DNA of 64,000 nt from the NCBI GenBank assembly GCA_000002435.2, contig CM018793.1. The stretch is one strand, 5' to 3'. Below, piece by piece: positions 1 through 64,000 of this stretch. The position numbers and the translations under genes are program-made. Each line of letters opens with the position of its first letter. Position 1 is the stretch's first letter. The stretch is from Giardia intestinalis. Lineage: Eukaryota. The notes under the pieces were generated by a model. That model searched no databases and had not been told where the DNA came from. It was given only the letters and a program-made list of their open reading frames with translations.

Positions 1-1
1 G

Positions 2-862
2 TCTCGCGCACACATGGTGCATTCTAATATCGCTACCGACGTGGCCACCATTCATGACGGGCTTCTAGATGCAGAGACCCAGAGATCTATGGGGGATATC
101 GCAGAAGAGTATTATTCCAAGCAGCACTATACCCGCCAGCAGCTTGAAGCGGTGGCCGTCGCTTCGTGTGAAGCAGCTCTGGCTCGTGCAAAGCCAGAGC
201 TTGTTCATATTGAGCTCGACCCGGCGTCAGGCACTGTCAGCGCAGTGACATATACAGCTAGGGGAGATTCTGCTTCTGTTCATTCCTTGAAACTTGTATT
301 CTTGCCTCCTGCTGCGGTCCCTGTTTCTTTCTGTGAAGATGAACAGCTAATCAGATACAATCGGACGAAACTTCCATCTCTTCGCTCCTGCTTTCGCGAT
401 GCCGGTCTCTTAACCTCTGGGACAACCAGTGCAATGAGCGACGGCGCTGTCGCAATAGCGCTAGTAGCCCCAACCTATGAAGGAAGCCTTGCACCATGTG
501 AGCCACAAGCAGAAGTTCTTGGATACTTCTATCTGGTTACATCCGGGTTAGAATATCTCAGAGCGCCGATAGATGCAGCATGCGCGTTATCTTCCTTGCT
601 CGCGCTACCGCGATCAGACATCTCCTGTATCCGCATTACCGAAGCGTTTGCTGGCTTAGTTCTAGACATACAAGTAGAGTTTCCCGATTCAGTCGTTAAT
701 AAGAATGGAGACGCACTTGCCTATGGTCACCCTCTAGCTGCTAGTTCGTGCAGAATTGTCGGAGACCTCATGCAGGACTTAGAGCCAGGATGCATTGGTT
801 TGGCGTGTGCATGCAATGGTGGTGGAGGTGGTTATGCAGTCTGTCTCCGTAGAATCCGGTAA
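2..862 (+). CDS. Acetyl-CoA C-acetyltransferase (thiolase), C-terminal ~287 codons. The 5' end is cut by the window edge.
   Basis: The reading frame is open from position 2, and ORF 14..862 is internal to it. The C-terminus carries the thiolase signature NKNGDALAYGHPLAASSCRIVGDLMQDLEPG...GLACACNGGGGGYAVCL, compare N.NGGAIALGHPLGASGARI...C.GGG.G.A. Upstream motifs LTSGTTSAMSDGAVAIALV and ITEAFAG match thiolase GTVTAGN.S..DGAAA and NEAFA. Confidence 0.6.
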   Translation, partial: SRAHMVHSNIATDVATIHDGLLDAETQRSMGDIAEEYYSKQHYTRQQLEAVAVASCEAALARAKPELVHIELDPASGTVSAVTYTARGDSASVHSLKLVFLPPAAVPVSFCEDEQLIRYNRTKLPSLRSCFRDAGLLTSGTTSAMSDGAVAIALVAPTYEGSLAPCEPQAEVLGYFYLVTSGLEYLRAPIDAACALSSLLALPRSDISCIRITEAFAGLVLDIQVEFPDSVVNKNGDALAYGHPLAASSCRIVGDLMQDLEPGCIGLACACNGGGGGYAVCLRRIR

Positions 863-871
863 AGCAGAGGT

Positions 872-3800
872 TTACTTGGTCACCGTAATTGTTCCGCTGG
901 CAGGGGGGCGTGTGCATTTTCCGATTAATGGCACAACCCAGAAGCCACCTTGCTTATTGTATACGACAAGGCTTGCGCTATACTCTCCGAAGCTTTGGGG
1001 CGAAAACTTGAGAGAAATAGTAAACGGCTGACCATACGATGCCGCCACCTCGGCCGATGTTAATCCAAAACAAGCAAGATTGTTCTGAATAGCCTTACCA
1101 TCGACGATTCCTAACACTGTTTCTCTCGTCTTGGTTGACACAGCCCCGCTGGCTGTCTTCTTCGAAATAAGCTCATTGATACCTGCTATGTCATGCATTT
1201 CAGTTAGCCCAAGGGCATACACGATTTTCTCCGTCGGCTTTGGCCTGAGATTATTCACAAGGGTAATCGTGAATGGAAGAGTAGTCCCCACGTCAGCCTG
1301 AACCTTCATAGGAGAGGACGGCCGTGGGATGTAACACATAAGCTCAAGAGTGTAATCAACCCGGCACAGCTCGCTCTTCTCCACACCGCTTAAAATTGTT
1401 GATACACCGAAAGACACCTTTGTATTGATAGCCCCCGAGTCAAAGGGGACATATGGATTGAACTTGACTTTGAATGAGTAGGTGCTCGTCTTGTTGTTGA
1501 ACGTAACTGTCTCTGGTGTAATCGTAAGATCATCACGATCATTTGTGGCAGTAAGTGTGAGGGAAGAAATAGTCTTGTTACTGAGAAGAGGGTTTGGTAT
1601 AGTGATGAGCTTCTCCACAGGGTCGCGCACAGTTGTCTCCAGGGCAGCGCGGCCAACAACTGGTGCCCCGCCAGATTCAAAGACAAAGCGATAAATAAGC
1701 TTCTCGTTCGTTTCATGTGCCACAAAAGATAGGGTTCCTGCAAATAGCTTTCCAGATATAAACGGCATAAACCCTAGCTCTATATTCCGAACTGCTCCTA
1801 TAGCGGGAGCATCCACTATCTCCGGATAGTTCAGCTGGCAGAAGGTGCTGAGAGAAGAATCTAGGAACTGGACATCAACGGTGAAGCGCTGCATTCGCTT
1901 TTCCCAATTCCGCAGAGGGAAGGAGAATGTAGTATACCGATAACAAGTGGCCTCCACACCTGTGCAGATGGTCCTCTGGGCCTTTGTGAGGGTATCAATA
2001 AAGCTCTGGGGAAGGCCCTGTGGCACGCCTGCCACTGACGTCTGCTTTCCTTTGTCCTTCCCAACTATAGCCACAGACGCTCCCGATTTGCCAATTAGGT
2101 CGTTGTAATCTGCCTCTTGCATATTAGTAATCACAGCTTCATCCATAGGCTGCCCAACCGTTCCATGCAGGGCCCATATACTTGCCCCTCCATCTGCACC
2201 TGCAATGTAGAGGTCAGCACGATGCAAGTCAGCAGTAGCAAGAGGACTATACATGACCTTAAAATCCATTCCGCCTGGTGGTATACTGAGCCGCTCCGGA
2301 ACCTGGAATTGTCTGGCGTCTGGTCCGTCCAGAATAGAACGTACGACAAAGACAGAATCTGTGTTGTTGTCAACGTGTAGTATGGTGAATGTAGATTCAC
2401 GGGCATTGCAGGACATATGGACTTCTTGGGCGTTAGGTGCTGCCTCCATAGATGCCTTGTCAAGACATACACAGCGAAGGGTGGCTTCCCCGACTACAAT
2501 CATCTTCCCCTCCAGTGTGCACTCTACGGGGATGCTGGGGATAAAGTGCCGGCAAACCTGCTGTGGGGAAAACTTCACTGTGATAGTAGCGTTCGTTCCA
2601 ACTGGAATAAGTCCCGAGACAGGACTAATCGTTACCACCCCCTTCTCAAAAAGCTCCAGAAGGCTCTTCTTAACGAGACCCTTTGGAGGGACAGAGATGG
2701 TATAACGTAGCTCTGTATCGCCAGTATTTTCGATGAAGAAGTTTCTGGACACAAAGGAGTTTATAATACATGGGGGCATCTCTATATTCTGATTTATAAG
2801 CTTTGCTGATGAGCCCAAGACTGCGCCTTTAATGCTGATAATGCTATCAAAAATGATACTATCTTCAATGCTAATCGAGGCCGAAATCTGGAACTGCGGT
2901 GTCCGAGAAACCGGACTGTGCATGATCATAATTGTGCAGAGTTGATTTGGAAGCATTTCACTCTCCTTAGGGAGCCCTGTCAAATAGATTTGCTTAGTGT
3001 TTCTATTGCTCCAGTTATCAAGCATATCCATGCACTTATTAAAGTAATCGTGGTATTGCTCTGTAGGGACTATTGCCAAGAAAAGTCCCTTAGGGACTTC
3101 ATCTGAAGAGACGTCATTGACCGCTACACGCGCATGCATAGTGGCGCTCGTTGTATTCTTGATATTAACGGCCTTGATAATTGGCGGGCTGGAAAGCGAG
3201 GTGCTTCCCAAATTAATAACAGTTAGCGCATGCGACGTACTGAGATTGCTGTAAGAATTGATAAGAGATCCACTCAACACATCATGCAGAGCAAAGCTGC
3301 AATCAATACCTTGACCTGTCAAAGGATAGCGCAACTTATAGAGCCCGTTGACCATAACGGTAAGCATGTCCTTGAACTTTCCGGCGTAGCCGGGTATAAA
3401 CTTGATTGCTACATCATGTGTCCTTCCAACGCGTAGAGGCTCAGAAAGAGGTGGAGTATCGATGAAGAAGTCGTTTGTTCCGAGGAAGTATTCCATGGTA
3501 AGTGGCTGAGTATCCCTGTTCACAAAGGAAATGACCCTTGGAGCATACTTATCGTGGCGGAGAGAATTCAACATGGCTCCATAATCCAAGCGAGTTATTT
3601 CCGTATGCAGCCCAGGCTTCAGCCCAGTTCCTAGAAGTTGCAACTCTTGTGACCCACAGCCCTCTACACTGACCGTGAAGGTTAGACCGAAATCCTTAGT
3701 AAGTCGCAGTTCCAAAGTAGGTTGAAACTTCAGGGTTATGAAGACATGATCTCCTGGTTTGATAGTTTGCTTAGATGTTGCGTTGGTTTCCTTATCTCCA

Positions 3801-6800
3801 TCCGAGGTTTCCACTTCATACTCAAGACAGCTTTTAGCCCGTTTAAATTCTACTTCGTCACGCCTTGCAGTAGAATTATGACGCTTCAGAGAAAGAATGC
3901 ATGTATATCCTATCGTGTGGGAGCCAATATTTGAGAGCCTGAGTGTTCGTGAACGGTAATCCGAAACAAATACGGTTTCAAAATTAAGCTCACTGTGCGA
4001 GCCTAGCTGGTGGGGAAGGCCAACTGGGGTGTCTGGAAGGAGCTCAAGAAGATGCTTTGCATTAAATGACTCATATTTGACATTGAGGGAAAGCGGTACA
4101 GACCGTCGCGGCATCACAATTTTTATCAGTTGATTGATGCGTCCCTCGCATGTAGGCTTCACAGTGAATAGTATAGACGTTGTCGACAGGGGCTGAAGTA
4201 TTCCCGCTGTCGGAGTAATGGTGCACTGGAAGGATGCATTGGCACTATCATCGTCCACCATGTTCTTAGCAGGTTGCGCTAGGCGAATCTTATAATTCAT
4301 TGGATACTTTTCAGTATTAGTCAAGCTCACTTCCTTGGTAGCACAATCACCAACAAGAATGGGATTGAATGACAACTTATTAGTGCTTAGTATAACCTCC
4401 GGCTCAGTGGGCCGCCCGACAACGAGTAGAGGCAACGTAACATCATGTTGAGGAATGCGAAGTATAAAGAAGCCCTCCTCAACTCCAGCACGAGTGCTCT
4501 CTCTGGTGGGGGTATAATCGAAGCGTATGATAGAGGTTTCGCCAGGCGATACGCGGCCACCGGCGCCGAATGTCGACACTATACTGGAGTTGCTTTCGGG
4601 AAGGCGCTGCAGCGTTACATCGTACGGCTGATTAATGCAGTTCAGAACGGTGATATGGTTCGTGATAGTAATCCCAACACCCTGTCCGAGTATTTCTAAG
4701 ACCTTCACTGACTTCGGATTAGAACAAATCAAATTGGCAAATGATTGCGGGGTCTTCATAGAGCCGGGGCGCATCGTCTGGAGGTACACATTGTTGCTGT
4801 TGCATTCTAGATGACAGACAGGCAGGATGGCCATAGCTGAGAGAGACAACGATATGTTGCCAGCAGTGGAGGCGAACACTTCATGATGAGCTCCAGGGAA
4901 GCGAGGCTCATAAGAAATATTATATCGTATCAGGTACCGGTTGATATTTGGATTGCTCGATGTTAGTGCAGTTTGGAGAGCGTTTAAGGCGTTCTTGTCT
5001 ATCTGGGTCTTTGCTCCTATACCAACCTTTGCCATAAGCCCGGAGATAGAGGGAATTTCTGGCAAGGTCGGATAGTACTCACGAACAAGGGAAGCCAGTA
5101 AATCAGGCCTTGCAGGAACCATGGCAATCTCGGTTTTTCCATCGAGAACAGGCTCAACAAGATAGGGACTCTCGGGTTGTGATGTAGCCATAGAATTGAA
5201 TATGACAACAGGACTTGTCTGTGAATCGTTAAGCAGATAGAAGGCAGCAGCAGACTTTTGAAGGATTGGTGTGCTAACCATTGGGAACTCCAAAAGTGAG
5301 TATCCATTGACGCTATCAGCTTTCAATGTCAGCGGCTCTAAGTCTCCAGTTGACGAGCTACTAAAGCACTTAACTGAAAAGTCACCCGCAAAGCCGAAGA
5401 GGTTAAGCTCGAGAAAACTCGACGCCAATGCAATACGGTTGTCCGGCGCATGGATATCAGATAGCACCTTCTGAAGCAAAGCCTGTCTATCAGCAGGGTG
5501 AGCAGCCTTGGTGGACGCCTGCGATGGTCCTTTTCCAGTACGTGGCAAACCGTCGGTAAGATCTCGGGATGAGACCATTTCTTCGAGCAGGCTCCTTACC
5601 TCATCCTCATCTAGATAAACCTGATATTCTGGCTCTGGACAGACAGTCTCTGTGCGAACAGCAACACCGTTAGCATTTGTCACGTAACTTATCGTTGTTT
5701 GAGCATTGTCCCAGTCATTAACGCGTCGCCCTGGCTGGAACATGATTGGGTAATAGCGACAAATCAAGGGAGTGCCGAACAGCACTGTCTGACCATATTT
5801 TGACGGCATTTTCTTGGTTTTTAGCGGTGCTGCCTTACCTCCAGGCACACTGAAAAGAGAAGCAAACTCATCAGCGTTCCCTGGGCAAGTGAGACGAAGG
5901 ATAATCGTCTTCTTTGCCCCTGCATGGATGTGGCCTATTGATGGGTGAACAATTACACCAAGCTTCCGGCAAAGATCTATGTTGAATTCAAATCGGATGT
6001 GGTTTGTACTGGTGTTCTGTAAGATAACCTCTGTATTATATATTGCCGAGGTGAGAGTGGTCATATATTGTGGAATTGGCGGCGGAGAGCTAACAGACAT
6101 TGATGAACTTTGTGAGGGTCTGCTTTTCGGCCGTGCGTTGCTAGGCTCTGTAGATGGCAGTGATGTCTCGCCGAACTTCTCTTCTTCCGAGCCTGCCAAG
6201 TTAAGAGGGAGATCTTTGAGATAGACATTGGCTCGATTGCTGATTGCCTGATTGAAGTGTACATCTCCATACGTAGAGATCTGGTTTTGGCGTAGCTGCT
6301 CGTATGCCTTACTATCCGACAGATGGCTGAGAATCGTCTCAGTCAGCTGTTCTGCCTTAGGGTTGCCAAATGTCCCAAATAGTAGAGCAGTGGTTTCTTT
6401 ATACATGATTTGTATAGCTGTGCTTATAAACCGGCCCTCTATGGCGTTCAGCTTGCTAGAAATGGCGATACACTGGAGAGGAATCTCCGCGACGTTATAG
6501 TCCACGAAGCTCGTCATAACCTTGAGGGTCAGTGTTGCAGTAATAACTTCCCCATTAGGGAATTTGGCCAACGCGGCTGTGTTTGGGGCTATGGTAAAAT
6601 AGTTCTTCGTTGACGCCGGAAGAACGACAAGGCCTGTAAAAAGCCTTCCTTGTGGAATGGGCTCCTTGACATGTATCTCCTCCCCATCCTCTATAACAGG
6701 ATCAGAGGAGCCACGGCCCTGTGATTGCAAAATCACGAAGCAGTCCGCGTGGCGCATATCTTGTGAACTGATGACGATTGCATAAGATGCACTGACGCGG

Positions 6801-9800
6801 CCCGTATTTAAAATGGATATAGGATGTGTTGGAAGGTCCATTTCTGATGCCCCAACAGTAATTTTCCCCAGGTTAACAAACTGTGGGCTGAAGGACACCT
6901 CTGGAAGAACGCCCGTTGCCTCAGCAATAAAGGAGAAGCGGCGACGAGCTACGTCCTGTTCCTGAAGCCCGTCCTCAAGCTGCTGAAGAATGACGTGATC
7001 TTGAGGAGGCATCCCCTTTCCGGTAGGCTGCTTGGATCCTCCACTTTGGAGCTGGGCCAATCCAAAGATTCCGGGGAGGTTGTTCTTTATCAGATCCACC
7101 ACCGCAAAATGATGATCTACAACAACGCAGATAACTTGACAACGGGAAACAACCTGTGCAGAGGGAAAGTACTTGAGCGTCACGTAGGTACTCTCGTTTG
7201 GTAGCAATCGGAAGAAATCATTTTCCAACGACCACGCCTCATTATCGTTCGTGACAAGCGTTGTATCCTTCTTGTCACCAGACGGTTTCGGCGGTTTTGC
7301 TGCTTGTTGAGATGATCTCTCTTGAGAGGAAGGCGTGGCACTCTCCCTTTTGGCATTCTTCTTCAGATTTGCTGATACAAAGTTAACAATCTGCGTGCTT
7401 GTTTCCCCGCAGCGCTCGCTAATCACACCATCAAGAGCTTGCGGAGTCATCCTAGTCTGATCAAAATTAAGAAATATGGCTACTGTGCACGGAACAGAAT
7501 ATGGATTGGTAACTTTAATCCTCTCAGAAAGCTCGCTGCCAATGACACAAGGACCAAGACAGAATATCTTGCTGATAGGTGAAAACGTCGGGCCGCCAAC
7601 AAGCATACTTGGGTTGGCCGGAAGCTGGTTCGATAAGGCTTGCTCTTCAAAGATGTTAGAGTAATTAGACGTTACTATTCCTGGTATTATAGATATTGCC
7701 GATAAAGAGTAGCGCAATAAAGGAAGATTCGTCACGTAGTATTGCAGTTTGGCAAGCCTTTGCTGGACATCCTCATTTTTCGAAATGTAGGTTTGTAAGA
7801 TACTTGGTGCAGTCTTAGCGGAGTCGTTCAGCGAAGCTAATAGAGAAGCAAGGAAAGTCTCCGTCAATGCTGAGCCACCAAAGTAATCTGGAGGCTTGTT
7901 GGTGTAGTCTATGATGAAGTAGTCGCGCCAGTTTCCATTTGCCTGTGATGTGAATGTCACCGTCACCTCTCGAGACTCCTGAGGAGCTAGGTGCAAGAGA
8001 GAAGGTTGTATGATGAATGGCCCAGAGCGGAGCGCAGCTATTGATGCCAGATTAATAGTTGTGGCTGCAGAGCTTCTCTTTTCTACGCTTTTTGATTGTG
8101 CTTTTTGCTCTGTTGACGGGCGAATGAGGCCATTTTCAACGCATAATCTGTATAGCTCGTGAACCGTCTCTAAATGAACACCAAACTGACGTAACGCAGA
8201 AGCATCCAATTCAGAATTGGTTGCCTTTTTTGCATGATCACTGAACGGGCTAGCTTCACCGAAGAGCAGCCATCGTTTTATTACCTGCTCCAAGGGCTCG
8301 ATATAAAGGAGGAATGGGAAATGTCCTTCGTTGCGTATTGAAATCGTCTTTGAAACAACTTTTCCATGCGGGTGCTCGCCGAAGACAATATTCCGTTCTG
8401 GCTGAATCTTGGCCTGGCTAAAGACAGCCTCAGCTGTAAGGTTAACATTGTTTCGCGCCAACATAAGATTTGTGAGAGGCTCAAAAAATGTGACCTGGAG
8501 GATTGGTACCTTTTCATAGATTCGGGCCTCGGGCGCACGGAAGATTAAACTGATCCTAACTTTGCTTGTAGAGGACTCAGAGGCTCCCTTGCCTTGTTTC
8601 TGTGGAGGGTTAGGGCGACTGGACGGCCTATTGGATTCGTCAACTCCGAGAGTGCCACTTTGGATTGTCACCAGTTTGTACATATCTGGATCAATGGGAC
8701 GTGTCTGTGCTGGTGCAGATGACTCTTGCTTCTTGCCTCGCTCTGCTTTTTCTCTTGAATCAGAGTCTTCTATGAGGAAGATTACGTCTTTAAAGCTTTT
8801 GCTGACAACGATTTTGTAGCCAACTTGATAAGGTCCGTTGTTGACAAGCATGAGCTCGGCCTTGAAATACACAAGTGCCCGTACAATCCCAAGATTTAGA
8901 TTGTTGTTCGGTTTAGTTGTATCAAAGGCCGACTCACCGCTCTGAACGGCAGATGGTATCCTGTCCGGACTTTCTGAAATGCCCACAATAGTCGTAAAAA
9001 CATCTACCTTGTGTGATTCGCATATGATATTTAGGGCATGCTCAACGACAGGGTCTAAAAATGCACGTCCAAGTGCATCGAGAGTTGGTAGTCTGGGCCC
9101 GTTGGCCCTTGACTTGTCAACAAGGACGTCGTTTTCGGGAACATTTTTGAGCCCACCTACATGCTGCCGAACAAGCAACTTTCCAGGCATGACTATTCGT
9201 GCTTCTGTGGGACTTGAGTACTCAACATTGAGTACCTTCCTCTCTCCCGGACCAAGATAGAAGCGAGCGTTATTGATCAGAAGGGAATTGTTGACTCTCC
9301 AAGAATATTGTTGGTCGGCAATTCTCGTTGATCTGGGGTACTTCGTGGTCTTGACGGAAGACTTTACAAGGTACTCGGGATAATTAACGACCTGGGTTAC
9401 TGCTGTAAGCATAGAGAGTTCCGTGTGCATAGGACAATACTCGACCATAAGGGGCAGCTGGCTAGTATTTTCAATTGGGATTTCTAAGGACTCAGTCGTA
9501 CTCGTTGGAACGCGGGGGACAAGAAGGTTGTTCAATTGATAGAGGTTCTCGTGAGCCGGATCCTTCCCCTTGGTAGGTGCTTTGGATGCATTCTTTGAGC
9601 CAGATACGATGTCTTTAGCATCTAGCTTATAGCCATTGGCCAAATAACGCGTGCTATTTGCTGCTAAGTCGTCGACATCCTTAGAAATATTACTACACGG
9701 TAAGAGGTCTTCAGCACACTCAGGTAGGCTATATTCAATACGGGGGGTCTGTCCTGCGCAGCTGAACCCGATGGCTAGGTAACTAGGGTTACCATTGACA

Positions 9801-12800
9801 CCTATGAAGAGGGTTTCCTTATAGCTCTTGTCTTCTGGAGGAAAGCATGTGATATAAATGGCAGACCGCTCACCTGGCTGGAGAGTCAATCTGTATGGAT
9901 AAACAACGAACACTGGTTCCACATCGGCAACTGGTGCTCCCTTGGTACCAGGCTTACCTTGCTGCTTTGTTCCGCTCTTACTTGTTTGAAGGGATCCATC
10001 GAATAGTAAATCTTGAAGGGAAAGGGTTGGATCTGTAGATGAGAAGACCTTCTGCAGGCCTTCTTTAACAACAGAGACGACTTCATCGGAAGAGAAGTTA
10101 ATCTCGGTGCCTCTACTGCTGTTAGCATGCGTTAGTTCTGCGAGTCCATGGAGCATGCTATCAAAGATAAAGGCCACGGTAACGGGGAAGTAGCTGTCAT
10201 TGATTATGCTGAGCACCTCCATATGTTGTGGCGTAAATTTGCATATGGTGTCAGCAATAAACTTGCACGCCCTCTGATGGGTTAGAGTATCCAGCTTAGT
10301 CAGAAGACAAGATGGTGATGCTTCAGGCTTATTTCCCTGGTTCTGCCCTTCATCCTTTGGTAATGCAGAGACAGAGGATGACGGCCGTGATCGTACCTTA
10401 GTCGAGGGGCGTTGCTTTGTGCCTGGCATAACGTCAAGAGGGGCCTCAGATGCAGCGTATGGATTGGAAAAGGCTGAGCTCATGGAAAAGAACTCTGGTC
10501 TCTGAAGGCCTGATCGTAAATATCCAAATCCAAAAAGGGCAACGGGCTCCCCTGGCCGAGGCTTTACTGAAACCTCAGCTGGTCGCTGCACAATTGCAAC
10601 TGGCTCCCCTTTCTGATCTGAATCATTAAAGTTAGGGGTTTGTGATACTTCCGCGGCAGCACTTGATTCATCGGGCCCAGGTTGTGTGCCAGATGTTGTA
10701 AGCATGGCTGTAGACATTCCATCTGGTAAAGGAGTGAGAGACTTTCCATTCTTCGTCGCAGTACGGGCCGTAAATATGACGTTCAACTGCTCTATTATAT
10801 GGGGGAAGTCACATTTGCAGACAAATACAAGCGGGAAAACAGTGCTGCAGCCTCGAACACCAAAGTGCACCCGAAGCTTTGTGGTAAGAATGCTATTGGA
10901 GACAAAGCGGAACCCAACGCGTAGGCTGGAATGAGGCTTGAGAATCCAGCGAGTAGATCCCATCTCGCTTGGAAAATCCACGCCACTGAAAAGGGTCCGT
11001 ATGTTTGTCTCAGCGTTGTCCTTTGCCGCCTGTTTTTCTGCCAAACTTTGAGATAGTTGCTTTGCGTTAGCTCCCTTACTAGACAAGGACGCCTGCAAGT
11101 CCTTTATCTCTGCGCAAATAGTCTGCACTTGTTTCTGAGCGTCTTGGAACGAGTAGATGGTAGAAGAATTTGCTGGCAAGACACGGGCGATGCGCTTGAA
11201 AGTCTGTTCGTGTTCATATTGAAAGACCGCAGCATCATACAGGCACTCAAGCATCACCTTGGGGGACATGAATTCCTTATTCATAATGGCACCTGTGACA
11301 TGCTTAAGGGTTGCGAATGCTGGTGAGCGCGCATACTTCTGAAGCATTTTGTTCAGCACCTGGATCGGCGTCTTGGACGTGCGCGACTTCTTTCGATCTG
11401 TGACTTCAAGGGATTCCACAGCTGGAGCAACGGACTCGACATCTGCGCCTGCATCTGTAACAGCCATAGTTCGCTCGGGGTCAGGGATGTCGCTCTCATC
11501 ACTTGCAATTCCGCTAAAGCTCTCCTGTTTGTAGTCGGCAGCATCAAATATAACATCCAGTATCCTCTGGATAGTTTCTATAACGTAAAGGTCATCGCTT
11601 GTCTGCACGTGGAGAAAGCTTGTAAAGGTTCCTTGCCCAGAGATACTTTGCGCAGAGGAATACGTGGCTAAGTTGGTTAGCTTTTTCTGAAGAATCGAGG
11701 TATAGCAAGTATAGGCTTTGCGGACGCGGTGAAGAATCTCTTCAAGGGTCGAGGTTGGATCGATGCGATTTGACGCAGTGGTGTCCATGTACGTCACCAG
11801 AAACATATTTTCTTCATTGATCTTAGTAACAGGGTGTGGAGGAAGAGCTTTTTCAAGCTCAGCCACGACTTTAGTTGCCTCATCGACGGCCTGCTGCAGT
11901 CTTTTCTGGTCTGCCTTCTTTGCTTGTGAAAGCGCTTCCTGAGCTTGCTTCAGCGTATCAAGGGCCTTTTTGTAACTTGCCTCTTCAGGGGAGAAGCTAT
12001 CCATAGATCCTGATGAGCTTCTATAGGCGTCGATGCTAGTTTTGTGCGCTAGGGTGACTAGTTCCTTAATAGCGTGAAGCGCAGAATTAATAAGGGGAAC
12101 AGACTTCAAGTACATTTGATGGGCAGCGCCGTGGGGATCATCGACAACGAAAACAGTGTCATAGAAGGGCGTAACATATGTCGCAGCAGATGCACCAGGT
12201 CCTTGCTCGTCTCCATTAGCCACGGCATCTGTGACAGTGGTTGCAGCAGGGCCTAGATCGGAATCAGATAAGGCAGGAATCTTCTGTCTGGGCGAAAGAG
12301 ATGCTTCTTTTGGCTCCTTAGAATGCAGGGCAAGCTCCTTATCATATTGCTTCTTGGCGCCGGAAAGAGCTAATCTAACCATAGAAATCTTGGTCTCTGC
12401 TTTGCGTGTCTCTGCTGGCTCTGTTTCATCTTGAACTGGCACCCCCATTTCGACGCTTTTATAGTCATTGACAAGGATCTCCATGGCTCTGCGGCGACTA
12501 TCAACTGGAGAGCAGTCCAGGATTATTGTATGGAAAAGTAGCCGTGAAGACACATTCTGTGCAGAGTAAAAGATCGGTTTCATGAAGTGCTTTACAGATG
12601 CCTTTGCAATGACTATGATTGCATCCCCGACATCTCGGACGGCGCTACACGTTAGTGAATCAAAGATAAGCCCGGTTAGACTGTGAGTATAACTAGTTCC
12701 ACCTTCATCTGCCGTTATACCCTCCAATGACGTAGTCCTCGCTCCAAACGTCTCTACGATTGATGTATATAGTGAGTCTGCAAGGGCATCGAGGTAGTCC

Positions 12801-15800
12801 GGCTCCTTCATTGGATCTGTAGCTGGCGCAGCCTCTTCCGTCTTCTTTTTAGGAACATTCTTTCCGCCCGATTCGGGAGGCTTCTTGGAGGCATCCTCCC
12901 ATTGGGAGACTCTAACTAAGATATCCTTATATGCCTTGCTGTTTTCAAGTAAATTCTCTAAGGACAAAATGGGCATCTGCACCCCTTTGCTCAGTGCATC
13001 CACGGCTTCTCTTGGCCTGTTATAGAACGAAGAAATTTTGTTTGCTAGAGTTGTCTTTCCTGCTAAGGGGGCTCCGTGAATGACATAAACGAGAAAGGGA
13101 AGGTTGCTGAGACATGTATCGTTACTAGCGATCCGGTAGCTTCTGCCTTTGATTACAGACGGCGCAATGCGCGCATATTTCTGAGTTAAAAGCTCTATGG
13201 GGCAAAGATCATATGCAAAGTCCTCTTGAGAAACTGGCGCATCTAAATACTGGATGGTCTCATCTTCAGCCGGTAGCTCACACGCATCTACCCGGGATAC
13301 TGGCAACTCAACGGACTTGTCCGCAGCCTCTGACTTGGCAGCTGATGCAACGTTTCTACTTGCCCCCTGAGTATCTGTACTAATAACAGAGCTTGTACGG
13401 TGTGCAGGATCCGGCTTATCGGAGCGCCCCGATGCCCCACGAGACTTACTGATGGTCTTACCAACCGAGACATCTGGTTCATATGTCTCGGTCGCCTCCG
13501 GCGGCAAATAACATTGCTCAAACCAGGCAACTAGCCTAGTCAGTCCCAGCTCCAATAATAACTTCTTAGTTATAGGACCCAAGCCATCCCCTGGAGCAGG
13601 CACTTCACTCAGAAGATGGGAATAGGTAGGGGGACGTGCCTGTTTATTATCGAGAGTAGATAGTATCTTAGTAGGCTTCCTAGCCCGAGCCTCCGTTTGA
13701 GTAAGCATGGGTTCCACAGCGTCGCTAGTCGGTTGCTCATTTGCAGCTAAAAGAGACAAGACATCCGGCTTTCCCAGTAAGGAAAGGACAGACGGACTGT
13801 TAGCGCCGTATGCAGCTGGAGTGTACGATCCCGCAAAGCGGTAAATAGAGTTGTTACTGGGATCTCCCTGAGTCCCATCAGAAGACCTGAGTGCTGGTTG
13901 AATTGTGGTCTTTCTGTCAAAGACAAGCATCTTTCCGCAATTCCTTGCTAACGAAGAGTACAGCAGCTGCTCGATATGATTGAATTTGTCAAACTCTTTC
14001 ACATATAGCTCATATGTCTCATCAGAATCATTCCGCAGCTCAACCACTTCAAAGCTCCCTGGTAACTCCTTAGGATAAATCGGCAAAAACTCAACGATCT
14101 GCTTGCTCAGGCGCACCGCCGGGTGAGTCCCGAGACCTACAAAATGCACCGTAACCTTAGATGAGTTTCCATTTATGCCACCCATCTTTACGTGGAAAAC
14201 TAAGGAGCCCCTAAAGTAGGTTCTATCCGTGCTATCTGGGAAGTAGTCAAACGGCTTGAACACGATATCCAGCAACAAATCGCTGGTCTTTGGAGCTAAC
14301 GAACCGTAGTTTTGGAGAGCGGTGTCCTCTGCAGTAATTAGTGTAAAGATATTGGGGTCGGTCCCAAGGAGCGGAGCCTCTACCGAGAGACCCTTTTCCT
14401 TTCCTTCCTTCAATAGGCCTACTACTCCACTTAGAAACTCAAATGTATAAGCAGCCTGCACGGCTGTCGGATTTTCAAGCCGCAGATTGAACATCTTTGC
14501 TTGTCCGTAAAGCACTTCACCGAAGTTTAACACATATGCGTCGGACTCCTTAATCGGCAGTGCCACAAAATTGGATGAGCATGCAGATAAATTGACCGGC
14601 CGAATTGTCGGTAGCGTCACTGAGACGTTGCAGGTCAAGAAGCCTATGATAGATTGCTTGAACTCAATCGGGATGACGAATACATAATTACCGAGGACAG
14701 CCTTATGATTTGCAGTATACATAATTGTAAGTGTGATGCTTTCGCCGCTGGGTAGACGAGAGACCTTTTCAGGCTCCACAGAGACTCCTGCTGGCAACAT
14801 GAAGCGCTTATCAAATGATAGATGCATGGGGGTGGATCCTTTGTTGTAGATAGTGATCGTCTGAGAGGTCTTTGTGCCGCGAATAACAGGGGGAAGAGAG
14901 ACCGCGACATTAAATAAGACAAACTTGTTGCAAAGATAGTTTGTAGACAGCTTCTCTCGAAGATGGTGATATTGGCCGTCGTTCAAGTGGATTGGCTGCT
15001 TGTTTGATGTAGGTGCTCTGGTAACTGACGATGCTTGAGAGACCATCGATGTCCCATCCAGGAACAGAGTTGTGCCGGGGGTCTCCTTTTTCGCCTGGTT
15101 CGTGGCTGACAATCGGTGAGCTACCGAAGGAGAAAGTAGTCGTGTTCTGGCAATGCTCATCTTCTTCTCAGACGGACGAACAGCATTATGGGCTGACCGG
15201 CTGGCGGCCTCTATGATGTCTTCTGCACCTATAATCGGAAAGGTTCCGTAATATCGATAGAATTCTAGGAAATTTATGCAAAGGTCGCTGGCTACGGAGT
15301 TCAGAACATAATCCTTGTGAAGAGAAGCAAGAAAGCCTTCGCTTGTTATTGTCTCTGTCCCTTTTGGCTCATAACGCACTCCATAGATTTCTAATGAGCC
15401 ATCTGGGCCTATTTTCTTGTGCAAAGTGCTGATTAATTGAGTCGAACAGGGTGATCGCAACTGTATACTGGTTGATGCCGCGTTTGCTTCAGAACTAGCA
15501 GAGTCTTCTGCCAGACATCGCAGACCCACGGCATCCACCTCAACATGACGAATATATAGACTCGCAGCAATCAGAAAGGCGTTATACGGGAGCAGTTCTG
15601 AAAGGGGAGAAGCAGATGCATTGTTGTCCCAAGGAAAAAGGTATTCCATAGGGGGGAGTGTGTTAGAGACTTGCGTGTGGGTCTCCGCCAGCAGGCTCCC
15701 ACCACTAACCAAGAGGGGACGCTCAATATACGCTTTGGCTGTGATGGGCAAAATCAGACGCTCCAAGTATCCTATTTTGATAGATAAAGGAATGTAAAGC

Positions 15801-18800
15801 GGTCCTGGAATGAGGGGTCGAACACTCAATGGTATCTCAAGAACGCTATGTCCATTGAGCTCATAACTAAAGTCAGAAACAGCAGCAGGAGAGGTCAGTA
15901 CCTGGAGTGGAGCATTACTAAGTTTGTTTATGAAGGGTCTGCACTCATAGGGTATGCTAATAACGACAGTAGTTTTCATGGGCGACTTATTGGTAATCGA
16001 TATCGTGCTGGTCTGCTCTGACGAAAAGGTGATATCCCCATAATTTATATAGCTAGGTCGGACATCGGCCTCAAGGTTACTTGTGCCAGCTCGTAATCCA
16101 TAGGAGTAGGACTCTCCCCCATCAATGGAGCATATCATTCTGCACTGATCTGTGCAGATCTCGTTTGTTTGGCCGACAAACGAAACATTGAATTTTGCCA
16201 GGTGGCCCGGAAGAAGGCCAGAGTTACCGTCCACGCCTAATGGAGTGATATCGTACTTGAACTTGTCCGAGCCTTGGGCCATTTGGAGAAGCCACTGGAA
16301 GCGAACCGGAAAACGGGAAATGTTCTTGCACAGTATTATCTGGGTTATGGTAGTGCCAACATTGGCCATTCCAAAGTCAATGATGCCCTTTTCAGGATCT
16401 GTAGAGGAGTTATCAAGCGGTAAGTCGTGCTTGGATGCTTGATTACTAAGGGCAGAATAAGCAGAATACATGTCTAAATTATGCTCCTTGAGGGTCGCCA
16501 ACGAACAGGAACGAAACTCGAGACTTGGGAAGAAGGCTGAAAGCTTCAGAGGCACTGCAACCGTGGGCACAGAAATGGGAAGTTGACCTGGAGGAAGAAG
16601 TCGGATTATAAGCGTAGAGTCAACAAACTTAGGCGTAGAGTCTGAACGAACGTAGTCTGTATCAACACTGATCTCTACGATACAGAATTCTTCTGAGTTG
16701 CCCTTCAGGTCTATAGACACCGTTTGTGCAAAGGCTGGAAAGTGCACCGGGCCGCCGAAAGTAATGGAGCAGGGATCAGTTGGTTGAATGGGTATTTCGC
16801 TGTCTTCTGATGTGCCCTTTTGCAGCCCAAGAGCTTGTCTGAAAGGGGAGCTCACATTGGCAGGCACTAGAGCACTGGCATCCTCATCTAGCTCATCGAC
16901 CGCATGATTTGATGCATCGCTGATAGTAGGTTCTTCGTCTCCATTGTTAGGAGGACATGCCACAGGAGCGCCATCTAGGCATTGCTCAATGGCGCATGGG
17001 GAAGGAGAATTATCTAGTGTTGCGGAAATGAAATCGCCACAATAGCCAGGATCATCAACCCTATCGGCAAGGCCTGCTTCAAGAGCTAGGGTATCGTGGA
17101 TATAGTGGCACACATGCTCATCATCCTTGGCTATAGCGCGAACCCGAAATGGGGCCTGGACAAGAATCTGCATCTTTCCAGGAAGACTGCTTGTATTCAC
17201 CAATTTTATAAACTTTGTTAGCTCGTGGTGTACGTAGTAGTAACCATCTGGTGAAACAAATTTCGCGAGGGGAACCGGCGGATCATTATTAAATGGAATA
17301 TTGTCTGCACCAAGAAATTGCGAAGTAACGTCTGCACGCTCAATGAAGTAATCTGGTGATGCAATAACTGGAAACTCTTCGTAAATAAAGTTTAGAAGAG
17401 AAGGGCGCTGTTTCTTGTTAGATACGCGTGTGCTGGGTCTATCTACAACAGAACCCGCGATACTTTCCGAAACATCAGTAATAGTCAGGGATGATTCAAC
17501 AGGCCTTCGAGTAACTTGTACGAGTGGCGCAGATCCTGGGCTTTGTCCTTTGCATACGAGTACAAGGTGTCGTTCAAGGAAGCTGTACTTTCCCAAGGAA
17601 AGAGGTTCGCAGCGCTCATGATAAAGTGAAGCAGTTTGCAGGCCTTCGTTCAAGGGCAGAACCATCTCGGAGGCAGTTACCTCTGCATTGATAAAACTAT
17701 AACAAAACGTGACCTGAAAGGCTACTTTAGTTTCCTTCCCGGGTACATTAGACTTCAGTTGATAGATCTCTCGACCGTTGGTGATAACAGACGGAACACG
17801 GCCCCTTAGCTTGAATGTATGGAAAGCCCCAGGTTGCAGCTGGACACGGTCTTGCTCGAATTTCAGGTAATGAGTGTTTCCTTGACCCTTTTTAACCCCG
17901 GGATTTCCTATGTAAACCCACGTGCAATTTTGGGCAAAGGCGCCGTGATTTTGAATAACAATGCTGTACTGCAGTTCCTCCGTGACAAACCACGTGCCAC
18001 AGTCAACGTTCGGTTCTTTGTTGAGATCTTGATGGGGGCATAGCAAGTTGGTCCCCTTTGCAGAGGCGTACATAGGCACTTTAATAACACTGCTAGTGGC
18101 CTTGATCGTATCCTCCGAGAGGCTGCAACTAGCATTCGCCAATGTCACATACACTAGCAGGTTCTCACGATAGGTACCTGCCTCAGTTGTGTAGAACGTG
18201 ATAGGAATGCTTGTTTCCTCGCCAGGGGCCACAAGCTTATCGCTAAACTCTTTCTCAATACTGAAGAAGGATCCGTGCTTTTCTGGAATCACTCTGCAGC
18301 GAGCAGAGGTCAGTCCGACGTTTTTCAGAGTGAGCGGTAGGTGCACCACGTCGAGAACCCTGACGTAAGACTCCTTGTTGTTCGGCCGAGTAAACTCCAG
18401 AGGGCCGCCGGCCTCTACACGGGGGCCTCTTGCAGAATACTGAACCATACAGGACAGCGTCTGCTTCTCAAAGGCGTCAGAGGTGAATGCAACTGGGATA
18501 ACCAAATGGCCCTGGGAGCGTGGGATGATTCCGCATTCAAGGGATTCTTCTGCACCAGGAAGAAGTACCCCACTCGCTTTGCTACAAGTAATTAGGCAAT
18601 TATCGAGAACATCTTGGACAGGAAAGCTCCAGTTACCTATCACAGACGCAACGTTCTTAATCTTAACGTTGAACGTATGCCTGTAACCAACGAACCCCTC
18701 TGCAATATTAATCACCGTGGGATCAATCTCAAACTTGGGATTGATGATTGATCCGATTATCTGAATAGTTTGTAGCGGGCGCTGAGAAGATGCGTGATAA

Positions 18801-20248
18801 AGATTTAGATCAATGTCCTTGTAAAACCCAGCACGGCGCTTAGGAAGGATCGTCAAAGAGACATGTGCATCTGCACCAGGTTTCAATCTAAGATGGGGCG
18901 GATTGACGCTAAAGTCTGAACAGGCCAAAAGCATTTCCTGCTTAGTGTCGCTGTTTCCCTGACCTTCGTGGTCAAAAACCCAACGGGACGGCTCAATCTT
19001 GAGCGTAAAGTCACATTCCAGTTGGGAGAGATTGCGCACTCGAAGATCCTTACTACTGGAGAAGCTGAAGGCCACAAGACCAAAGTCAATGATCCTGTCT
19101 TTATCGATCTCGTTAACCGCCAGAAACTCTTTGGTAAGCCAGGACATGTGCTCAACGTCGCTATGCTCATCACTATAATAAACCCCGCGCCGTCCATTGG
19201 CCTCATCAATAATGCGCCGCCGGAGCCGCTTATCGGCGATCAGGACACGAAGGTGTGTTTCGGTGAGACTGTCAGAGAAGACCTTCATCTCGACATTGGG
19301 AGCCACGGAAGTGGCTTTGATTTCAACGACAAGACACTTGCTCAGGCCAAGAATAGACCAGAGAGAAGGGATGATATATTCCTTTATAGAATGGGGGGTG
19401 AATGTAAGCTCTATATTGATATGAGATCTGGGTGGAATAACCCCACTAATACAGCTATATTGCAAAATGTAACTAGGATCATGCTCCTCCGTAGGCATCA
19501 AGTGAAACTCTACCTCTATCTCAGAGTGGTTTGTTAACGTGAGCTCACCCCGTGCAGAAGCACCGACCACGACTGCCCTGAAGCGAAGCTCGTCACAATC
19601 AAACTCAACTTCCGGACCAACCGCTAATGCACGCATCCGGAGAGGCTGACGTTCTTTGCTGCCCGTGCACTCAATCCAAGCGGTGGTGTCGTGCGGACCT
19701 GAAACTGATGGTTGAAAAGTAACTGTGAAAGTACACTTGCTGCTAGGATAGATTGTTCCAGAAAGAGGGAAGACAGAGAAGGGCAGTAGTAGCTCATGAA
19801 AATCGGGGTCTTCCCCGTTCTGAGGACAGGGGTAGGCTTTAACCTTAAAAGTTGTCACGACGTCGGACATATTCATTAGGTCTACATGGGATGTGGCTGT
19901 ATGGGTAACTAGAGTCTTAGGAAAATTATCGAGCACCGTCCGCTCCAACTTAAATTCAGCAGAGTATGAACTACAGATGAGAGCGACGGATTTGTATAGA
20001 GCCTTATTGAGAGAAACATGTAAAGTACCCCGGTTCACCCCAACATTGGTAGGGTGACAGGTAAGAGTGAGTTGCTTGGAAATCATTGGAGGAAGGCTGA
20101 CACTGGTGGGAGAAACAGAGAAGGGCCCGTCAGTGACAAAAGTAAGCCCCATGGGACCGTCACTGTCATTCATCAGAAAGAGAGGCCTTTCAGCAGTGAT
20201 TCCATATGGCGTAGCATCGAAGACCACCTCCGTAGGAAGATCGACCAT
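872..20248 (-). CDS. HYDIN: Giant 6458-aa hydin-like axonemal central-pair protein. It contains dozens of ASH/PapD-like Ig-fold modules and an internal adenylate-kinase-like P-loop.
   Basis: A single uninterrupted 19.4-kb ORF has an ATG at 20246-20248 and a TAA at 872-874. Beta-sandwich module patterns such as F.V.N.G..P..F recur throughout, for example LNFGEVLYGQAKMFNLRLENPTAVQAAYTFEF. A P-loop YVIHGAPLAGKTTLANKI is encoded around 13050-13080, consistent with the Hydin_ADK domain. The sequence has no dynein-type GPAGTGKT motifs, so a dynein heavy chain is unlikely. Confidence 0.6.
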   Translation of the reverse strand: MVDLPTEVVFDATPYGITAERPLFLMNDSDGPMGLTFVTDGPFSVSPTSVSLPPMISKQLTLTCHPTNVGVNRGTLHVSLNKALYKSVALICSSYSAEFKLERTVLDNFPKTLVTHTATSHVDLMNMSDVVTTFKVKAYPCPQNGEDPDFHELLLPFSVFPLSGTIYPSSKCTFTVTFQPSVSGPHDTTAWIECTGSKERQPLRMRALAVGPEVEFDCDELRFRAVVVGASARGELTLTNHSEIEVEFHLMPTEEHDPSYILQYSCISGVIPPRSHINIELTFTPHSIKEYIIPSLWSILGLSKCLVVEIKATSVAPNVEMKVFSDSLTETHLRVLIADKRLRRRIIDEANGRRGVYYSDEHSDVEHMSWLTKEFLAVNEIDKDRIIDFGLVAFSFSSSKDLRVRNLSQLECDFTLKIEPSRWVFDHEGQGNSDTKQEMLLACSDFSVNPPHLRLKPGADAHVSLTILPKRRAGFYKDIDLNLYHASSQRPLQTIQIIGSIINPKFEIDPTVINIAEGFVGYRHTFNVKIKNVASVIGNWSFPVQDVLDNCLITCSKASGVLLPGAEESLECGIIPRSQGHLVIPVAFTSDAFEKQTLSCMVQYSARGPRVEAGGPLEFTRPNNKESYVRVLDVVHLPLTLKNVGLTSARCRVIPEKHGSFFSIEKEFSDKLVAPGEETSIPITFYTTEAGTYRENLLVYVTLANASCSLSEDTIKATSSVIKVPMYASAKGTNLLCPHQDLNKEPNVDCGTWFVTEELQYSIVIQNHGAFAQNCTWVYIGNPGVKKGQGNTHYLKFEQDRVQLQPGAFHTFKLRGRVPSVITNGREIYQLKSNVPGKETKVAFQVTFCYSFINAEVTASEMVLPLNEGLQTASLYHERCEPLSLGKYSFLERHLVLVCKGQSPGSAPLVQVTRRPVESSLTITDVSESIAGSVVDRPSTRVSNKKQRPSLLNFIYEEFPVIASPDYFIERADVTSQFLGADNIPFNNDPPVPLAKFVSPDGYYYVHHELTKFIKLVNTSSLPGKMQILVQAPFRVRAIAKDDEHVCHYIHDTLALEAGLADRVDDPGYCGDFISATLDNSPSPCAIEQCLDGAPVACPPNNGDEEPTISDASNHAVDELDEDASALVPANVSSPFRQALGLQKGTSEDSEIPIQPTDPCSITFGGPVHFPAFAQTVSIDLKGNSEEFCIVEISVDTDYVRSDSTPKFVDSTLIIRLLPPGQLPISVPTVAVPLKLSAFFPSLEFRSCSLATLKEHNLDMYSAYSALSNQASKHDLPLDNSSTDPEKGIIDFGMANVGTTITQIILCKNISRFPVRFQWLLQMAQGSDKFKYDITPLGVDGNSGLLPGHLAKFNVSFVGQTNEICTDQCRMICSIDGGESYSYGLRAGTSNLEADVRPSYINYGDITFSSEQTSTISITNKSPMKTTVVISIPYECRPFINKLSNAPLQVLTSPAAVSDFSYELNGHSVLEIPLSVRPLIPGPLYIPLSIKIGYLERLILPITAKAYIERPLLVSGGSLLAETHTQVSNTLPPMEYLFPWDNNASASPLSELLPYNAFLIAASLYIRHVEVDAVGLRCLAEDSASSEANAASTSIQLRSPCSTQLISTLHKKIGPDGSLEIYGVRYEPKGTETITSEGFLASLHKDYVLNSVASDLCINFLEFYRYYGTFPIIGAEDIIEAASRSAHNAVRPSEKKMSIARTRLLSPSVAHRLSATNQAKKETPGTTLFLDGTSMVSQASSVTRAPTSNKQPIHLNDGQYHHLREKLSTNYLCNKFVLFNVAVSLPPVIRGTKTSQTITIYNKGSTPMHLSFDKRFMLPAGVSVEPEKVSRLPSGESITLTIMYTANHKAVLGNYVFVIPIEFKQSIIGFLTCNVSVTLPTIRPVNLSACSSNFVALPIKESDAYVLNFGEVLYGQAKMFNLRLENPTAVQAAYTFEFLSGVVGLLKEGKEKGLSVEAPLLGTDPNIFTLITAEDTALQNYGSLAPKTSDLLLDIVFKPFDYFPDSTDRTYFRGSLVFHVKMGGINGNSSKVTVHFVGLGTHPAVRLSKQIVEFLPIYPKELPGSFEVVELRNDSDETYELYVKEFDKFNHIEQLLYSSLARNCGKMLVFDRKTTIQPALRSSDGTQGDPSNNSIYRFAGSYTPAAYGANSPSVLSLLGKPDVLSLLAANEQPTSDAVEPMLTQTEARARKPTKILSTLDNKQARPPTYSHLLSEVPAPGDGLGPITKKLLLELGLTRLVAWFEQCYLPPEATETYEPDVSVGKTISKSRGASGRSDKPDPAHRTSSVISTDTQGASRNVASAAKSEAADKSVELPVSRVDACELPAEDETIQYLDAPVSQEDFAYDLCPIELLTQKYARIAPSVIKGRSYRIASNDTCLSNLPFLVYVIHGAPLAGKTTLANKISSFYNRPREAVDALSKGVQMPILSLENLLENSKAYKDILVRVSQWEDASKKPPESGGKNVPKKKTEEAAPATDPMKEPDYLDALADSLYTSIVETFGARTTSLEGITADEGGTSYTHSLTGLIFDSLTCSAVRDVGDAIIVIAKASVKHFMKPIFYSAQNVSSRLLFHTIILDCSPVDSRRRAMEILVNDYKSVEMGVPVQDETEPAETRKAETKISMVRLALSGAKKQYDKELALHSKEPKEASLSPRQKIPALSDSDLGPAATTVTDAVANGDEQGPGASAATYVTPFYDTVFVVDDPHGAAHQMYLKSVPLINSALHAIKELVTLAHKTSIDAYRSSSGSMDSFSPEEASYKKALDTLKQAQEALSQAKKADQKRLQQAVDEATKVVAELEKALPPHPVTKINEENMFLVTYMDTTASNRIDPTSTLEEILHRVRKAYTCYTSILQKKLTNLATYSSAQSISGQGTFTSFLHVQTSDDLYVIETIQRILDVIFDAADYKQESFSGIASDESDIPDPERTMAVTDAGADVESVAPAVESLEVTDRKKSRTSKTPIQVLNKMLQKYARSPAFATLKHVTGAIMNKEFMSPKVMLECLYDAAVFQYEHEQTFKRIARVLPANSSTIYSFQDAQKQVQTICAEIKDLQASLSSKGANAKQLSQSLAEKQAAKDNAETNIRTLFSGVDFPSEMGSTRWILKPHSSLRVGFRFVSNSILTTKLRVHFGVRGCSTVFPLVFVCKCDFPHIIEQLNVIFTARTATKNGKSLTPLPDGMSTAMLTTSGTQPGPDESSAAAEVSQTPNFNDSDQKGEPVAIVQRPAEVSVKPRPGEPVALFGFGYLRSGLQRPEFFSMSSAFSNPYAASEAPLDVMPGTKQRPSTKVRSRPSSSVSALPKDEGQNQGNKPEASPSCLLTKLDTLTHQRACKFIADTICKFTPQHMEVLSIINDSYFPVTVAFIFDSMLHGLAELTHANSSRGTEINFSSDEVVSVVKEGLQKVFSSTDPTLSLQDLLFDGSLQTSKSGTKQQGKPGTKGAPVADVEPVFVVYPYRLTLQPGERSAIYITCFPPEDKSYKETLFIGVNGNPSYLAIGFSCAGQTPRIEYSLPECAEDLLPCSNISKDVDDLAANSTRYLANGYKLDAKDIVSGSKNASKAPTKGKDPAHENLYQLNNLLVPRVPTSTTESLEIPIENTSQLPLMVEYCPMHTELSMLTAVTQVVNYPEYLVKSSVKTTKYPRSTRIADQQYSWRVNNSLLINNARFYLGPGERKVLNVEYSSPTEARIVMPGKLLVRQHVGGLKNVPENDVLVDKSRANGPRLPTLDALGRAFLDPVVEHALNIICESHKVDVFTTIVGISESPDRIPSAVQSGESAFDTTKPNNNLNLGIVRALVYFKAELMLVNNGPYQVGYKIVVSKSFKDVIFLIEDSDSREKAERGKKQESSAPAQTRPIDPDMYKLVTIQSGTLGVDESNRPSSRPNPPQKQGKGASESSTSKVRISLIFRAPEARIYEKVPILQVTFFEPLTNLMLARNNVNLTAEAVFSQAKIQPERNIVFGEHPHGKVVSKTISIRNEGHFPFLLYIEPLEQVIKRWLLFGEASPFSDHAKKATNSELDASALRQFGVHLETVHELYRLCVENGLIRPSTEQKAQSKSVEKRSSAATTINLASIAALRSGPFIIQPSLLHLAPQESREVTVTFTSQANGNWRDYFIIDYTNKPPDYFGGSALTETFLASLLASLNDSAKTAPSILQTYISKNEDVQQRLAKLQYYVTNLPLLRYSLSAISIIPGIVTSNYSNIFEEQALSNQLPANPSMLVGGPTFSPISKIFCLGPCVIGSELSERIKVTNPYSVPCTVAIFLNFDQTRMTPQALDGVISERCGETSTQIVNFVSANLKKNAKRESATPSSQERSSQQAAKPPKPSGDKKDTTLVTNDNEAWSLENDFFRLLPNESTYVTLKYFPSAQVVSRCQVICVVVDHHFAVVDLIKNNLPGIFGLAQLQSGGSKQPTGKGMPPQDHVILQQLEDGLQEQDVARRRFSFIAEATGVLPEVSFSPQFVNLGKITVGASEMDLPTHPISILNTGRVSASYAIVISSQDMRHADCFVILQSQGRGSSDPVIEDGEEIHVKEPIPQGRLFTGLVVLPASTKNYFTIAPNTAALAKFPNGEVITATLTLKVMTSFVDYNVAEIPLQCIAISSKLNAIEGRFISTAIQIMYKETTALLFGTFGNPKAEQLTETILSHLSDSKAYEQLRQNQISTYGDVHFNQAISNRANVYLKDLPLNLAGSEEEKFGETSLPSTEPSNARPKSRPSQSSSMSVSSPPPIPQYMTTLTSAIYNTEVILQNTSTNHIRFEFNIDLCRKLGVIVHPSIGHIHAGAKKTIILRLTCPGNADEFASLFSVPGGKAAPLKTKKMPSKYGQTVLFGTPLICRYYPIMFQPGRRVNDWDNAQTTISYVTNANGVAVRTETVCPEPEYQVYLDEDEVRSLLEEMVSSRDLTDGLPRTGKGPSQASTKAAHPADRQALLQKVLSDIHAPDNRIALASSFLELNLFGFAGDFSVKCFSSSSTGDLEPLTLKADSVNGYSLLEFPMVSTPILQKSAAAFYLLNDSQTSPVVIFNSMATSQPESPYLVEPVLDGKTEIAMVPARPDLLASLVREYYPTLPEIPSISGLMAKVGIGAKTQIDKNALNALQTALTSSNPNINRYLIRYNISYEPRFPGAHHEVFASTAGNISLSLSAMAILPVCHLECNSNNVYLQTMRPGSMKTPQSFANLICSNPKSVKVLEILGQGVGITITNHITVLNCINQPYDVTLQRLPESNSSIVSTFGAGGRVSPGETSIIRFDYTPTRESTRAGVEEGFFILRIPQHDVTLPLLVVGRPTEPEVILSTNKLSFNPILVGDCATKEVSLTNTEKYPMNYKIRLAQPAKNMVDDDSANASFQCTITPTAGILQPLSTTSILFTVKPTCEGRINQLIKIVMPRRSVPLSLNVKYESFNAKHLLELLPDTPVGLPHQLGSHSELNFETVFVSDYRSRTLRLSNIGSHTIGYTCILSLKRHNSTARRDEVEFKRAKSCLEYEVETSDGDKETNATSKQTIKPGDHVFITLKFQPTLELRLTKDFGLTFTVSVEGCGSQELQLLGTGLKPGLHTEITRLDYGAMLNSLRHDKYAPRVISFVNRDTQPLTMEYFLGTNDFFIDTPPLSEPLRVGRTHDVAIKFIPGYAGKFKDMLTVMVNGLYKLRYPLTGQGIDCSFALHDVLSGSLINSYSNLSTSHALTVINLGSTSLSSPPIIKAVNIKNTTSATMHARVAVNDVSSDEVPKGLFLAIVPTEQYHDYFNKCMDMLDNWSNRNTKQIYLTGLPKESEMLPNQLCTIMIMHSPVSRTPQFQISASISIEDSIIFDSIISIKGAVLGSSAKLINQNIEMPPCIINSFVSRNFFIENTGDTELRYTISVPPKGLVKKSLLELFEKGVVTISPVSGLIPVGTNATITVKFSPQQVCRHFIPSIPVECTLEGKMIVVGEATLRCVCLDKASMEAAPNAQEVHMSCNARESTFTILHVDNNTDSVFVVRSILDGPDARQFQVPERLSIPPGGMDFKVMYSPLATADLHRADLYIAGADGGASIWALHGTVGQPMDEAVITNMQEADYNDLIGKSGASVAIVGKDKGKQTSVAGVPQGLPQSFIDTLTKAQRTICTGVEATCYRYTTFSFPLRNWEKRMQRFTVDVQFLDSSLSTFCQLNYPEIVDAPAIGAVRNIELGFMPFISGKLFAGTLSFVAHETNEKLIYRFVFESGGAPVVGRAALETTVRDPVEKLITIPNPLLSNKTISSLTLTATNDRDDLTITPETVTFNNKTSTYSFKVKFNPYVPFDSGAINTKVSFGVSTILSGVEKSELCRVDYTLELMCYIPRPSSPMKVQADVGTTLPFTITLVNNLRPKPTEKIVYALGLTEMHDIAGINELISKKTASGAVSTKTRETVLGIVDGKAIQNNLACFGLTSAEVAASYGQPFTISLKFSPQSFGEYSASLVVYNKQGGFWVVPLIGKCTRPPASGTITVTK

Positions 20249-20352
20249 GCTTTGGTTTTGCTCTGAATTTCAAAAAAGCTTAAAAATCCAGGGTTGTATA
20301 ATTTTACTCTCTCATAATGCTTTAACGAAAAGATAGCCAAAAGGATTGGTTC
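20249..20352. promoter_or_regulatory. 104-nt AT-rich divergent (bidirectional) promoter region between the hydin-like gene (-) and guanylate kinase (+)
   Basis: The sequence is tttcaaaaaagcttaaaaatccagggttgtataattttactctctcataatgctttaacgaaaagatagccaaaag. A/T-rich initiator-like stretches lie directly before both ATGs, as expected for Giardia promoters. Confidence 0.45.
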
Positions 20353-20970
20353 ATGCAGACGCGCTGCTTCAGGCCCACGCAGAACAAAATTATTGTCCTC
20401 AACGGGCCGTCAGGAAGCGGAAAATCAACCCTCTTTAGGGCCATCACGACAATGGATCGATACAAGGACTATTTTGGATTCTCCGTTTCACATACTACTA
20501 GGGCGCCCAGGCCAGGAGAGCGCGATGGCATCGACTATTATTTTGTCTCTCATGAGCAATTTCAGAGCCTGAGGGAACAGGGTGGCTTCTTGGAGACCGT
20601 CGAGAATTTTGGAAATTTCTATGGAACGTCGTTTGCTGCCATCAACGATGTTCTGAAGAGACAGCATTGCATCCTCGACATTGACTACCGGGGTGCAATG
20701 ACACTAAACGCCGTTCTTGAGCAGGAAAGGAACGTGAAAGCTCTCTTTGTTTTCATCAGCCCACCATCTGTTGAGCTCCTGGAGCAGAGGCTTCGCGGCC
20801 GCCAGACTGAGAGTGAAGAGCAGATCAAAAAGCGTCTTGATACCGCCCTGCGCGAGCTAGACTTCTTTAATGCTAACAGAAGCTTTTATGACGTCCACAT
20901 AATCAATGACAATCTCGAGGAAGCCATCCAGACCCTCGACCTCTCGGTGCGGAGATTCCTCTCGGGGTGA
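20353..20970 (+). CDS. Guanylate kinase (GMP kinase)
   Basis: The motifs are [12 protein letters not shown] (P-loop), [21 protein letters not shown] (GMP binding), NFYGTS and a LID region [20 protein letters not shown] start. The TGA stop overlaps the AGTAAAC poly(A) signal. Confidence 0.85.
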
Positions 20971-20976
20971 GTAAAC
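20970..20976 (+). other. Putative Giardia polyadenylation signal AGTAAAC overlapping the guanylate kinase stop codon (tgAGTAAAC)
   Basis: This is an exact match to the Giardia consensus AGTRAAY, positioned at the stop codon as is typical for Giardia mRNAs. Confidence 0.55.
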
Positions 20977-21019
20977 ACAATCTGTTAGTTCACTTTAGAC
21001 GACATAAGCTTAAGTGGAT

Positions 21020-21499
21020 CTAGTACTTCTTGACGGTTTCAGAGCTCCCTGACTTTTCCTTGTTGCGGTTATTCTTAAAAATTCTTCTTCTTTTCTTAAA
21101 CGTCGTCGACAATCCCGAACCGACCTTCAGCTCTTTTTCATCCTGGACAAGCTTCACGAAGCACTTGATGACGTGATCATTCACCTTGGCGTTCTTGTAC
21201 TTATTGGCACAGTTCTGCGCATCCTCCCTCGACTTGAAGCGGAGGGCCCATTCGGTTTCCTGGATCTTTGTTACCCTAGTAATGGACTTCTTGTACAGAG
21301 AGAATACCTCATCCTGCACCTCCCTCCAGGTGAGGCCGTCTGGAAGGTTCTTGACAAAAACGTACCACACACCTTCCTTGGTTGCTTGGTTCGCCAGCTT
21401 AACGCTTGCACGTGGACCCTGGCCGGCTTGCTGCAGGATAAGGGACTGCAGGAAGTCTACGCGCTCTTCCAGCTGCTTTATGCGGTAGTTCTGTGTCAT
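21020..21499 (-). CDS. Small basic protein with an RRM-like fold (hypothetical RNA-binding protein)
   Basis: A 159-aa ORF with an ATG start. It has an RNP2-like YVFVKNLPDG and a degenerate RNP1-like region EWALRFKSREDAQNCANKY. The C-terminus is Lys/Arg-rich. Confidence 0.45.
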   Translation of the reverse strand: MTQNYRIKQLEERVDFLQSLILQQAGQGPRASVKLANQATKEGVWYVFVKNLPDGLTWREVQDEVFSLYKKSITRVTKIQETEWALRFKSREDAQNCANKYKNAKVNDHVIKCFVKLVQDEKELKVGSGLSTTFKKRRRIFKNNRNKEKSGSSETVKKY

Positions 21500-21560
21500 C
21501 TACCTTTATTTAATAGCCAAGGCTTTTTTTAATTTTTTGGAAACAGTCGGCAACGTTGCC

Positions 21561-24500
21561 ATGCCGCCAAGCGTTTCAACCGCGCAGAATCTTCGGTATC
21601 GCATCTTGGTAGAACATGCATGTCTAGATGCACAACTCCAAGAGTTACGGGAGGTGCTCGGTTGGTCAGAAGGTCAAGCATGTCAATCTGCATACAGTCT
21701 TTCTATGGAGCATGTTATCAGTAACCTGCATTTTTCCAAGGATGTTCTCTTTCCTTTCAAGCTACAGGATGTAACTCTCCAGAATATCACCCCCTCGTGG
21801 CTCTTGGAATACACATCTACAAACGGCATCAACCAGCCGATACAGCTCACGGAGCAGAGCATCCTCGAAGCTCTTGGTTTATCCTCTGTGTTAAGTGTCA
21901 CAAGCTCAAAGTTTGGAGAAGCCAGGATGCCTCTTCATTTGCCGGTGAAAAGACTTCTCAAGGATCCATCAGCGACGTCAATCAAGACATATCCACCACC
22001 ATATCACACGATCAACCATTCAGAGGCACTCCTCACCGCTAGCTCGCCGTCACTAGAATATACAAAGGCCTCTCTTCCAAAGATGCGCCGTGCACACGGG
22101 TTTTCTTCTGTACCGTCTCCGCAACGTTTAGAAGCAGACTCATATTGGGTCCAGAACTTGAAAGATAACATATCAGCCATCATGGAGACTAACTCGTACA
22201 CCAGTCCCGATAATTCAGAGCAGCCCACCCCCATCTTTGACTCACCTCACCAAGCACCTTCAACAGACTCGTCAGATGCCGGCCCTGGCCAGCTAACAGA
22301 GGTCCTCAAGCACAGCTCTCTGGGAATTCATAGGGATATAGGGCACGATTTAAAACCAAATTACTACCATCCAGTAAGCTTTTCTGCAGCACTAAGGAAA
22401 ACGGCTCTGAGCTCATCCGGCAACACCTCTCAGAATACGCAAAGGCGCAGATCTCCTATAGCTACTTCGTCAATATTCAAGACTCTTCTTTCGAAGATAG
22501 AGGCCATTCCAGCGCTTCCTTCACCTGAGATAACTGCAGTGACGCACTACTTGAATGCGGATCGGGTCATCGTTCGCAGCACCAAGAATGCGGTCGTAAA
22601 TGGAGTGATTGATACCAAAACTGATCTAGACCAAGATCTAGACCAGATACAAAGGACATTACAGCTTGGTCCACCGAAAGGAAAGGATTCCATGGAGTGC
22701 GAGCTCTTTTCCTTGCAACCAATGGAGCCATATGACCCTGCACCTTTTGTACTCCCGGAACAAGCCCTTCATGCAGCTACCCTTAGGCGTCACGGAACTT
22801 CTGAGCCTATCTGCGTGAGTTCACTGGCAGTGGAAAAGGTGGCCGAGCTTCAAGCAATCAACAATGTGCCATTTGTTGTTGGATCTCTTAAGGCTACCTT
22901 CTTCATGGGTGAAAAGCTGGCTCGGACCTTTCCTGTGCTACCCGCCTTTAATAGACCGGGAAGCTCGTCCTTTGCCGCAGATGCAGCTGTGTTTCCTGCC
23001 ATACATATGCTTGTTAACACTATGGAGTACAAGCGACCACTCTCGAAAGCAAAGCTCAGTCAGTTTACACGAGCAGCAGTTAAACGGGTATTCCAGATCT
23101 TCACCTCTGTCCCTTCACAGCTTTTAACAAACCAAGACCCCGAAAAGTTCATTCTATCATTTACCTCTTTTGAAGACAAATGCGAGCTATCTGGGAAGAG
23201 TATTCTAACAGAACTTTATAGTGGTATTAGAACCATTCCTGCGTCCCCTATCGATGCACAGCGTACTAGCGCCGTATCTTCTTTACTCAAGCCGCCGGGG
23301 ATACAGGCCACACCAGAAGGCATGCCCGCAGCCAAGGCTACCACCAGTCCTGCCATTCAGGTGCTTCACCTACATGCCGCGGCTGCTGAATATTCGCTAA
23401 ATACAGCAATACCCCAACTAGCTGGGTTTCTCTCTACTGCATCTGTCGATCAAACGGCTGACTCTCTTCGCACCCATCCAACGATTTGCCACTTCCTTGT
23501 GGCTCTACTTGCCCATCAGAAAAATGACAGCTACATATCATCCCCATACTCCCACGCTTCTAACGATCCTCTCTTTTATATGGATGAGACTGGAGTGACC
23601 AGAACTCTTGACGAATCCATTGGTGAGTGCTCCAAGATCCAAGGAAGAAAGTCAGCATTACTGCCGCACATTCTTGTGGCCATACGCGATACGTACACTC
23701 TTGTACCAAACCTGCTTATCCCAGAAGGCGTGCCGGTGACAGAGGCGGTTCTGACCGCTCTCAACTACATGACCTCTCCCTCTGCCGCACTGATTGATGA
23801 GCTGATCCCACAGTGCATCCAAGCCAACCAAGGCAAGCAACTAAAGTTCACAGCCACTGAAAGCCTTTTTGACTCTGCAGGAGGGACACCCTTTCATGAG
23901 ACAGGACCTCAGTTTCATGGATGCTTTGATGCGCTTGAGCCAAGCGCCGTACAGAGCAGCGTGATTGATACGTCCAAGAAGAGCCACAGGTTGCCAGCAT
24001 CTCTTTCTAGCGTTGAGCCGCCACTAAAACAGTCAAAAACACCTTCTAATCCTAGAAATGAGTTATTGTCATCATTTGTCCGTGCAAACACACTTCTCCA
24101 AGCCGCAATCAGTATTTGCTCTTCAGCTACAGGTGGACCTTCTCCAGCTCAATTAGCACACGCTGTTTTGACTAACTCTTGCTCTAAAAACATAGTTTCT
24201 ACAGCCAGTCTATTTAAGCAATACAGAGATTCTGTTGATAACACGTTACTTGATGATCCTCTCACCGATTCTTTGCTCACAATGGCCCAAAACAGAACAA
24301 CGATCAATCTAATTCAACGAGACTACTTTGAAAGCTTCGCACAATATACAATAACTCCTATAAAGTTACAAGGTATTAAGTACGCTGCAAGTGACTATTT
24401 TTCATTTATTAGCGACTCTTCACAGCATCTACGCAAAGCGGACGCATCTCTGAATTCAGCCTTATCTGCCGCTGATAGTAAGGGAAAGATGGCCGGAGAG

Positions 24501-25394
24501 AAGTCCTTTGGAGATGTGAAGCTGCTACTTCCAATGACGGAGCCATCAAAGGCGGCAATTTTGGCCATCACGTCTCCTATGCTGGGCGAGTATCGTTTGT
24601 TAGCCAACACGGGTGCTTCAGGTCCTACTTTTCCTGCTAACGCAACATATTATGGGATTGACATTGCAGTAGTTAACGCTATTGGATACGCCGTCTCTTA
24701 CTTGTTACTTCTCAGTTCCCACGAGTATAAGCTTCTTCCCAAGACTTCTCCAGATGAGCTGATGACTCCCCAAGCGTCACACCTTTACGTACAAACACGT
24801 ATCAATGCCGTTTCTCGCGTTAGACAGGATAAGAATACCACCCTTTCATTCATCAAGGAGGCCTCATTTCAGTATACAAACGGAGAAACACTGGCGTATA
24901 GAGCACAGGAGAAAATGCGATTCTACCTGCTGCCTAATTACCCCTTTGTATATGTCATTCGGGGACACAGGGTCCCGGTCGTTCCCATCCAGAGGTCGCC
25001 TACGCAACGGTTACCAGATATACCTGCAAATCCATCCATTCTACCGAGAACCGTTTCGAAGGCCTTTGTTGTGCGTGACGCACTGGCAAGGCTAGCGGGT
25101 CGATTTGGGACAATTAATGATGTTTCGGACACTTGTTGTGATAGTGGCTTCTACTTTCATCAGGATGACCCAAAGCTCACGTCGGCAATATCAACAATTC
25201 TTGATAGGCTCCACCAGGTCTTTTATGACAAGGAAGCAGAGCGTAAGGTCTGCACTTACATTTCGGCCATGAAACTGTGGATCTACGTTCATGGGAAAGT
25301 GGAGCTGTTCTACGATCCGGCCCTCCGGAAGGACAATCGATACTCCGATTCATATCCTCATGGTCTAGACAATATCTATCAACGGGGAAAATGA
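21561..25394 (+). CDS. Hypothetical protein (~1277 aa). No recognisable domain.
   Basis: A long ORF. The ORF-table start at 21537 is TTG, and the first in-frame ATG is at 21561 (MPPSVSTAQNL...). Composition is balanced and no conserved motif was recognised. Confidence 0.55.
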   Translation: MPPSVSTAQNLRYRILVEHACLDAQLQELREVLGWSEGQACQSAYSLSMEHVISNLHFSKDVLFPFKLQDVTLQNITPSWLLEYTSTNGINQPIQLTEQSILEALGLSSVLSVTSSKFGEARMPLHLPVKRLLKDPSATSIKTYPPPYHTINHSEALLTASSPSLEYTKASLPKMRRAHGFSSVPSPQRLEADSYWVQNLKDNISAIMETNSYTSPDNSEQPTPIFDSPHQAPSTDSSDAGPGQLTEVLKHSSLGIHRDIGHDLKPNYYHPVSFSAALRKTALSSSGNTSQNTQRRRSPIATSSIFKTLLSKIEAIPALPSPEITAVTHYLNADRVIVRSTKNAVVNGVIDTKTDLDQDLDQIQRTLQLGPPKGKDSMECELFSLQPMEPYDPAPFVLPEQALHAATLRRHGTSEPICVSSLAVEKVAELQAINNVPFVVGSLKATFFMGEKLARTFPVLPAFNRPGSSSFAADAAVFPAIHMLVNTMEYKRPLSKAKLSQFTRAAVKRVFQIFTSVPSQLLTNQDPEKFILSFTSFEDKCELSGKSILTELYSGIRTIPASPIDAQRTSAVSSLLKPPGIQATPEGMPAAKATTSPAIQVLHLHAAAAEYSLNTAIPQLAGFLSTASVDQTADSLRTHPTICHFLVALLAHQKNDSYISSPYSHASNDPLFYMDETGVTRTLDESIGECSKIQGRKSALLPHILVAIRDTYTLVPNLLIPEGVPVTEAVLTALNYMTSPSAALIDELIPQCIQANQGKQLKFTATESLFDSAGGTPFHETGPQFHGCFDALEPSAVQSSVIDTSKKSHRLPASLSSVEPPLKQSKTPSNPRNELLSSFVRANTLLQAAISICSSATGGPSPAQLAHAVLTNSCSKNIVSTASLFKQYRDSVDNTLLDDPLTDSLLTMAQNRTTINLIQRDYFESFAQYTITPIKLQGIKYAASDYFSFISDSSQHLRKADASLNSALSAADSKGKMAGEKSFGDVKLLLPMTEPSKAAILAITSPMLGEYRLLANTGASGPTFPANATYYGIDIAVVNAIGYAVSYLLLLSSHEYKLLPKTSPDELMTPQASHLYVQTRINAVSRVRQDKNTTLSFIKEASFQYTNGETLAYRAQEKMRFYLLPNYPFVYVIRGHRVPVVPIQRSPTQRLPDIPANPSILPRTVSKAFVVRDALARLAGRFGTINDVSDTCCDSGFYFHQDDPKLTSAISTILDRLHQVFYDKEAERKVCTYISAMKLWIYVHGKVELFYDPALRKDNRYSDSYPHGLDNIYQRGK

Positions 25395-25411
25395 GTGACC
25401 AATTTATTCCG

Positions 25412-26353
25412 TCACGCTTTGGCTAGATTGCGTTGAACGCGATACCATAACCCATCAACATTGATGTCTCCATAGATAAGGGCGTACACGCGCTCGGAAG
25501 ACAGCTTGACACCGTACTCGTCTAAATATTTCTGAATGATACCCATGTACTTGGATTTGACCTCATCACGACCTTTACTTGCCGCGATAAGGGCTTCATA
25601 GTCATCCAGCTGGCGCAGTATGCAGTCCCAGCGACGCTGAAGTGAATTCTTCTCGGCACAATCAAAATGAGTAGCAATCAGATAGTCAACGTCAAGCTTG
25701 CTGACGATGTCGACAGTCTTGCGCCATGCTGTAGCATCAAACTGCGTTGGCGTTGTGCAAAGCAGTGGGCAGAAGTTGATTTCGCTGAACGAAAAGCCGA
25801 GGCCATCACCCGCAAAGAGGATCTTCAGTGCCTCTGAGTAGAAGACAGCGTGGTGAAAGGCGTGTCCATGAGCGTGGATGACGCGAAGCTTGAGTAGTGA
25901 AGACGCAGCCCCGTAGACGGAGCCATCTTCGGCGCTGATCATGCGGTCGGCGGGCATTCCAACGATCCCTGGATAGTCTTGATTGAAGACCTGTTCGCCA
26001 TATACCTGTATCGCTGCTGGCACTAACTTGTCATGAGGATCAATTATGTGGGGGGCAGCCGCTGGATGTGCCACCACGGTACAGTTGGGCAGGGACTGCA
26101 ATATAAGCCCAGTCCCACCACTGTGATCCAGATGTGCGTGAGTAATGAACATATACTTGACGTTGTTGCAGTCTATCCCCAGCTCTTTTAGGGCATTGAG
26201 TGTGTGAGGAACTGAAATAGTCGACCCCGCCTCGACCAGAATCGCTTCTTCACCGTCCCGAATGATAGTAACTCCGCACATCTTATCGCGAAGGAATTTG
26301 GTGTCCACAACATACACGTGGTTGGGGATAACTGTGCATACGTCCTCCGGCAT
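25412..26353 (-). CDS. Metallo-beta-lactamase-fold hydrolase (glyoxalase II-like) with a C-terminal helical extension
   Basis: It has the canonical motif FITHAHLDHSGGTG (HxHxDH). Downstream His/Asp ligands are IHAHGHAFHH and FAGDGLG. The ORF-table start at 26476 is GTG, and the first ATG is at 26351-26353 (MPEDVCTV...). Confidence 0.7.
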   Translation of the reverse strand: MPEDVCTVIPNHVYVVDTKFLRDKMCGVTIIRDGEEAILVEAGSTISVPHTLNALKELGIDCNNVKYMFITHAHLDHSGGTGLILQSLPNCTVVAHPAAAPHIIDPHDKLVPAAIQVYGEQVFNQDYPGIVGMPADRMISAEDGSVYGAASSLLKLRVIHAHGHAFHHAVFYSEALKILFAGDGLGFSFSEINFCPLLCTTPTQFDATAWRKTVDIVSKLDVDYLIATHFDCAEKNSLQRRWDCILRQLDDYEALIAASKGRDEVKSKYMGIIQKYLDEYGVKLSSERVYALIYGDINVDGLWYRVQRNLAKA

Positions 26354-26424
26354 CAATTTTATATTGAAAAGGGAAACAAATTGACCCACCGAATGACACA
26401 ATTCACAGCTTGCCAAAGGGACAC

Positions 26425-29400
26425 CTATAAACGATATTGGAGAACACTCTCTAGGTCTGTCACAAAGTCCTTCCACTTAAATCCGCTTGTGAACCCGACC
26501 CGGTCCGTTTTATAATAGTCCTGGAGTGTGGCAACTTGGCTTTGATTAAGATTTGCGTGCATAAATGTAAGAGCACTTCCAAGCTTGGACATCTCACAGA
26601 TTCCCATGCGACCCTTATCGAAATTGACGAAGTAGCTCCGAACCTGGGGGCGATAGTTTCTACAGACCTCACCCAATTGCTCCAAAATTCCCTGAAGACT
26701 TGCATCGTACTTTTGCTTATTTGCTGCGTTAGCGAATTCCCTCTTGACAGTCGCATAGTCCTCCTTCTTCGGACGTTCCTGTTCACCATACTTCAGTCTC
26801 TTTAGCTCGATGGCTTCTTCTGGGGAGAGGAATATTGACGAGTCTGGGGGGAGGGAGAGATCTCTGAGGAAAAAGGCATAATCAACCATGCCCAGATAAA
26901 TCGATGAACTGTCAACACACGTATAAAGCTCCATAAGAAACTTAAACGACAGCGGGTAAGCATCAGTGATCTTCTCCATGTTAGCAATAACGAAGGCCCT
27001 GGCAAAGTTATCTTTGCTGACAAATCCCGTGCGTAACTTGTCAAACTCTCGGAAGGCATCCAAAGGTCTGCCAGCCCGCTGGTGAAAGTCTATATAAATC
27101 GAGAGGATGATTGGACTTGCTCTTTGCACCAGCATGAAAAGCCTTTCATTGTTATCAGATGTCACTGAAGACACGGCTTGAGAGAACGACATCGTTCCTT
27201 GACATGTCGTTTGTAGGTCCACTTCCCCGTTCTTTACCTGAAGGGAGAAGCGCTTGAGGTCTCCAATCGAGAACCATTGACCCTTGATGGTTACCCGCTC
27301 GTTGTCATTCAGATTTTTGAATTCGCTACAGTCACCAATGTTGTCGTACTGCTTGTTTGAAGCAGACACGTTGTTGAAAATATCGTTGACTGCTGCAGGG
27401 TCTGTTCTTGTGGTCGAATCCAGACTGGGTTTTACCTTGTAGGAGGTTCCTGTCATACGCGTTGGCTTCCACGCGTCAAATGCCTTCTGAATATCTGCGA
27501 CTAACTTGCCTGTGCATAGCTCCGCATGATCAATGCTATTTGTTATACGGTCTAAGTCCAAATTCTTGCGCAAGATTCTACTAGGATATGGAGTGCTGTA
27601 AGTTGCCTGTGTGGACGGGTTGGTAACATCATGTTCAACAAGTGACGCTGGATACATATAGGCTAACGTCTTTGTCTCGTCTATCGGATTTGGAAAGGCA
27701 TATCCCAGGGAAAGCATCTCAGCATCTGTGAGGGTTATATCGAGACTATAGGACAAAGACCGCTGAATGTTGCGAAGATTGACACAGCCAATAATAGACT
27801 TTGGTCGCAGAGCGTCACCAAATTCACCTAACGCAAGGAAATCTGCAATCTTCAGGTTGCGGACCTGCAAGGAATTCGCAATCTTGTAAACGACGTCATC
27901 TGGGTGGGGGAGTAGGTAATCATTGATATCATGTGGCCGCCTAACAGCCTCACGATCGGGAATTATGTCATCGCAGCGATTCGAAATGAAGTCTATAAAG
28001 TTATTATAATTAACATAGAGGCCTCCCTTTGCCAAGACAGCTGGTGTGCTCGGCGGCTGCTCCACTGTACCCCGTCCAGAAACAGTGGAAGAGGCAAACA
28101 TCTCTGCAAGCCTCTCTAGTTCCGCATCTGTCAGACCGTTGTTCTTTCTGATGAATGGAGAAGTACGAACCTTGGTGTCCACAGGGATGCAGGAGGGTGT
28201 GTAGCTTTCTGGAGTTATGGAAACTATCCCCGATAGAGCTTGCTTGAACTGATGAGACGTTATCACACCCGTATGTCTTTTATCAAATATAGAAAAATGC
28301 TGCAGGAGAGGAGCAGGATGTGCATGTAAGTATGCCTGCAACTTCCTAACAAGATCATAATCGATAGGTTTGCTGTTAAACGTAAATGCTTTCTCTCTCG
28401 GTACAGGTAAATTTGCGGTGTTGGTTTTGTCAAAGTGGTGTCCTGCGTTGGAAACAAATGTGTTAATAGCCTCTGACATTGTAGACTTGGAGGGGGCGTC
28501 GAGGGTTGCATTCTGGATAGCTGCCAAAAAGCTACGGTAGTTAACAGGAAGGCCCTCTGGGTCTGATGTGTTAAGAGGATCACTAACTAAGAACTGCTTT
28601 GCAGCTTCCTCGATGTCCACAAACTCCACGTTCGACCGCCCAGAGTCGGTCAGGGCAGAGGCTAAGGCAGAGCAGAAGTCACGATACGGAAGAGTCCCTC
28701 TATTCATTGTATCACGGGCCAAGAGAAATGTTTTAAAGTCTGGGCGAAACTTGAGCCACGCATCCAACACTCTCTTGAGCCCAGTGTTTCCGACGAAATC
28801 TGGCCGACCAGTTCCGTCAAAATATTTTGCAAACCCCTTGTCGAAGGGACGAGACGCAGCTTTAGCATCCAGCATCAGATCCCCCTCGTCTGCATTGATG
28901 GCAGAGACAAAGATTCTGTAATCACAAATAGTCTCCACAGATTTATGGGAATCGGAAAACTCTTTTCTGACATCCTCAGTCTCCGTTTGGGTGGTTGTGG
29001 GAAACTCGACCAGTCGTTTTGCTTTAAAGGCCTTTGCTAGGAGCTCAAGCTGCTCCTTCGTGGGGAACTTACGTATAAGGGCCTCCCACATATTTGATGT
29101 ACCGCGCATGAACTGATTGGCGGTCACAAGCCCTGTCTTATGCAAGTCAAAATCTTGGTAGAATAGTTTCCCAATGATGGGTCTGCAGTGGACCCAGTGC
29201 CGCAGCTGCTCCAGAAGCTCTCTGCACTGGCGGTCCTCCTCGGGAGTCAAGTGGTCTAGCTCCAAATCCGGAACGACTAGCGTGGAATAGACGGCAGTAG
29301 TTCCCGCGAGAGAGCCTTTGGGTGCCAGAGAAGGGTCTAAGAGAGGCGTCTCAAGTTCATCAACCACGTCTTGATAACAGATCTCCCGTGGGTATGTGGC

Positions 29401-29601
29401 AGTCGCATACTTCTGCTCTAAATAGTAGCGTTCGCTATCGGTGAAAATAAGACCCATCGATTCTAAAGCCCGAAAGAACTGATCCACGGACACAAAACCC
29501 CTGCGCAATTTATCAAAATCTTGGAGGAACTCAAGGATGCGGGGCCTGCGCGTGTACATGATTGTTTTGATGCGTACAAGTGGGTCTTGCTGCTGTTGCA
29601 T
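26425..29601 (-). CDS. Large (1058 aa) protein with repeated degenerate EF-hand-like modules. Function unknown.
   Basis: ATG start. The N-terminal FLQDFDKLRRGFVSVDQFFRALESMG recurs near the C-terminus as FREFDKLRTGFVSKDNFARAF, and again as FSIFDKRHTGVITSHQFKQALSG. These are EF-hand-like helix-loop-helix units with non-canonical loops. Confidence 0.55.
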   Translation of the reverse strand: MQQQQDPLVRIKTIMYTRRPRILEFLQDFDKLRRGFVSVDQFFRALESMGLIFTDSERYYLEQKYATATYPREICYQDVVDELETPLLDPSLAPKGSLAGTTAVYSTLVVPDLELDHLTPEEDRQCRELLEQLRHWVHCRPIIGKLFYQDFDLHKTGLVTANQFMRGTSNMWEALIRKFPTKEQLELLAKAFKAKRLVEFPTTTQTETEDVRKEFSDSHKSVETICDYRIFVSAINADEGDLMLDAKAASRPFDKGFAKYFDGTGRPDFVGNTGLKRVLDAWLKFRPDFKTFLLARDTMNRGTLPYRDFCSALASALTDSGRSNVEFVDIEEAAKQFLVSDPLNTSDPEGLPVNYRSFLAAIQNATLDAPSKSTMSEAINTFVSNAGHHFDKTNTANLPVPREKAFTFNSKPIDYDLVRKLQAYLHAHPAPLLQHFSIFDKRHTGVITSHQFKQALSGIVSITPESYTPSCIPVDTKVRTSPFIRKNNGLTDAELERLAEMFASSTVSGRGTVEQPPSTPAVLAKGGLYVNYNNFIDFISNRCDDIIPDREAVRRPHDINDYLLPHPDDVVYKIANSLQVRNLKIADFLALGEFGDALRPKSIIGCVNLRNIQRSLSYSLDITLTDAEMLSLGYAFPNPIDETKTLAYMYPASLVEHDVTNPSTQATYSTPYPSRILRKNLDLDRITNSIDHAELCTGKLVADIQKAFDAWKPTRMTGTSYKVKPSLDSTTRTDPAAVNDIFNNVSASNKQYDNIGDCSEFKNLNDNERVTIKGQWFSIGDLKRFSLQVKNGEVDLQTTCQGTMSFSQAVSSVTSDNNERLFMLVQRASPIILSIYIDFHQRAGRPLDAFREFDKLRTGFVSKDNFARAFVIANMEKITDAYPLSFKFLMELYTCVDSSSIYLGMVDYAFFLRDLSLPPDSSIFLSPEEAIELKRLKYGEQERPKKEDYATVKREFANAANKQKYDASLQGILEQLGEVCRNYRPQVRSYFVNFDKGRMGICEMSKLGSALTFMHANLNQSQVATLQDYYKTDRVGFTSGFKWKDFVTDLESVLQYRL

Positions 29602-29718
29602 TGCTTGCGGCAGCCCTCTAGAATTTTTGATTTTTGTTTGGCAAAGATTAGTTGCGGCGAGCGACCGGAAAATTAGTTTATTGAACTGCCTGTTCTGTGA
29701 AGCACCACATAGCTTAGC

Positions 29719-32037
29719 TTATTCAAATAGCACAGAATCTGCCGGCTTGAATGGAGTAGCGCCGGAAAAATAGCTTCCTGTGTTCGTCGTTTGTGCAGTG
29801 ATAGCAGCAAATGCTTGCTTTTGTTGCTGAAGAAAAAGGTCGGTCGGCAGTGGCTTCAGCTTGGGCTGGTGGTTGTTTTCTGCTTCTATGAGTCGGTGCA
29901 AATGTGGCAAAAACATCTCAACAGTAAATAACTGCTTGCGTTCCGGTTGCTTAGGTATCGATGCGGAGTCTTCATTGTTGGGATCGGGCTCTGAAACTGG
30001 CTCCTCCCCTTGAGATGATGTTAAATCTACAATCCCGATTGTGTTAGAAGGTGCTGAATTGGTAGAAGCATTGACCGAGGGATATTCGGTCAACAAGGAA
30101 GCATTTTGAACACTTGAGTTGCTCTGCTCACCGATAGGTTTCTTCGTTATAAACGGTGGGTCCAAGGTGGCCGATAATTGAGGAACAGGTGCTAGCACAG
30201 AGCTATTTGATTGGCACAGTAAGTTGCTTTCCAAGACAGAGAATGCGTCTGTAAGATTCCTAATCCCAGAGTATTGCGGCGCCAGCTCGTAGCCCTTGCT
30301 GTGGGTAAGACATTTGCGATCTGCTTTCCACTGACAAACCTCGTTCCCAAATGACCAGAGTCCATTTGCTTTCAGAGATCCAGGGTTGGATATGTCGATA
30401 TGAAGAAGCGTTTCATGGAAGCTCATGGCCCTTTGGTCGGCTCGGATGCGACCTCGTGCATACCCCGTTAGCCTTATCCCGTCTATGGTTCTAAGCCTAC
30501 TGAGCGCTACGTATGCCTGTCCAGGACTGAATGCTTTTTCAATATTGATAATTGCTGTATCTAGAGTCATTCCTTGGCACTTGTGGATAGACAAAGCATA
30601 TGCTAGTCCAAGGGGTATCTGAGTGCGTTTTCCTATCACATCATCGTTGCCCTTCTTGATTTCGTACGTGACTGGGTGTATTTGTTGGACTTGATTACCG
30701 ATTTGCACCTCCACCACTACCATCCGCATCCCCACGTTTAGGGTTATCTCATTAGTGCCGGAAGAAAGCTCACCATTAAAGTCAGATCGGTAAAGATCTG
30801 ATGCAGCATTGCGCTTAACGCGACTGCCCTCCTTGGACCAGAAGTAAAAGATATCTTTAACGACACACTGACGACCGTTACACAGACCTCGCTGCACATC
30901 TATGTTCTTTGTTATTATAACTTGGGCTCCAATGGAGATACTAATCACCGGCGGCGGGTCCATCAGATGCTGATGATCAGAAAGGTTCTCGTCAACCGCT
31001 TGCAACTTGAATACTATCTGCTTCCCCTTTAGCAGGTTGCTATTGTTATATTCATCAACGGCCTGTCTGTGAGTATATAGTCTAACAGGAAAGGATGGGG
31101 ACACATACGTTGTCCGGATCTTTTTAACCTCTAGCTCGCATCGCCTACGGTTGATGTGAATTAGATTTAAAAGCATGTGTCTGAAAGATAGGTCATCAGT
31201 GACATCGTCAAGCTTCTCCAGGGCAAATTGACGCTCCTCCTCTGTTTTCTGACTCTCATTCTCTAGGCGCTCAAGTTCTGTAGAGTATTCTTTATACGCC
31301 TTCTCAGATATCTTGTCATGCTCATTGTTCAGCTCATTTTCATGAATCAAGAGAGATTGTAACAAACTATCAGTCTGATTGGAAACACAGCCTATGCGTG
31401 TTTCGTTAAGCATGTTTATAAAACTCTTGTCCGACTGCCGAAAGCAATGTGTCAGTGATGCCTTAAGAGGAATCAACTGAAAAGCCGTTGCTTCAAAGAG
31501 CCACACTAGAGGGTTGTTGGACCTCACCACTGGAGGAAGCTGAAGAAAGTCTCCGCAAAGGATCAACTGGAGTCCACCGAAAAATGACTTGGATGCGCCT
31601 CCACGTAGGTGCCTGGCAACATACTCCAGGCAGTCGAAGTATGTGCCCTGCAGCATAGAGCATTCGTCAATGATGAGGACAGTGGCCTCCACCCACCGCT
31701 TCCTGGTCTGCTTTACACGGCGTACGCGTGCAAGCATATCGGGGAATTTCTGCTCTGTCAAGTTTTCATCCAAAAAACCTGCAAAGCTTTGAATGGTGCA
31801 GCCTGAAATGTTAACAGCTGCTGTTCCTGTGGGCGCCGTCACAACGATCTTCTCATTATCATCCAGCCTGCTTAGCCCTTTAATGATAGCACGTAAAAGA
31901 TGAGATTTTCCCGTTCCTGCAGAGCCTGAGAAGAAGAGGGACTTGCGTCGAACCACAGCTGCATTGAACAATAGTTTCTGCTCAAATGAGAGATCAGTAT
32001 AATATGGCTGATTAGCGTGCAGCTGCATGCCTTTCAT
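29719..32037 (-). CDS. PIF1: PIF1-family 5'-3' DNA helicase
   Basis: Motif I is FFSGSAGTGKSHLLRAI. Motif Ia is VVTAPTGTAAVNISGCTIQSFAG. Motif II is LIIDECSM. Motif III is LILCGDFLQLPPV. The C-terminal motifs are ALSIHKCQGMTLD and YVALSRLRTIDGIRL. ATG start. Confidence 0.85.
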   Translation of the reverse strand: MKGMQLHANQPYYTDLSFEQKLLFNAAVVRRKSLFFSGSAGTGKSHLLRAIIKGLSRLDDNEKIVVTAPTGTAAVNISGCTIQSFAGFLDENLTEQKFPDMLARVRRVKQTRKRWVEATVLIIDECSMLQGTYFDCLEYVARHLRGGASKSFFGGLQLILCGDFLQLPPVVRSNNPLVWLFEATAFQLIPLKASLTHCFRQSDKSFINMLNETRIGCVSNQTDSLLQSLLIHENELNNEHDKISEKAYKEYSTELERLENESQKTEEERQFALEKLDDVTDDLSFRHMLLNLIHINRRRCELEVKKIRTTYVSPSFPVRLYTHRQAVDEYNNSNLLKGKQIVFKLQAVDENLSDHQHLMDPPPVISISIGAQVIITKNIDVQRGLCNGRQCVVKDIFYFWSKEGSRVKRNAASDLYRSDFNGELSSGTNEITLNVGMRMVVVEVQIGNQVQQIHPVTYEIKKGNDDVIGKRTQIPLGLAYALSIHKCQGMTLDTAIINIEKAFSPGQAYVALSRLRTIDGIRLTGYARGRIRADQRAMSFHETLLHIDISNPGSLKANGLWSFGNEVCQWKADRKCLTHSKGYELAPQYSGIRNLTDAFSVLESNLLCQSNSSVLAPVPQLSATLDPPFITKKPIGEQSNSSVQNASLLTEYPSVNASTNSAPSNTIGIVDLTSSQGEEPVSEPDPNNEDSASIPKQPERKQLFTVEMFLPHLHRLIEAENNHQPKLKPLPTDLFLQQQKQAFAAITAQTTNTGSYFSGATPFKPADSVLFE

Positions 32038-32117
32038 ATTCGTTTGTTTGTTTGCTTGTTTGTTTTAAACTAACAACTAGGATAGTCGCCTTGCAGCGAC
32101 AAGAATATCCTACGTGG

Positions 32118-33965
32118 CTAAAAGAAATCAAGATCGTCGTCATCCAGAGCATTAATATCTATTTTTGGCTTACTTGGCTGAGCCGGTATAGAGCCTATGA
32201 GGCCAAAGGAGTCCTCGTCTTTTAGGCTGCTATAGAGGCCTGCTGTAGCTTTTGAGGACGGCCGTTCTTTATTCTTTGCTGAAGGGTCACGAAGGAAGTC
32301 ATTGATTGCAAACTTCTTTGGCTTTGCAGTTTCTTGGTTTCTAGAGGGCTTAGGATCTATCTGGTCAACCGAGTTCGCTACGACCAATGTTGGGGCATCT
32401 TCCTTAACCGTCTGATGGTGACCACTAACACCCTTTTCTGTTGCAACGTTCTCTTCTGGCTTGGAAAGGTCATACTCGTCCCCCATGTTATCTAGCTCTG
32501 TTGTTGACCGTGTCATGAGATTCAGAGCATTGCTGGCACGCTTAGACACACTAATTTGTGAAACTTCGGTAGACTCACGCATATGCGCGTCTGTGAGTTC
32601 AGATTCTTGAATATAGTTTGACAATTCGTTAACCAATAATCCCTGCGGCTGGAGCTTTGGCTTCGTAAATGGATTGTTAGCCTGTTGTTGCGCATATGTT
32701 GCCGGGTTCACGCTTTGAGTATCGTCTGATGTACTGACCGCATCTTCACTGTAGTAATGCTGCTGTGGCGGCAAGGCAGAGGGTAAGGGGGCAAGAGTTC
32801 CGTTGTCAGCCTGAGAGGCAGGTGCTTGCAGGCCCCCCTGAGAAATGGGGTTATTGGAAGAGATTGGCTGCTGTAATTGCAGTGCTTGTGGTGTTTGTAT
32901 CTGATGCATTTGCTGCAACTGTTGCACCTGTAATTGGAGCTGCTGGCTAAGCTGTGCCTGTAGGGACGTGATCATGTTCTGATGCTCAATGATCTGTTGT
33001 TGGTATTCTTGCAATTGCTTGGAGCATTCACATTCATGATTTTGTTGTGAGTTTTTCTGTTTCTCTGCATCGCTTGACAAACCTTCTGCTTGTTGTGGTG
33101 CTGACCGAGGGTACTGCGGTGGCAGCACGGCATCTCCAGTTGGGCTATTAATTGTCACATTCTGATAGCCCAACAAAGTCCCAGGCGCTGCTTCTTGGCT
33201 AGATTCTGATTTATCTGTCGTTAGAGATAGATTAGGTGGCAGCGGCTGAGATATCGCCAAAGCTGACGCTGGTGGGTGCTTTCTCGACTTCCGCTTGTCC
33301 TTATATGAATTGAGCTGTCCTGCATACTTGATTCCCTTCTGCGACAATTGTGGGGTTAAGTAGTTTCTGATTTCGTTGGCAGATAGCTTTAGTAGCATGT
33401 TCATGGTGACGCTTTCTCCTAGATCGAGCTCACGAAAACGCATCGCAACGTCCAGAACGCCGGTGTGTGGGTCTATTGCTGAAGATAAAGTTTTGAGATT
33501 TGTCCCCGCCTCAACTGCACGAATGCCCATATACAGGAGACTGTGACCTAAATTATACATTCCCTGTTGGATATTTGCTGCTCTTGTACGCTCAAACACA
33601 GCTGCATTGATGACAAGCTCGTGGTTTGTTTGAATACAGAATGGTGGCTGTGCTAGTGCCTGATGCTTAATTGAGGTCTGAATGCGAGCGTTGTCCTCCT
33701 TCATGTCAAAACAGTGTGGTAAGGCCATGATCCCCTTAGTTGCTACAGACCATTCGGCAGCCAATGCCTTTGTAACTGAAGACATGGCTTCAAGGGGGTC
33801 CCGCATAAAGCTAGACTCACATTTTGCTACGGAAGCCAACAGGTCACTTAAATCGACTAGGCGATTCACAACAATTCCAAAATGCTGTAGTAGTTGCTTG
33901 GTCACCTTGCCCATACTGGTAAATGTCTTCTGGGATTGTCTAACATGGTCCGAATACGATTCCAT
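32118..33965 (-). CDS. Hypothetical protein with an N-terminal ~240-aa helical domain followed by a Gln-rich low-complexity region
   Basis: ATG start. The sequence LQAQLSQQLQLQVQQLQQMHQIQTPQALQLQQ is a poly-Q/L tract. No catalytic motif was recognised. Confidence 0.5.
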   Translation of the reverse strand: MESYSDHVRQSQKTFTSMGKVTKQLLQHFGIVVNRLVDLSDLLASVAKCESSFMRDPLEAMSSVTKALAAEWSVATKGIMALPHCFDMKEDNARIQTSIKHQALAQPPFCIQTNHELVINAAVFERTRAANIQQGMYNLGHSLLYMGIRAVEAGTNLKTLSSAIDPHTGVLDVAMRFRELDLGESVTMNMLLKLSANEIRNYLTPQLSQKGIKYAGQLNSYKDKRKSRKHPPASALAISQPLPPNLSLTTDKSESSQEAAPGTLLGYQNVTINSPTGDAVLPPQYPRSAPQQAEGLSSDAEKQKNSQQNHECECSKQLQEYQQQIIEHQNMITSLQAQLSQQLQLQVQQLQQMHQIQTPQALQLQQPISSNNPISQGGLQAPASQADNGTLAPLPSALPPQQHYYSEDAVSTSDDTQSVNPATYAQQQANNPFTKPKLQPQGLLVNELSNYIQESELTDAHMRESTEVSQISVSKRASNALNLMTRSTTELDNMGDEYDLSKPEENVATEKGVSGHHQTVKEDAPTLVVANSVDQIDPKPSRNQETAKPKKFAINDFLRDPSAKNKERPSSKATAGLYSSLKDEDSFGLIGSIPAQPSKPKIDINALDDDDLDFF

Positions 33966-33983
33966 ATTTTATTGAGACCGGGA

Positions 33984-35372
33984 ATGGAGACACCCTTAAT
34001 GAGATCCGCTGCCGTTGGAAATGTCTCCAAAGTGCGTGAGCTGCGGGCCGAGTATTCGGGACGGCAGAATAACGCTGGCTTTACAGCGCTTATGAAGGCG
34101 ATTTCCTACAAACACTTGGAGGCGGCCCGACTCCTCGTCAATGACGAAGCAGGGGCATCTACAGATACAGGACACACCGCACTTATGTTAGCAGCACAGT
34201 ATGGGTTTGTAGATCTAGTTAAGCAGCTGATCCCAGCGGAGGCGGGACAGCAGAACAAGGAGGGTTGGTCTGCTTTGATGATAGCCCTCAACAACCGGCA
34301 AAAAGAGGTGGCGCATTTGCTAGTACCAAAGGAAGCTGGGTTAAGCAAAGCAGACGGGTGGACGGCGCTCATGTTCGCTGCACAAGCAGGATATGCAGAT
34401 ATTGTCTCTCTTCTGCTTCACACGGAGAAGTCACGGCAATCTAACAAGGGTTGGACAGCACTAATGATCGCAGCAGATTCGGGAGCAACAAACATCTGCA
34501 AAATATTACTCAGTGAGGCGGGGATGAGAAAGATAGACGGTATAACGGCCATGATGATAGCAGCTAGACGTGGACACTCAGATATTGTTCAGCTTCTACT
34601 GAACAAGGAATTTGGTTTACGCACATTGCAAGGCCAGACAGCGTACTCATTTGCCTTTGCTGCTGGCCACCGCAATGTCTGTGCACTGCTTTCTGAGGAA
34701 TCTGGTGACAAGGATATGCCGCAGACAATCACCAGGCAGGCACTAATCCCCATAGAGTCGACGCTGTGCACTGCAGATCTAGCAGGGCAAAGTAGAGACG
34801 GCGGTCCCTTACAAACAGTCTCTGCTGCTGACCAAGGCACATTGCTAGAAATAGATATGCTAAAGAAAACCATAGAAAGTCTATCTATGCAATTAAACTC
34901 CTCGGTTGAGACAGTGGCTTCTCTGGAAAGGATTGTCAACAGACAGACAGCTCAGATCAACGAGCTTTACATACTCATCGGTGGCATCTTGCAGAATAGA
35001 GACATGTCTCCTCTTACGGTTAAGCTTCCCAGCTCTGCAGAGGAGGTAGAGTCCAGCCTTGTTTCAATACCTGTCCGCCCAGACCATAACACACAGAACC
35101 TTAGCCCAGATCCTTCCATTTTTGATCTCCCGCCAAACTGCTTGCATTCAGCTGAGTTTACTACTGTGCCAGAAGGCGTCGAAGAAGACAGGCCTAGTTT
35201 ATCAAGCAGTCCGACAAGAGACCTTGCCTCTTCTGATACCTCTTTAGACATTGTTTGTCTTCCTTGTGAACACATATGCCACTTTGCAAGCTTGGCGCAG
35301 CTTGAGGCTTCAAAAAAATGTGTGATATGTGAAATGTCCGTAGACGATTATATCGAAGTAAATACAAAATAA
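33984..35372 (+). CDS. Ankyrin-repeat protein ('Protein 21.1' type) with a C-terminal Cys/His zinc-binding motif
   Basis: At least seven GxTALMxAA ankyrin units occur, for example GFTALMKAISYKH, GHTALMLAAQYGF and GWTALMIAADSGA. The C-terminus is CLPCEHICHF...KKCVICEM. The ORF-table start at 33894 is TTG, and the ATG at 33984 is only 18 nt from the divergent neighbour's ATG. Confidence 0.7.
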   Translation: METPLMRSAAVGNVSKVRELRAEYSGRQNNAGFTALMKAISYKHLEAARLLVNDEAGASTDTGHTALMLAAQYGFVDLVKQLIPAEAGQQNKEGWSALMIALNNRQKEVAHLLVPKEAGLSKADGWTALMFAAQAGYADIVSLLLHTEKSRQSNKGWTALMIAADSGATNICKILLSEAGMRKIDGITAMMIAARRGHSDIVQLLLNKEFGLRTLQGQTAYSFAFAAGHRNVCALLSEESGDKDMPQTITRQALIPIESTLCTADLAGQSRDGGPLQTVSAADQGTLLEIDMLKKTIESLSMQLNSSVETVASLERIVNRQTAQINELYILIGGILQNRDMSPLTVKLPSSAEEVESSLVSIPVRPDHNTQNLSPDPSIFDLPPNCLHSAEFTTVPEGVEEDRPSLSSSPTRDLASSDTSLDIVCLPCEHICHFASLAQLEASKKCVICEMSVDDYIEVNTK

Positions 35373-35459
35373 TCCGCTCTACTACACAAGACGCATGTTA
35401 GTGCTGCTCACGATTGACAAGGAAAGTAGCCGGGCTGAGCTATTGCTTTATGTTATTTT

Positions 35460-36113
35460 CTAATAGTGCAGTTGCTGGTCAGGGATTGACTCACTGATGC
35501 TTGCAAGAGGCCCGTGACCTGGGTAGATCAAGTAGCCTGGACAGCGGCTTTTGAGTCTTCGGATAGAATCCTTATGACTAATTCTGTGTGCCTCTGGGAA
35601 ATCCAAACGACCATACCCATTTGCAAAAAGAGTGTCGCCCGTACAAACGACCTTGTCTGCATCACTTAGTAGGCAAACAGAGCCTGGTGTGTGGCCTGGC
35701 GTATGGATAACCTCCAATGTTATGCCGTCGATGTCCCAGCTATCATCGCTACCGAAAGTTTCATCGGGACGGCATGGAAAATGCTTAGGAACCTCTGCCC
35801 CGCACTCCTTTGCTGTAGACAACAGATTATCCCATAGAAAAAGGTCAGCTTGATGACACATGATCTTTAGGGGTGGATAACGCTGTATGTACTTCTTCTT
35901 GAACTCTCCTGCGTAGAGAGCATTATCAAAGTGAACGTGTGTTAGAAGAATTGCCTTAACGGTGAGCTTGAGGTGTTGAATTGTTTTGTCTATGACCGGC
36001 GCCTCCCACCCAGGGTCTATCAGTATTGCTGACCGCGTTCTCTCGTTATAGAGAACTATACAGTTCGATTGTAAAGGCCCCACGGGCTCCGAAACTATCC
36101 TTAATTCTGTCAT
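35460..36113 (-). CDS. Small metallo-beta-lactamase-fold protein (glyoxalase II-like) with a variant metal-binding motif
   Basis: LLTHVHFDNALYAGEF is HxHxDN rather than HxHxDH. HTPGHTPGSVC and CTGDTLFANGYGR are typical MBL and glyoxalase-II motifs. ATG start. Confidence 0.65.
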   Translation of the reverse strand: MTELRIVSEPVGPLQSNCIVLYNERTRSAILIDPGWEAPVIDKTIQHLKLTVKAILLTHVHFDNALYAGEFKKKYIQRYPPLKIMCHQADLFLWDNLLSTAKECGAEVPKHFPCRPDETFGSDDSWDIDGITLEVIHTPGHTPGSVCLLSDADKVVCTGDTLFANGYGRLDFPEAHRISHKDSIRRLKSRCPGYLIYPGHGPLASISESIPDQQLHY

Positions 36114-36242
36114 TCTTTTTGTGCTATATCGAAAGTGGGATTGTAGCTAGACACTCAGTTTTAGTTCTTGTGCCCGTGGAGCTAGCAGATAACTTGCTTC
36201 CTTGGACAGCCAAACTACACCATCAAAACTAAAAGAAAATTT
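36114..36242. promoter_or_regulatory. Divergent AT-rich promoter region between the MBL-fold gene (-) and the NEK kinase (+)
   Basis: The sequence ...ccatcaaaactaaaagaaaatttATG lies before the NEK gene. An AT-rich stretch tcattctttttgtgctatatcgaaag lies before the minus-strand gene. Confidence 0.4.
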
Positions 36243-38036
36243 ATGCCAGGTCAGTTTGCCGACAAGTATCAAGAACTGGAACTCCTAGGTACAGGTAATT
36301 TTGGAAGAGTATATAAAGTAGTAGAAAGGAAAGAGGGAAAGAAATTTGCATGTAAGGAGATATTCTTACCGAAGCTTCCAGAGGATCTCGTGGATGCCCA
36401 GATGAGGGAAGTGGCGCTCCTGAAGACAATTAAGCACCCCAACATTGTGGAAGTTGTCGATGCATTTCACGAGGGAGACTATTTGTATATACTAATGCCT
36501 ATCTATTCGCACGGCGACTTGGTAGCTTACCGCAAGAAGAAGACTCTTTCTGAAGCAGATGTCCTTGTTATTTTGATCCAGGTGCTCCAGGCCCTTGCAT
36601 TTCTCCATGGAGTTCGGGAAGCTACAAGCGGTATCCCGTCGAAGATTGTGCACCGTGACATAAAGCCTGCAAACATCCTTATGGGAGAGGACGACGTGGT
36701 AGTGCTTACTGACTTTGGACTGAGTAAGATCATTGATAACATGACTGATATGCAGACAGTGGCAGGGTCTGTCGCATATATCGCACCAGAGATGCATGCC
36801 AGGTCAGCATACACGGAGGCAGTAGATATCTGGAGCCTCGGTGTCACCATCTACGAACTTATAGCCAATGGCAAGCCTCTAATCAATTCATTTTTCGGGT
36901 CACATATATTGCAGGAGATACAACAATGGAAGAGGCCACTTGTTATCCCTAATGCATCACAAGACCTTGCTAAAATACTAAATCTAATGCTTACCTTCAG
37001 CCCTGAAAACAGGCCAACGGCCCTTGAGCTCCTTACAATGCCTGCGCTTCAGCGTGTCCGTAGATCCCTACTTGAGAAGGGCCCCATTACCAAGACTCAT
37101 ACAAAGTTACTTACATCTTATCTAAAGACAACCCCAGCAACGTACCTGACAGACGTAGATGAAGATGGCAACAACATTGTTATGAGGTGCATTCTACACG
37201 GAGCATTCCATTTGGTTAGTGATATACTGAAGTGCTTTCGTGGAGAAGTAAACGCTGCAGGAAAGACAGCCCTCATGATTGCAGCTGAGCTTAATGCTAC
37301 AGACGTTATAGCCCAACTGATAAGGCCGCAGAAGGGGCATATTGATGAGCGGCGTATGAGGGATGCACGAGGAAAAACAGCCCTTATGCATGCAGCAGAG
37401 AAGGGTGACGTGTGTGAAGCTTCTGTTAAGCTATTGAAAGATGCCGAAGCCAGGCTTACAACTCCCGAGCAATGGACAGCTTTGATGATGGCAGCAGCCA
37501 ACGGCTCTATGCTAATTGTACGTCAGCTTCAAGGTCTAGAGGCAGGCATGACCAATAACACTGGGCAAACCGCCTTGATGATTGCTGCTGCTGCGAACAG
37601 AGTAGAGGTGGTGCGCCAGCTTTTAAGATTCGAGGTCCGTAAAAGGGACTCTGCAAGAAGAACTGCACTGATGTATGCTGCTATGAATGGACATGAGGAA
37701 TGCGTAGGTATACTCAGACGGTACGAAGCAAAAATGCGGGACAAGGAGAAACTAACGGCACTAGCCCATGCTATTACGCGACGACACGCAGGGGCTGCTT
37801 GCCTCCTCATTGCAGCAGAGGAAGGAATTTTGATCAAGAAGCGGTCTTGCTATAGACTCGCCATAGAGTCCAACATGAGGGATATAATAGGATACTTCAG
37901 TAAGAGCATGACAAACAGCAACGTTTCCGCCCATGTTGATCTTGAGACGAGCAGCCTGTCCATGTCGAGTGCGTTATCAGTTGCTATTTCAGGTTGCGAT
38001 ATGTCGTGCTCCACTTTTGACTCTTGTATTCCTTAG
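36243..38036 (+). CDS. NEK-family serine/threonine kinase with C-terminal ankyrin repeats (Giardia NEK/21.1 type). Probably catalytically active.
   Basis: The Gly-loop is LGTGNFGRVYKV, the lysine motif is FACKEI, the catalytic loop is HRDIKPANIL, followed by DFGLSK and APE. Downstream ankyrin units GKTALMIAAELNA, GKTALMHAAEKGD and GQTALMIAAAANR follow. ATG start. Confidence 0.85.
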   Translation: MPGQFADKYQELELLGTGNFGRVYKVVERKEGKKFACKEIFLPKLPEDLVDAQMREVALLKTIKHPNIVEVVDAFHEGDYLYILMPIYSHGDLVAYRKKKTLSEADVLVILIQVLQALAFLHGVREATSGIPSKIVHRDIKPANILMGEDDVVVLTDFGLSKIIDNMTDMQTVAGSVAYIAPEMHARSAYTEAVDIWSLGVTIYELIANGKPLINSFFGSHILQEIQQWKRPLVIPNASQDLAKILNLMLTFSPENRPTALELLTMPALQRVRRSLLEKGPITKTHTKLLTSYLKTTPATYLTDVDEDGNNIVMRCILHGAFHLVSDILKCFRGEVNAAGKTALMIAAELNATDVIAQLIRPQKGHIDERRMRDARGKTALMHAAEKGDVCEASVKLLKDAEARLTTPEQWTALMMAAANGSMLIVRQLQGLEAGMTNNTGQTALMIAAAANRVEVVRQLLRFEVRKRDSARRTALMYAAMNGHEECVGILRRYEAKMRDKEKLTALAHAITRRHAGAACLLIAAEEGILIKKRSCYRLAIESNMRDIIGYFSKSMTNSNVSAHVDLETSSLSMSSALSVAISGCDMSCSTFDSCIP

Positions 38037-38117
38037 CGTGCACTAGGCAAATTACAGGCTTATCAATCCATAATTCGGACCCTGGAGTTAGATTAAGCAG
38101 ACACCGTGCAAAATAAA

Positions 38118-38990
38118 ATGCTATACATGATAGGACTAGGCTTTATGCCGGAGGACATTTCTGTAAGGGCTCTCCGTGCTGTGCGAAGCTGCACTAGGGT
38201 CTATCTAGATACATACACAAGCGTAATTATTAGTTACGAGGATATGCGACATCTTATGGAGAATGTATTGCAGCGGACAGATCTAATACAATGTGATCGG
38301 AAAGCCGTCGAGCAAGAAGAGGATAAGATCATTGCCGATGCCCTGCAATACAACGTCGCTTTTTTGGTCGCCGGAGACGTTTTTTGTGCCACTACACACA
38401 CCAACCTCTACCTGAAAGCTGTTCAGCAAAAGGTTTCTGTGGTTGTAATGCACAATGCAAGCATTATGACTGCTGTGTCTTGTACAGGTCTGGAGATGTA
38501 TCGTTTTGGCAGAACCGTTTCCATTCCCATCTTCACTTCTACCTGGCGACCATCTAGTTTTATGGACTATTATCTTGAGAATGCTCGTCTCAATCTTCAT
38601 ACATTAGTATTGTTGCAGATGAGCACTAGAGAGCTCGATATGGATCTCTATTGCAACAAGGGCCTTGAGCGATACAGCGATCCGTACTACTTACTTCCTA
38701 ATCAAGCTGCACGCCAAATCCTCTCCCTTGTTGATGAGCATCCCGATGCCTATAAGCAAGTCTCTGATAAGACCCTTGTTGTAGTCTGCTGCCGCGTGGG
38801 TACAGACACCCAGTTCATTGAGTTGACCACGCTCGGTAGGTGTGCATCGCAAGCCGATGAGTACTATGGCAAGCCGATGTATGCGCTAGTCGTACCAAGT
38901 CCATCTATAGCGGAGCAAGAATCTCGCATGCTAGAGCTGTTTACAGAGGATGCTAGTGTCAAGAACACGCTCAAGGAGGTTACTCGTTAA
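38118..38990 (+). CDS. DPH5: Diphthine synthase (DPH5, tetrapyrrole-methylase fold)
   Basis: The N-terminus MLYMIGLGFMPEDISVRALRAVRSCTRVYLDTYTS matches the DPH5 start MLYLIGLGL.DEKDIT..G..A......VYLE.YTS. The ORF-table start at 38106 is GTG, and the ATG is at 38118. Confidence 0.8.
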   Translation: MLYMIGLGFMPEDISVRALRAVRSCTRVYLDTYTSVIISYEDMRHLMENVLQRTDLIQCDRKAVEQEEDKIIADALQYNVAFLVAGDVFCATTHTNLYLKAVQQKVSVVVMHNASIMTAVSCTGLEMYRFGRTVSIPIFTSTWRPSSFMDYYLENARLNLHTLVLLQMSTRELDMDLYCNKGLERYSDPYYLLPNQAARQILSLVDEHPDAYKQVSDKTLVVVCCRVGTDTQFIELTTLGRCASQADEYYGKPMYALVVPSPSIAEQESRMLELFTEDASVKNTLKEVTR

Positions 38991-38992
38991 TG

Positions 38993-40816
38993 CTAGAATA
39001 GGCCAAAGAACCTTTTCTTCTTAGGTACGTCAGCTTTTTCTACAACTTCTTTGCTAGACTCTCTTTCGGGCTCGTCAACACTAGAATTCATTATGAAATC
39101 AGGAACCAGTAAGTCAGGAACCATGTCCTCGGTATAGGGAGGCGGTAGCAGGCCGTATAGCTGGAAGACTACGGGGTCCATCCTCTTTTGAGCCTCCACC
39201 ATAAGCACTATCAGCCTGTTGGTGGACAAGGTCGCTATGTTGGAAAATAATTTATCATTCTTAAGAACGCCTATCAGTAATGATACTAGCCCCGGAAACA
39301 GGCCACCCAATTCAGTAATCTTTGATTGGATGAGATCTGGCTTCACGGTGGCCGATGCTGCACTTAGTTGGGAAAAGCGGGAGCTGGCTTGCCTCAGTAG
39401 GTCCTTTTTCAGCTTGTTATTCTCTGCGTCCCCGCTGACATCTTCTTGGTGTTTATTACACAAGAAGAGAGCGGATTCAAAGCTGTGGAGAGCCAACAGG
39501 AGAGACAATAGCGGATCATTTGTGGCATTCAGTGCATGTATTGCACGGTGAGTTGGCGCAGTCATGCCCTCAAGGACGGCGATCGTTTCAACTATCAGCG
39601 TTAAGGCGCCCTTACCCTTTAAAGGTAGCGATCCAAGGGATACAGCAGGGGCTGTGTCCGTATCGATAAGGAATATTTCTTCCTGGAAATAGACAAGCCT
39701 ATAAATCACCATGGTTAGGCCAGAAATCAATTTTAGGAGTCGCATTTCCCCATTGAGGACACGAAGAATGGCATCTAATCGGGGCTTATCAAATGAACCT
39801 GTCTTCTCACGATACACTAGGCATAGGGTCCTAAATCTTGCAAGCCATACCTTATAAATGGCTAGTTTCTTCCCTGCGGTCTTGAGTCCGATTGATACCT
39901 CGCTTAGCGTCTTGCGGAGGGCTTCATCTTTGCTTCCAAAATAGAACTGTGTTGCACACCCATAGAACGCTTCATAGCCCGACAGAAGTTCACAAACTAT
40001 AGAGGAAGGGTCTCCGATAGATGATCGCGCTTCTAGAAGTGGCTCCAAGCGTTTAGAAAGAGGTCCCTGAGGACGGGCTAGAGACGTGCGGCCAGTTAAA
40101 AGACAAAGATCTAGCGCCGCACCAAATTCCATGTCGTCGGCTGTGGCTAGCCCCGCAATAGTTTCTGCTACTATCTGACTACGCTCATTATCCAGGAGCT
40201 TAGCAACCACTGGATCGTCTACAAACGCGGAAACCATATAAATGCAGTAATTTCTACGTTTCTCAATTTCATCAGAGAAGAACTGCAGTCCAGCAAGGTC
40301 TGCACCAGGAGCTGCCTTCATCTTGTCAAGTAATGCCTTGGCAACATCGAAGTCCGAAGCGGCTGCTGTATAGTCCTCACGTTCATGCTTCAGGACACCT
40401 CTTAAATAGTGCATATAGAAGAGACAGGAAGCGTAAACAGCAGAGCCTTTTTTGCCCAATGTTTCCACAACAGAAGCTCTTTCTACAGCGCGATGAAGAC
40501 GAGTAAATACCCGGCGTCGCATCTTGCTGTAAAGGGCGTCTGTCTGCATGGCTTGGTGCGCCTGCATGGCCTCGCCAAGCGCTCGTTCAGCTTCGAAGAG
40601 AACAAGTAGGAGTAGGTTCTCATAAGCAGATGGACTCCTGTGCTCTTCAGGTAAATCGTTCTCGTCTCTATAAAAGATGCTTTTAACACCGACGGTGTGT
40701 CTATAATGGGCTATACGATGGGCACAGCGGTTTCTATAGCGTTTGAAGTCTGAGACGACATAGCCGTCATCTCTTCTAGCGGCATAAACGATGGAGACCA
40801 CATTCAAAGCTGGCAT
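38993..40816 (-). CDS. SRP68: Signal recognition particle 68-kDa subunit-like protein
   Basis: The N-terminal block DFKRYRNRCAHRIAHYRHTVG...NLLLLVLFEAERALGEAMQ matches SRP68 GDYQRYRQYCSRRLRRLRKTL...YLLLVLMDAERAWSYAMQ. A long TPR-like helical body follows. ATG start. Confidence 0.55.
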   Translation of the reverse strand: MPALNVVSIVYAARRDDGYVVSDFKRYRNRCAHRIAHYRHTVGVKSIFYRDENDLPEEHRSPSAYENLLLLVLFEAERALGEAMQAHQAMQTDALYSKMRRRVFTRLHRAVERASVVETLGKKGSAVYASCLFYMHYLRGVLKHEREDYTAAASDFDVAKALLDKMKAAPGADLAGLQFFSDEIEKRRNYCIYMVSAFVDDPVVAKLLDNERSQIVAETIAGLATADDMEFGAALDLCLLTGRTSLARPQGPLSKRLEPLLEARSSIGDPSSIVCELLSGYEAFYGCATQFYFGSKDEALRKTLSEVSIGLKTAGKKLAIYKVWLARFRTLCLVYREKTGSFDKPRLDAILRVLNGEMRLLKLISGLTMVIYRLVYFQEEIFLIDTDTAPAVSLGSLPLKGKGALTLIVETIAVLEGMTAPTHRAIHALNATNDPLLSLLLALHSFESALFLCNKHQEDVSGDAENNKLKKDLLRQASSRFSQLSAASATVKPDLIQSKITELGGLFPGLVSLLIGVLKNDKLFSNIATLSTNRLIVLMVEAQKRMDPVVFQLYGLLPPPYTEDMVPDLLVPDFIMNSSVDEPERESSKEVVEKADVPKKKRFFGLF

Positions 40817-40935
40817 TTTTTTTAAAGAGATCTGTTATATGTTTATGTATTGTCTGAGTTGAGCGGCCTCAGACAGCCCTAATATAACAGTCCTGTGGAT
40901 GTACATACATAAATAATTCAGCCAAAAAAATTAAA
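40817..40935. promoter_or_regulatory. Divergent AT-rich promoter region between the SRP68-like gene (-) and the mu-adaptin gene (+)
   Basis: The sequence cataaataattcagccaaaaaaattaaaATG precedes the plus-strand gene, and ttttttaaagag precedes the minus-strand gene. Confidence 0.4.
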
Positions 40936-42240
40936 ATGATCAAGGCGGTCATTCTTTTGGATGATGTAGGTGAGCTTATCTTGCAGCGCGTTTTTATGGG
41001 TTCGTTCGACAAGACAGCCCTGGACCTTCTTCGTACCCACGTCTTAGGAGGGTCAATTTCACAGCCTATCCTTAGAATTCCGCCCCACATATACGCATAC
41101 AAGAGGTGCGATGCACTCCACTTTTTCTGCACAATATCTGCCAAAACAGACACTATGTCCGCCATTACTTTCCTCGACCGTTTTTATAAGGCAATGGGGG
41201 CTTTCCTCAAGGAAAAGGAGCTGGCCGGAAATCTGAGGAAGTTTATTCCCCTTATCCATGAGCTTCTCGACGAAATGATCGACAATGGCGATGTGCAGAC
41301 GACCGATCCTGAGGTTCTCAAGCTCTTCATCCAGACCAGACAGAAAATCAATAAAGCGGAGGAGAGCAATCAGCAGATCACTGTCCAGGCAACCGGTGCT
41401 CTCTCCCACCGCCGCCAGGGAATTATTTACAAGCGCAACGAGATCTTCATCGACGTCGTTGAGTCTGTCAATGCCATGTTTAACAATGTTGGTCAGTCCC
41501 TCCATGCGGACGTCTCTGGAAAAATCATCATCAAGAACAGCCTCACAGGAATGCCGGACTGCTCTTTTGGGTTCAACGATCGTGTTGTCGGTGCTGGCGC
41601 TAACGGGCCGCGAACAGAGGTTGCACAGCAGGTCGCGGGTGTTAGCCAGGCGGGGGTCGTGATGGATGATCTATCCTTCCACCACTGTGTCCGCCTTGGG
41701 AACTTTGCTGTTGACAGGTCGATAGCCTTCGTTCCACCCGATGGTGAGTTCCAGCTTATGGCATTCCGCGTCACCGAAGAGGTCAAGGAGCCATTTTCAA
41801 TCAAGCCTATCGTCACCGTCCACGGGAGAAATCGCATGGAGATAGTCCTCAACTTGAGGTGTGGCATACCATCAAACAATGTCGCGGAGCACGTTATCGT
41901 CAGCGTGCCTATGCCCTCGAACGTCTCAGACGTCACCGCCATCGAATCACTCGGGAAGTGCAGGCTGCGAAAGGATGGCCAGGCAGCCGAGTGGCGTATC
42001 AAGTCGATCACAGGAGGCACCACTGCTACCCTTTCGATGGAGGTCCAGTGCGTAAGCTCCTCGTCCATAGACCTTCGTGAGTGGAGGAGACCTCCTCTTG
42101 CTATGAACTTTGATATTCCCATGTATACGGCATCTGGCATAGAGGTGCGCTACATAAGGATTATAGCCCAGGAAGGGTATGAGACTGAGAAGTGGCTGAC
42201 TTACAAGACAAGCGCGGGGACTTATCAGATTAGGTGGTAA
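40936..42240 (+). CDS. Clathrin adaptor complex medium (mu) subunit
   Basis: The N-terminal longin-like start is MIKAVILLDDVGELILQRVF. The mu-homology domain is closely similar to AP-1/AP-2 mu: IYKRNEIFIDVVESVN, FHHCVRLGNFAVDRSIAFVPPDGEFQLMAFRV, SGIEVRYIRII and YQIRW. ATG start. Confidence 0.8.
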   Translation: MIKAVILLDDVGELILQRVFMGSFDKTALDLLRTHVLGGSISQPILRIPPHIYAYKRCDALHFFCTISAKTDTMSAITFLDRFYKAMGAFLKEKELAGNLRKFIPLIHELLDEMIDNGDVQTTDPEVLKLFIQTRQKINKAEESNQQITVQATGALSHRRQGIIYKRNEIFIDVVESVNAMFNNVGQSLHADVSGKIIIKNSLTGMPDCSFGFNDRVVGAGANGPRTEVAQQVAGVSQAGVVMDDLSFHHCVRLGNFAVDRSIAFVPPDGEFQLMAFRVTEEVKEPFSIKPIVTVHGRNRMEIVLNLRCGIPSNNVAEHVIVSVPMPSNVSDVTAIESLGKCRLRKDGQAAEWRIKSITGGTTATLSMEVQCVSSSSIDLREWRRPPLAMNFDIPMYTASGIEVRYIRIIAQEGYETEKWLTYKTSAGTYQIRW

Positions 42241-42373
42241 CTGCACGAAGTTCTTTGCGCGGCCTGTAAACCCAATCTTTAATCCACTGCTACAGTGCAC
42301 ATTTTCTCTCTTTTGCGCCCATTTTTCTAAAAATGTGGTTCAAAAGTTTTGCCAAGAAATTAATTGCGCAGAT

Positions 42374-45300
42374 ATGAGCATTAGGACCCTGGAGGACTGG
42401 TTTGGGGCTATCGAACGCGGAGATCTGCGTCGTGTCCAGGACCACCTGGACGTCTTCGGTGATAGTGTCGATAGGGACGGAGAAACAGGCCTTATGAAGG
42501 CCGTGAGAAGCAACAACGTGGACATCGCTAGACTCCTTATTTCAAAATGCGCTGGCCAGACGAATGAGAATGGACTGACCGCGCTGATGATAGCGGCCCT
42601 GGAGAATAAGGGCGAGATGTGCAGCCGTCTCGTTATGGACGAGAACGACATCACCACAAAGGAGCAGCAGACGGCGCTTATGCTCGCTGCTGGAGCCGGT
42701 GCCACAGATGCCGTTCAGGCTCTTTTGCCCTACCAGAAGGGTAGGCGCGACGCTCGAGGCAGGACCGCCTTGATGTATGCTGCAGAGGCGGGGCATCTGG
42801 TGATCGCAGAAGCTCTTCTGCCCCGGGAGAAAGCCATGATCTCGCACGATGAGAAGACAGCGCTTATTCTTGCTGCAGAGAATTGCCACACTGAGGTGGT
42901 TGGGCTGCTCACCCAGCACGAGTCGTCGCTGCTTCCTGACGCCACTAGACAGGTTTTCCTCAATTATTCCGAATCTGAGCACGTCAATCTCGATGTCAAT
43001 ATGCAGCTCATAGACGTCATGCGTAGCTCATCTAACTCTTTAGTCCCTCCAAAGACTGCCCTTGAGACAGAGCTGGAGGCTAGAATTAGGCAGCTCGAGA
43101 TGCGCCTTGTGACGCTCCATGATCAGTCTTCTGTGGTGCTTGGTGAGAATCTGGGGCTGCACAAGACCATCGGCTCTTTACAAGAGAACATAACCACATT
43201 TAAGCTACAGATTGACGGTTTACTTGCCGAAACGGCCGATAAGAGTGCTATCATACAGAACTTGGAGCGTCGATTGCAGGAGATACGCAACTCTCCCAAC
43301 GGACCTGCTGCAGCTGCAGCGATGTTGGATGCTGCTTCTAGCCTGTCTAACCTTCGGTCTGGTAAAGATGACGCAGAGAGGTACGATCGGATTCTCGCGG
43401 ACAAGGATGCCGAGATTTCTCGCCTTCAAGATCTTCTGAATGAGGCTGCTCGTGCGCTTCCGCCGCTGAGTCCTTATGTTGACAACGGGCTTAATGCGGA
43501 CCTTGAGCAACTCCGGGCCCAGTTATCGGACTATATAGCAGATAACGCACAGAAAGACAAAACAATCCAGCAGCTTCGCAGGGAGCTCCAGGAAGCACAA
43601 CAGAACGCGCAGGTTGTTAACTTGGATGACGCGAAAGGTGACGTGGCTAGGCTCCTTGCTGAACGCAGTGCACTGAAGAAGCGCATCGAAGATTTAGAGG
43701 GGATTAACTCGTCACTTCAGCGCCAGTTGGACTTCAACACTGAAAAGCTCCACGAGAAGGATGCTGAGATCAATGAGCTTGATACGCGCTGCCGTGAATA
43801 CGCCGGAGAAATCCAGTCTCTTTCCAAGCAGCTTGTAGACGCCGAAGAGCGTGCAGCCGAGGAGATTGCTGCTCTGCATGATAAGCTCATTAGCAAGGAT
43901 GCCGAAATATCGAACCTCTCTGATGAACTTCAGGCTGCGCGAGCCATTGCTGAGGCCAAGCTTGCTGCCGCGGAGGGCATGGTGGAGCAGCTTCAGAAGA
44001 GAGTGCATGATCTTGAGAATGATCTCATAGCTCTTCAGGTGGGAGGAAGCAACACTAGGGCAAGCCCAGAACAGGATGAAGATGCAAAGCGCAAACTCCA
44101 AGCCGAGATCGACAGACTCAAAGAGTTGGCTGATCTCCGCGAAGAAGAGGCTGCTGGACTTCGTAAGGAGGTGGGTGATCTTACGGATGAGTGCGAGAAG
44201 CTGCGCAATGCGTTTCTCAATGCCCCCACAACGCGCACCGTTATCGATGAAGCATCGAGCACTGATGCCAAGGTAGCCCACTTGCTTGAGCAGCTTGATG
44301 ATGCTAGTGCGCGCATCAGGGACCTTGAGAACGCGCATGCCGGAAAGGATGAGGTTATCAAGACTCTGCGTAAGCAACTGGTTGGAAAGGCTACTGACCC
44401 AGAGATGGCTAACCAGCTCCTTAGGAAGGAAGAAGAGCTAGGAGACTTCAAGGCAAGACTTGCTGATGCAATAAGGGAAATCTCAGACCTGCGCAGCAGC
44501 GCTCGTGACGCTGAGGATCTTCAGCAGGCGCTCGACAAAGCAACAACTGATTACGCAAAACTTATGGAGGACTTCGATGAACGCGAGCAAGAGATCAAGC
44601 GTCTCCGTGACGAATTGCGTGATGCAGAAGATGCAGACGAACTTAAGAACCAGATCCTTTGTCGGGACGCCGAGATCACAGACCTCAAGAATGACCTTGC
44701 TGAGAAGGAGGACACCATCACAAGCCTTCAGAACCAGCTCAGCGTACAGCCCACCACGAGCACCATCGTTGAGGAGGGTGGAAGCGATATGGAAGATGCG
44801 GCAACAATCAAGGAGCTTCAGAGCGAGAACCAGTTCCTTCGCGAGGCTCTAGAGTCAGAAAGGCAGACGAATTCTGAAAAAGATAAAGAAATCCAAGGAA
44901 TGGACACAGAGCTCGCCAGGCTCAGGCTCCGCCTCGATGAGAGCCTCCCCGCTCTCGACACCTTGCGCAGTGAGGTGGAGCTTCTCAAGTCCACCATGGA
45001 GGACAAGGACAGGGAAATTGTCGATCTCAAGAATACCCTCGATGAGCGCGCGACAGATGTTCCAATCGAGACTGTTGATGCTCTCAACGCCATGCTGGAG
45101 GACATTAATCAAGAGCTTGCCGTCTCGAAGCAGGAAGTCGAGCGCCTCAAGGACCAGCTTGACGACAAAGAGAAGAACATGGCTGACATGCGTCTCAAGG
45201 AGCGTCAAAAGGAGGCCGAGCTGGACGAACTCTCGAACATGATTCAGGCCAGTATGGTTGGGCCGGACAAGGCTGCGGAAATGACTGCCTTGCAGGATGA

Positions 45301-45493
45301 AATCCGTAGCCTTCACAACAAGCTTGCAGCCAATGAGTCAGAGATAGAGCAGACAAAGGACGATTTACTAAAGAAGCAAGAGGAGATGGAAAGACAGGCA
45401 GCTGCCATATCGTACTACCAACAATTGGTGGAAGACCTACGTGCTGGAATAGCCACATTAGACGACAACCTAGCGTCTATTCAGCCACAATAA
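42374..45493 (+). CDS. Ankyrin-repeat plus long coiled-coil protein ('Protein 21.1'/axoneme-associated type)
   Basis: The N-terminus carries ankyrin units GETGLMKAVRSNN, GLTALMIAALENK, QQTALMLAAGAGA and GRTALMYAAEAGH. About 850 aa of E/K/L-rich heptad sequence follow, with the reiterated motif KDAEI(S/N/T)xL. The ORF-table start at 42335 is GTG, and the first ATG is at 42374. Confidence 0.75.
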   Translation: MSIRTLEDWFGAIERGDLRRVQDHLDVFGDSVDRDGETGLMKAVRSNNVDIARLLISKCAGQTNENGLTALMIAALENKGEMCSRLVMDENDITTKEQQTALMLAAGAGATDAVQALLPYQKGRRDARGRTALMYAAEAGHLVIAEALLPREKAMISHDEKTALILAAENCHTEVVGLLTQHESSLLPDATRQVFLNYSESEHVNLDVNMQLIDVMRSSSNSLVPPKTALETELEARIRQLEMRLVTLHDQSSVVLGENLGLHKTIGSLQENITTFKLQIDGLLAETADKSAIIQNLERRLQEIRNSPNGPAAAAAMLDAASSLSNLRSGKDDAERYDRILADKDAEISRLQDLLNEAARALPPLSPYVDNGLNADLEQLRAQLSDYIADNAQKDKTIQQLRRELQEAQQNAQVVNLDDAKGDVARLLAERSALKKRIEDLEGINSSLQRQLDFNTEKLHEKDAEINELDTRCREYAGEIQSLSKQLVDAEERAAEEIAALHDKLISKDAEISNLSDELQAARAIAEAKLAAAEGMVEQLQKRVHDLENDLIALQVGGSNTRASPEQDEDAKRKLQAEIDRLKELADLREEEAAGLRKEVGDLTDECEKLRNAFLNAPTTRTVIDEASSTDAKVAHLLEQLDDASARIRDLENAHAGKDEVIKTLRKQLVGKATDPEMANQLLRKEEELGDFKARLADAIREISDLRSSARDAEDLQQALDKATTDYAKLMEDFDEREQEIKRLRDELRDAEDADELKNQILCRDAEITDLKNDLAEKEDTITSLQNQLSVQPTTSTIVEEGGSDMEDAATIKELQSENQFLREALESERQTNSEKDKEIQGMDTELARLRLRLDESLPALDTLRSEVELLKSTMEDKDREIVDLKNTLDERATDVPIETVDALNAMLEDINQELAVSKQEVERLKDQLDDKEKNMADMRLKERQKEAELDELSNMIQASMVGPDKAAEMTALQDEIRSLHNKLAANESEIEQTKDDLLKKQEEMERQAAAISYYQQLVEDLRAGIATLDDNLASIQPQ

Positions 45494-45534
45494 ACAAGCA
45501 GGATTGCGGCTCGAATCCAGTAAATTTTCTTGCA

Positions 45535-46272
45535 TTATGCAACGTCAGAAATGTAGTCTGCGAAGATATCACTAGGCGGCTCCTCGGGTTTGGGGTTATC
45601 TGGTACCAGTGATGTCTGCAGAGACCGTGCGGCCTGCTGAGCTGGCTGGGGCTGCTGAGAAGGCTGTGCTTCCACCACAGCCTGGGGTAGCATGTGCAGC
45701 TTACAACAATGATTCTGCTGAGATGCTGGGGGAGGCTTGAAAGGAGGAGGCTGGATGGGCTGTATTCCTTCGTGCCGCTTCTCGTAATGTGAGACAAGAA
45801 AGTGATAATCTGCAAAGACCTTTCCACACACGTGGCAGCGGAAAAGCATATTGACCGTTTCCGGATTAACAGAAGCCAGCCGGAGCATCATCGCGTCTGT
45901 CTGCCGCTTGGCGCGCTCTATGCGCAATTGCTTCCGGAGAGCGTCCCGCTCCGCAAGTAGCGCCTGTATGTCTGGCGACGGGGGTGGATTAGCTCTAGCC
46001 AAATCTATTTCATGCATCAGGACATCCTGCATGTGGAGAAGATACTGGGCAAGATACTGTTGCACAGAAGCCAGTCTTACAACATCCTCAGGTACGCCTC
46101 CCTGGCGGAAAGGGGTCTCTATGTCGCCAAATGCTAGAGAACTCGCGACAGTTCCGAAAACTCTAAAGTCGTTTCTGGCAAGCGCATTTTCCAAATTTAA
46201 CCCGTACAGCTCCTTCCAGTCAAAGGGTACGTAAGGCTTGCTATACTGGAATGGTGGTTGATGCGGGTGCAT
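45535..46272 (-). CDS. DZIP1/Iguana-like basal-body protein with a single C2H2 zinc finger
   Basis: The N-terminal Dzip-like block is PFDWKELYGLNLENALARNDF...LASVQQYLAQYLLHMQDVL, which carries the conserved QYLL..Q motif. A coiled-coil follows, then the C2H2 finger FRCHVCGKVFADYHFLVSHYEKRH. ATG start. Confidence 0.5.
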   Translation of the reverse strand: MHPHQPPFQYSKPYVPFDWKELYGLNLENALARNDFRVFGTVASSLAFGDIETPFRQGGVPEDVVRLASVQQYLAQYLLHMQDVLMHEIDLARANPPPSPDIQALLAERDALRKQLRIERAKRQTDAMMLRLASVNPETVNMLFRCHVCGKVFADYHFLVSHYEKRHEGIQPIQPPPFKPPPASQQNHCCKLHMLPQAVVEAQPSQQPQPAQQAARSLQTSLVPDNPKPEEPPSDIFADYISDVA

Positions 46273-46281
46273 TTTTTAAGA

Positions 46282-48360
46282 TCAATTCATATAAAGTCTA
46301 CATCGCGTCGAGCCGCATTGGCAAAAAAGCTTGTTATCTGCAGACTCCTTGCTCAGATAGTAATTCTGGGTGACTTCTGCTCCTTCTCCAAGATTGGACA
46401 GCATAGAGATAGCAATCCCTTGTGATTGTGAAATCAGACTAACCGGCTCTAGGGCGTTGTTAGATGCGGAGAACCTTGCATGGACAGATTCCGCTGTGGG
46501 AGCGCAGCTATGGTTGAGAAATCTAGCAAAGTTTCCTTTGAGCGTGGCGTCAATGACATAGTTATTCTTGATGCTGAACATGTAAACGGACTTCAGACCT
46601 GACTCCGCATAGAGGCGCTCTCGAATATCCGCAACAAGGGAGCTAATAACGTCACCGCAATACTCCGTAATCAATTCTTTCCTCTGAGCCGGCTCAGCAA
46701 GAAACAGGCCAAATCCATGGATTGATGATCTATAATAAAATAGCTCTCTGGTCCTCTGAGGGTAGGGCCTAAACACGGAAGAGAGAACAGGATCTGTCTT
46801 GAGACACCGCATGTAACAGGGTGGGAGCCGGATATCAGAAATGTAGTGATACATTTGGTCATCCGATACACTTTGACGCCCCCTTAACCGGTGCATTCTA
46901 TGCTTCATTAACGCAGCCTTTGGGTTAGAGTTTTGTTTAGTGGAAGAAAGGGCGCGTTTATGAATCGCTTGGACAAGAGCATCTATATTTCTCTTCTTTA
47001 TAAGCTGTCTGTAGTGGGGGAAACCGGTCTGGAGTTGCTTTGTTGGTACGCAATGGTATGCCTTTTCTTTTTCTGGGGAAGCGTAAATCCTATGGATACG
47101 TGTCTGCATTATGTAAAAGTTTAAATAGCTCAGCTGCGTCAATCGATGTCTTTTTTGCTGTTGTGAAATCAGATTGGCATATCTCTCCTCCTTGAGTATA
47201 CAAGCATCTATTCCATCTTCTACTTTAAATGTTTGAAATAGGCTATCTAGTAGAGCACTTAGGCGACACGCCTCTGCAAGATGATTAAGTAGGTTCGGTG
47301 ACAAGAAAGACCCCGAAGTACCTCGATCGTTTATATTTACGTCGACGCTTCCCAGGGTATCTGCAGATTGATTTGACATAACCATATAGGTTGACGATTC
47401 GCTTGGTGGCACGGAATGGCTGGAATTAGGTGATGTATGGAGAGATACGGCCAGCTCAGAAACTATCCGCCTGCAGCACTCATAAAAGCTAGGGTCCTGC
47501 ATTTTATCTGCCCATGACGAGAGAGGATAGAACTGCAGGGAATCCATAATAAACAGGGTTGCCTTGATGAGTAGAAAGTGCGAAGATCTCTGACGGTATC
47601 CCTTCAATGTGTCTAGCTGGCCAATAAGCGACTGTAGGAATTTATCAGGTGGTGGGTCCTCGACAACCATGATGAGGACCTCGCGCAGAATAGTGTAGAG
47701 GCGAGGCACCGCCGGCATTCTAACATGCATCAATAGATGCTCTCCTTCGGGGAGAGAAATGGTGTATAGTAGCACTGCCTTTGCCGCTTCTTCATGCATG
47801 GAAAACGCTATGCTTCTCACTTTGTTGAAGACAACAACTCGCTCTTGCATGGCCTCCATTTTTGAAAGGTTAAACGAAGATCTGAATGAATGCATGGGAA
47901 GGGTACAGTTGGTTATAGTATCACCATCCCCCTGAGCCGCTTCCGAAAGGCCAATCTGGTCTGTTCCAGGAGCATATGGCTCATACTGAAGCCACCCAAG
48001 ATGAAGTTCCCGCCGAAGATGCTGACTAGACCGTGGATTTGCCGCTAGCTGCTCTCGCTCAGCGGTAGTTAACACTCTGTGGATGACTGGGAGCTCGCCC
48101 AGAAGCTTGCTTGGAGAATTGGAAATGCCCTCTTCGCGGCTCCAGGTGACCGTGGGAAGAGGCGGAAAGTTGAACACAGGCAGCAGACTGCACTCATCAA
48201 CGCTCTGTGCGGCTGGAAAGGACCCTGGAAGAGTGCTAAGATCCTTTCCCACGAGAGAAGACGGAAAGTCTCGTGACTGCTCATGAAGCATAGCGATCTT
48301 AGCTCGCTCCTCCCTCTGTAACCTTACTGGATTTGAGCGTAATCGGTAGTCAGCTGACAT
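46282..48360 (-). CDS. SET-domain histone-lysine N-methyltransferase with a post-SET Cys cluster
   Basis: The C-terminal SET domain reads GFGLFLAEPAQRKELITEYCGDVIS...ARFLNHSCAPTAESVHARF...GAEVTQNYY, followed by the post-SET CQCGSTRCR. ATG start. Confidence 0.8.
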   Translation of the reverse strand: MSADYRLRSNPVRLQREERAKIAMLHEQSRDFPSSLVGKDLSTLPGSFPAAQSVDECSLLPVFNFPPLPTVTWSREEGISNSPSKLLGELPVIHRVLTTAEREQLAANPRSSQHLRRELHLGWLQYEPYAPGTDQIGLSEAAQGDGDTITNCTLPMHSFRSSFNLSKMEAMQERVVVFNKVRSIAFSMHEEAAKAVLLYTISLPEGEHLLMHVRMPAVPRLYTILREVLIMVVEDPPPDKFLQSLIGQLDTLKGYRQRSSHFLLIKATLFIMDSLQFYPLSSWADKMQDPSFYECCRRIVSELAVSLHTSPNSSHSVPPSESSTYMVMSNQSADTLGSVDVNINDRGTSGSFLSPNLLNHLAEACRLSALLDSLFQTFKVEDGIDACILKEERYANLISQQQKRHRLTQLSYLNFYIMQTRIHRIYASPEKEKAYHCVPTKQLQTGFPHYRQLIKKRNIDALVQAIHKRALSSTKQNSNPKAALMKHRMHRLRGRQSVSDDQMYHYISDIRLPPCYMRCLKTDPVLSSVFRPYPQRTRELFYYRSSIHGFGLFLAEPAQRKELITEYCGDVISSLVADIRERLYAESGLKSVYMFSIKNNYVIDATLKGNFARFLNHSCAPTAESVHARFSASNNALEPVSLISQSQGIAISMLSNLGEGAEVTQNYYLSKESADNKLFCQCGSTRCRLYMN

Positions 48361-48387
48361 GGGTCCCTGAGTTGAAAGACTTTTTAG

Positions 48388-49452
48388 TTAAGGAGCGAAT
48401 GCCTTCTTATCAGAGCCAACCAATGCCGCCTCGCATGCATTCCGTAAGAGCGTGGAATTGTACCGAGTACTGTTGAGGCGATAAGACTTGTGAATGCTAA
48501 ACGTGGCAGTCGTGTTTTTCATCCGCTTATGGGACAACCGGGACTTTTCTAATTGAACGTTCGTTCTTGTTGCATCCACGATAACGCCTTTGCTTAGTAG
48601 AATCTCTAAAGTGGTCATGATGCTTGCCTCAGGAATGTCTATGTCAACTCCCATCGCTACTTTGTAGCCGCGCCGAATTTCTAACAGACTTATCGTGCCA
48701 TTAGATTCTCTGCAGTGATCTAGGATAACACTAAGAACCTTGGCCTCCATCTCAGAGAGTTCCAAGGCCATTCCATGGGACTTATATCGTTGTAAAGCCT
48801 GGTTGAGAGCTTCGTGCACATCCTTCAGCCCCACTTTGGTCGCTGTGCCAGCTAAAACACGCAGATTCTGAACTGTACGGACCAGTATGCGAATGTCCCC
48901 GTGTCTGTGCTTCACAATCTGAGATGCTAGAAATGTAAGTGTAGCCTTGTCTGCAACCAGCTCAGCATCAAGAAACAGTGCCTGAGAAATAGCAATAAGT
49001 TCATTGATAGATGGAGCAGGAAATGAGTGAATGTGTGGCTTGATGCTACTGCCGAAGAAAACAGATATACGAGATTGCAGCTCTACTGTAAAGTCATTTA
49101 TAAGCCCAAGGACCGGGTTCGATAGGGCTAGAACCTTCAAAGGCGAGAGGCTATCAACAGTACGCTGATCCGTAAACGCGAAAAGAGAGTCAAGCTCGTC
49201 AATAACGTAGACCGTTTGTGGTCGCGGCTGTAACGTGAGGACTTCAGTACGGGCTGCATAGCAATTTAAAAGGCAAAACTCTATGCCCTCCTGCTTCACT
49301 CGTGGCTGAAGGTAGGACCTGATAGAGTACGTTTTCCCTATTCCAGGAAGCCCTGAAAGGATGTGGATGGCGCCACCACCTGCCTTGGCTGTTTCTATTA
49401 AGCTTTTTGTCAGCAGAGACATGACAGCGCATCTTTCTGCGTCTAACTGCAT
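48388..49452 (-). CDS. Orc1/Cdc6-family AAA+ ATPase, possibly an ORC subunit such as Orc4
   Basis: Walker A is GLPGIGKT, Walker B is VYVIDELDSL, and the sensor-2 is HGDIRILVRTVQNL (GDxR, Orc/Cdc6 clade). A winged-helix-like C-terminus follows. ATG start. Confidence 0.55.
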   Translation of the reverse strand: MQLDAERCAVMSLLTKSLIETAKAGGGAIHILSGLPGIGKTYSIRSYLQPRVKQEGIEFCLLNCYAARTEVLTLQPRPQTVYVIDELDSLFAFTDQRTVDSLSPLKVLALSNPVLGLINDFTVELQSRISVFFGSSIKPHIHSFPAPSINELIAISQALFLDAELVADKATLTFLASQIVKHRHGDIRILVRTVQNLRVLAGTATKVGLKDVHEALNQALQRYKSHGMALELSEMEAKVLSVILDHCRESNGTISLLEIRRGYKVAMGVDIDIPEASIMTTLEILLSKGVIVDATRTNVQLEKSRLSHKRMKNTTATFSIHKSYRLNSTRYNSTLLRNACEAALVGSDKKAFAP

Positions 49453-50587
49453 TTCTACAGAGTGTTAAAACTATAGTTACGAACTCAGATAGAAATTCTG
49501 AATTTATTAGAGAGATGTGATTTATTTCTCCTCTGACTCCCGCTATGCCTCACTTCTCTTTTAACTAGAACTATGGTAATCATTATACGTACGTCAGGAG
49601 AGTGTTTTGTCAGGTGGAGGTACTAAGCAGAGACCGGATCATCACTAGATTGTTCAGGTAAAACACCCGGCTGAGCCGTCCCCCAAGGTGGTCTCTCATT
49701 GGTTTCTGGTCCACCGCTAGGCTCTGGTAGAGAAGAGGACCTGGCGATTCCCTCTTTGGGTACCACCAGCTCACTGCCCATATTATAGAGATTAGCCCTA
49801 TCATTCACCAACGCCCCAGAGTCAGCAAGCAGCCACCAATAGAGCTTCTTGATGACGCGTTTACTATCTAAGCCACACCTTCATGTGACACACGGACCAC
49901 CAGCCGAGGACCCCGACAACGACGTCCTCCATTATCCCAGCATGCCTTGTGACCTGGCTTGTGTGACCTTCGGCTTGTCCCTGTCACTGAACGCACCCTT
50001 GGAGCCAGACGAGCGAGGACCAGTGGTCGACCGCAGCAGAGGATAAGGCCCAGTTCCTGTTAGAGTAGAGGTCATGGAGAGGTAGCTGAGGGCGCCTGTG
50101 GCTGGGATCAGATGGATTGGGCTTTCAGTGTAGACCAACACGCATCGTTGTTCCCTGAGGAAGACAGACATTATCCCTGAGCATAAGAAGAACTTTCAAG
50201 CAGACAGTGAAGCCTGACAATTCACAGAACTGGATCATCTACGTTCACTTTCAGATCAACTGTGCTCAGCCCCTTGTTGCTACACTTTGGCGTCTTTCGG
50301 GGAGGGATGATTATGCACTGAAGAGACAGTACTTTAGATAACGTTTCTTGTGAGTAAGCATGGGAGTAATTGTACGTAGCCTATGATGACTTTTAGCAAG
50401 AGTGTATCGCTACGGTGGAACCGTGCCAAGAGTTCCCTGAGCACACCTAAGTCATATGTCCAGTCGTATTGTGCTACGAATAAGTAGCTATAGCTAGGTA
50501 TCCAGCGGATAAGCTATCAGTAAACCCTGCCTCTCTGTGGAGAATAAGTGTTGCTTACTTTCTAAAAAAGGGTTTAAGCATTTTCTT

Positions 50588-53500
50588 ATGTCCGAGTTCT
50601 CCATTAATCCGCATAGCCTAACATACTTGGAGGATGGGCAGTTTCTTTCTGGCTTCCAGACGGCAGTTACTCGCTCGGAGCAGTTCCTTTATGTAAAGCC
50701 TCTTTCTAACCGAGTCAAGGAACACGCTGGAACACTAAAGAACTTGTCCGCCAGCCAAGCAAGCGTTGTTGAGATTAGATCAGTTGCAAGGCACCTTCGT
50801 GCTGAGCTTCAAGACTTTAAAACTAACGTCTCCGCAACATCACAAGTTGCAGAGAAGGAAGGTGAGGGCTTTATTTCGCAGGCTAATGAGGTGGCAAATA
50901 CCATCACCCACTTAGAACGGGTACAAGCCGTCAGAGCATACCTTCTGGATGTCAACAAGTGTGTTTCTACGCTTTTGCGCATAAAGGACGCCATTAATGA
51001 GTGCAAGACGTTCCGCACAGAATTTGATAAGCTTATGCTGGTGGTCGACGGCCTTGACCCAACGAATCAAAACGACGTCGGGGCCTTTACATACAATGCT
51101 AGGTTGCTCGTAGCTCCCTGTAAGCAGGTCAAGGACATCGTGGCAGATTTGTTTTCGTTTGAGCGAGAGGTATTGCCTTCGGTAAAGCGTCTCTCCATTC
51201 ATAAAGATTTTCACTGCCAGGTGAGGTTTCTTAAGGGCGATATCTTCCAGGGAATTCTTCTAAGTTCCCTCAATTCTTGGCTGTCAGAGCTGCGTAAAGG
51301 CTCATCTCTCCTTGGATGCCGATTGATGATCTTAGCCGATCAATCCATTATAGACACAAATGACTCCTTTAGCAAGGCACTCCAGGAGTTCCACGCTGAT
51401 CGAACCACTGGATCTGCAAAGAATGCCGGTGCCATCTACGATGTGAGCAGCGATACAGCCGTCAAGTCAGAGGATCAGTCAGCGGCTACTACCTCATTAT
51501 TGGAAAAGCTCACTGCTCTCGGGCGCAATGTTCGCAGCGAGTGCTATTTTGACTACGTCAATGAAATACTAGCAGTTTCTGAACTCTTGGGTTTCAAGGA
51601 AGAAGCGATTACCCATATTATCTCAGTAAGGCAAAAGCAGGAGCCTATAGTAGAAGCCTTTGACTACCTTCAATACATGGAATCTTTAAATAGTAAGAAG
51701 ATATATGAGAGGGTTTACGCCTACATCGGGTACTTCTTCTACAACGCTTTACTCGCCTCCATAGTGCCCTCTCTTTCTCAAATAATGAATGAGCTGACTA
51801 TTTCTAGATTTACCGTGCTATTGCGCCGCCTATGTGACGAGTATTGCAATGCACCTGACGCGGCCTTTATACTTGAGTTCCATCGCATTATCCTTTGCAT
51901 ACGATTCCTGGAAAACTTTCCAAAAGCCGATGACATTGTTTCCTACTTCATGGACGTCTGTTTGAAAGTACACTGTGAAACCCAGGCCACTAAACACCGC
52001 TTATCCATCATCTCTGTTATTCAGGGGCTTCACATTAACACTGATAAATCAGATACTGCAAGGATATTGACCTTAAGAGAGGGTTTTGTGGACACATTGC
52101 TCCTCTCCCTAAAGGGCCAAACCAAGGAGACACTAAATGATACTACAATTAAGCTGCAGCGATACATTTATTACGAGACTTTACAAAAGGCAGTTGATCT
52201 TTCGATCATTATCCTTGAATTTATCTTCGGTTCGCTGCTTTTCTTCTATCCTTCATGCAAGATCTTGCAGCAATACAAAGCCAATTATGACAAAATGCTC
52301 TCCCTTATAACATTCGTATGTTGTGGGGACCCTGCTCCCTCAGCCCTTGCAGCACTGAGATGTGTACAAGAACAGGTTAGTGTCACGACTTTGCTAGACA
52401 GGGTCTTCTCCTTCCTCCTGGTCAACGTACATCCGCAGCTCATAGAGGCACTTTCGGACGTCTCTCAGAATAATATATTGGACATTCTGCAGAATCTTTA
52501 TCTATTCAAAGGCTTCGACATTTCATTGAGACTGGTGTCAAAGGTACTTTTTGCCCTTTTTGGTTCGCGGGAGCTGTGCAGGCCGTTTGATGATATCATC
52601 GACCCGCTATATGCAAGCATGTTCAGCTCATTGAGCTACGTGCTTCCAGATCCAATTGTCAAGTCTCTCCGGTTCTTTGCAGCCACTAATCAGCCAATTG
52701 ACTTCTGCACTAGTGATTCTGTGGCTGCTCCAAAAATCTTCCCAGGTACCCTTTCGATTTCACTGATAAATAAGTATAACTCCCCAGTTCCAACAGATAC
52801 CTCACTTCCGTTTAAGCTTTATCTGGAGCGCTTTTTGAACTACTTTATCGCAGCGCTCAGATTTCTGCCTACAGAGTTGGTTAATCAGATAATTAGGATT
52901 TCCAACGTTCTACTGGTGGATTCGTTTTTGCAAACAGTTTCCAAGTCGACTGCTCTCCGTATCCCAGCATCTGGAGGACTCCGAGCCTTCTGCGAGGATC
53001 TGAAGACACTGCAGGAAATCTCGGTTACAACCGGAATTTACTACGAGCTCAGTTGTAGCAATACGCATGAGAGTCTTGTGAGTCTATATAACCTAGAGGA
53101 AAATGAAAGCATGAGACCTCCTAAGCAAAAGATGTTCGTTGCGCTGGCTACTACAATAGCAAAGGAAACACCGGGATATGGTGGATTCAAGATCCAGAGC
53201 GAGAGTGAGACTGTTGCAGATAAAATTAACGTAACAATAGCGGACCTGAGTACGTTTTTACATTTAATCGAGTTCAATGATAGAGCAATCTCATTACTAT
53301 CCACATTTCAATTGGACAATCAACAGCACTTGCAGTCTCTGCGAAATAAATGCTATGACATTATGAATGACGAGGCAATAGATATAAGTAGGCTATCTGA
53401 TAGGGAGGGGCGTCTTGTTAAAATGCTTTCTCTATCCAACGATGAATTTAGAAAGGTTCAGGCGGAATTTTTAGATTACATTGCAAATGCTTGCAGCACC

Positions 53501-53704
53501 GTGACAATATCGGAAAAATCTTCCAGAACTTCAACCATTATTGCCAAGTCCCCGGAAAGTGTACTTTCTCCATCAGCAGAAATGTCTAAAGGCCGCGGGC
53601 TGGAACCCGGACAGCTGAATGCTAAAATAAAAACACAGTTTCTATCCATTTTTGCTCCTAAGCGTACAGGAAAAAAGTATCCAAAAGAATCTGTCAGCTC
53701 TTGA
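50588..53704 (+). CDS. Hypothetical large (1038 aa) all-helical protein
   Basis: A long ORF. The ORF-table start at 50537 is GTG, and the first ATG is at 50588 (MSEFSINPHSL...). It has an N-terminal coiled-coil-like region and then a helical body. No motif was recognised. Confidence 0.55.
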   Translation: MSEFSINPHSLTYLEDGQFLSGFQTAVTRSEQFLYVKPLSNRVKEHAGTLKNLSASQASVVEIRSVARHLRAELQDFKTNVSATSQVAEKEGEGFISQANEVANTITHLERVQAVRAYLLDVNKCVSTLLRIKDAINECKTFRTEFDKLMLVVDGLDPTNQNDVGAFTYNARLLVAPCKQVKDIVADLFSFEREVLPSVKRLSIHKDFHCQVRFLKGDIFQGILLSSLNSWLSELRKGSSLLGCRLMILADQSIIDTNDSFSKALQEFHADRTTGSAKNAGAIYDVSSDTAVKSEDQSAATTSLLEKLTALGRNVRSECYFDYVNEILAVSELLGFKEEAITHIISVRQKQEPIVEAFDYLQYMESLNSKKIYERVYAYIGYFFYNALLASIVPSLSQIMNELTISRFTVLLRRLCDEYCNAPDAAFILEFHRIILCIRFLENFPKADDIVSYFMDVCLKVHCETQATKHRLSIISVIQGLHINTDKSDTARILTLREGFVDTLLLSLKGQTKETLNDTTIKLQRYIYYETLQKAVDLSIIILEFIFGSLLFFYPSCKILQQYKANYDKMLSLITFVCCGDPAPSALAALRCVQEQVSVTTLLDRVFSFLLVNVHPQLIEALSDVSQNNILDILQNLYLFKGFDISLRLVSKVLFALFGSRELCRPFDDIIDPLYASMFSSLSYVLPDPIVKSLRFFAATNQPIDFCTSDSVAAPKIFPGTLSISLINKYNSPVPTDTSLPFKLYLERFLNYFIAALRFLPTELVNQIIRISNVLLVDSFLQTVSKSTALRIPASGGLRAFCEDLKTLQEISVTTGIYYELSCSNTHESLVSLYNLEENESMRPPKQKMFVALATTIAKETPGYGGFKIQSESETVADKINVTIADLSTFLHLIEFNDRAISLLSTFQLDNQQHLQSLRNKCYDIMNDEAIDISRLSDREGRLVKMLSLSNDEFRKVQAEFLDYIANACSTVTISEKSSRTSTIIAKSPESVLSPSAEMSKGRGLEPGQLNAKIKTQFLSIFAPKRTGKKYPKESVSS

Positions 53705-53711
53705 TTGCATA

Positions 53712-55307
53712 CTAGGATGGTGAACTACATTTAGTACACTGCTTTATTACTGATCCCTTTCTACCACCTATAGCGCATACGTAAGTGGACTTACTCAAGC
53801 GTTGAAGAGAGTTTGATGAAGAATCAGTCAGGTTGGTGTCTCTTTGCCTTGTTACATGATCTAGTAGCTTCTGATATACAAGAAGCTTTTGTTCCTCCAA
53901 TGCCTTCTTTTTGTTTAGTTTACCCACGCTCTGAAGGGCAAGAATACCGAATTTCTCTGCCTCATACTCTATGAGAATCCTGGTACATCTCAGACTACAT
54001 ACTGCAGCCGCGAAGACTAATGCAGACCAGCCCGGGTACTTCTTGTTATCCAGTGTGGTAAACATGTTTGCCTCCTTGCTAGCTAGTAAACGACATGTGT
54101 CTTGGCTATCGTTATATGCAGCAGACATGAGGGCTGTGAAACCGCGTCCAAAGTCGCTCAACTGATTTGTACAAAGGCCAGCCTCCGTCTGCAAAAGCAT
54201 CGCAGTTGTTGCGATTTGCTTGCAACCCGCAGCGTACATTAGTGCAGTCCAACCCTTAGAGGTCTGAATCCCGCCTTCTATGGGGCGTAATAGGCGACAC
54301 ACGTCAATGGATCCGTGCGCCGCTCCTAGCATAAGTGCTGTGCAATCTGAAAAGTGCCATCCGCGCAGAACGAATTTCTCTGCAGTGAAAAATGACTCCC
54401 GTTTCAAGAGCATTTTAGCCACAGCTGCACGATTGAGAATAGCAGCAATCATAAGAGCGGTGAGCCCGTCGTTGTTTGAGAGACCTGCCTGACCTATGTG
54501 TAACCGTGCAGAAGTAGAATCGTCCTCTCTGACTGCCTTCATCAATAATGTGCTTCCATCATCTAACCGAACAACCCCTTGTCTCTGCTCTGCTCTCTGC
54601 ACAAAACCCATTCTAGTCATCTTGTCTAGAAGCTGCTCTGAGCTTGGTCTGTCACGTTGAGTTTTACAGCACGACCAATTTAATAGTTCAAGCAGCTCAA
54701 GGCTTAGTCTGAAAAATCCACTAGATGTATCTAGTGGTGATGAAATAGATGGGTCGGTCAAGTGTGGATCTGATTTTTTCCACCCCCATGGAACAATAAG
54801 CTCGCGGACAATATTCCCTGCAGAATAAATGCTGGATTTTTCTGTGAAGAATCGCGAAGTACGTGTCTCGGGAGCTAAGTACCATGTCAGATCAGAAGAT
54901 CGTTCAGCAGCATCCTCGCTATCATACGAGGACCTAAGCAGGAACCGACGAACCTCAGGCTCCTGGCTACATATCAATATTCTAACTAGATCTATCTTTA
55001 ATATCCCTCCATCGGTAAAGTAAACGCTTTTTGGATCAATGATCAGGGGACGACGCTTCATTGGACCGTCGAGATGTCTATGTATGTATTGGATAGCTAT
55101 TACCAGCTGCACAAATGTATCCTCTATAAAGTTAGTTGACGGCCGGCCTAATGTTAAACAGAATTCAGCGTTTAAAGACCACAAAGACCCAGCGCCACAC
55201 AGTTCTGAAAGTATCAGTAGTCGCTTGTTCCTCTTGTCAAGCATGTGATCAAATATACGCCTAACGTTCCGGTGATGGATCCGAGCCATTGTTGCAACTC
55301 CAGCCAT
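53712..55307 (-). CDS. NEK-like pseudokinase with C-terminal ankyrin repeats. It lacks a Gly-loop and a catalytic HRD.
   Basis: The kinase-like remnants are IHHRNVRRIFD and the degenerate catalytic region IHRHLDGPMKRRPLIIDPKSVYFTDGGILKIDLV. The C-terminal ankyrin units are GSTLLMKAVRED, GLTALMIAAILNR, GWTALMYAAGCKQ and GFTALMSAAYND. The ORF extends to a GTG at 55442, and the first ATG is at 55307. Confidence 0.65.
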   Translation of the reverse strand: MAGVATMARIHHRNVRRIFDHMLDKRNKRLLILSELCGAGSLWSLNAEFCLTLGRPSTNFIEDTFVQLVIAIQYIHRHLDGPMKRRPLIIDPKSVYFTDGGILKIDLVRILICSQEPEVRRFLLRSSYDSEDAAERSSDLTWYLAPETRTSRFFTEKSSIYSAGNIVRELIVPWGWKKSDPHLTDPSISSPLDTSSGFFRLSLELLELLNWSCCKTQRDRPSSEQLLDKMTRMGFVQRAEQRQGVVRLDDGSTLLMKAVREDDSTSARLHIGQAGLSNNDGLTALMIAAILNRAAVAKMLLKRESFFTAEKFVLRGWHFSDCTALMLGAAHGSIDVCRLLRPIEGGIQTSKGWTALMYAAGCKQIATTAMLLQTEAGLCTNQLSDFGRGFTALMSAAYNDSQDTCRLLASKEANMFTTLDNKKYPGWSALVFAAAVCSLRCTRILIEYEAEKFGILALQSVGKLNKKKALEEQKLLVYQKLLDHVTRQRDTNLTDSSSNSLQRLSKSTYVCAIGGRKGSVIKQCTKCSSPS

Positions 55308-55468
55308 GAACAAGCTACATTGGGACTCTGACAGATTTAGAAGCGAGATCTGTTGTAGTGAGTAAAGGCTTGCGTCTGTGTTCCTCCTCACGCATGTAAT
55401 ACCTTCTTGGAAAGGCCGGAGGATAGTGAAATTCTGTAGCACAGACGTTTCGCAATTAAAAATTGCCT

Positions 55469-56008
55469 ATGGGGTTATTTGACCTCATCAGGAGACACCG
55501 GAAGGGTAAGAAAGAGATCCGAGTGCTGATTCTCGGACTAGATAACTCTGGCAAGACCACCATTTTACGTAAGCTTTGTGAAGAAGACACGTCTGTCATA
55601 ATGCCTACCCAAGGATTCAACGCAAAAACAATCAAGGGGCCCAAGGGTGTTAGTCTAAACTGCTGGGATGTGGGCGGGCAAAAGGCGATTCGAACGTACT
55701 GGCAAAACTACTACGCTGGCACTACCTGTCTTATTTGGGTCGTAGACGCAGCAGACGTCAAGAGAATGGACGAAGTAGCACTTGAAGTATCGCTTGCCTT
55801 GGAGGATTGCAGACTTGCTGGTGTCCCCATTCTAGTTTTCGCAAATAAGCAAGACCTAGCGACAGCCCTGAAGCCAAGCGATCTTTGTGACAAAATTGGA
55901 CTATGGGCTCTGCGAGATCGCGTTTGGCATATCCAAGGCTGCAGTGCTTTAACTGGCGAAGGCCTTGAAGAAGGGATCCTATGGATGGTCAGTAAGACTG
56001 ACAAGTAG
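55469..56008 (+). CDS. ARL2: ADP-ribosylation factor-like GTPase ARL2
   Basis: The sequence MGLFDLIRRHRKGKKEIRVLILGLDNSGKTTILRKL...PTQGFNAKTI...LNCWDVGGQKAIRTYWQNYY...LIWVVDAADVKRM...FANKQDL...IQGCSALTGEGL aligns near-colinearly with human ARL2 (LGLDNAGKTTIL, PTLGFNIKTL, NIWDVGGQKSLRSYWRNYF, IQGCSAVTGE). The ORF-table start at 55463 is TTG, and the ATG is at 55469. Confidence 0.85.
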   Translation: MGLFDLIRRHRKGKKEIRVLILGLDNSGKTTILRKLCEEDTSVIMPTQGFNAKTIKGPKGVSLNCWDVGGQKAIRTYWQNYYAGTTCLIWVVDAADVKRMDEVALEVSLALEDCRLAGVPILVFANKQDLATALKPSDLCDKIGLWALRDRVWHIQGCSALTGEGLEEGILWMVSKTDK

Positions 56009-56016
56009 AGCAAAAA

Positions 56017-56541
56017 TTATTGCTCGTAAAGGTCTTTATTTATGTTCTGTGCGTAGTTCTTTCTCTTAGCAATGAGAAGTTTAGAGGGTAGGATAGACTC
56101 TATGTCAATGTCTTCTATAGCAACTTTCGTAGAGGGAAAGCTCTCCAGCATCATGGTGGTAAGTAAATCTGTCGTTTCTAGTGCTTTCTGGACTTCTTTT
56201 CGAAGACACTCTTGGATTTCTGGGATGTTAGCGTCCATATATGCAGTAATTATTTTCCCAAGTTCAGAGAGGGTGCGTTTCTTCGTTGGAAGAAGCGTTG
56301 CTATGTGAATATGTGGCTGCAGAATAGTGAGTTCATAAACGTCTGGGCGCTTCTTATAGTGCCTTATCGATAGCCTAAAAGGACAGCCTGCCCAGTTTGC
56401 ACAGTGATAATCATCTTTCCAAAACTCCGTTCTGTGACGTCGTCCACGAGAGAGCACCAGTTTAGAGTTCGTTCTAAGCTGATGCGACAGAAGAGTAGAG
56501 GAAAGATCTGAAGCTGACACTGTAAATGAAACCCCGTTCAT
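56017..56541 (-). CDS. Small protein with a divergent WRKY/GCM1-fold zinc-finger DNA-binding domain
   Basis: HCANWAGCPFRLSIRHYKKRPDVYELTILQPHIH has the geometry C-x5-C-x23-H-x-H and the conserved AGCP.R. and T.Y...H.H. Compare WRKY YYRCTSAGCPVRKHVER......VITTYEGKHNH. The canonical WRKYGQK heptad is absent. ATG start. Confidence 0.5.
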   Translation of the reverse strand: MNGVSFTVSASDLSSTLLSHQLRTNSKLVLSRGRRHRTEFWKDDYHCANWAGCPFRLSIRHYKKRPDVYELTILQPHIHIATLLPTKKRTLSELGKIITAYMDANIPEIQECLRKEVQKALETTDLLTTMMLESFPSTKVAIEDIDIESILPSKLLIAKRKNYAQNINKDLYEQ

Positions 56542-58502
56542 TTTCTTTCTTGATATCTTAAGTTGCTTGGAAGAGTAGATCCCTGTCTTGAATATCTGAG
56601 TCTTGTAACTTATACACTAGACCCGTATGTTAGCATTTATTATCTTTGTGCGGGGATGGTATCGAAAGTTCTTAGAACCTCTCTATGGTGCGCACGGCGA
56701 TGACCGCTGTACATGGAGTCAGTAGATTCCACCAGAGGCACTTGTAGACTTCACACCTGCAGGAATCGGAGACTCGGACAGTCTGTCTCCTCTGTGCTCT
56801 GCGGGTTCTCCGGTGTCTTGCAACGCTGCTATCCTGAAAGGTGTCTGGAAGGAGAATCTTCTTGAGCAGCAGGAGCACCATGGGGCCACCACTCACAGGC
56901 GACAAGCGGCTGCAGTCGGCCCTTCCCTGCGTGTCCCTCGTACGGGCCGCTCCTTATTGCATAACAACGTGTCATGCCAATGGGGTGATATCCACTACCC
57001 AAACAGGCCGGTAGCGGTCCTGGCTGTCTGAGGCACTGTCCCACTATGTGCCTCCACCAACGCCGGCCCCACCCATGTGCCAGCTGCTGCATGGATTCCT
57101 TGCTTGACGCGGCCTGCAGGGGGAGTAGAGCCTGTTCTCCTGCTGGGTCACCGCGCATTGCTGGGGGATGCACCGGACAAGTATCTCGAGTGTCGGACGA
57201 ACCGGCCGGGGCAGGCACCCGCTCGATAACCTGCCCAGTACGGGCACAGGCCTGTCCTGCCACACAGTCGCTCAGGCGGAGTCCTCGTCACTTCCTGACA
57301 TTGATCCGTTGAAGGCGAGCTGCATGACCGACAGGAGCAATCGTGCAGCTGGGTCCCGCTGTGCCATCGCTCATGCTTGATGAGCTACGTGGCCAACGGG
57401 AGACGTGCTGGCAAGGGATTTCCTGGTCTCGCCATGAGTCAGGTCGCCGTCACCCTTGTTACCTCTACAACAGCAGGGCAGGTGCTGGGGATGTTCATCG
57501 TAACCTCAGGCTTGCCAATATCGTCGCGTCTCTGACCTCGGCCTCTGCAGGAGCGTCCTGTGACGGTGCGAGTGAGACCTCCACGCACTGTAGCTCCCCG
57601 CATAGGGCGGGCTCCCAAGGCTGCACCAGGGCCACTAGCTGCTGCCCAAGGATGTCAGACCGCCACTAGGGGTCTGCTCAGGGAGCCGCAAGGCAGCACC
57701 AGCAGACTGCTCCCAACGGTGGTGCTCTTTACGCTATCGAGACGGAGGCGCCGTTCTTTGTCCTTTGCCTCTGCTGCTGTGTTAGGGCTTGATCTACCGG
57801 GCCTGGCAGGAATAGCGGTACCAGAGGGTGCTACCATAGCAGGCGTCCCGGTGCGTCTTCCGGCAGGATGGATTGCCACACAATGGAGAGTATGGTTGAA
57901 AACCCTGCTGCTTACGGGAAACCAGTTCGGACCGCCTGCTGTCTTGGTGTGGCCGTGCTGCCCAGCTGGATCAAGGTAGTAGTCCCACTGAAACCCGTCA
58001 CCTTCACGGGCAGCTTTGACCTCTTTCGTCTTCATGGGAGCAGCTCCCCTGTTCTTATCTACGCGCCATCCTTGTGTATCATAAGCGCCTCTTTTGCCTC
58101 TGGCTGTCCTGCACCACCGCCACATCAACAAGGCGCCTTTGTATGCACTTCGTCCGGCTATAGTAGCATCTCTGGCCATCTTCTACCCTTTTGAAAAGAA
58201 ACGGCAGATTTACTCATGGGCCGCAGAGCAGTCCAAAAGTCAGTGTGACAGCGACACCAGGTGCACTGCTCCTAAAGGGAGACACTACCTCAAACCAGCC
58301 CTATTGTGCCTGTTTCCCCTCTCCTCCTGCGTACTGCACCCATGAGGACACCCGGCTGTGACTAGCATGCCCGTCGCTTTCACGTTTCAGTGGCTGTGCA
58401 GTGCTGCTCGTACGAGTATCACGGCTCTGTCCGTACTGGCTGGGCCGTACTGCCCTCGCTATCAACTAGATTCTCCTCGGGATCAAAGGGAGGCGGCGAT
58501 CA

Positions 58503-59850
58503 TCAGGTAGTCCAGCCGTTCTTGTCCTGGAGGCCCCTCTCCTCCCCAACAAGCAACTCGACGGGATCAGCGTGCCCCTGCTGGGCCGCGTGCATGAGGG
58601 CCGTCATCCCCTGTGCGTCACGCTGACCAACACCGAGTCTTTCTTCAAGCAGCATCCAGACGGTCTCCGTGCTATTCGTATGCGCGGCACGCATCAGCCT
58701 GGGCAGCAAAAAGAGGCTGGACTGAGGGTCAGTCGTGTTCATCCTGTCACTGAACTGTGCAAGCCTATTCTCCAGTGCCTTAATCATAGCTAGATGTTCC
58801 TTACTTTGGTCTTCAAGTGCGTCGATCTTAGTAGATCTAGTCTTAACATCCTCTTCCAGCAACGCGATCCTGGCGTTAGCGCCATTCAGCGCAGCCTCCA
58901 AGGAGCCGCACCTGTACCTCAGCATCACGCACTAGCCCCCAGCTCACTAACTGGAATGTCGAATGTAGTGAGCGTCTCGTGCAGCTCCCTGGCCGTCGGC
59001 CTCCTCTCTGGCTCCAGCACGAATATCCTCTCCAGAACATTCTGCATGAAGCCATCAGTGAGACCGCTCAGGTCCGGCCTCCACCCATCGATGAAGACCT
59101 CTGCCGGCTCCTTGCCCCCCAAGAAGTCCGGTCTCCTCAGAGTTACTAGTTCATAAATGATGACCCCGAGGCTCCACACGTCGGAGGCGGGGCTGGCCTC
59201 GTTGTGGAGGAGCACCTCGGGGGCAACGTATGCCATTATTCCTATGAGAGTGCTCCCACTCCACAGGGCGTCCCTGCAGAGGCCGAAGTCGGCGATGACG
59301 AAGCGCTCCCCGTCTTCGCTGATGAGGACGTTGGCAGGCCTGAGGTCGCAGTGGACAAACCTCCTAGTATTTGCTCCATTGATGCTGTGGAGGTAGGCGA
59401 GGGCAGCGGCGAGCTGCCTCACAATTGAGAGGATTATAGTGATAGGGATGAGAGTCTTCCTTCGTTTGTGCTCGGTGAGGAGGCGCTCGAGGGTCTTGTC
59501 GTGCCGGTCCGTGACGACGTAGATGAAGCCCCCGTCCTCGACTACTTGATGGTACCTGAAGACCCCCGGGTGGGAGAGGTCGGGGAGGGTGGTCAGCTCT
59601 AGTCTGATCTCATCTACACTGTTTTTGTCCAGGCCCCCAAGCTGAATGACCTTTACAGCGAGCTCCAGATAGCTTTGAGAGAGTAGACCTTGCTCATGAA
59701 GCCCCTGCCCAACACGCTATCCAGCCGCTCGTGGAGGTCCCTGATGGTGAACTGCGGGGCACTGACAGCTGTTGTTGCAGGCTCAGACGAGGCAGTGTCC
59801 ATCCTGGTATTATTTTGGTAATCTACCGTTTTGGAAACGATCCTTTCCAC
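58503..59850 (-). pseudogene. Disrupted NEK kinase / coiled-coil / ankyrin gene in a GC-rich context. At least two frame changes and a truncated ankyrin domain.
   Basis: Frame A (59850->59653) encodes the kinase start ...FTIRDLHERLDSVLGRGFMSKVYSLKAIWSSL* with a TAA at 59653-59655. Frame B (open from ~59700 down to 58925) continues as ELAVKVIQLGGLDK...HPGVFRYHQVVEDGGFIYVVTDRHDKTLERLLTEH...FVHCDLRPANVLISEDGERFVIADFGLC...YVAPEV...DVWSLGVIIYELV and stops. Frame C (58928->58503) encodes a coiled-coil followed by ankyrin units GMTALMHAAQQGH and NGWTT*, which terminates after ~1.5 repeats. No frame extends further. Confidence 0.6.
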
Positions 59851-60140
59851 AGGAGTTTATGTCTACAAGTCTACAGCGGCCCTGTATCTGTGGGGGCTTC
59901 TGCATAGGAGATGAGAAGGCCACCTGCGCGACCGTTTCACCCACCGGCGTTCCAGTGCTGACCGGGGGTGAAAAGGCCTGTTCCCCTTGACCTCTGCGGA
60001 AACGGGCAGCTGTGTGACCCACTGACGGCCACCACTTCATTGAGGTGTCTGTTTGCTGCACAGCTGGAGGGAGATTCTAGTCCATCGTCGGATGCAATCA
60101 ACAGTTAAGCGCGTTCACTCACGGGCTTTCTGGATAGTAT

Positions 60141-60776
60141 TCACAGGCAAGGATCCACTAGCCTAATGCCCTTATTTTCAAGAAAAGACGCCACCTCGGG
60201 GTGACCTCGTGTACTAGCCATACAAAGAGCAGACTCGCCGCCTACGTCCTTCTCTCTCTCCAGCAGTAACTTGACACAGTCCAGACGGCCAAAGCCTGCT
60301 GCAGCTGTGAGGGCGGTAACACCTCCGTTTATTTGCATGCCTCCCTCAACATCCAGGAGTAGTTTCACGACCTCGGTGCGGCCAACAAGTGCCGCCCACA
60401 TGAGGGCTGTCCATCCATTACTGCTCCTCATACCGCCCTCGCACCTCATCAGCAGCTTCACCACTCTGGTGTGTCCAAGCACCGCAGCGACCATCATGGC
60501 TGTCCCCCCACTTATGTCTACTCTCCCTGTCTTGACAAGCTTCGCCACCATCCTTGCCTGATAAGGGATGTAGCGCTTCACCGCGTCCACGTCGTTTCGT
60601 CTGGCCGCCTCCATAAGTGTGGTGACGCCGTCCTCATCCACGCTGCCTTCATCATCTGTTTGTGGAGACTCAGTTGGGTTTCCCGCGCCCTCTTCGCTTG
60701 CGTCCTTCTCAGACATGAGGAGTAAGGCGCAGTCGCACTCCTGAAGGAATTGATCTAAGTCATCCATAGACAACAT
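60141..60776 (-). CDS. Stand-alone ankyrin-repeat protein (211 aa, 'Protein 21.1'-like) in the GC-rich block
   Basis: ATG start. The repeats are GVTTLMEAARRND, GGTAMMVAAVLGH, GWTALMWAALVGR, GVTALTAAAGFGR and GESALCMASTRGH. The N-terminal 55 aa are acidic. Confidence 0.6.
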   Translation of the reverse strand: MLSMDDLDQFLQECDCALLLMSEKDASEEGAGNPTESPQTDDEGSVDEDGVTTLMEAARRNDVDAVKRYIPYQARMVAKLVKTGRVDISGGTAMMVAAVLGHTRVVKLLMRCEGGMRSSNGWTALMWAALVGRTEVVKLLLDVEGGMQINGGVTALTAAAGFGRLDCVKLLLEREKDVGGESALCMASTRGHPEVASFLENKGIRLVDPCL

Positions 60777-61341
60777 TTTTACTCCGGGTCACATAGAACG
60801 CGTGTGGCAGTACGCCTGCAATTCCTGGGCCTCTTGCAGCGCATCCAGATGGCGCATCATAAGCGGACTGCATGCCTTGAATTCCTTCCGTTGCCCCTGC
60901 TATGTGTAGCAAGGTGCAACAAAGTGACTATTGGGATTCTGAAGCCTAGAGCCCCCTTTACAAGCCGTGGTGTGCATCCGTTCCCACCACACGGACCATC
61001 ATGCTGAGGAAACACGTCCGCTTGGAAGGCAGTAAACGCTCCACTCCAATCTTAGCGCACGCCTTGCACGGCGGCAACCACCTGGTCGGTAGTCTGCGTG
61101 CGCGAACTCCCTGATGGTCTGAAGCAGGCCATGTCTCGCTGCAAAACCTTGCCCCTGGCTGGAAGAATGCCCTGCAGGCAACGGCTTAGCCGCGCTGTGA
61201 CTGCCTCTGCACCCATCTGCCCGGGCTGTTGCGAAGACTCGAGGTGAGAACAGCTCGGGGTCCCCATAGCAGCGAGCATGTGGCCAAGAGAACAGCCCGA
61301 CTGTTTGCCCGGGGCTGACGTGCAGATGGCGTCGCAGAGCT

Positions 61342-62688
61342 ATGGACCTCAGTCTTAAAATGAGCGCCCTGGAGCGCGCGGATGTCTCTTCTGGGGATAC
61401 CGCTGCCCACGCCCCCGGATCCCCCCTGTGCGAGTGGAGGGCCGAGCTTGACGCCCCAGTCATCGCTGCGGTGGTTGCGCGAGTCTGCGGTAGGGACGCT
61501 GTCGTGGCGCTAACCACGCGGGGCCGGGCCCCCATCGTCCATGCAATCGCCTCCAAGGGCATCAGCGGCAGCAGAAGTGTCTGCAGCCTCGGACGCGCCG
61601 CTCCGGGGGAGCCCCTGACCGCGGTCTGCGCCCTGGATGAGCGGGTCTTCCTCGCCTCTGTGTCGGCCATCTACGAGCTCGTGGCAGGCTCTCATCGAAC
61701 GCATCGCCTAGTTCTGCTCTACCCCGCGCGGGACATCCCCTGGCCCATCCGAAGCCTCTCTGCCGAGAGGTGCGGAGCCGCAATTGTCCTCGTCGCTACG
61801 TTCGGGCTCCCAGCACAGGACCCGCAAAGCACGGGCCTTCTACTGCTCTGCCTGCGTGGTGGGTGTCCCCAGGCAACTGTCCTCCCCGTCTCCGTCGCTG
61901 ACACTGCCTGCCCCTCTCTGCGCTACGATCCGGCCTCCTCCCTCCTCTATGTCCTGGCCCCCACGACTGATGCAGGAGTCGTTCTGTGCTGCGTCTGCTT
62001 CCAGGAGCCCGCAACTTTGGACCTGGTGCTACGGGGGTTCGAGTGGTTCACTCAGACCGGCACGGAGTTCTACATGTCCCGGGTTGTTATCTCGAGCCCC
62101 GAGGAGCATCTCTCGTACCGCTGCAAAGAGGGTCCTGAGCTTGCAGAGGCGCAGGTCGGGGCCGTCTGCATGTGTGGCACCTCGGCTGTCGTCGCCGTGT
62201 CGGCCGTTTCCGAGACCGGCGAGCGCTCCGATCTGCCGGTCCTCCTGGTCGTCTCCGGCCTGCTGTCGCATCTCTCGTTCTCCACGATAGAACTCGATGA
62301 CTTCGGGGCCCAGAACCTACCCCCGGAGTCTGAGTCGTTCCGCATCTTCTCTCTGTCCCCATCCTCGGCTGCCCCGGGAACCCTCTGTCTGGCCTTCTGC
62401 AAGGGAAGCCTCCTCCACTTCCACAGGATGCCCGTGGAGAGCGGCACAGACGGCCCCCGCTCTGTCAGCACGTGCGAGTTGGTCCCTTCGACACACACGT
62501 TCTGCGCCCTGTACGAGACAGAAGGGGCCTTGCGGTGCGTCTTCACGGCCGTGGATGGAGCGCGCCTGTTCCTCTGCATGGCGAGCATGCAGGTGAGTTC
62601 CGGCCGTCGCGCTGGGGTCGGGGGGAGGTCGCAGAAGGGCCAGGAGGGGAAGCAGAGGAAGCACAAGGCACGGGTCAGCGATGCGTAG
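61342..62688 (+). CDS. Orphan GC-rich ORF (448 aa), hypothetical. The coding status is uncertain.
   Basis: ATG start. This is the longest ORF in a ~65% GC segment where both strands give long spurious ORFs. The plus-strand product has a more protein-like composition (V/L/E/F/Y/C) than the Arg/Ala/Ser-rich antisense ORFs 60999..61670 and 62070..62987. Confidence 0.35.
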   Translation: MDLSLKMSALERADVSSGDTAAHAPGSPLCEWRAELDAPVIAAVVARVCGRDAVVALTTRGRAPIVHAIASKGISGSRSVCSLGRAAPGEPLTAVCALDERVFLASVSAIYELVAGSHRTHRLVLLYPARDIPWPIRSLSAERCGAAIVLVATFGLPAQDPQSTGLLLLCLRGGCPQATVLPVSVADTACPSLRYDPASSLLYVLAPTTDAGVVLCCVCFQEPATLDLVLRGFEWFTQTGTEFYMSRVVISSPEEHLSYRCKEGPELAEAQVGAVCMCGTSAVVAVSAVSETGERSDLPVLLVVSGLLSHLSFSTIELDDFGAQNLPPESESFRIFSLSPSSAAPGTLCLAFCKGSLLHFHRMPVESGTDGPRSVSTCELVPSTHTFCALYETEGALRCVFTAVDGARLFLCMASMQVSSGRRAGVGGRSQKGQEGKQRKHKARVSDA

Positions 62689-63017
62689 GGCTGTCTTTCC
62701 GCTGCCCAGTGCATACAAGGGTGCGCACAGCCACGACCGTCGCGCAGACGAGCCAATGGCAGGAGCGGGCCCGCACCTCTTCCTGCGCCGTGGAGTCTGA
62801 GGATCCGAGCTGGGGTCCCGGGGATGACACACGGCTGCAAGGGCATGCATGGGAGACACACAGGGACACAGACACGCAGGTGCACCTCTTCAGCGTCCCA
62901 CAAACGGATGCTCTCGTGCAGAGACCAAGCGGGTCTGTGAATGAGGCCCACGAGAGCCCAGAGATCGGGCACCCACTGCTCACCCACGCTAGAGCACCGC
63001 CCACATGTCCATACAGC

Positions 63018-63024
63018 ATTTACT
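63018..63024 (-). other. Putative poly(A) signal AGTAAAT, 15 nt downstream of the VSP stop codon
   Basis: The reverse complement of 63001-63043 reads cgTAGatgtagacttaggtAGTAAATgctg, which matches the Giardia AGTRAAY consensus. Confidence 0.5.
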
Positions 63025-63038
63025 ACCTAAGTCTACAT

Positions 63039-64000
63039 CTACGCTTTGCCCCGGCAGAGGAACCACCAGCAGAGGAAGCCGACGAGGCCCCCGACGACGA
63101 TGACAGCGGCCACAGCGATGCCAGCTATGGCGCCCGTGGAAAGGCCGCTCTTGTTGACGCTAGAAGATATGCACCTGTTCTGTCCGGCGACCGGGCCGTA
63201 TCCTCCCTCGCACTCGCACACCTTCTGGTTGGGGGCAGAGTTCGGCGGGCAATCTGCGGCACAGCTCTTCCCGTCGACCTGTATGTTGTGAGAACTGTCG
63301 GTGCATGCCGTGCAGGTCTGGTCGGCAGGGTTGCAGGTCTGGCAGCCCGCCGCACAGCCTGCGCTAGGATTCTGTTCGCACCTGTTCTGTCCGGCGACCG
63401 GGCCGTATCCTCCCTCGCACTCGCACACCTTCTGGTTGGGGGCAGAGTTCGGCGGGCAATCTGCGGCACAGCTCTTCCCGTCGACCTGTATGTTGTGAGA
63501 ACTGTCGGTGCATGCCGTGCAGGTCTGGTCGGCAGGGTTGCAGGTCTGGCAGCCCGCCGCACAGCCTGCGCTAGGATTCTGTTCGCACCTGTTCTGTCCG
63601 GCGACCGGGCCGTATCCTCCCTCGCACTCGCACACCTTCTGGTTGGGGGCAGAGTTCGGCGGGCAATCTGCGGCACAGCTCTTCCCGTCGACCTGTATGT
63701 TGTGAGAACTGTCGGTGCATGCCGTGCAGGTCTGGTCGGCAGGGTTGCAGGTCTGGCAGCCCGCCGCACAGCCTGCGCTAGGATTCTGTTCGCACCTGTT
63801 CTGTCCGGCGACCGGGCCGTATCCTCCCTCGCACTCGCACACCTTCTGGTTGGGGGCAGAGTTCGGCGGGCAATCTGCGGCACAGCTCTTCCCGTCGACC
63901 TGTATGTTGTGAGAACTGTCGGTGCATGCCGTGCAGGTCTGGTCGGCAGGGTTGCAGGTCTGGCAGCCCGCCGCACAGCCTGCGCTAGGATTCTGTTCGC
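63039..64000 (-). CDS. Variant-specific surface protein (VSP), 3' portion. The N-terminal part lies beyond the window edge.
   Basis: The C-terminus is ...GLSTGAIAGIAVAAVIVVGGLVGFLCWWFLCRGKA, that is the VSP transmembrane helix plus the invariant CRGKA tail. The Cys-rich extracellular part carries CXXC motifs (CQTC, CTAC). The TAG stop is at 63039-63041. Confidence 0.85.
   Translation of the reverse strand, partial: EQNPSAGCAAGCQTCNPADQTCTACTDSSHNIQVDGKSCAADCPPNSAPNQKVCECEGGYGPVAGQNRCEQNPSAGCAAGCQTCNPADQTCTACTDSSHNIQVDGKSCAADCPPNSAPNQKVCECEGGYGPVAGQNRCEQNPSAGCAAGCQTCNPADQTCTACTDSSHNIQVDGKSCAADCPPNSAPNQKVCECEGGYGPVAGQNRCEQNPSAGCAAGCQTCNPADQTCTACTDSSHNIQVDGKSCAADCPPNSAPNQKVCECEGGYGPVAGQNRCISSSVNKSGLSTGAIAGIAVAAVIVVGGLVGFLCWWFLCRGKA
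63171..64000. repeat. Perfect 207-bp tandem repeats (at least 4 copies, continuing past the window edge) inside the VSP coding region. Each encodes the 69-aa unit CECEGGYGPVAGQNRCEQNPSAGCAAGCQTCNPADQTCTACTDSSHNIQVDGKSCAADCPPNSAPNQKV.
   Basis: The identical plus-strand ORFs at 63301, 63508 and 63715 are spaced exactly 207 nt apart. The sequence gcacctgttctgtccggcgaccgggcc recurs at 63171, 63378, 63585 and 63792. The final 25 nt of the window restart the unit. Confidence 0.9.

Follow-up and report, generated by a model that had tools for sequence, protein, structure and literature searches.

Genes and gene remnants at the locus

The window, the whole 64,000-nt stretch of Giardia intestinalis WB DNA analyzed here, ends in a block that follows a convergent pair of core genes and contains non-coding DNA, a kinase pseudogene, two intact genes and the 3' part of a VSP gene (Table 1). 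The locus belongs to the 4.0-Mb chromosome, chromosome 5 in the numbering of Adam et al. (PMC2996952). The core part of the window (1-56.5 kb) is ~96% covered by ORFs with gaps of 2-129 nt between maximal ORFs, close to the predicted spacing of 2-130 nt apart from a single gap of 1,084 nt at 49,453-50,536. Intact genes account for 39% of the block, or 57% if the pseudogene is included, and this is the low coding density described around VSP genes (PMC7000408). NEK and ankyrin genes are present in the block as predicted but are not exclusive to it, being found also at ~34, 36-38, 42-45 and 53.7-55.4 kb of the "housekeeping" part.

Table 1. Features of the block and its flanking core genes, in window positions
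Feature	Position	Strand	Evidence or remark
ARL2-like Arf GTPase, core flank gene	55469..56008	+	Pfam Arf E=2e-58
174-aa Giardia-specific hypothetical protein, GLP15_1894 orthologue, last core gene before the island	56017..56541	-	
Island boundary	56557..56686	.	end of homology at 56,557-56,580 (blastn) and GC change-point at 56,686
GC-rich (0.52-0.65) non-coding stretch, ORFs spurious	56700..58502	.	no Pfam match, flat GC1/2/3
Decayed NEK kinase catalytic core relic (HRD loop to DFG)	57435..57562	+	inverted relative to the pseudogene; 25-nt internal deletion
NEK kinase-ankyrin pseudogene	58503..59802	-	frameshifts at ~59,675 and ~58,935; ankyrin array truncated
Hyper-divergent tract versus A2 isolate DH	59000..60500	.	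~22% different versus 4-5% in the remaining island
Solitary ankyrin-repeat protein (Protein 21.1-like), 211 aa	60141..60776	-	Pfam Ank_2 E=3e-33
GL50803_112695, conserved fast-evolving hypothetical gene	61342..62688	+	exact match to XP_001708048.1
VSP-specific extended polyadenylation signal ACTTAGGTAGTAAATGC	63016..63032	-	6 nt past the TAG stop; exact motif match
3' part of VSP GL50803_112693 (vsp51, TR207)	63039..64000	-	Pfam VSP (PF03302) E=1e-21; ORF open to the window end

The ARL2-like protein is identical in many assemblage A assemblies, and its gene differs from that of the A2 isolate DH by 0/0/3 substitutions by codon position. The adjacent GLP15_1894 orthologue has homologues of 97% (P15), 89% and 84% identity and an AT-rich initiator upstream of the ATG. 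It had been labeled WRKY-like, a name that finds no Pfam family behind it, as the search of 56017-56541 returned no WRKY or related zinc-finger match at E<=1 and only noise (CelTOS, Imm68).

Long overlapping ORFs are present on both strands of the block, as the original prediction had noted in calling them pseudo-ORFs. Those within 56.8-58.4 kb have no coding periodicity and no third-position substitution bias relative to DH, and most are interrupted by stop codons in DH, which is 92-98% identical to WB over the non-coding stretch. A six-frame search of 56.56-58.5 kb and 60.78-63.04 kb finds no Pfam domain in any frame. The claim that 56.6-58.5 kb holds no recognizable gene is thus upheld at the level of Pfam domains but must be amended for the small inverted kinase relic, which forms two collinear blastn HSPs with the sense strand of the pseudogene, at 59421-59324 (66% over 98 nt, E=3e-6) and 59295-59262 (82% over 34 nt, E=1e-4). 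The corresponding peptides are GDVHRNLRLANI and SDLGLCRSVL; taken singly, the protein HSPs do not outscore shuffled sequences.

In the pseudogene, Pfam places the C-terminal half of Pkinase (58925-59422, E=4e-25) and Ank_2 (58503-58928, E=8e-10) on separate ORFs, and the 386-aa orthologous kinase of DH aligns in three frames, so the WB kinase is frameshifted. The continuous kinase plus ankyrin ORF typical of the Giardia NEK expansion is absent; with its domains split over three frames and ~2 ankyrin repeats left the gene is a pseudogene, as proposed from the sequence, and its ATG at 59802 retains an AT-rich upstream region. The predicted solitary ankyrin protein is likewise recovered by Pfam, has the initiator gtaaaaATG and has a 221-aa orthologue in DH that is 73% identical. 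Both genes overlap the hyper-divergent tract, whose edges are sharp in a 50-nt mismatch profile of WB against DH. The dS between the two isolates is 0.41 for the kinase and 0.44 for the ankyrin gene, compared with 0.036-0.068 for core genes and GL50803_112695, and dN/dS for the kinase and ankyrin genes is 0.35-0.40. This 1.5-kb tract is a mosaic pattern between WB and DH.

GL50803_112695 had been read as an orphan ORF and is instead a real gene of a conserved Giardia family. Its current annotation begins at M7 (position 61360). Full-length homologues of 92, 58, 54 and 49% identity include those of assemblage B and two low-GC lineages, and the WB paralogue GL50803_113433, on the 1.54-Mb chromosome, is 93% identical in amino acid sequence. 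The three assemblage A copies are equidistant (93-95%). The dN/dS amounts to 0.47 against DH and to 0.28 against assemblage B, and the assemblage B and low-GC lineage members are 51% identical; rapid evolution is seen in all lineages of the family, and its divergence is therefore no peculiarity of the island. The product is tentatively described as β-propeller-like, given that all Foldseek matches to the AF2 model (mean pLDDT 44) are β-propellers with a TM of ~0.3.

The VSP at the window end is repeat-containing, as predicted. Its perfect tandem units of 207 nt (69 aa) are present in 4.0 copies at 100% identity (TRF) and the array runs off the window, giving at least 4. The in-window part (319 aa) has the Cys-rich ectodomain of a VSP, with 8 CXXC motifs and 13% Cys, followed by the VSP-type transmembrane segment and CRGKA tail, ending ...GGLVGFLCWWFLCRGKA*. 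The polyadenylation signal has the form reported for Giardia VSP genes, ACTTAGGTAGT[AG]AA[CT]GC located 0-15 nt past the stop codon (PMC3091692). The N-terminal hallmarks of a VSP are a signal peptide and an Inr of TAATGTT or CAATGTT; the 5' end of this gene lies beyond the window, and Table S1 of PMC2996952 lists GL50803_112693 as vsp51, TR207, on chromosome 5 with Inr TAATGTT. In-frame perfect tandem repeats and the extended polyadenylation signal are shared with vspA6/CRP170 and vspC5 (Adam et al. 2010, PMC2996952), and in vspC5 the repeats also abut the conserved transmembrane/CRGKA 3' region. The 207-nt, 69-aa unit is, compared with other tandem-repeat VSPs, gene-specific. The published table (PMC2996952) records 2 repeats, with CRGKL as the tail, where the window has at least 4 and CRGKA. 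The repeat number of this gene is collapsed in the older assembly.

Base composition across the boundary

The abrupt switch in GC expected near 56.6 kb is borne out, and composition is far from uniform across the window. The single maximum-likelihood change-point falls at 56,686, where GC steps from 0.477 to 0.602, so the rise begins ~150 nt past 56,542 within the intergenic DNA beyond the last core gene. In 1-kb windows GC has a mean of 0.477 (sd 0.022, maximum 0.528) over 1-56 kb and a mean of 0.604 (minimum 0.548) over 57-64 kb, and every window past 57 kb exceeds all of those before 56 kb. An even level of 60-65% had been proposed for the block, whereas 200-nt windows within it range over 0.50-0.71.

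The island genes have a GC3 of 0.59-0.78 compared with 0.42-0.58 for core genes, an atypical codon usage. In the island kinase GC3 is 0.75 versus 0.44-0.47 in core NEK genes with the same GC2, GL50803_112695 has GC1/2/3 of 0.65/0.54/0.78, and the non-coding island DNA is at 0.58-0.65. The GC3 of GL50803_112695 orthologues is 0.32 in the low-GC lineage, 0.60 in assemblage B and 0.78 in assemblage A. The excess at silent and non-coding sites indicates a regional effect. The genome paper on P15 (Jerlstrom-Hultqvist et al. 2010, PMC3091692) describes VSP regions as breaking synteny, being higher in G+C and having an atypical codon usage, and the raised G+C of such a non-syntenic VSP island is found here.

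A different source of this composition would be decayed VSP or HCMP coding sequence, the GC-rich gene-free DNA then being the ghost of Cys/Gly/Thr/Ala-rich genes and not the result of a regional mutational process. The attribution of islands to VSP and HCMP genes (PMC3091692), the 64% GC of the intact VSP in the window and the common occurrence of VSP arrays with pseudo-VSPs (PMC2996952, PMC7000408) fit such an origin. It is improbable, however, as tblastn with five VSPs gives no match in 56.6-63.0 kb, no frame of 56.56-58.5 or 60.78-63.04 kb has a Pfam VSP match, the sole recognizable relic is kinase-derived, and the non-VSP island genes (the kinase and GL50803_112695) carry their excess GC at third positions with an ordinary GC2.

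Comparison with other assemblages

Homology to P15 (assemblage E, 88%), a putative assemblage B contig (78%) and a low-GC lineage that is probably C/D (73%) ends in each case within 56,557-56,580 (blastn). The alignments thus agree with the forecast of synteny up to ~56.5 kb and a break directly after the convergent pair, and the synteny loss of a PMC3091692-type island is seen. G. muris is not syntenic at this site. The low-GC lineage has no block here; 572 nt separate its copy of the boundary gene from the GL50803_30448 orthologue plus CFAP74, and with the two flanking core genes that close the WB block is a bounded island. The difference may reflect either a gain of the island in A/E or its loss from the low-GC lineage. 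In WB, KAE8305249 (GL50803_112695) and KAE8305251 (GL50803_30448) are on the same 4.02-Mb contig with space for one protein between them.

The breakage does not extend to the A2 isolate DH, in which the island is syntenic with the same gene order, and in P15 the block is homologous. DH contig 55 terminates inside a VSP without its 5' end, and contig 81 terminates with the start codon and signal peptide of a VSP (VSP-type start MLVGFLLVCATVLA) directed away from the 30448 orthologue; from this orientation and a 33-nt match we infer that the two contigs are linked. P15 is collinear through weak matches to the non-coding stretch, the ankyrin gene, the GL50803_112695 C terminus and the VSP 3' end, in that order, the first being a match of 57554-58196 to P15 L007 4914-5592 (65% over 688 nt, E=2e-66). 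The synteny with DH and the heavily diverged homology in P15 show that the block is old and not private to WB. Judged on these alignments, the "insertions" listed for WB and P15 derive from a single ancestral island and have since diverged, and the island is older than the split of assemblages A and E.

The exact block and its type of region are already known, and the feature is an ordinary one. Additional file 9 of PMC3091692 lists WB CH991768:598018-605607, containing VSP 112693 and hypothetical proteins 112695, 112696, 98653 and 31797, as "Insertion of gene cluster in WB", with P15 contig59(25091) as its counterpart. This label would suit a recent WB-specific insertion brought by a retroelement or a transposition event, as would the reverse-transcriptase remnant directly at the P15 boundary (RVT_1 E=2e-8 plus C2H2 fingers) and the retroelement sequences reported at non-syntenic positions (PMC3091692). 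Such an event is very improbable against the collinearity with DH, the homologous P15 island at the same site and the WB block itself, in which no RT similarity was found.

Short-read contigs of more than 20 samples terminate at 56,705 or 56,871, and a second break lies 300-380 nt upstream of GL50803_30448. These breaks, the 211-aa ankyrin product that has no exact copy on record and the VSP repeat number that varies by assembly (2 in the earlier one versus at least 4 in this one) could be taken to mean that the GC step and the "pseudogene" are artefacts of a chimeric join or of indel errors. That explanation is exceedingly improbable, since the independent 454 assembly of DH crosses the boundary with the same gene order, GL50803_112695 is identical in the 2007 and 2020 WB annotations, and the 2010 table has the same genes in the same order. 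Duplication and the higher allelic variation around VSP genes account for the short-read breaks; Xu et al. (2020, PMC7000408) describe VSP regions as poor in genes and more variable between alleles, and put the duplicated share of the genome at 6.9%.

Nature of the island and its significance

The block is very probably a G. intestinalis WB VSP island located between the GLP15_1894 orthologue and GL50803_30448, ancestral to the A/E split and with an apparent paralogous cassette. The description of a lineage-specific, synteny-breaking region with VSP, NEK and 21.1 genes is supported by the comparisons and by the literature on this same block. The cassette would comprise ~7.6 kb plus repeats, made up of non-coding DNA, the NEK pseudogene, the Protein 21.1-like ankyrin gene, GL50803_112695 and GL50803_112693. 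Its working part would be the single repeat-bearing VSP gene, a putative member of the antigenic-variation repertoire with a canonical 3' signal, and the remainder would be passenger and debris. A paralogous cassette appears to lie on another WB chromosome, as the published table gives the same gene order at CH991763:1166942-1174099 (NEK 42698, 21.1 95847, 113433, VSP 8595; PMC3091692). The island may have evolved by non-allelic recombination or gene conversion with paralogues. Such exchange would account for the mosaic pattern of divergence seen between A1 and A2, the pseudogenization, the inverted gene relics and the breaks in short-read assemblies, and GC-biased repair would enrich G+C at silent and non-coding sites.

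A tentative extension, possible but on balance doubtful, is that VSP islands in general undergo GC-biased gene conversion, with ectopic recombination between paralogous cassettes as the driving force. Whatever sequence is caught in such an island would become GC-rich and fast-evolving, the passenger GL50803_112695, the kinase pseudogene and the non-coding DNA being candidate examples, and the mosaic tract between WB and DH (dS ~0.4) would be the trace of such a conversion.

Plasmodium var/rif clusters and Trypanosoma brucei VSG arrays likewise place antigen genes in fast-turnover, recombination-prone, pseudogene-rich regions beside a syntenic core. Compared with these the Giardia island is small (~8 kb), internal, limited to a single VSP and shifted in composition to GC, and we know of no expression-site architecture in it. 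From the published Giardia VSP/HCMP islands (PMC3091692, PMC7000408) there is no categorical difference: raised G+C, atypical codon usage, low coding density and an edge synteny break are shared, as are a VSP with NEK and Protein 21.1 genes and hypothetical ORFs, higher variation and, apparently, duplication. What is added here is that the genes bounding the island are neighbours in another lineage, that the separately listed WB and P15 "insertions" are homologous, and that the GC excess resides at silent and non-coding positions and not in the coding sequence of VSPs.

VSP islands are established as the places where Giardia stores and renews its surface-antigen repertoire and where the compact syntenic genome breaks. 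This locus illustrates the class cleanly, since its two core flanks are identified and lie next to each other in a different lineage, and one "hypothetical" passenger, GL50803_112695, is real and conserved. Being comparable across A1, A2 and E, the island could serve as a test case for island origin, sequence exchange and GC enrichment. If GC-biased conversion does operate, it would let recombination be read from the sequence of an organism in which sexual or parasexual exchange is debated.

Composition and gene content of the block

The GC content of the window steps from a mean of 0.477 (S.D. 0.022, maximum 0.528) in the 1-kb windows of positions 1-56 kb to 0.604 (minimum 0.548) in those of 57-64 kb, with a single maximum-likelihood change-point at 56,686, and the abrupt switch proposed near 56.5 kb is real and large. 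Upstream of the step the gaps between maximal ORFs are 2-129 nt, in agreement with the compact arrangement originally described, the sole exception being one of 1,084 nt. Downstream, intact genes account for 39% of the DNA (57% with the pseudogene included), and, as described, many long ORFs overlap on both strands. Within the core, a 5-kb plateau of ~52% GC takes in a 1052-aa ankyrin/coiled-coil gene as well as an ORF of 434 aa, with GC3 of 0.58-0.62; it is a weaker compositional shift and lacks a VSP. A single ORF of 6,458 aa fills a further 19 kb of the window.

The Pfam matches agree with the predicted inventory of an Arf, kinase and ankyrin sequences, a solitary ankyrin protein and a VSP; the label WRKY-like is not supported for the last core gene before the block, termed the boundary gene. 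The alignment of the island kinase to its orthologue in DH, an A2 isolate, is spread over three different frames; it is therefore a frameshifted pseudogene, as had been proposed for a NEK-ankyrin gene, and its ankyrin array is truncated. An exact-product look-up finds no record of the 211-aa ankyrin protein, nor of the 448-aa ORF, whose sequence is nevertheless present in the protein collection, and an Rfam scan of the entire window identifies no families.

Features of the window, in window coordinates
Feature	Position	Strand	Basis or remark
ORF of 6,458 aa	872-20248	-	
GC plateau in the core	40936-45493		
Long intergenic gap	49453-50536		
VSP polyadenylation signal copy	49857-49873	-	2 mismatches
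ARL2-like Arf	55469-56008	+	Pfam
Boundary gene, 174 aa	56017-56541	-	No WRKY or any other Pfam match
Kinase relic	57435-57562	+	DNA-level HSPs
Ankyrin fragment	58503-58928	-	Pfam
Kinase C-terminal half	58925-59422	-	Pfam
Ankyrin protein, 211 aa	60141-60776	-	Pfam
GL50803_112695, 448 aa	61342-62688		Exact protein match
VSP	63039 to window end	-	Pfam

Island edges and counterparts in other lineages

Loci of other lineages were retrieved through exact-protein look-ups. Synteny had been expected up to ~56.5 kb with breakage after it, and this is borne out, as homology ends at 56,557-56,580 in all three comparisons, with P15 of assemblage E at 88%, with a contig putatively from assemblage B at 78% and with a low-GC lineage at 73%. 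The last of these (loci L009-L013 and L020-L022; runs ERR3333379-82 and SRR17450158/60) has ~38% GC across core genes compared with ~48% in A, B, and E, and intergenic DNA of ~30% GC; we infer that it is probably assemblage C or D. There, 572 nt separate the boundary gene from the GL50803_30448 orthologue, the core gene on the far side of the island beyond the window; CFAP74 follows, and no island is present. In WB, KAE8305249 (112695) and KAE8305251 (30448) share one contig, and their numbering leaves space for a single protein between them, presumably the VSP. The island is syntenic in DH, where the contig with the island ends within a VSP lacking its 5' end; the 30448 orthologue is on another contig, and the end of that contig encodes a VSP start and signal peptide that point outward. 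The low-GC adjacency, the WB accessions and the DH contig ends together argue that the block is an island bounded on either side by a core gene. G. muris has no synteny at the island site and so provides no polarity.

On both flanks of the island short-read assemblies are interrupted: contigs of >20 samples (retrieved loci L003/L006, L002/L005, and L016-L019) end 160-330 nt from the boundary gene (window 56705 and 56871) and also 300-380 nt upstream of GL50803_30448. Public short-read data systematically fail to assemble the island; duplication and allelic variation are compatible with such breaks. A partial VSP polyadenylation-like motif, GGTAGTAAACGC, is found upstream of the 30448 orthologue in both DH and WB-like contigs (L014 ~375-392 and L016 ~80-97). 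Its strand is the one directed at the 30448 gene, and it may represent a further VSP 3' relic, at the island's far edge.

The far side in P15 is also GC-rich (56-68%), and weak collinear similarity at 57554-58196 (688 nt, 65% identity) is followed, in order, by likeness to the ankyrin repeats, the 112695 C terminus and the VSP 3' end; the P15 island has no NEK. The WB and P15 "insertions," entered separately in the 2010 table, are therefore diverged versions descended from one ancestral island. Directly adjoining the boundary gene in P15 (locus L007, 7183-9829), two P15-specific ORFs with RVT_1 (E = 2e-8) and C2H2 zinc fingers are the remnant of a non-LTR retroelement, which is located right at the synteny breakpoint and is absent in WB and DH.

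The only long intergenic gap of the housekeeping part shows no GC rise and contains a degenerate VSP polyadenylation signal. A VSP gene is present at the exactly matching site in P15 (GLP15_1898) and in the putative assemblage B contig. The 2010 table labels the site "VSP insertion P15"; the pattern of a VSP in both B and E and a relic in A points to its loss from assemblage A and not to insertion in P15.

Passenger gene, kinase relic and divergent tract

The 448-aa ORF, originally called an orphan, is identical to XP_001708048.1, hypothetical protein GL50803_112695 of WB, placed on the 4.02-Mb chromosome contig. That description is contradicted by full-length homologues at 92% (A2-type), 58% (assemblage B: GSB_150369 and QR46_0956), and 54% and 49% (two low-GC lineages), and by a WB paralogue, GL50803_113433 (93% identity), on the 1.54-Mb chromosome. 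The ORF has coding periodicity (GC1/2/3 = 0.65/0.54/0.78) and retains an AT-rich initiator ahead of M7, the annotated start; its dN/dS is 0.47 in comparison with DH and 0.28 with assemblage B. The gene is real and evolves fast. In both assemblage B and the low-GC lineage its orthologue adjoins a 229/238-aa gene in convergent orientation, in the latter within a compact housekeeping neighbourhood, and its GC content is 39% in the low-GC lineage, 54% in B and 66% in the window. The AF2 model (five sequences) is poor (pLDDT 44), and its matches at TM ~0.3 only hint at a β-propeller fold, so no function is assigned.

The stretch at 56.6-58.5 kb was described as holding no recognisable gene. This stands as far as domains and coding signal are concerned: Pfam finds no domain in any of six frames of either unannotated stretch of the block, and in this 2 kb GC1/2/3 are flat, stops occur in DH, and third-position substitution bias versus DH is absent. 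The part that requires qualification is a ~130-nt relic of a kinase catalytic core, the sole recognisable element, collinear with the HRD-to-DFG region of the pseudogene (E = 3e-6 and 1e-4) with a 25-nt deletion. Only these DNA-level collinear HSPs are significant, single protein-level HSPs being no better than shuffles; they indicate that an inverted kinase copy was once present. Searches of the window by tblastn with VSPs, the P15 island ORFs and the CFAP74 neighbour reveal no relics beyond those reported, and the genes adjoining the low-GC orthologue of 112695 likewise give none.

Identity to DH is ~98% in the core, 92-98% at 56.75-58.5 kb and 93-98% at 61-62.75 kb, and falls to only 74-84% in a sharply edged tract at ~59.0-60.5 kb that spans the kinase together with the greater part of the ankyrin gene. 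The tract has dS of 0.41-0.44 (dN/dS 0.35-0.40), compared with dS of 0.036-0.068 for core genes and 112695; two controls, orf1055 and NEK576, are left out of the dN/dS comparison owing to a 2-nt error of register. The WB and DH versions of the tract are thus non-orthologous. A second WB cluster of matching gene order (CH991763:1166942-1174099, with NEK 42698, Protein 21.1 95847, 113433, and VSP 8595; PMC3091692 table) would, from the published order, be the obvious candidate donor.

The C-terminal residues of the VSP are CRGKA, and 6 nt past its stop codon lies an exact match to the polyadenylation signal published as VSP-specific. The VSP contains four perfect 207-nt (69-aa) repeats, with the frame open to the window end. 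The gene is listed as vsp51, TR207, on chromosome 5 (Adam et al., PMC2996952), where Table S1 gives it a length of 258 aa with two 207-nt repeats and the tail CRGKL, whereas positions 63039-64000 encode at least four repeats, all perfect, and CRGKA. The old assembly probably collapsed the repeats, which would explain the lower number, and the CRGKL entry may be a table error.

Base composition and the published record

GC3 is 0.75 in the island kinase compared with 0.44-0.47 in core NEK genes, with similar GC2, and reaches 0.78 in 112695; island non-coding DNA has a GC of 0.58-0.65. The GC excess is thus one of silent and non-coding sites, so VSP coding sequence alone is insufficient to explain the island composition. 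GC-biased conversion tied to ectopic recombination is a plausible and preferred regional process that could account for it; a specific treatment of GC-biased gene conversion in Giardia VSP regions was not found in the literature.

In the paper on the P15 genome (PMC3091692), Additional file 9 enters the block as "Insertion of gene cluster in WB" (CH991768:598018-605607); the entry names VSP GL50803_112693 together with the hypothetical proteins 112695, 112696, 98653, and 31797, and places them opposite P15 contig59(25091). Giardia VSP regions show raised G+C, unusual codon usage and breaks in synteny (PMC3091692). They also contain few genes and vary more between alleles, and duplications make up 6.9% of the WB genome (PMC7000408). 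The feature is already known, down to the individual locus. The lineage-specific, non-syntenic VSP region of the original prediction is supported by both the synteny comparison and this listing and, with block and general phenomenon published, is a correct reading of a known feature. The refinements are incremental and comprise a probable bounded island, its shared A/E origin, a passenger gene that is real, the kinase relic, a mosaic tract and a GC effect that is regional.
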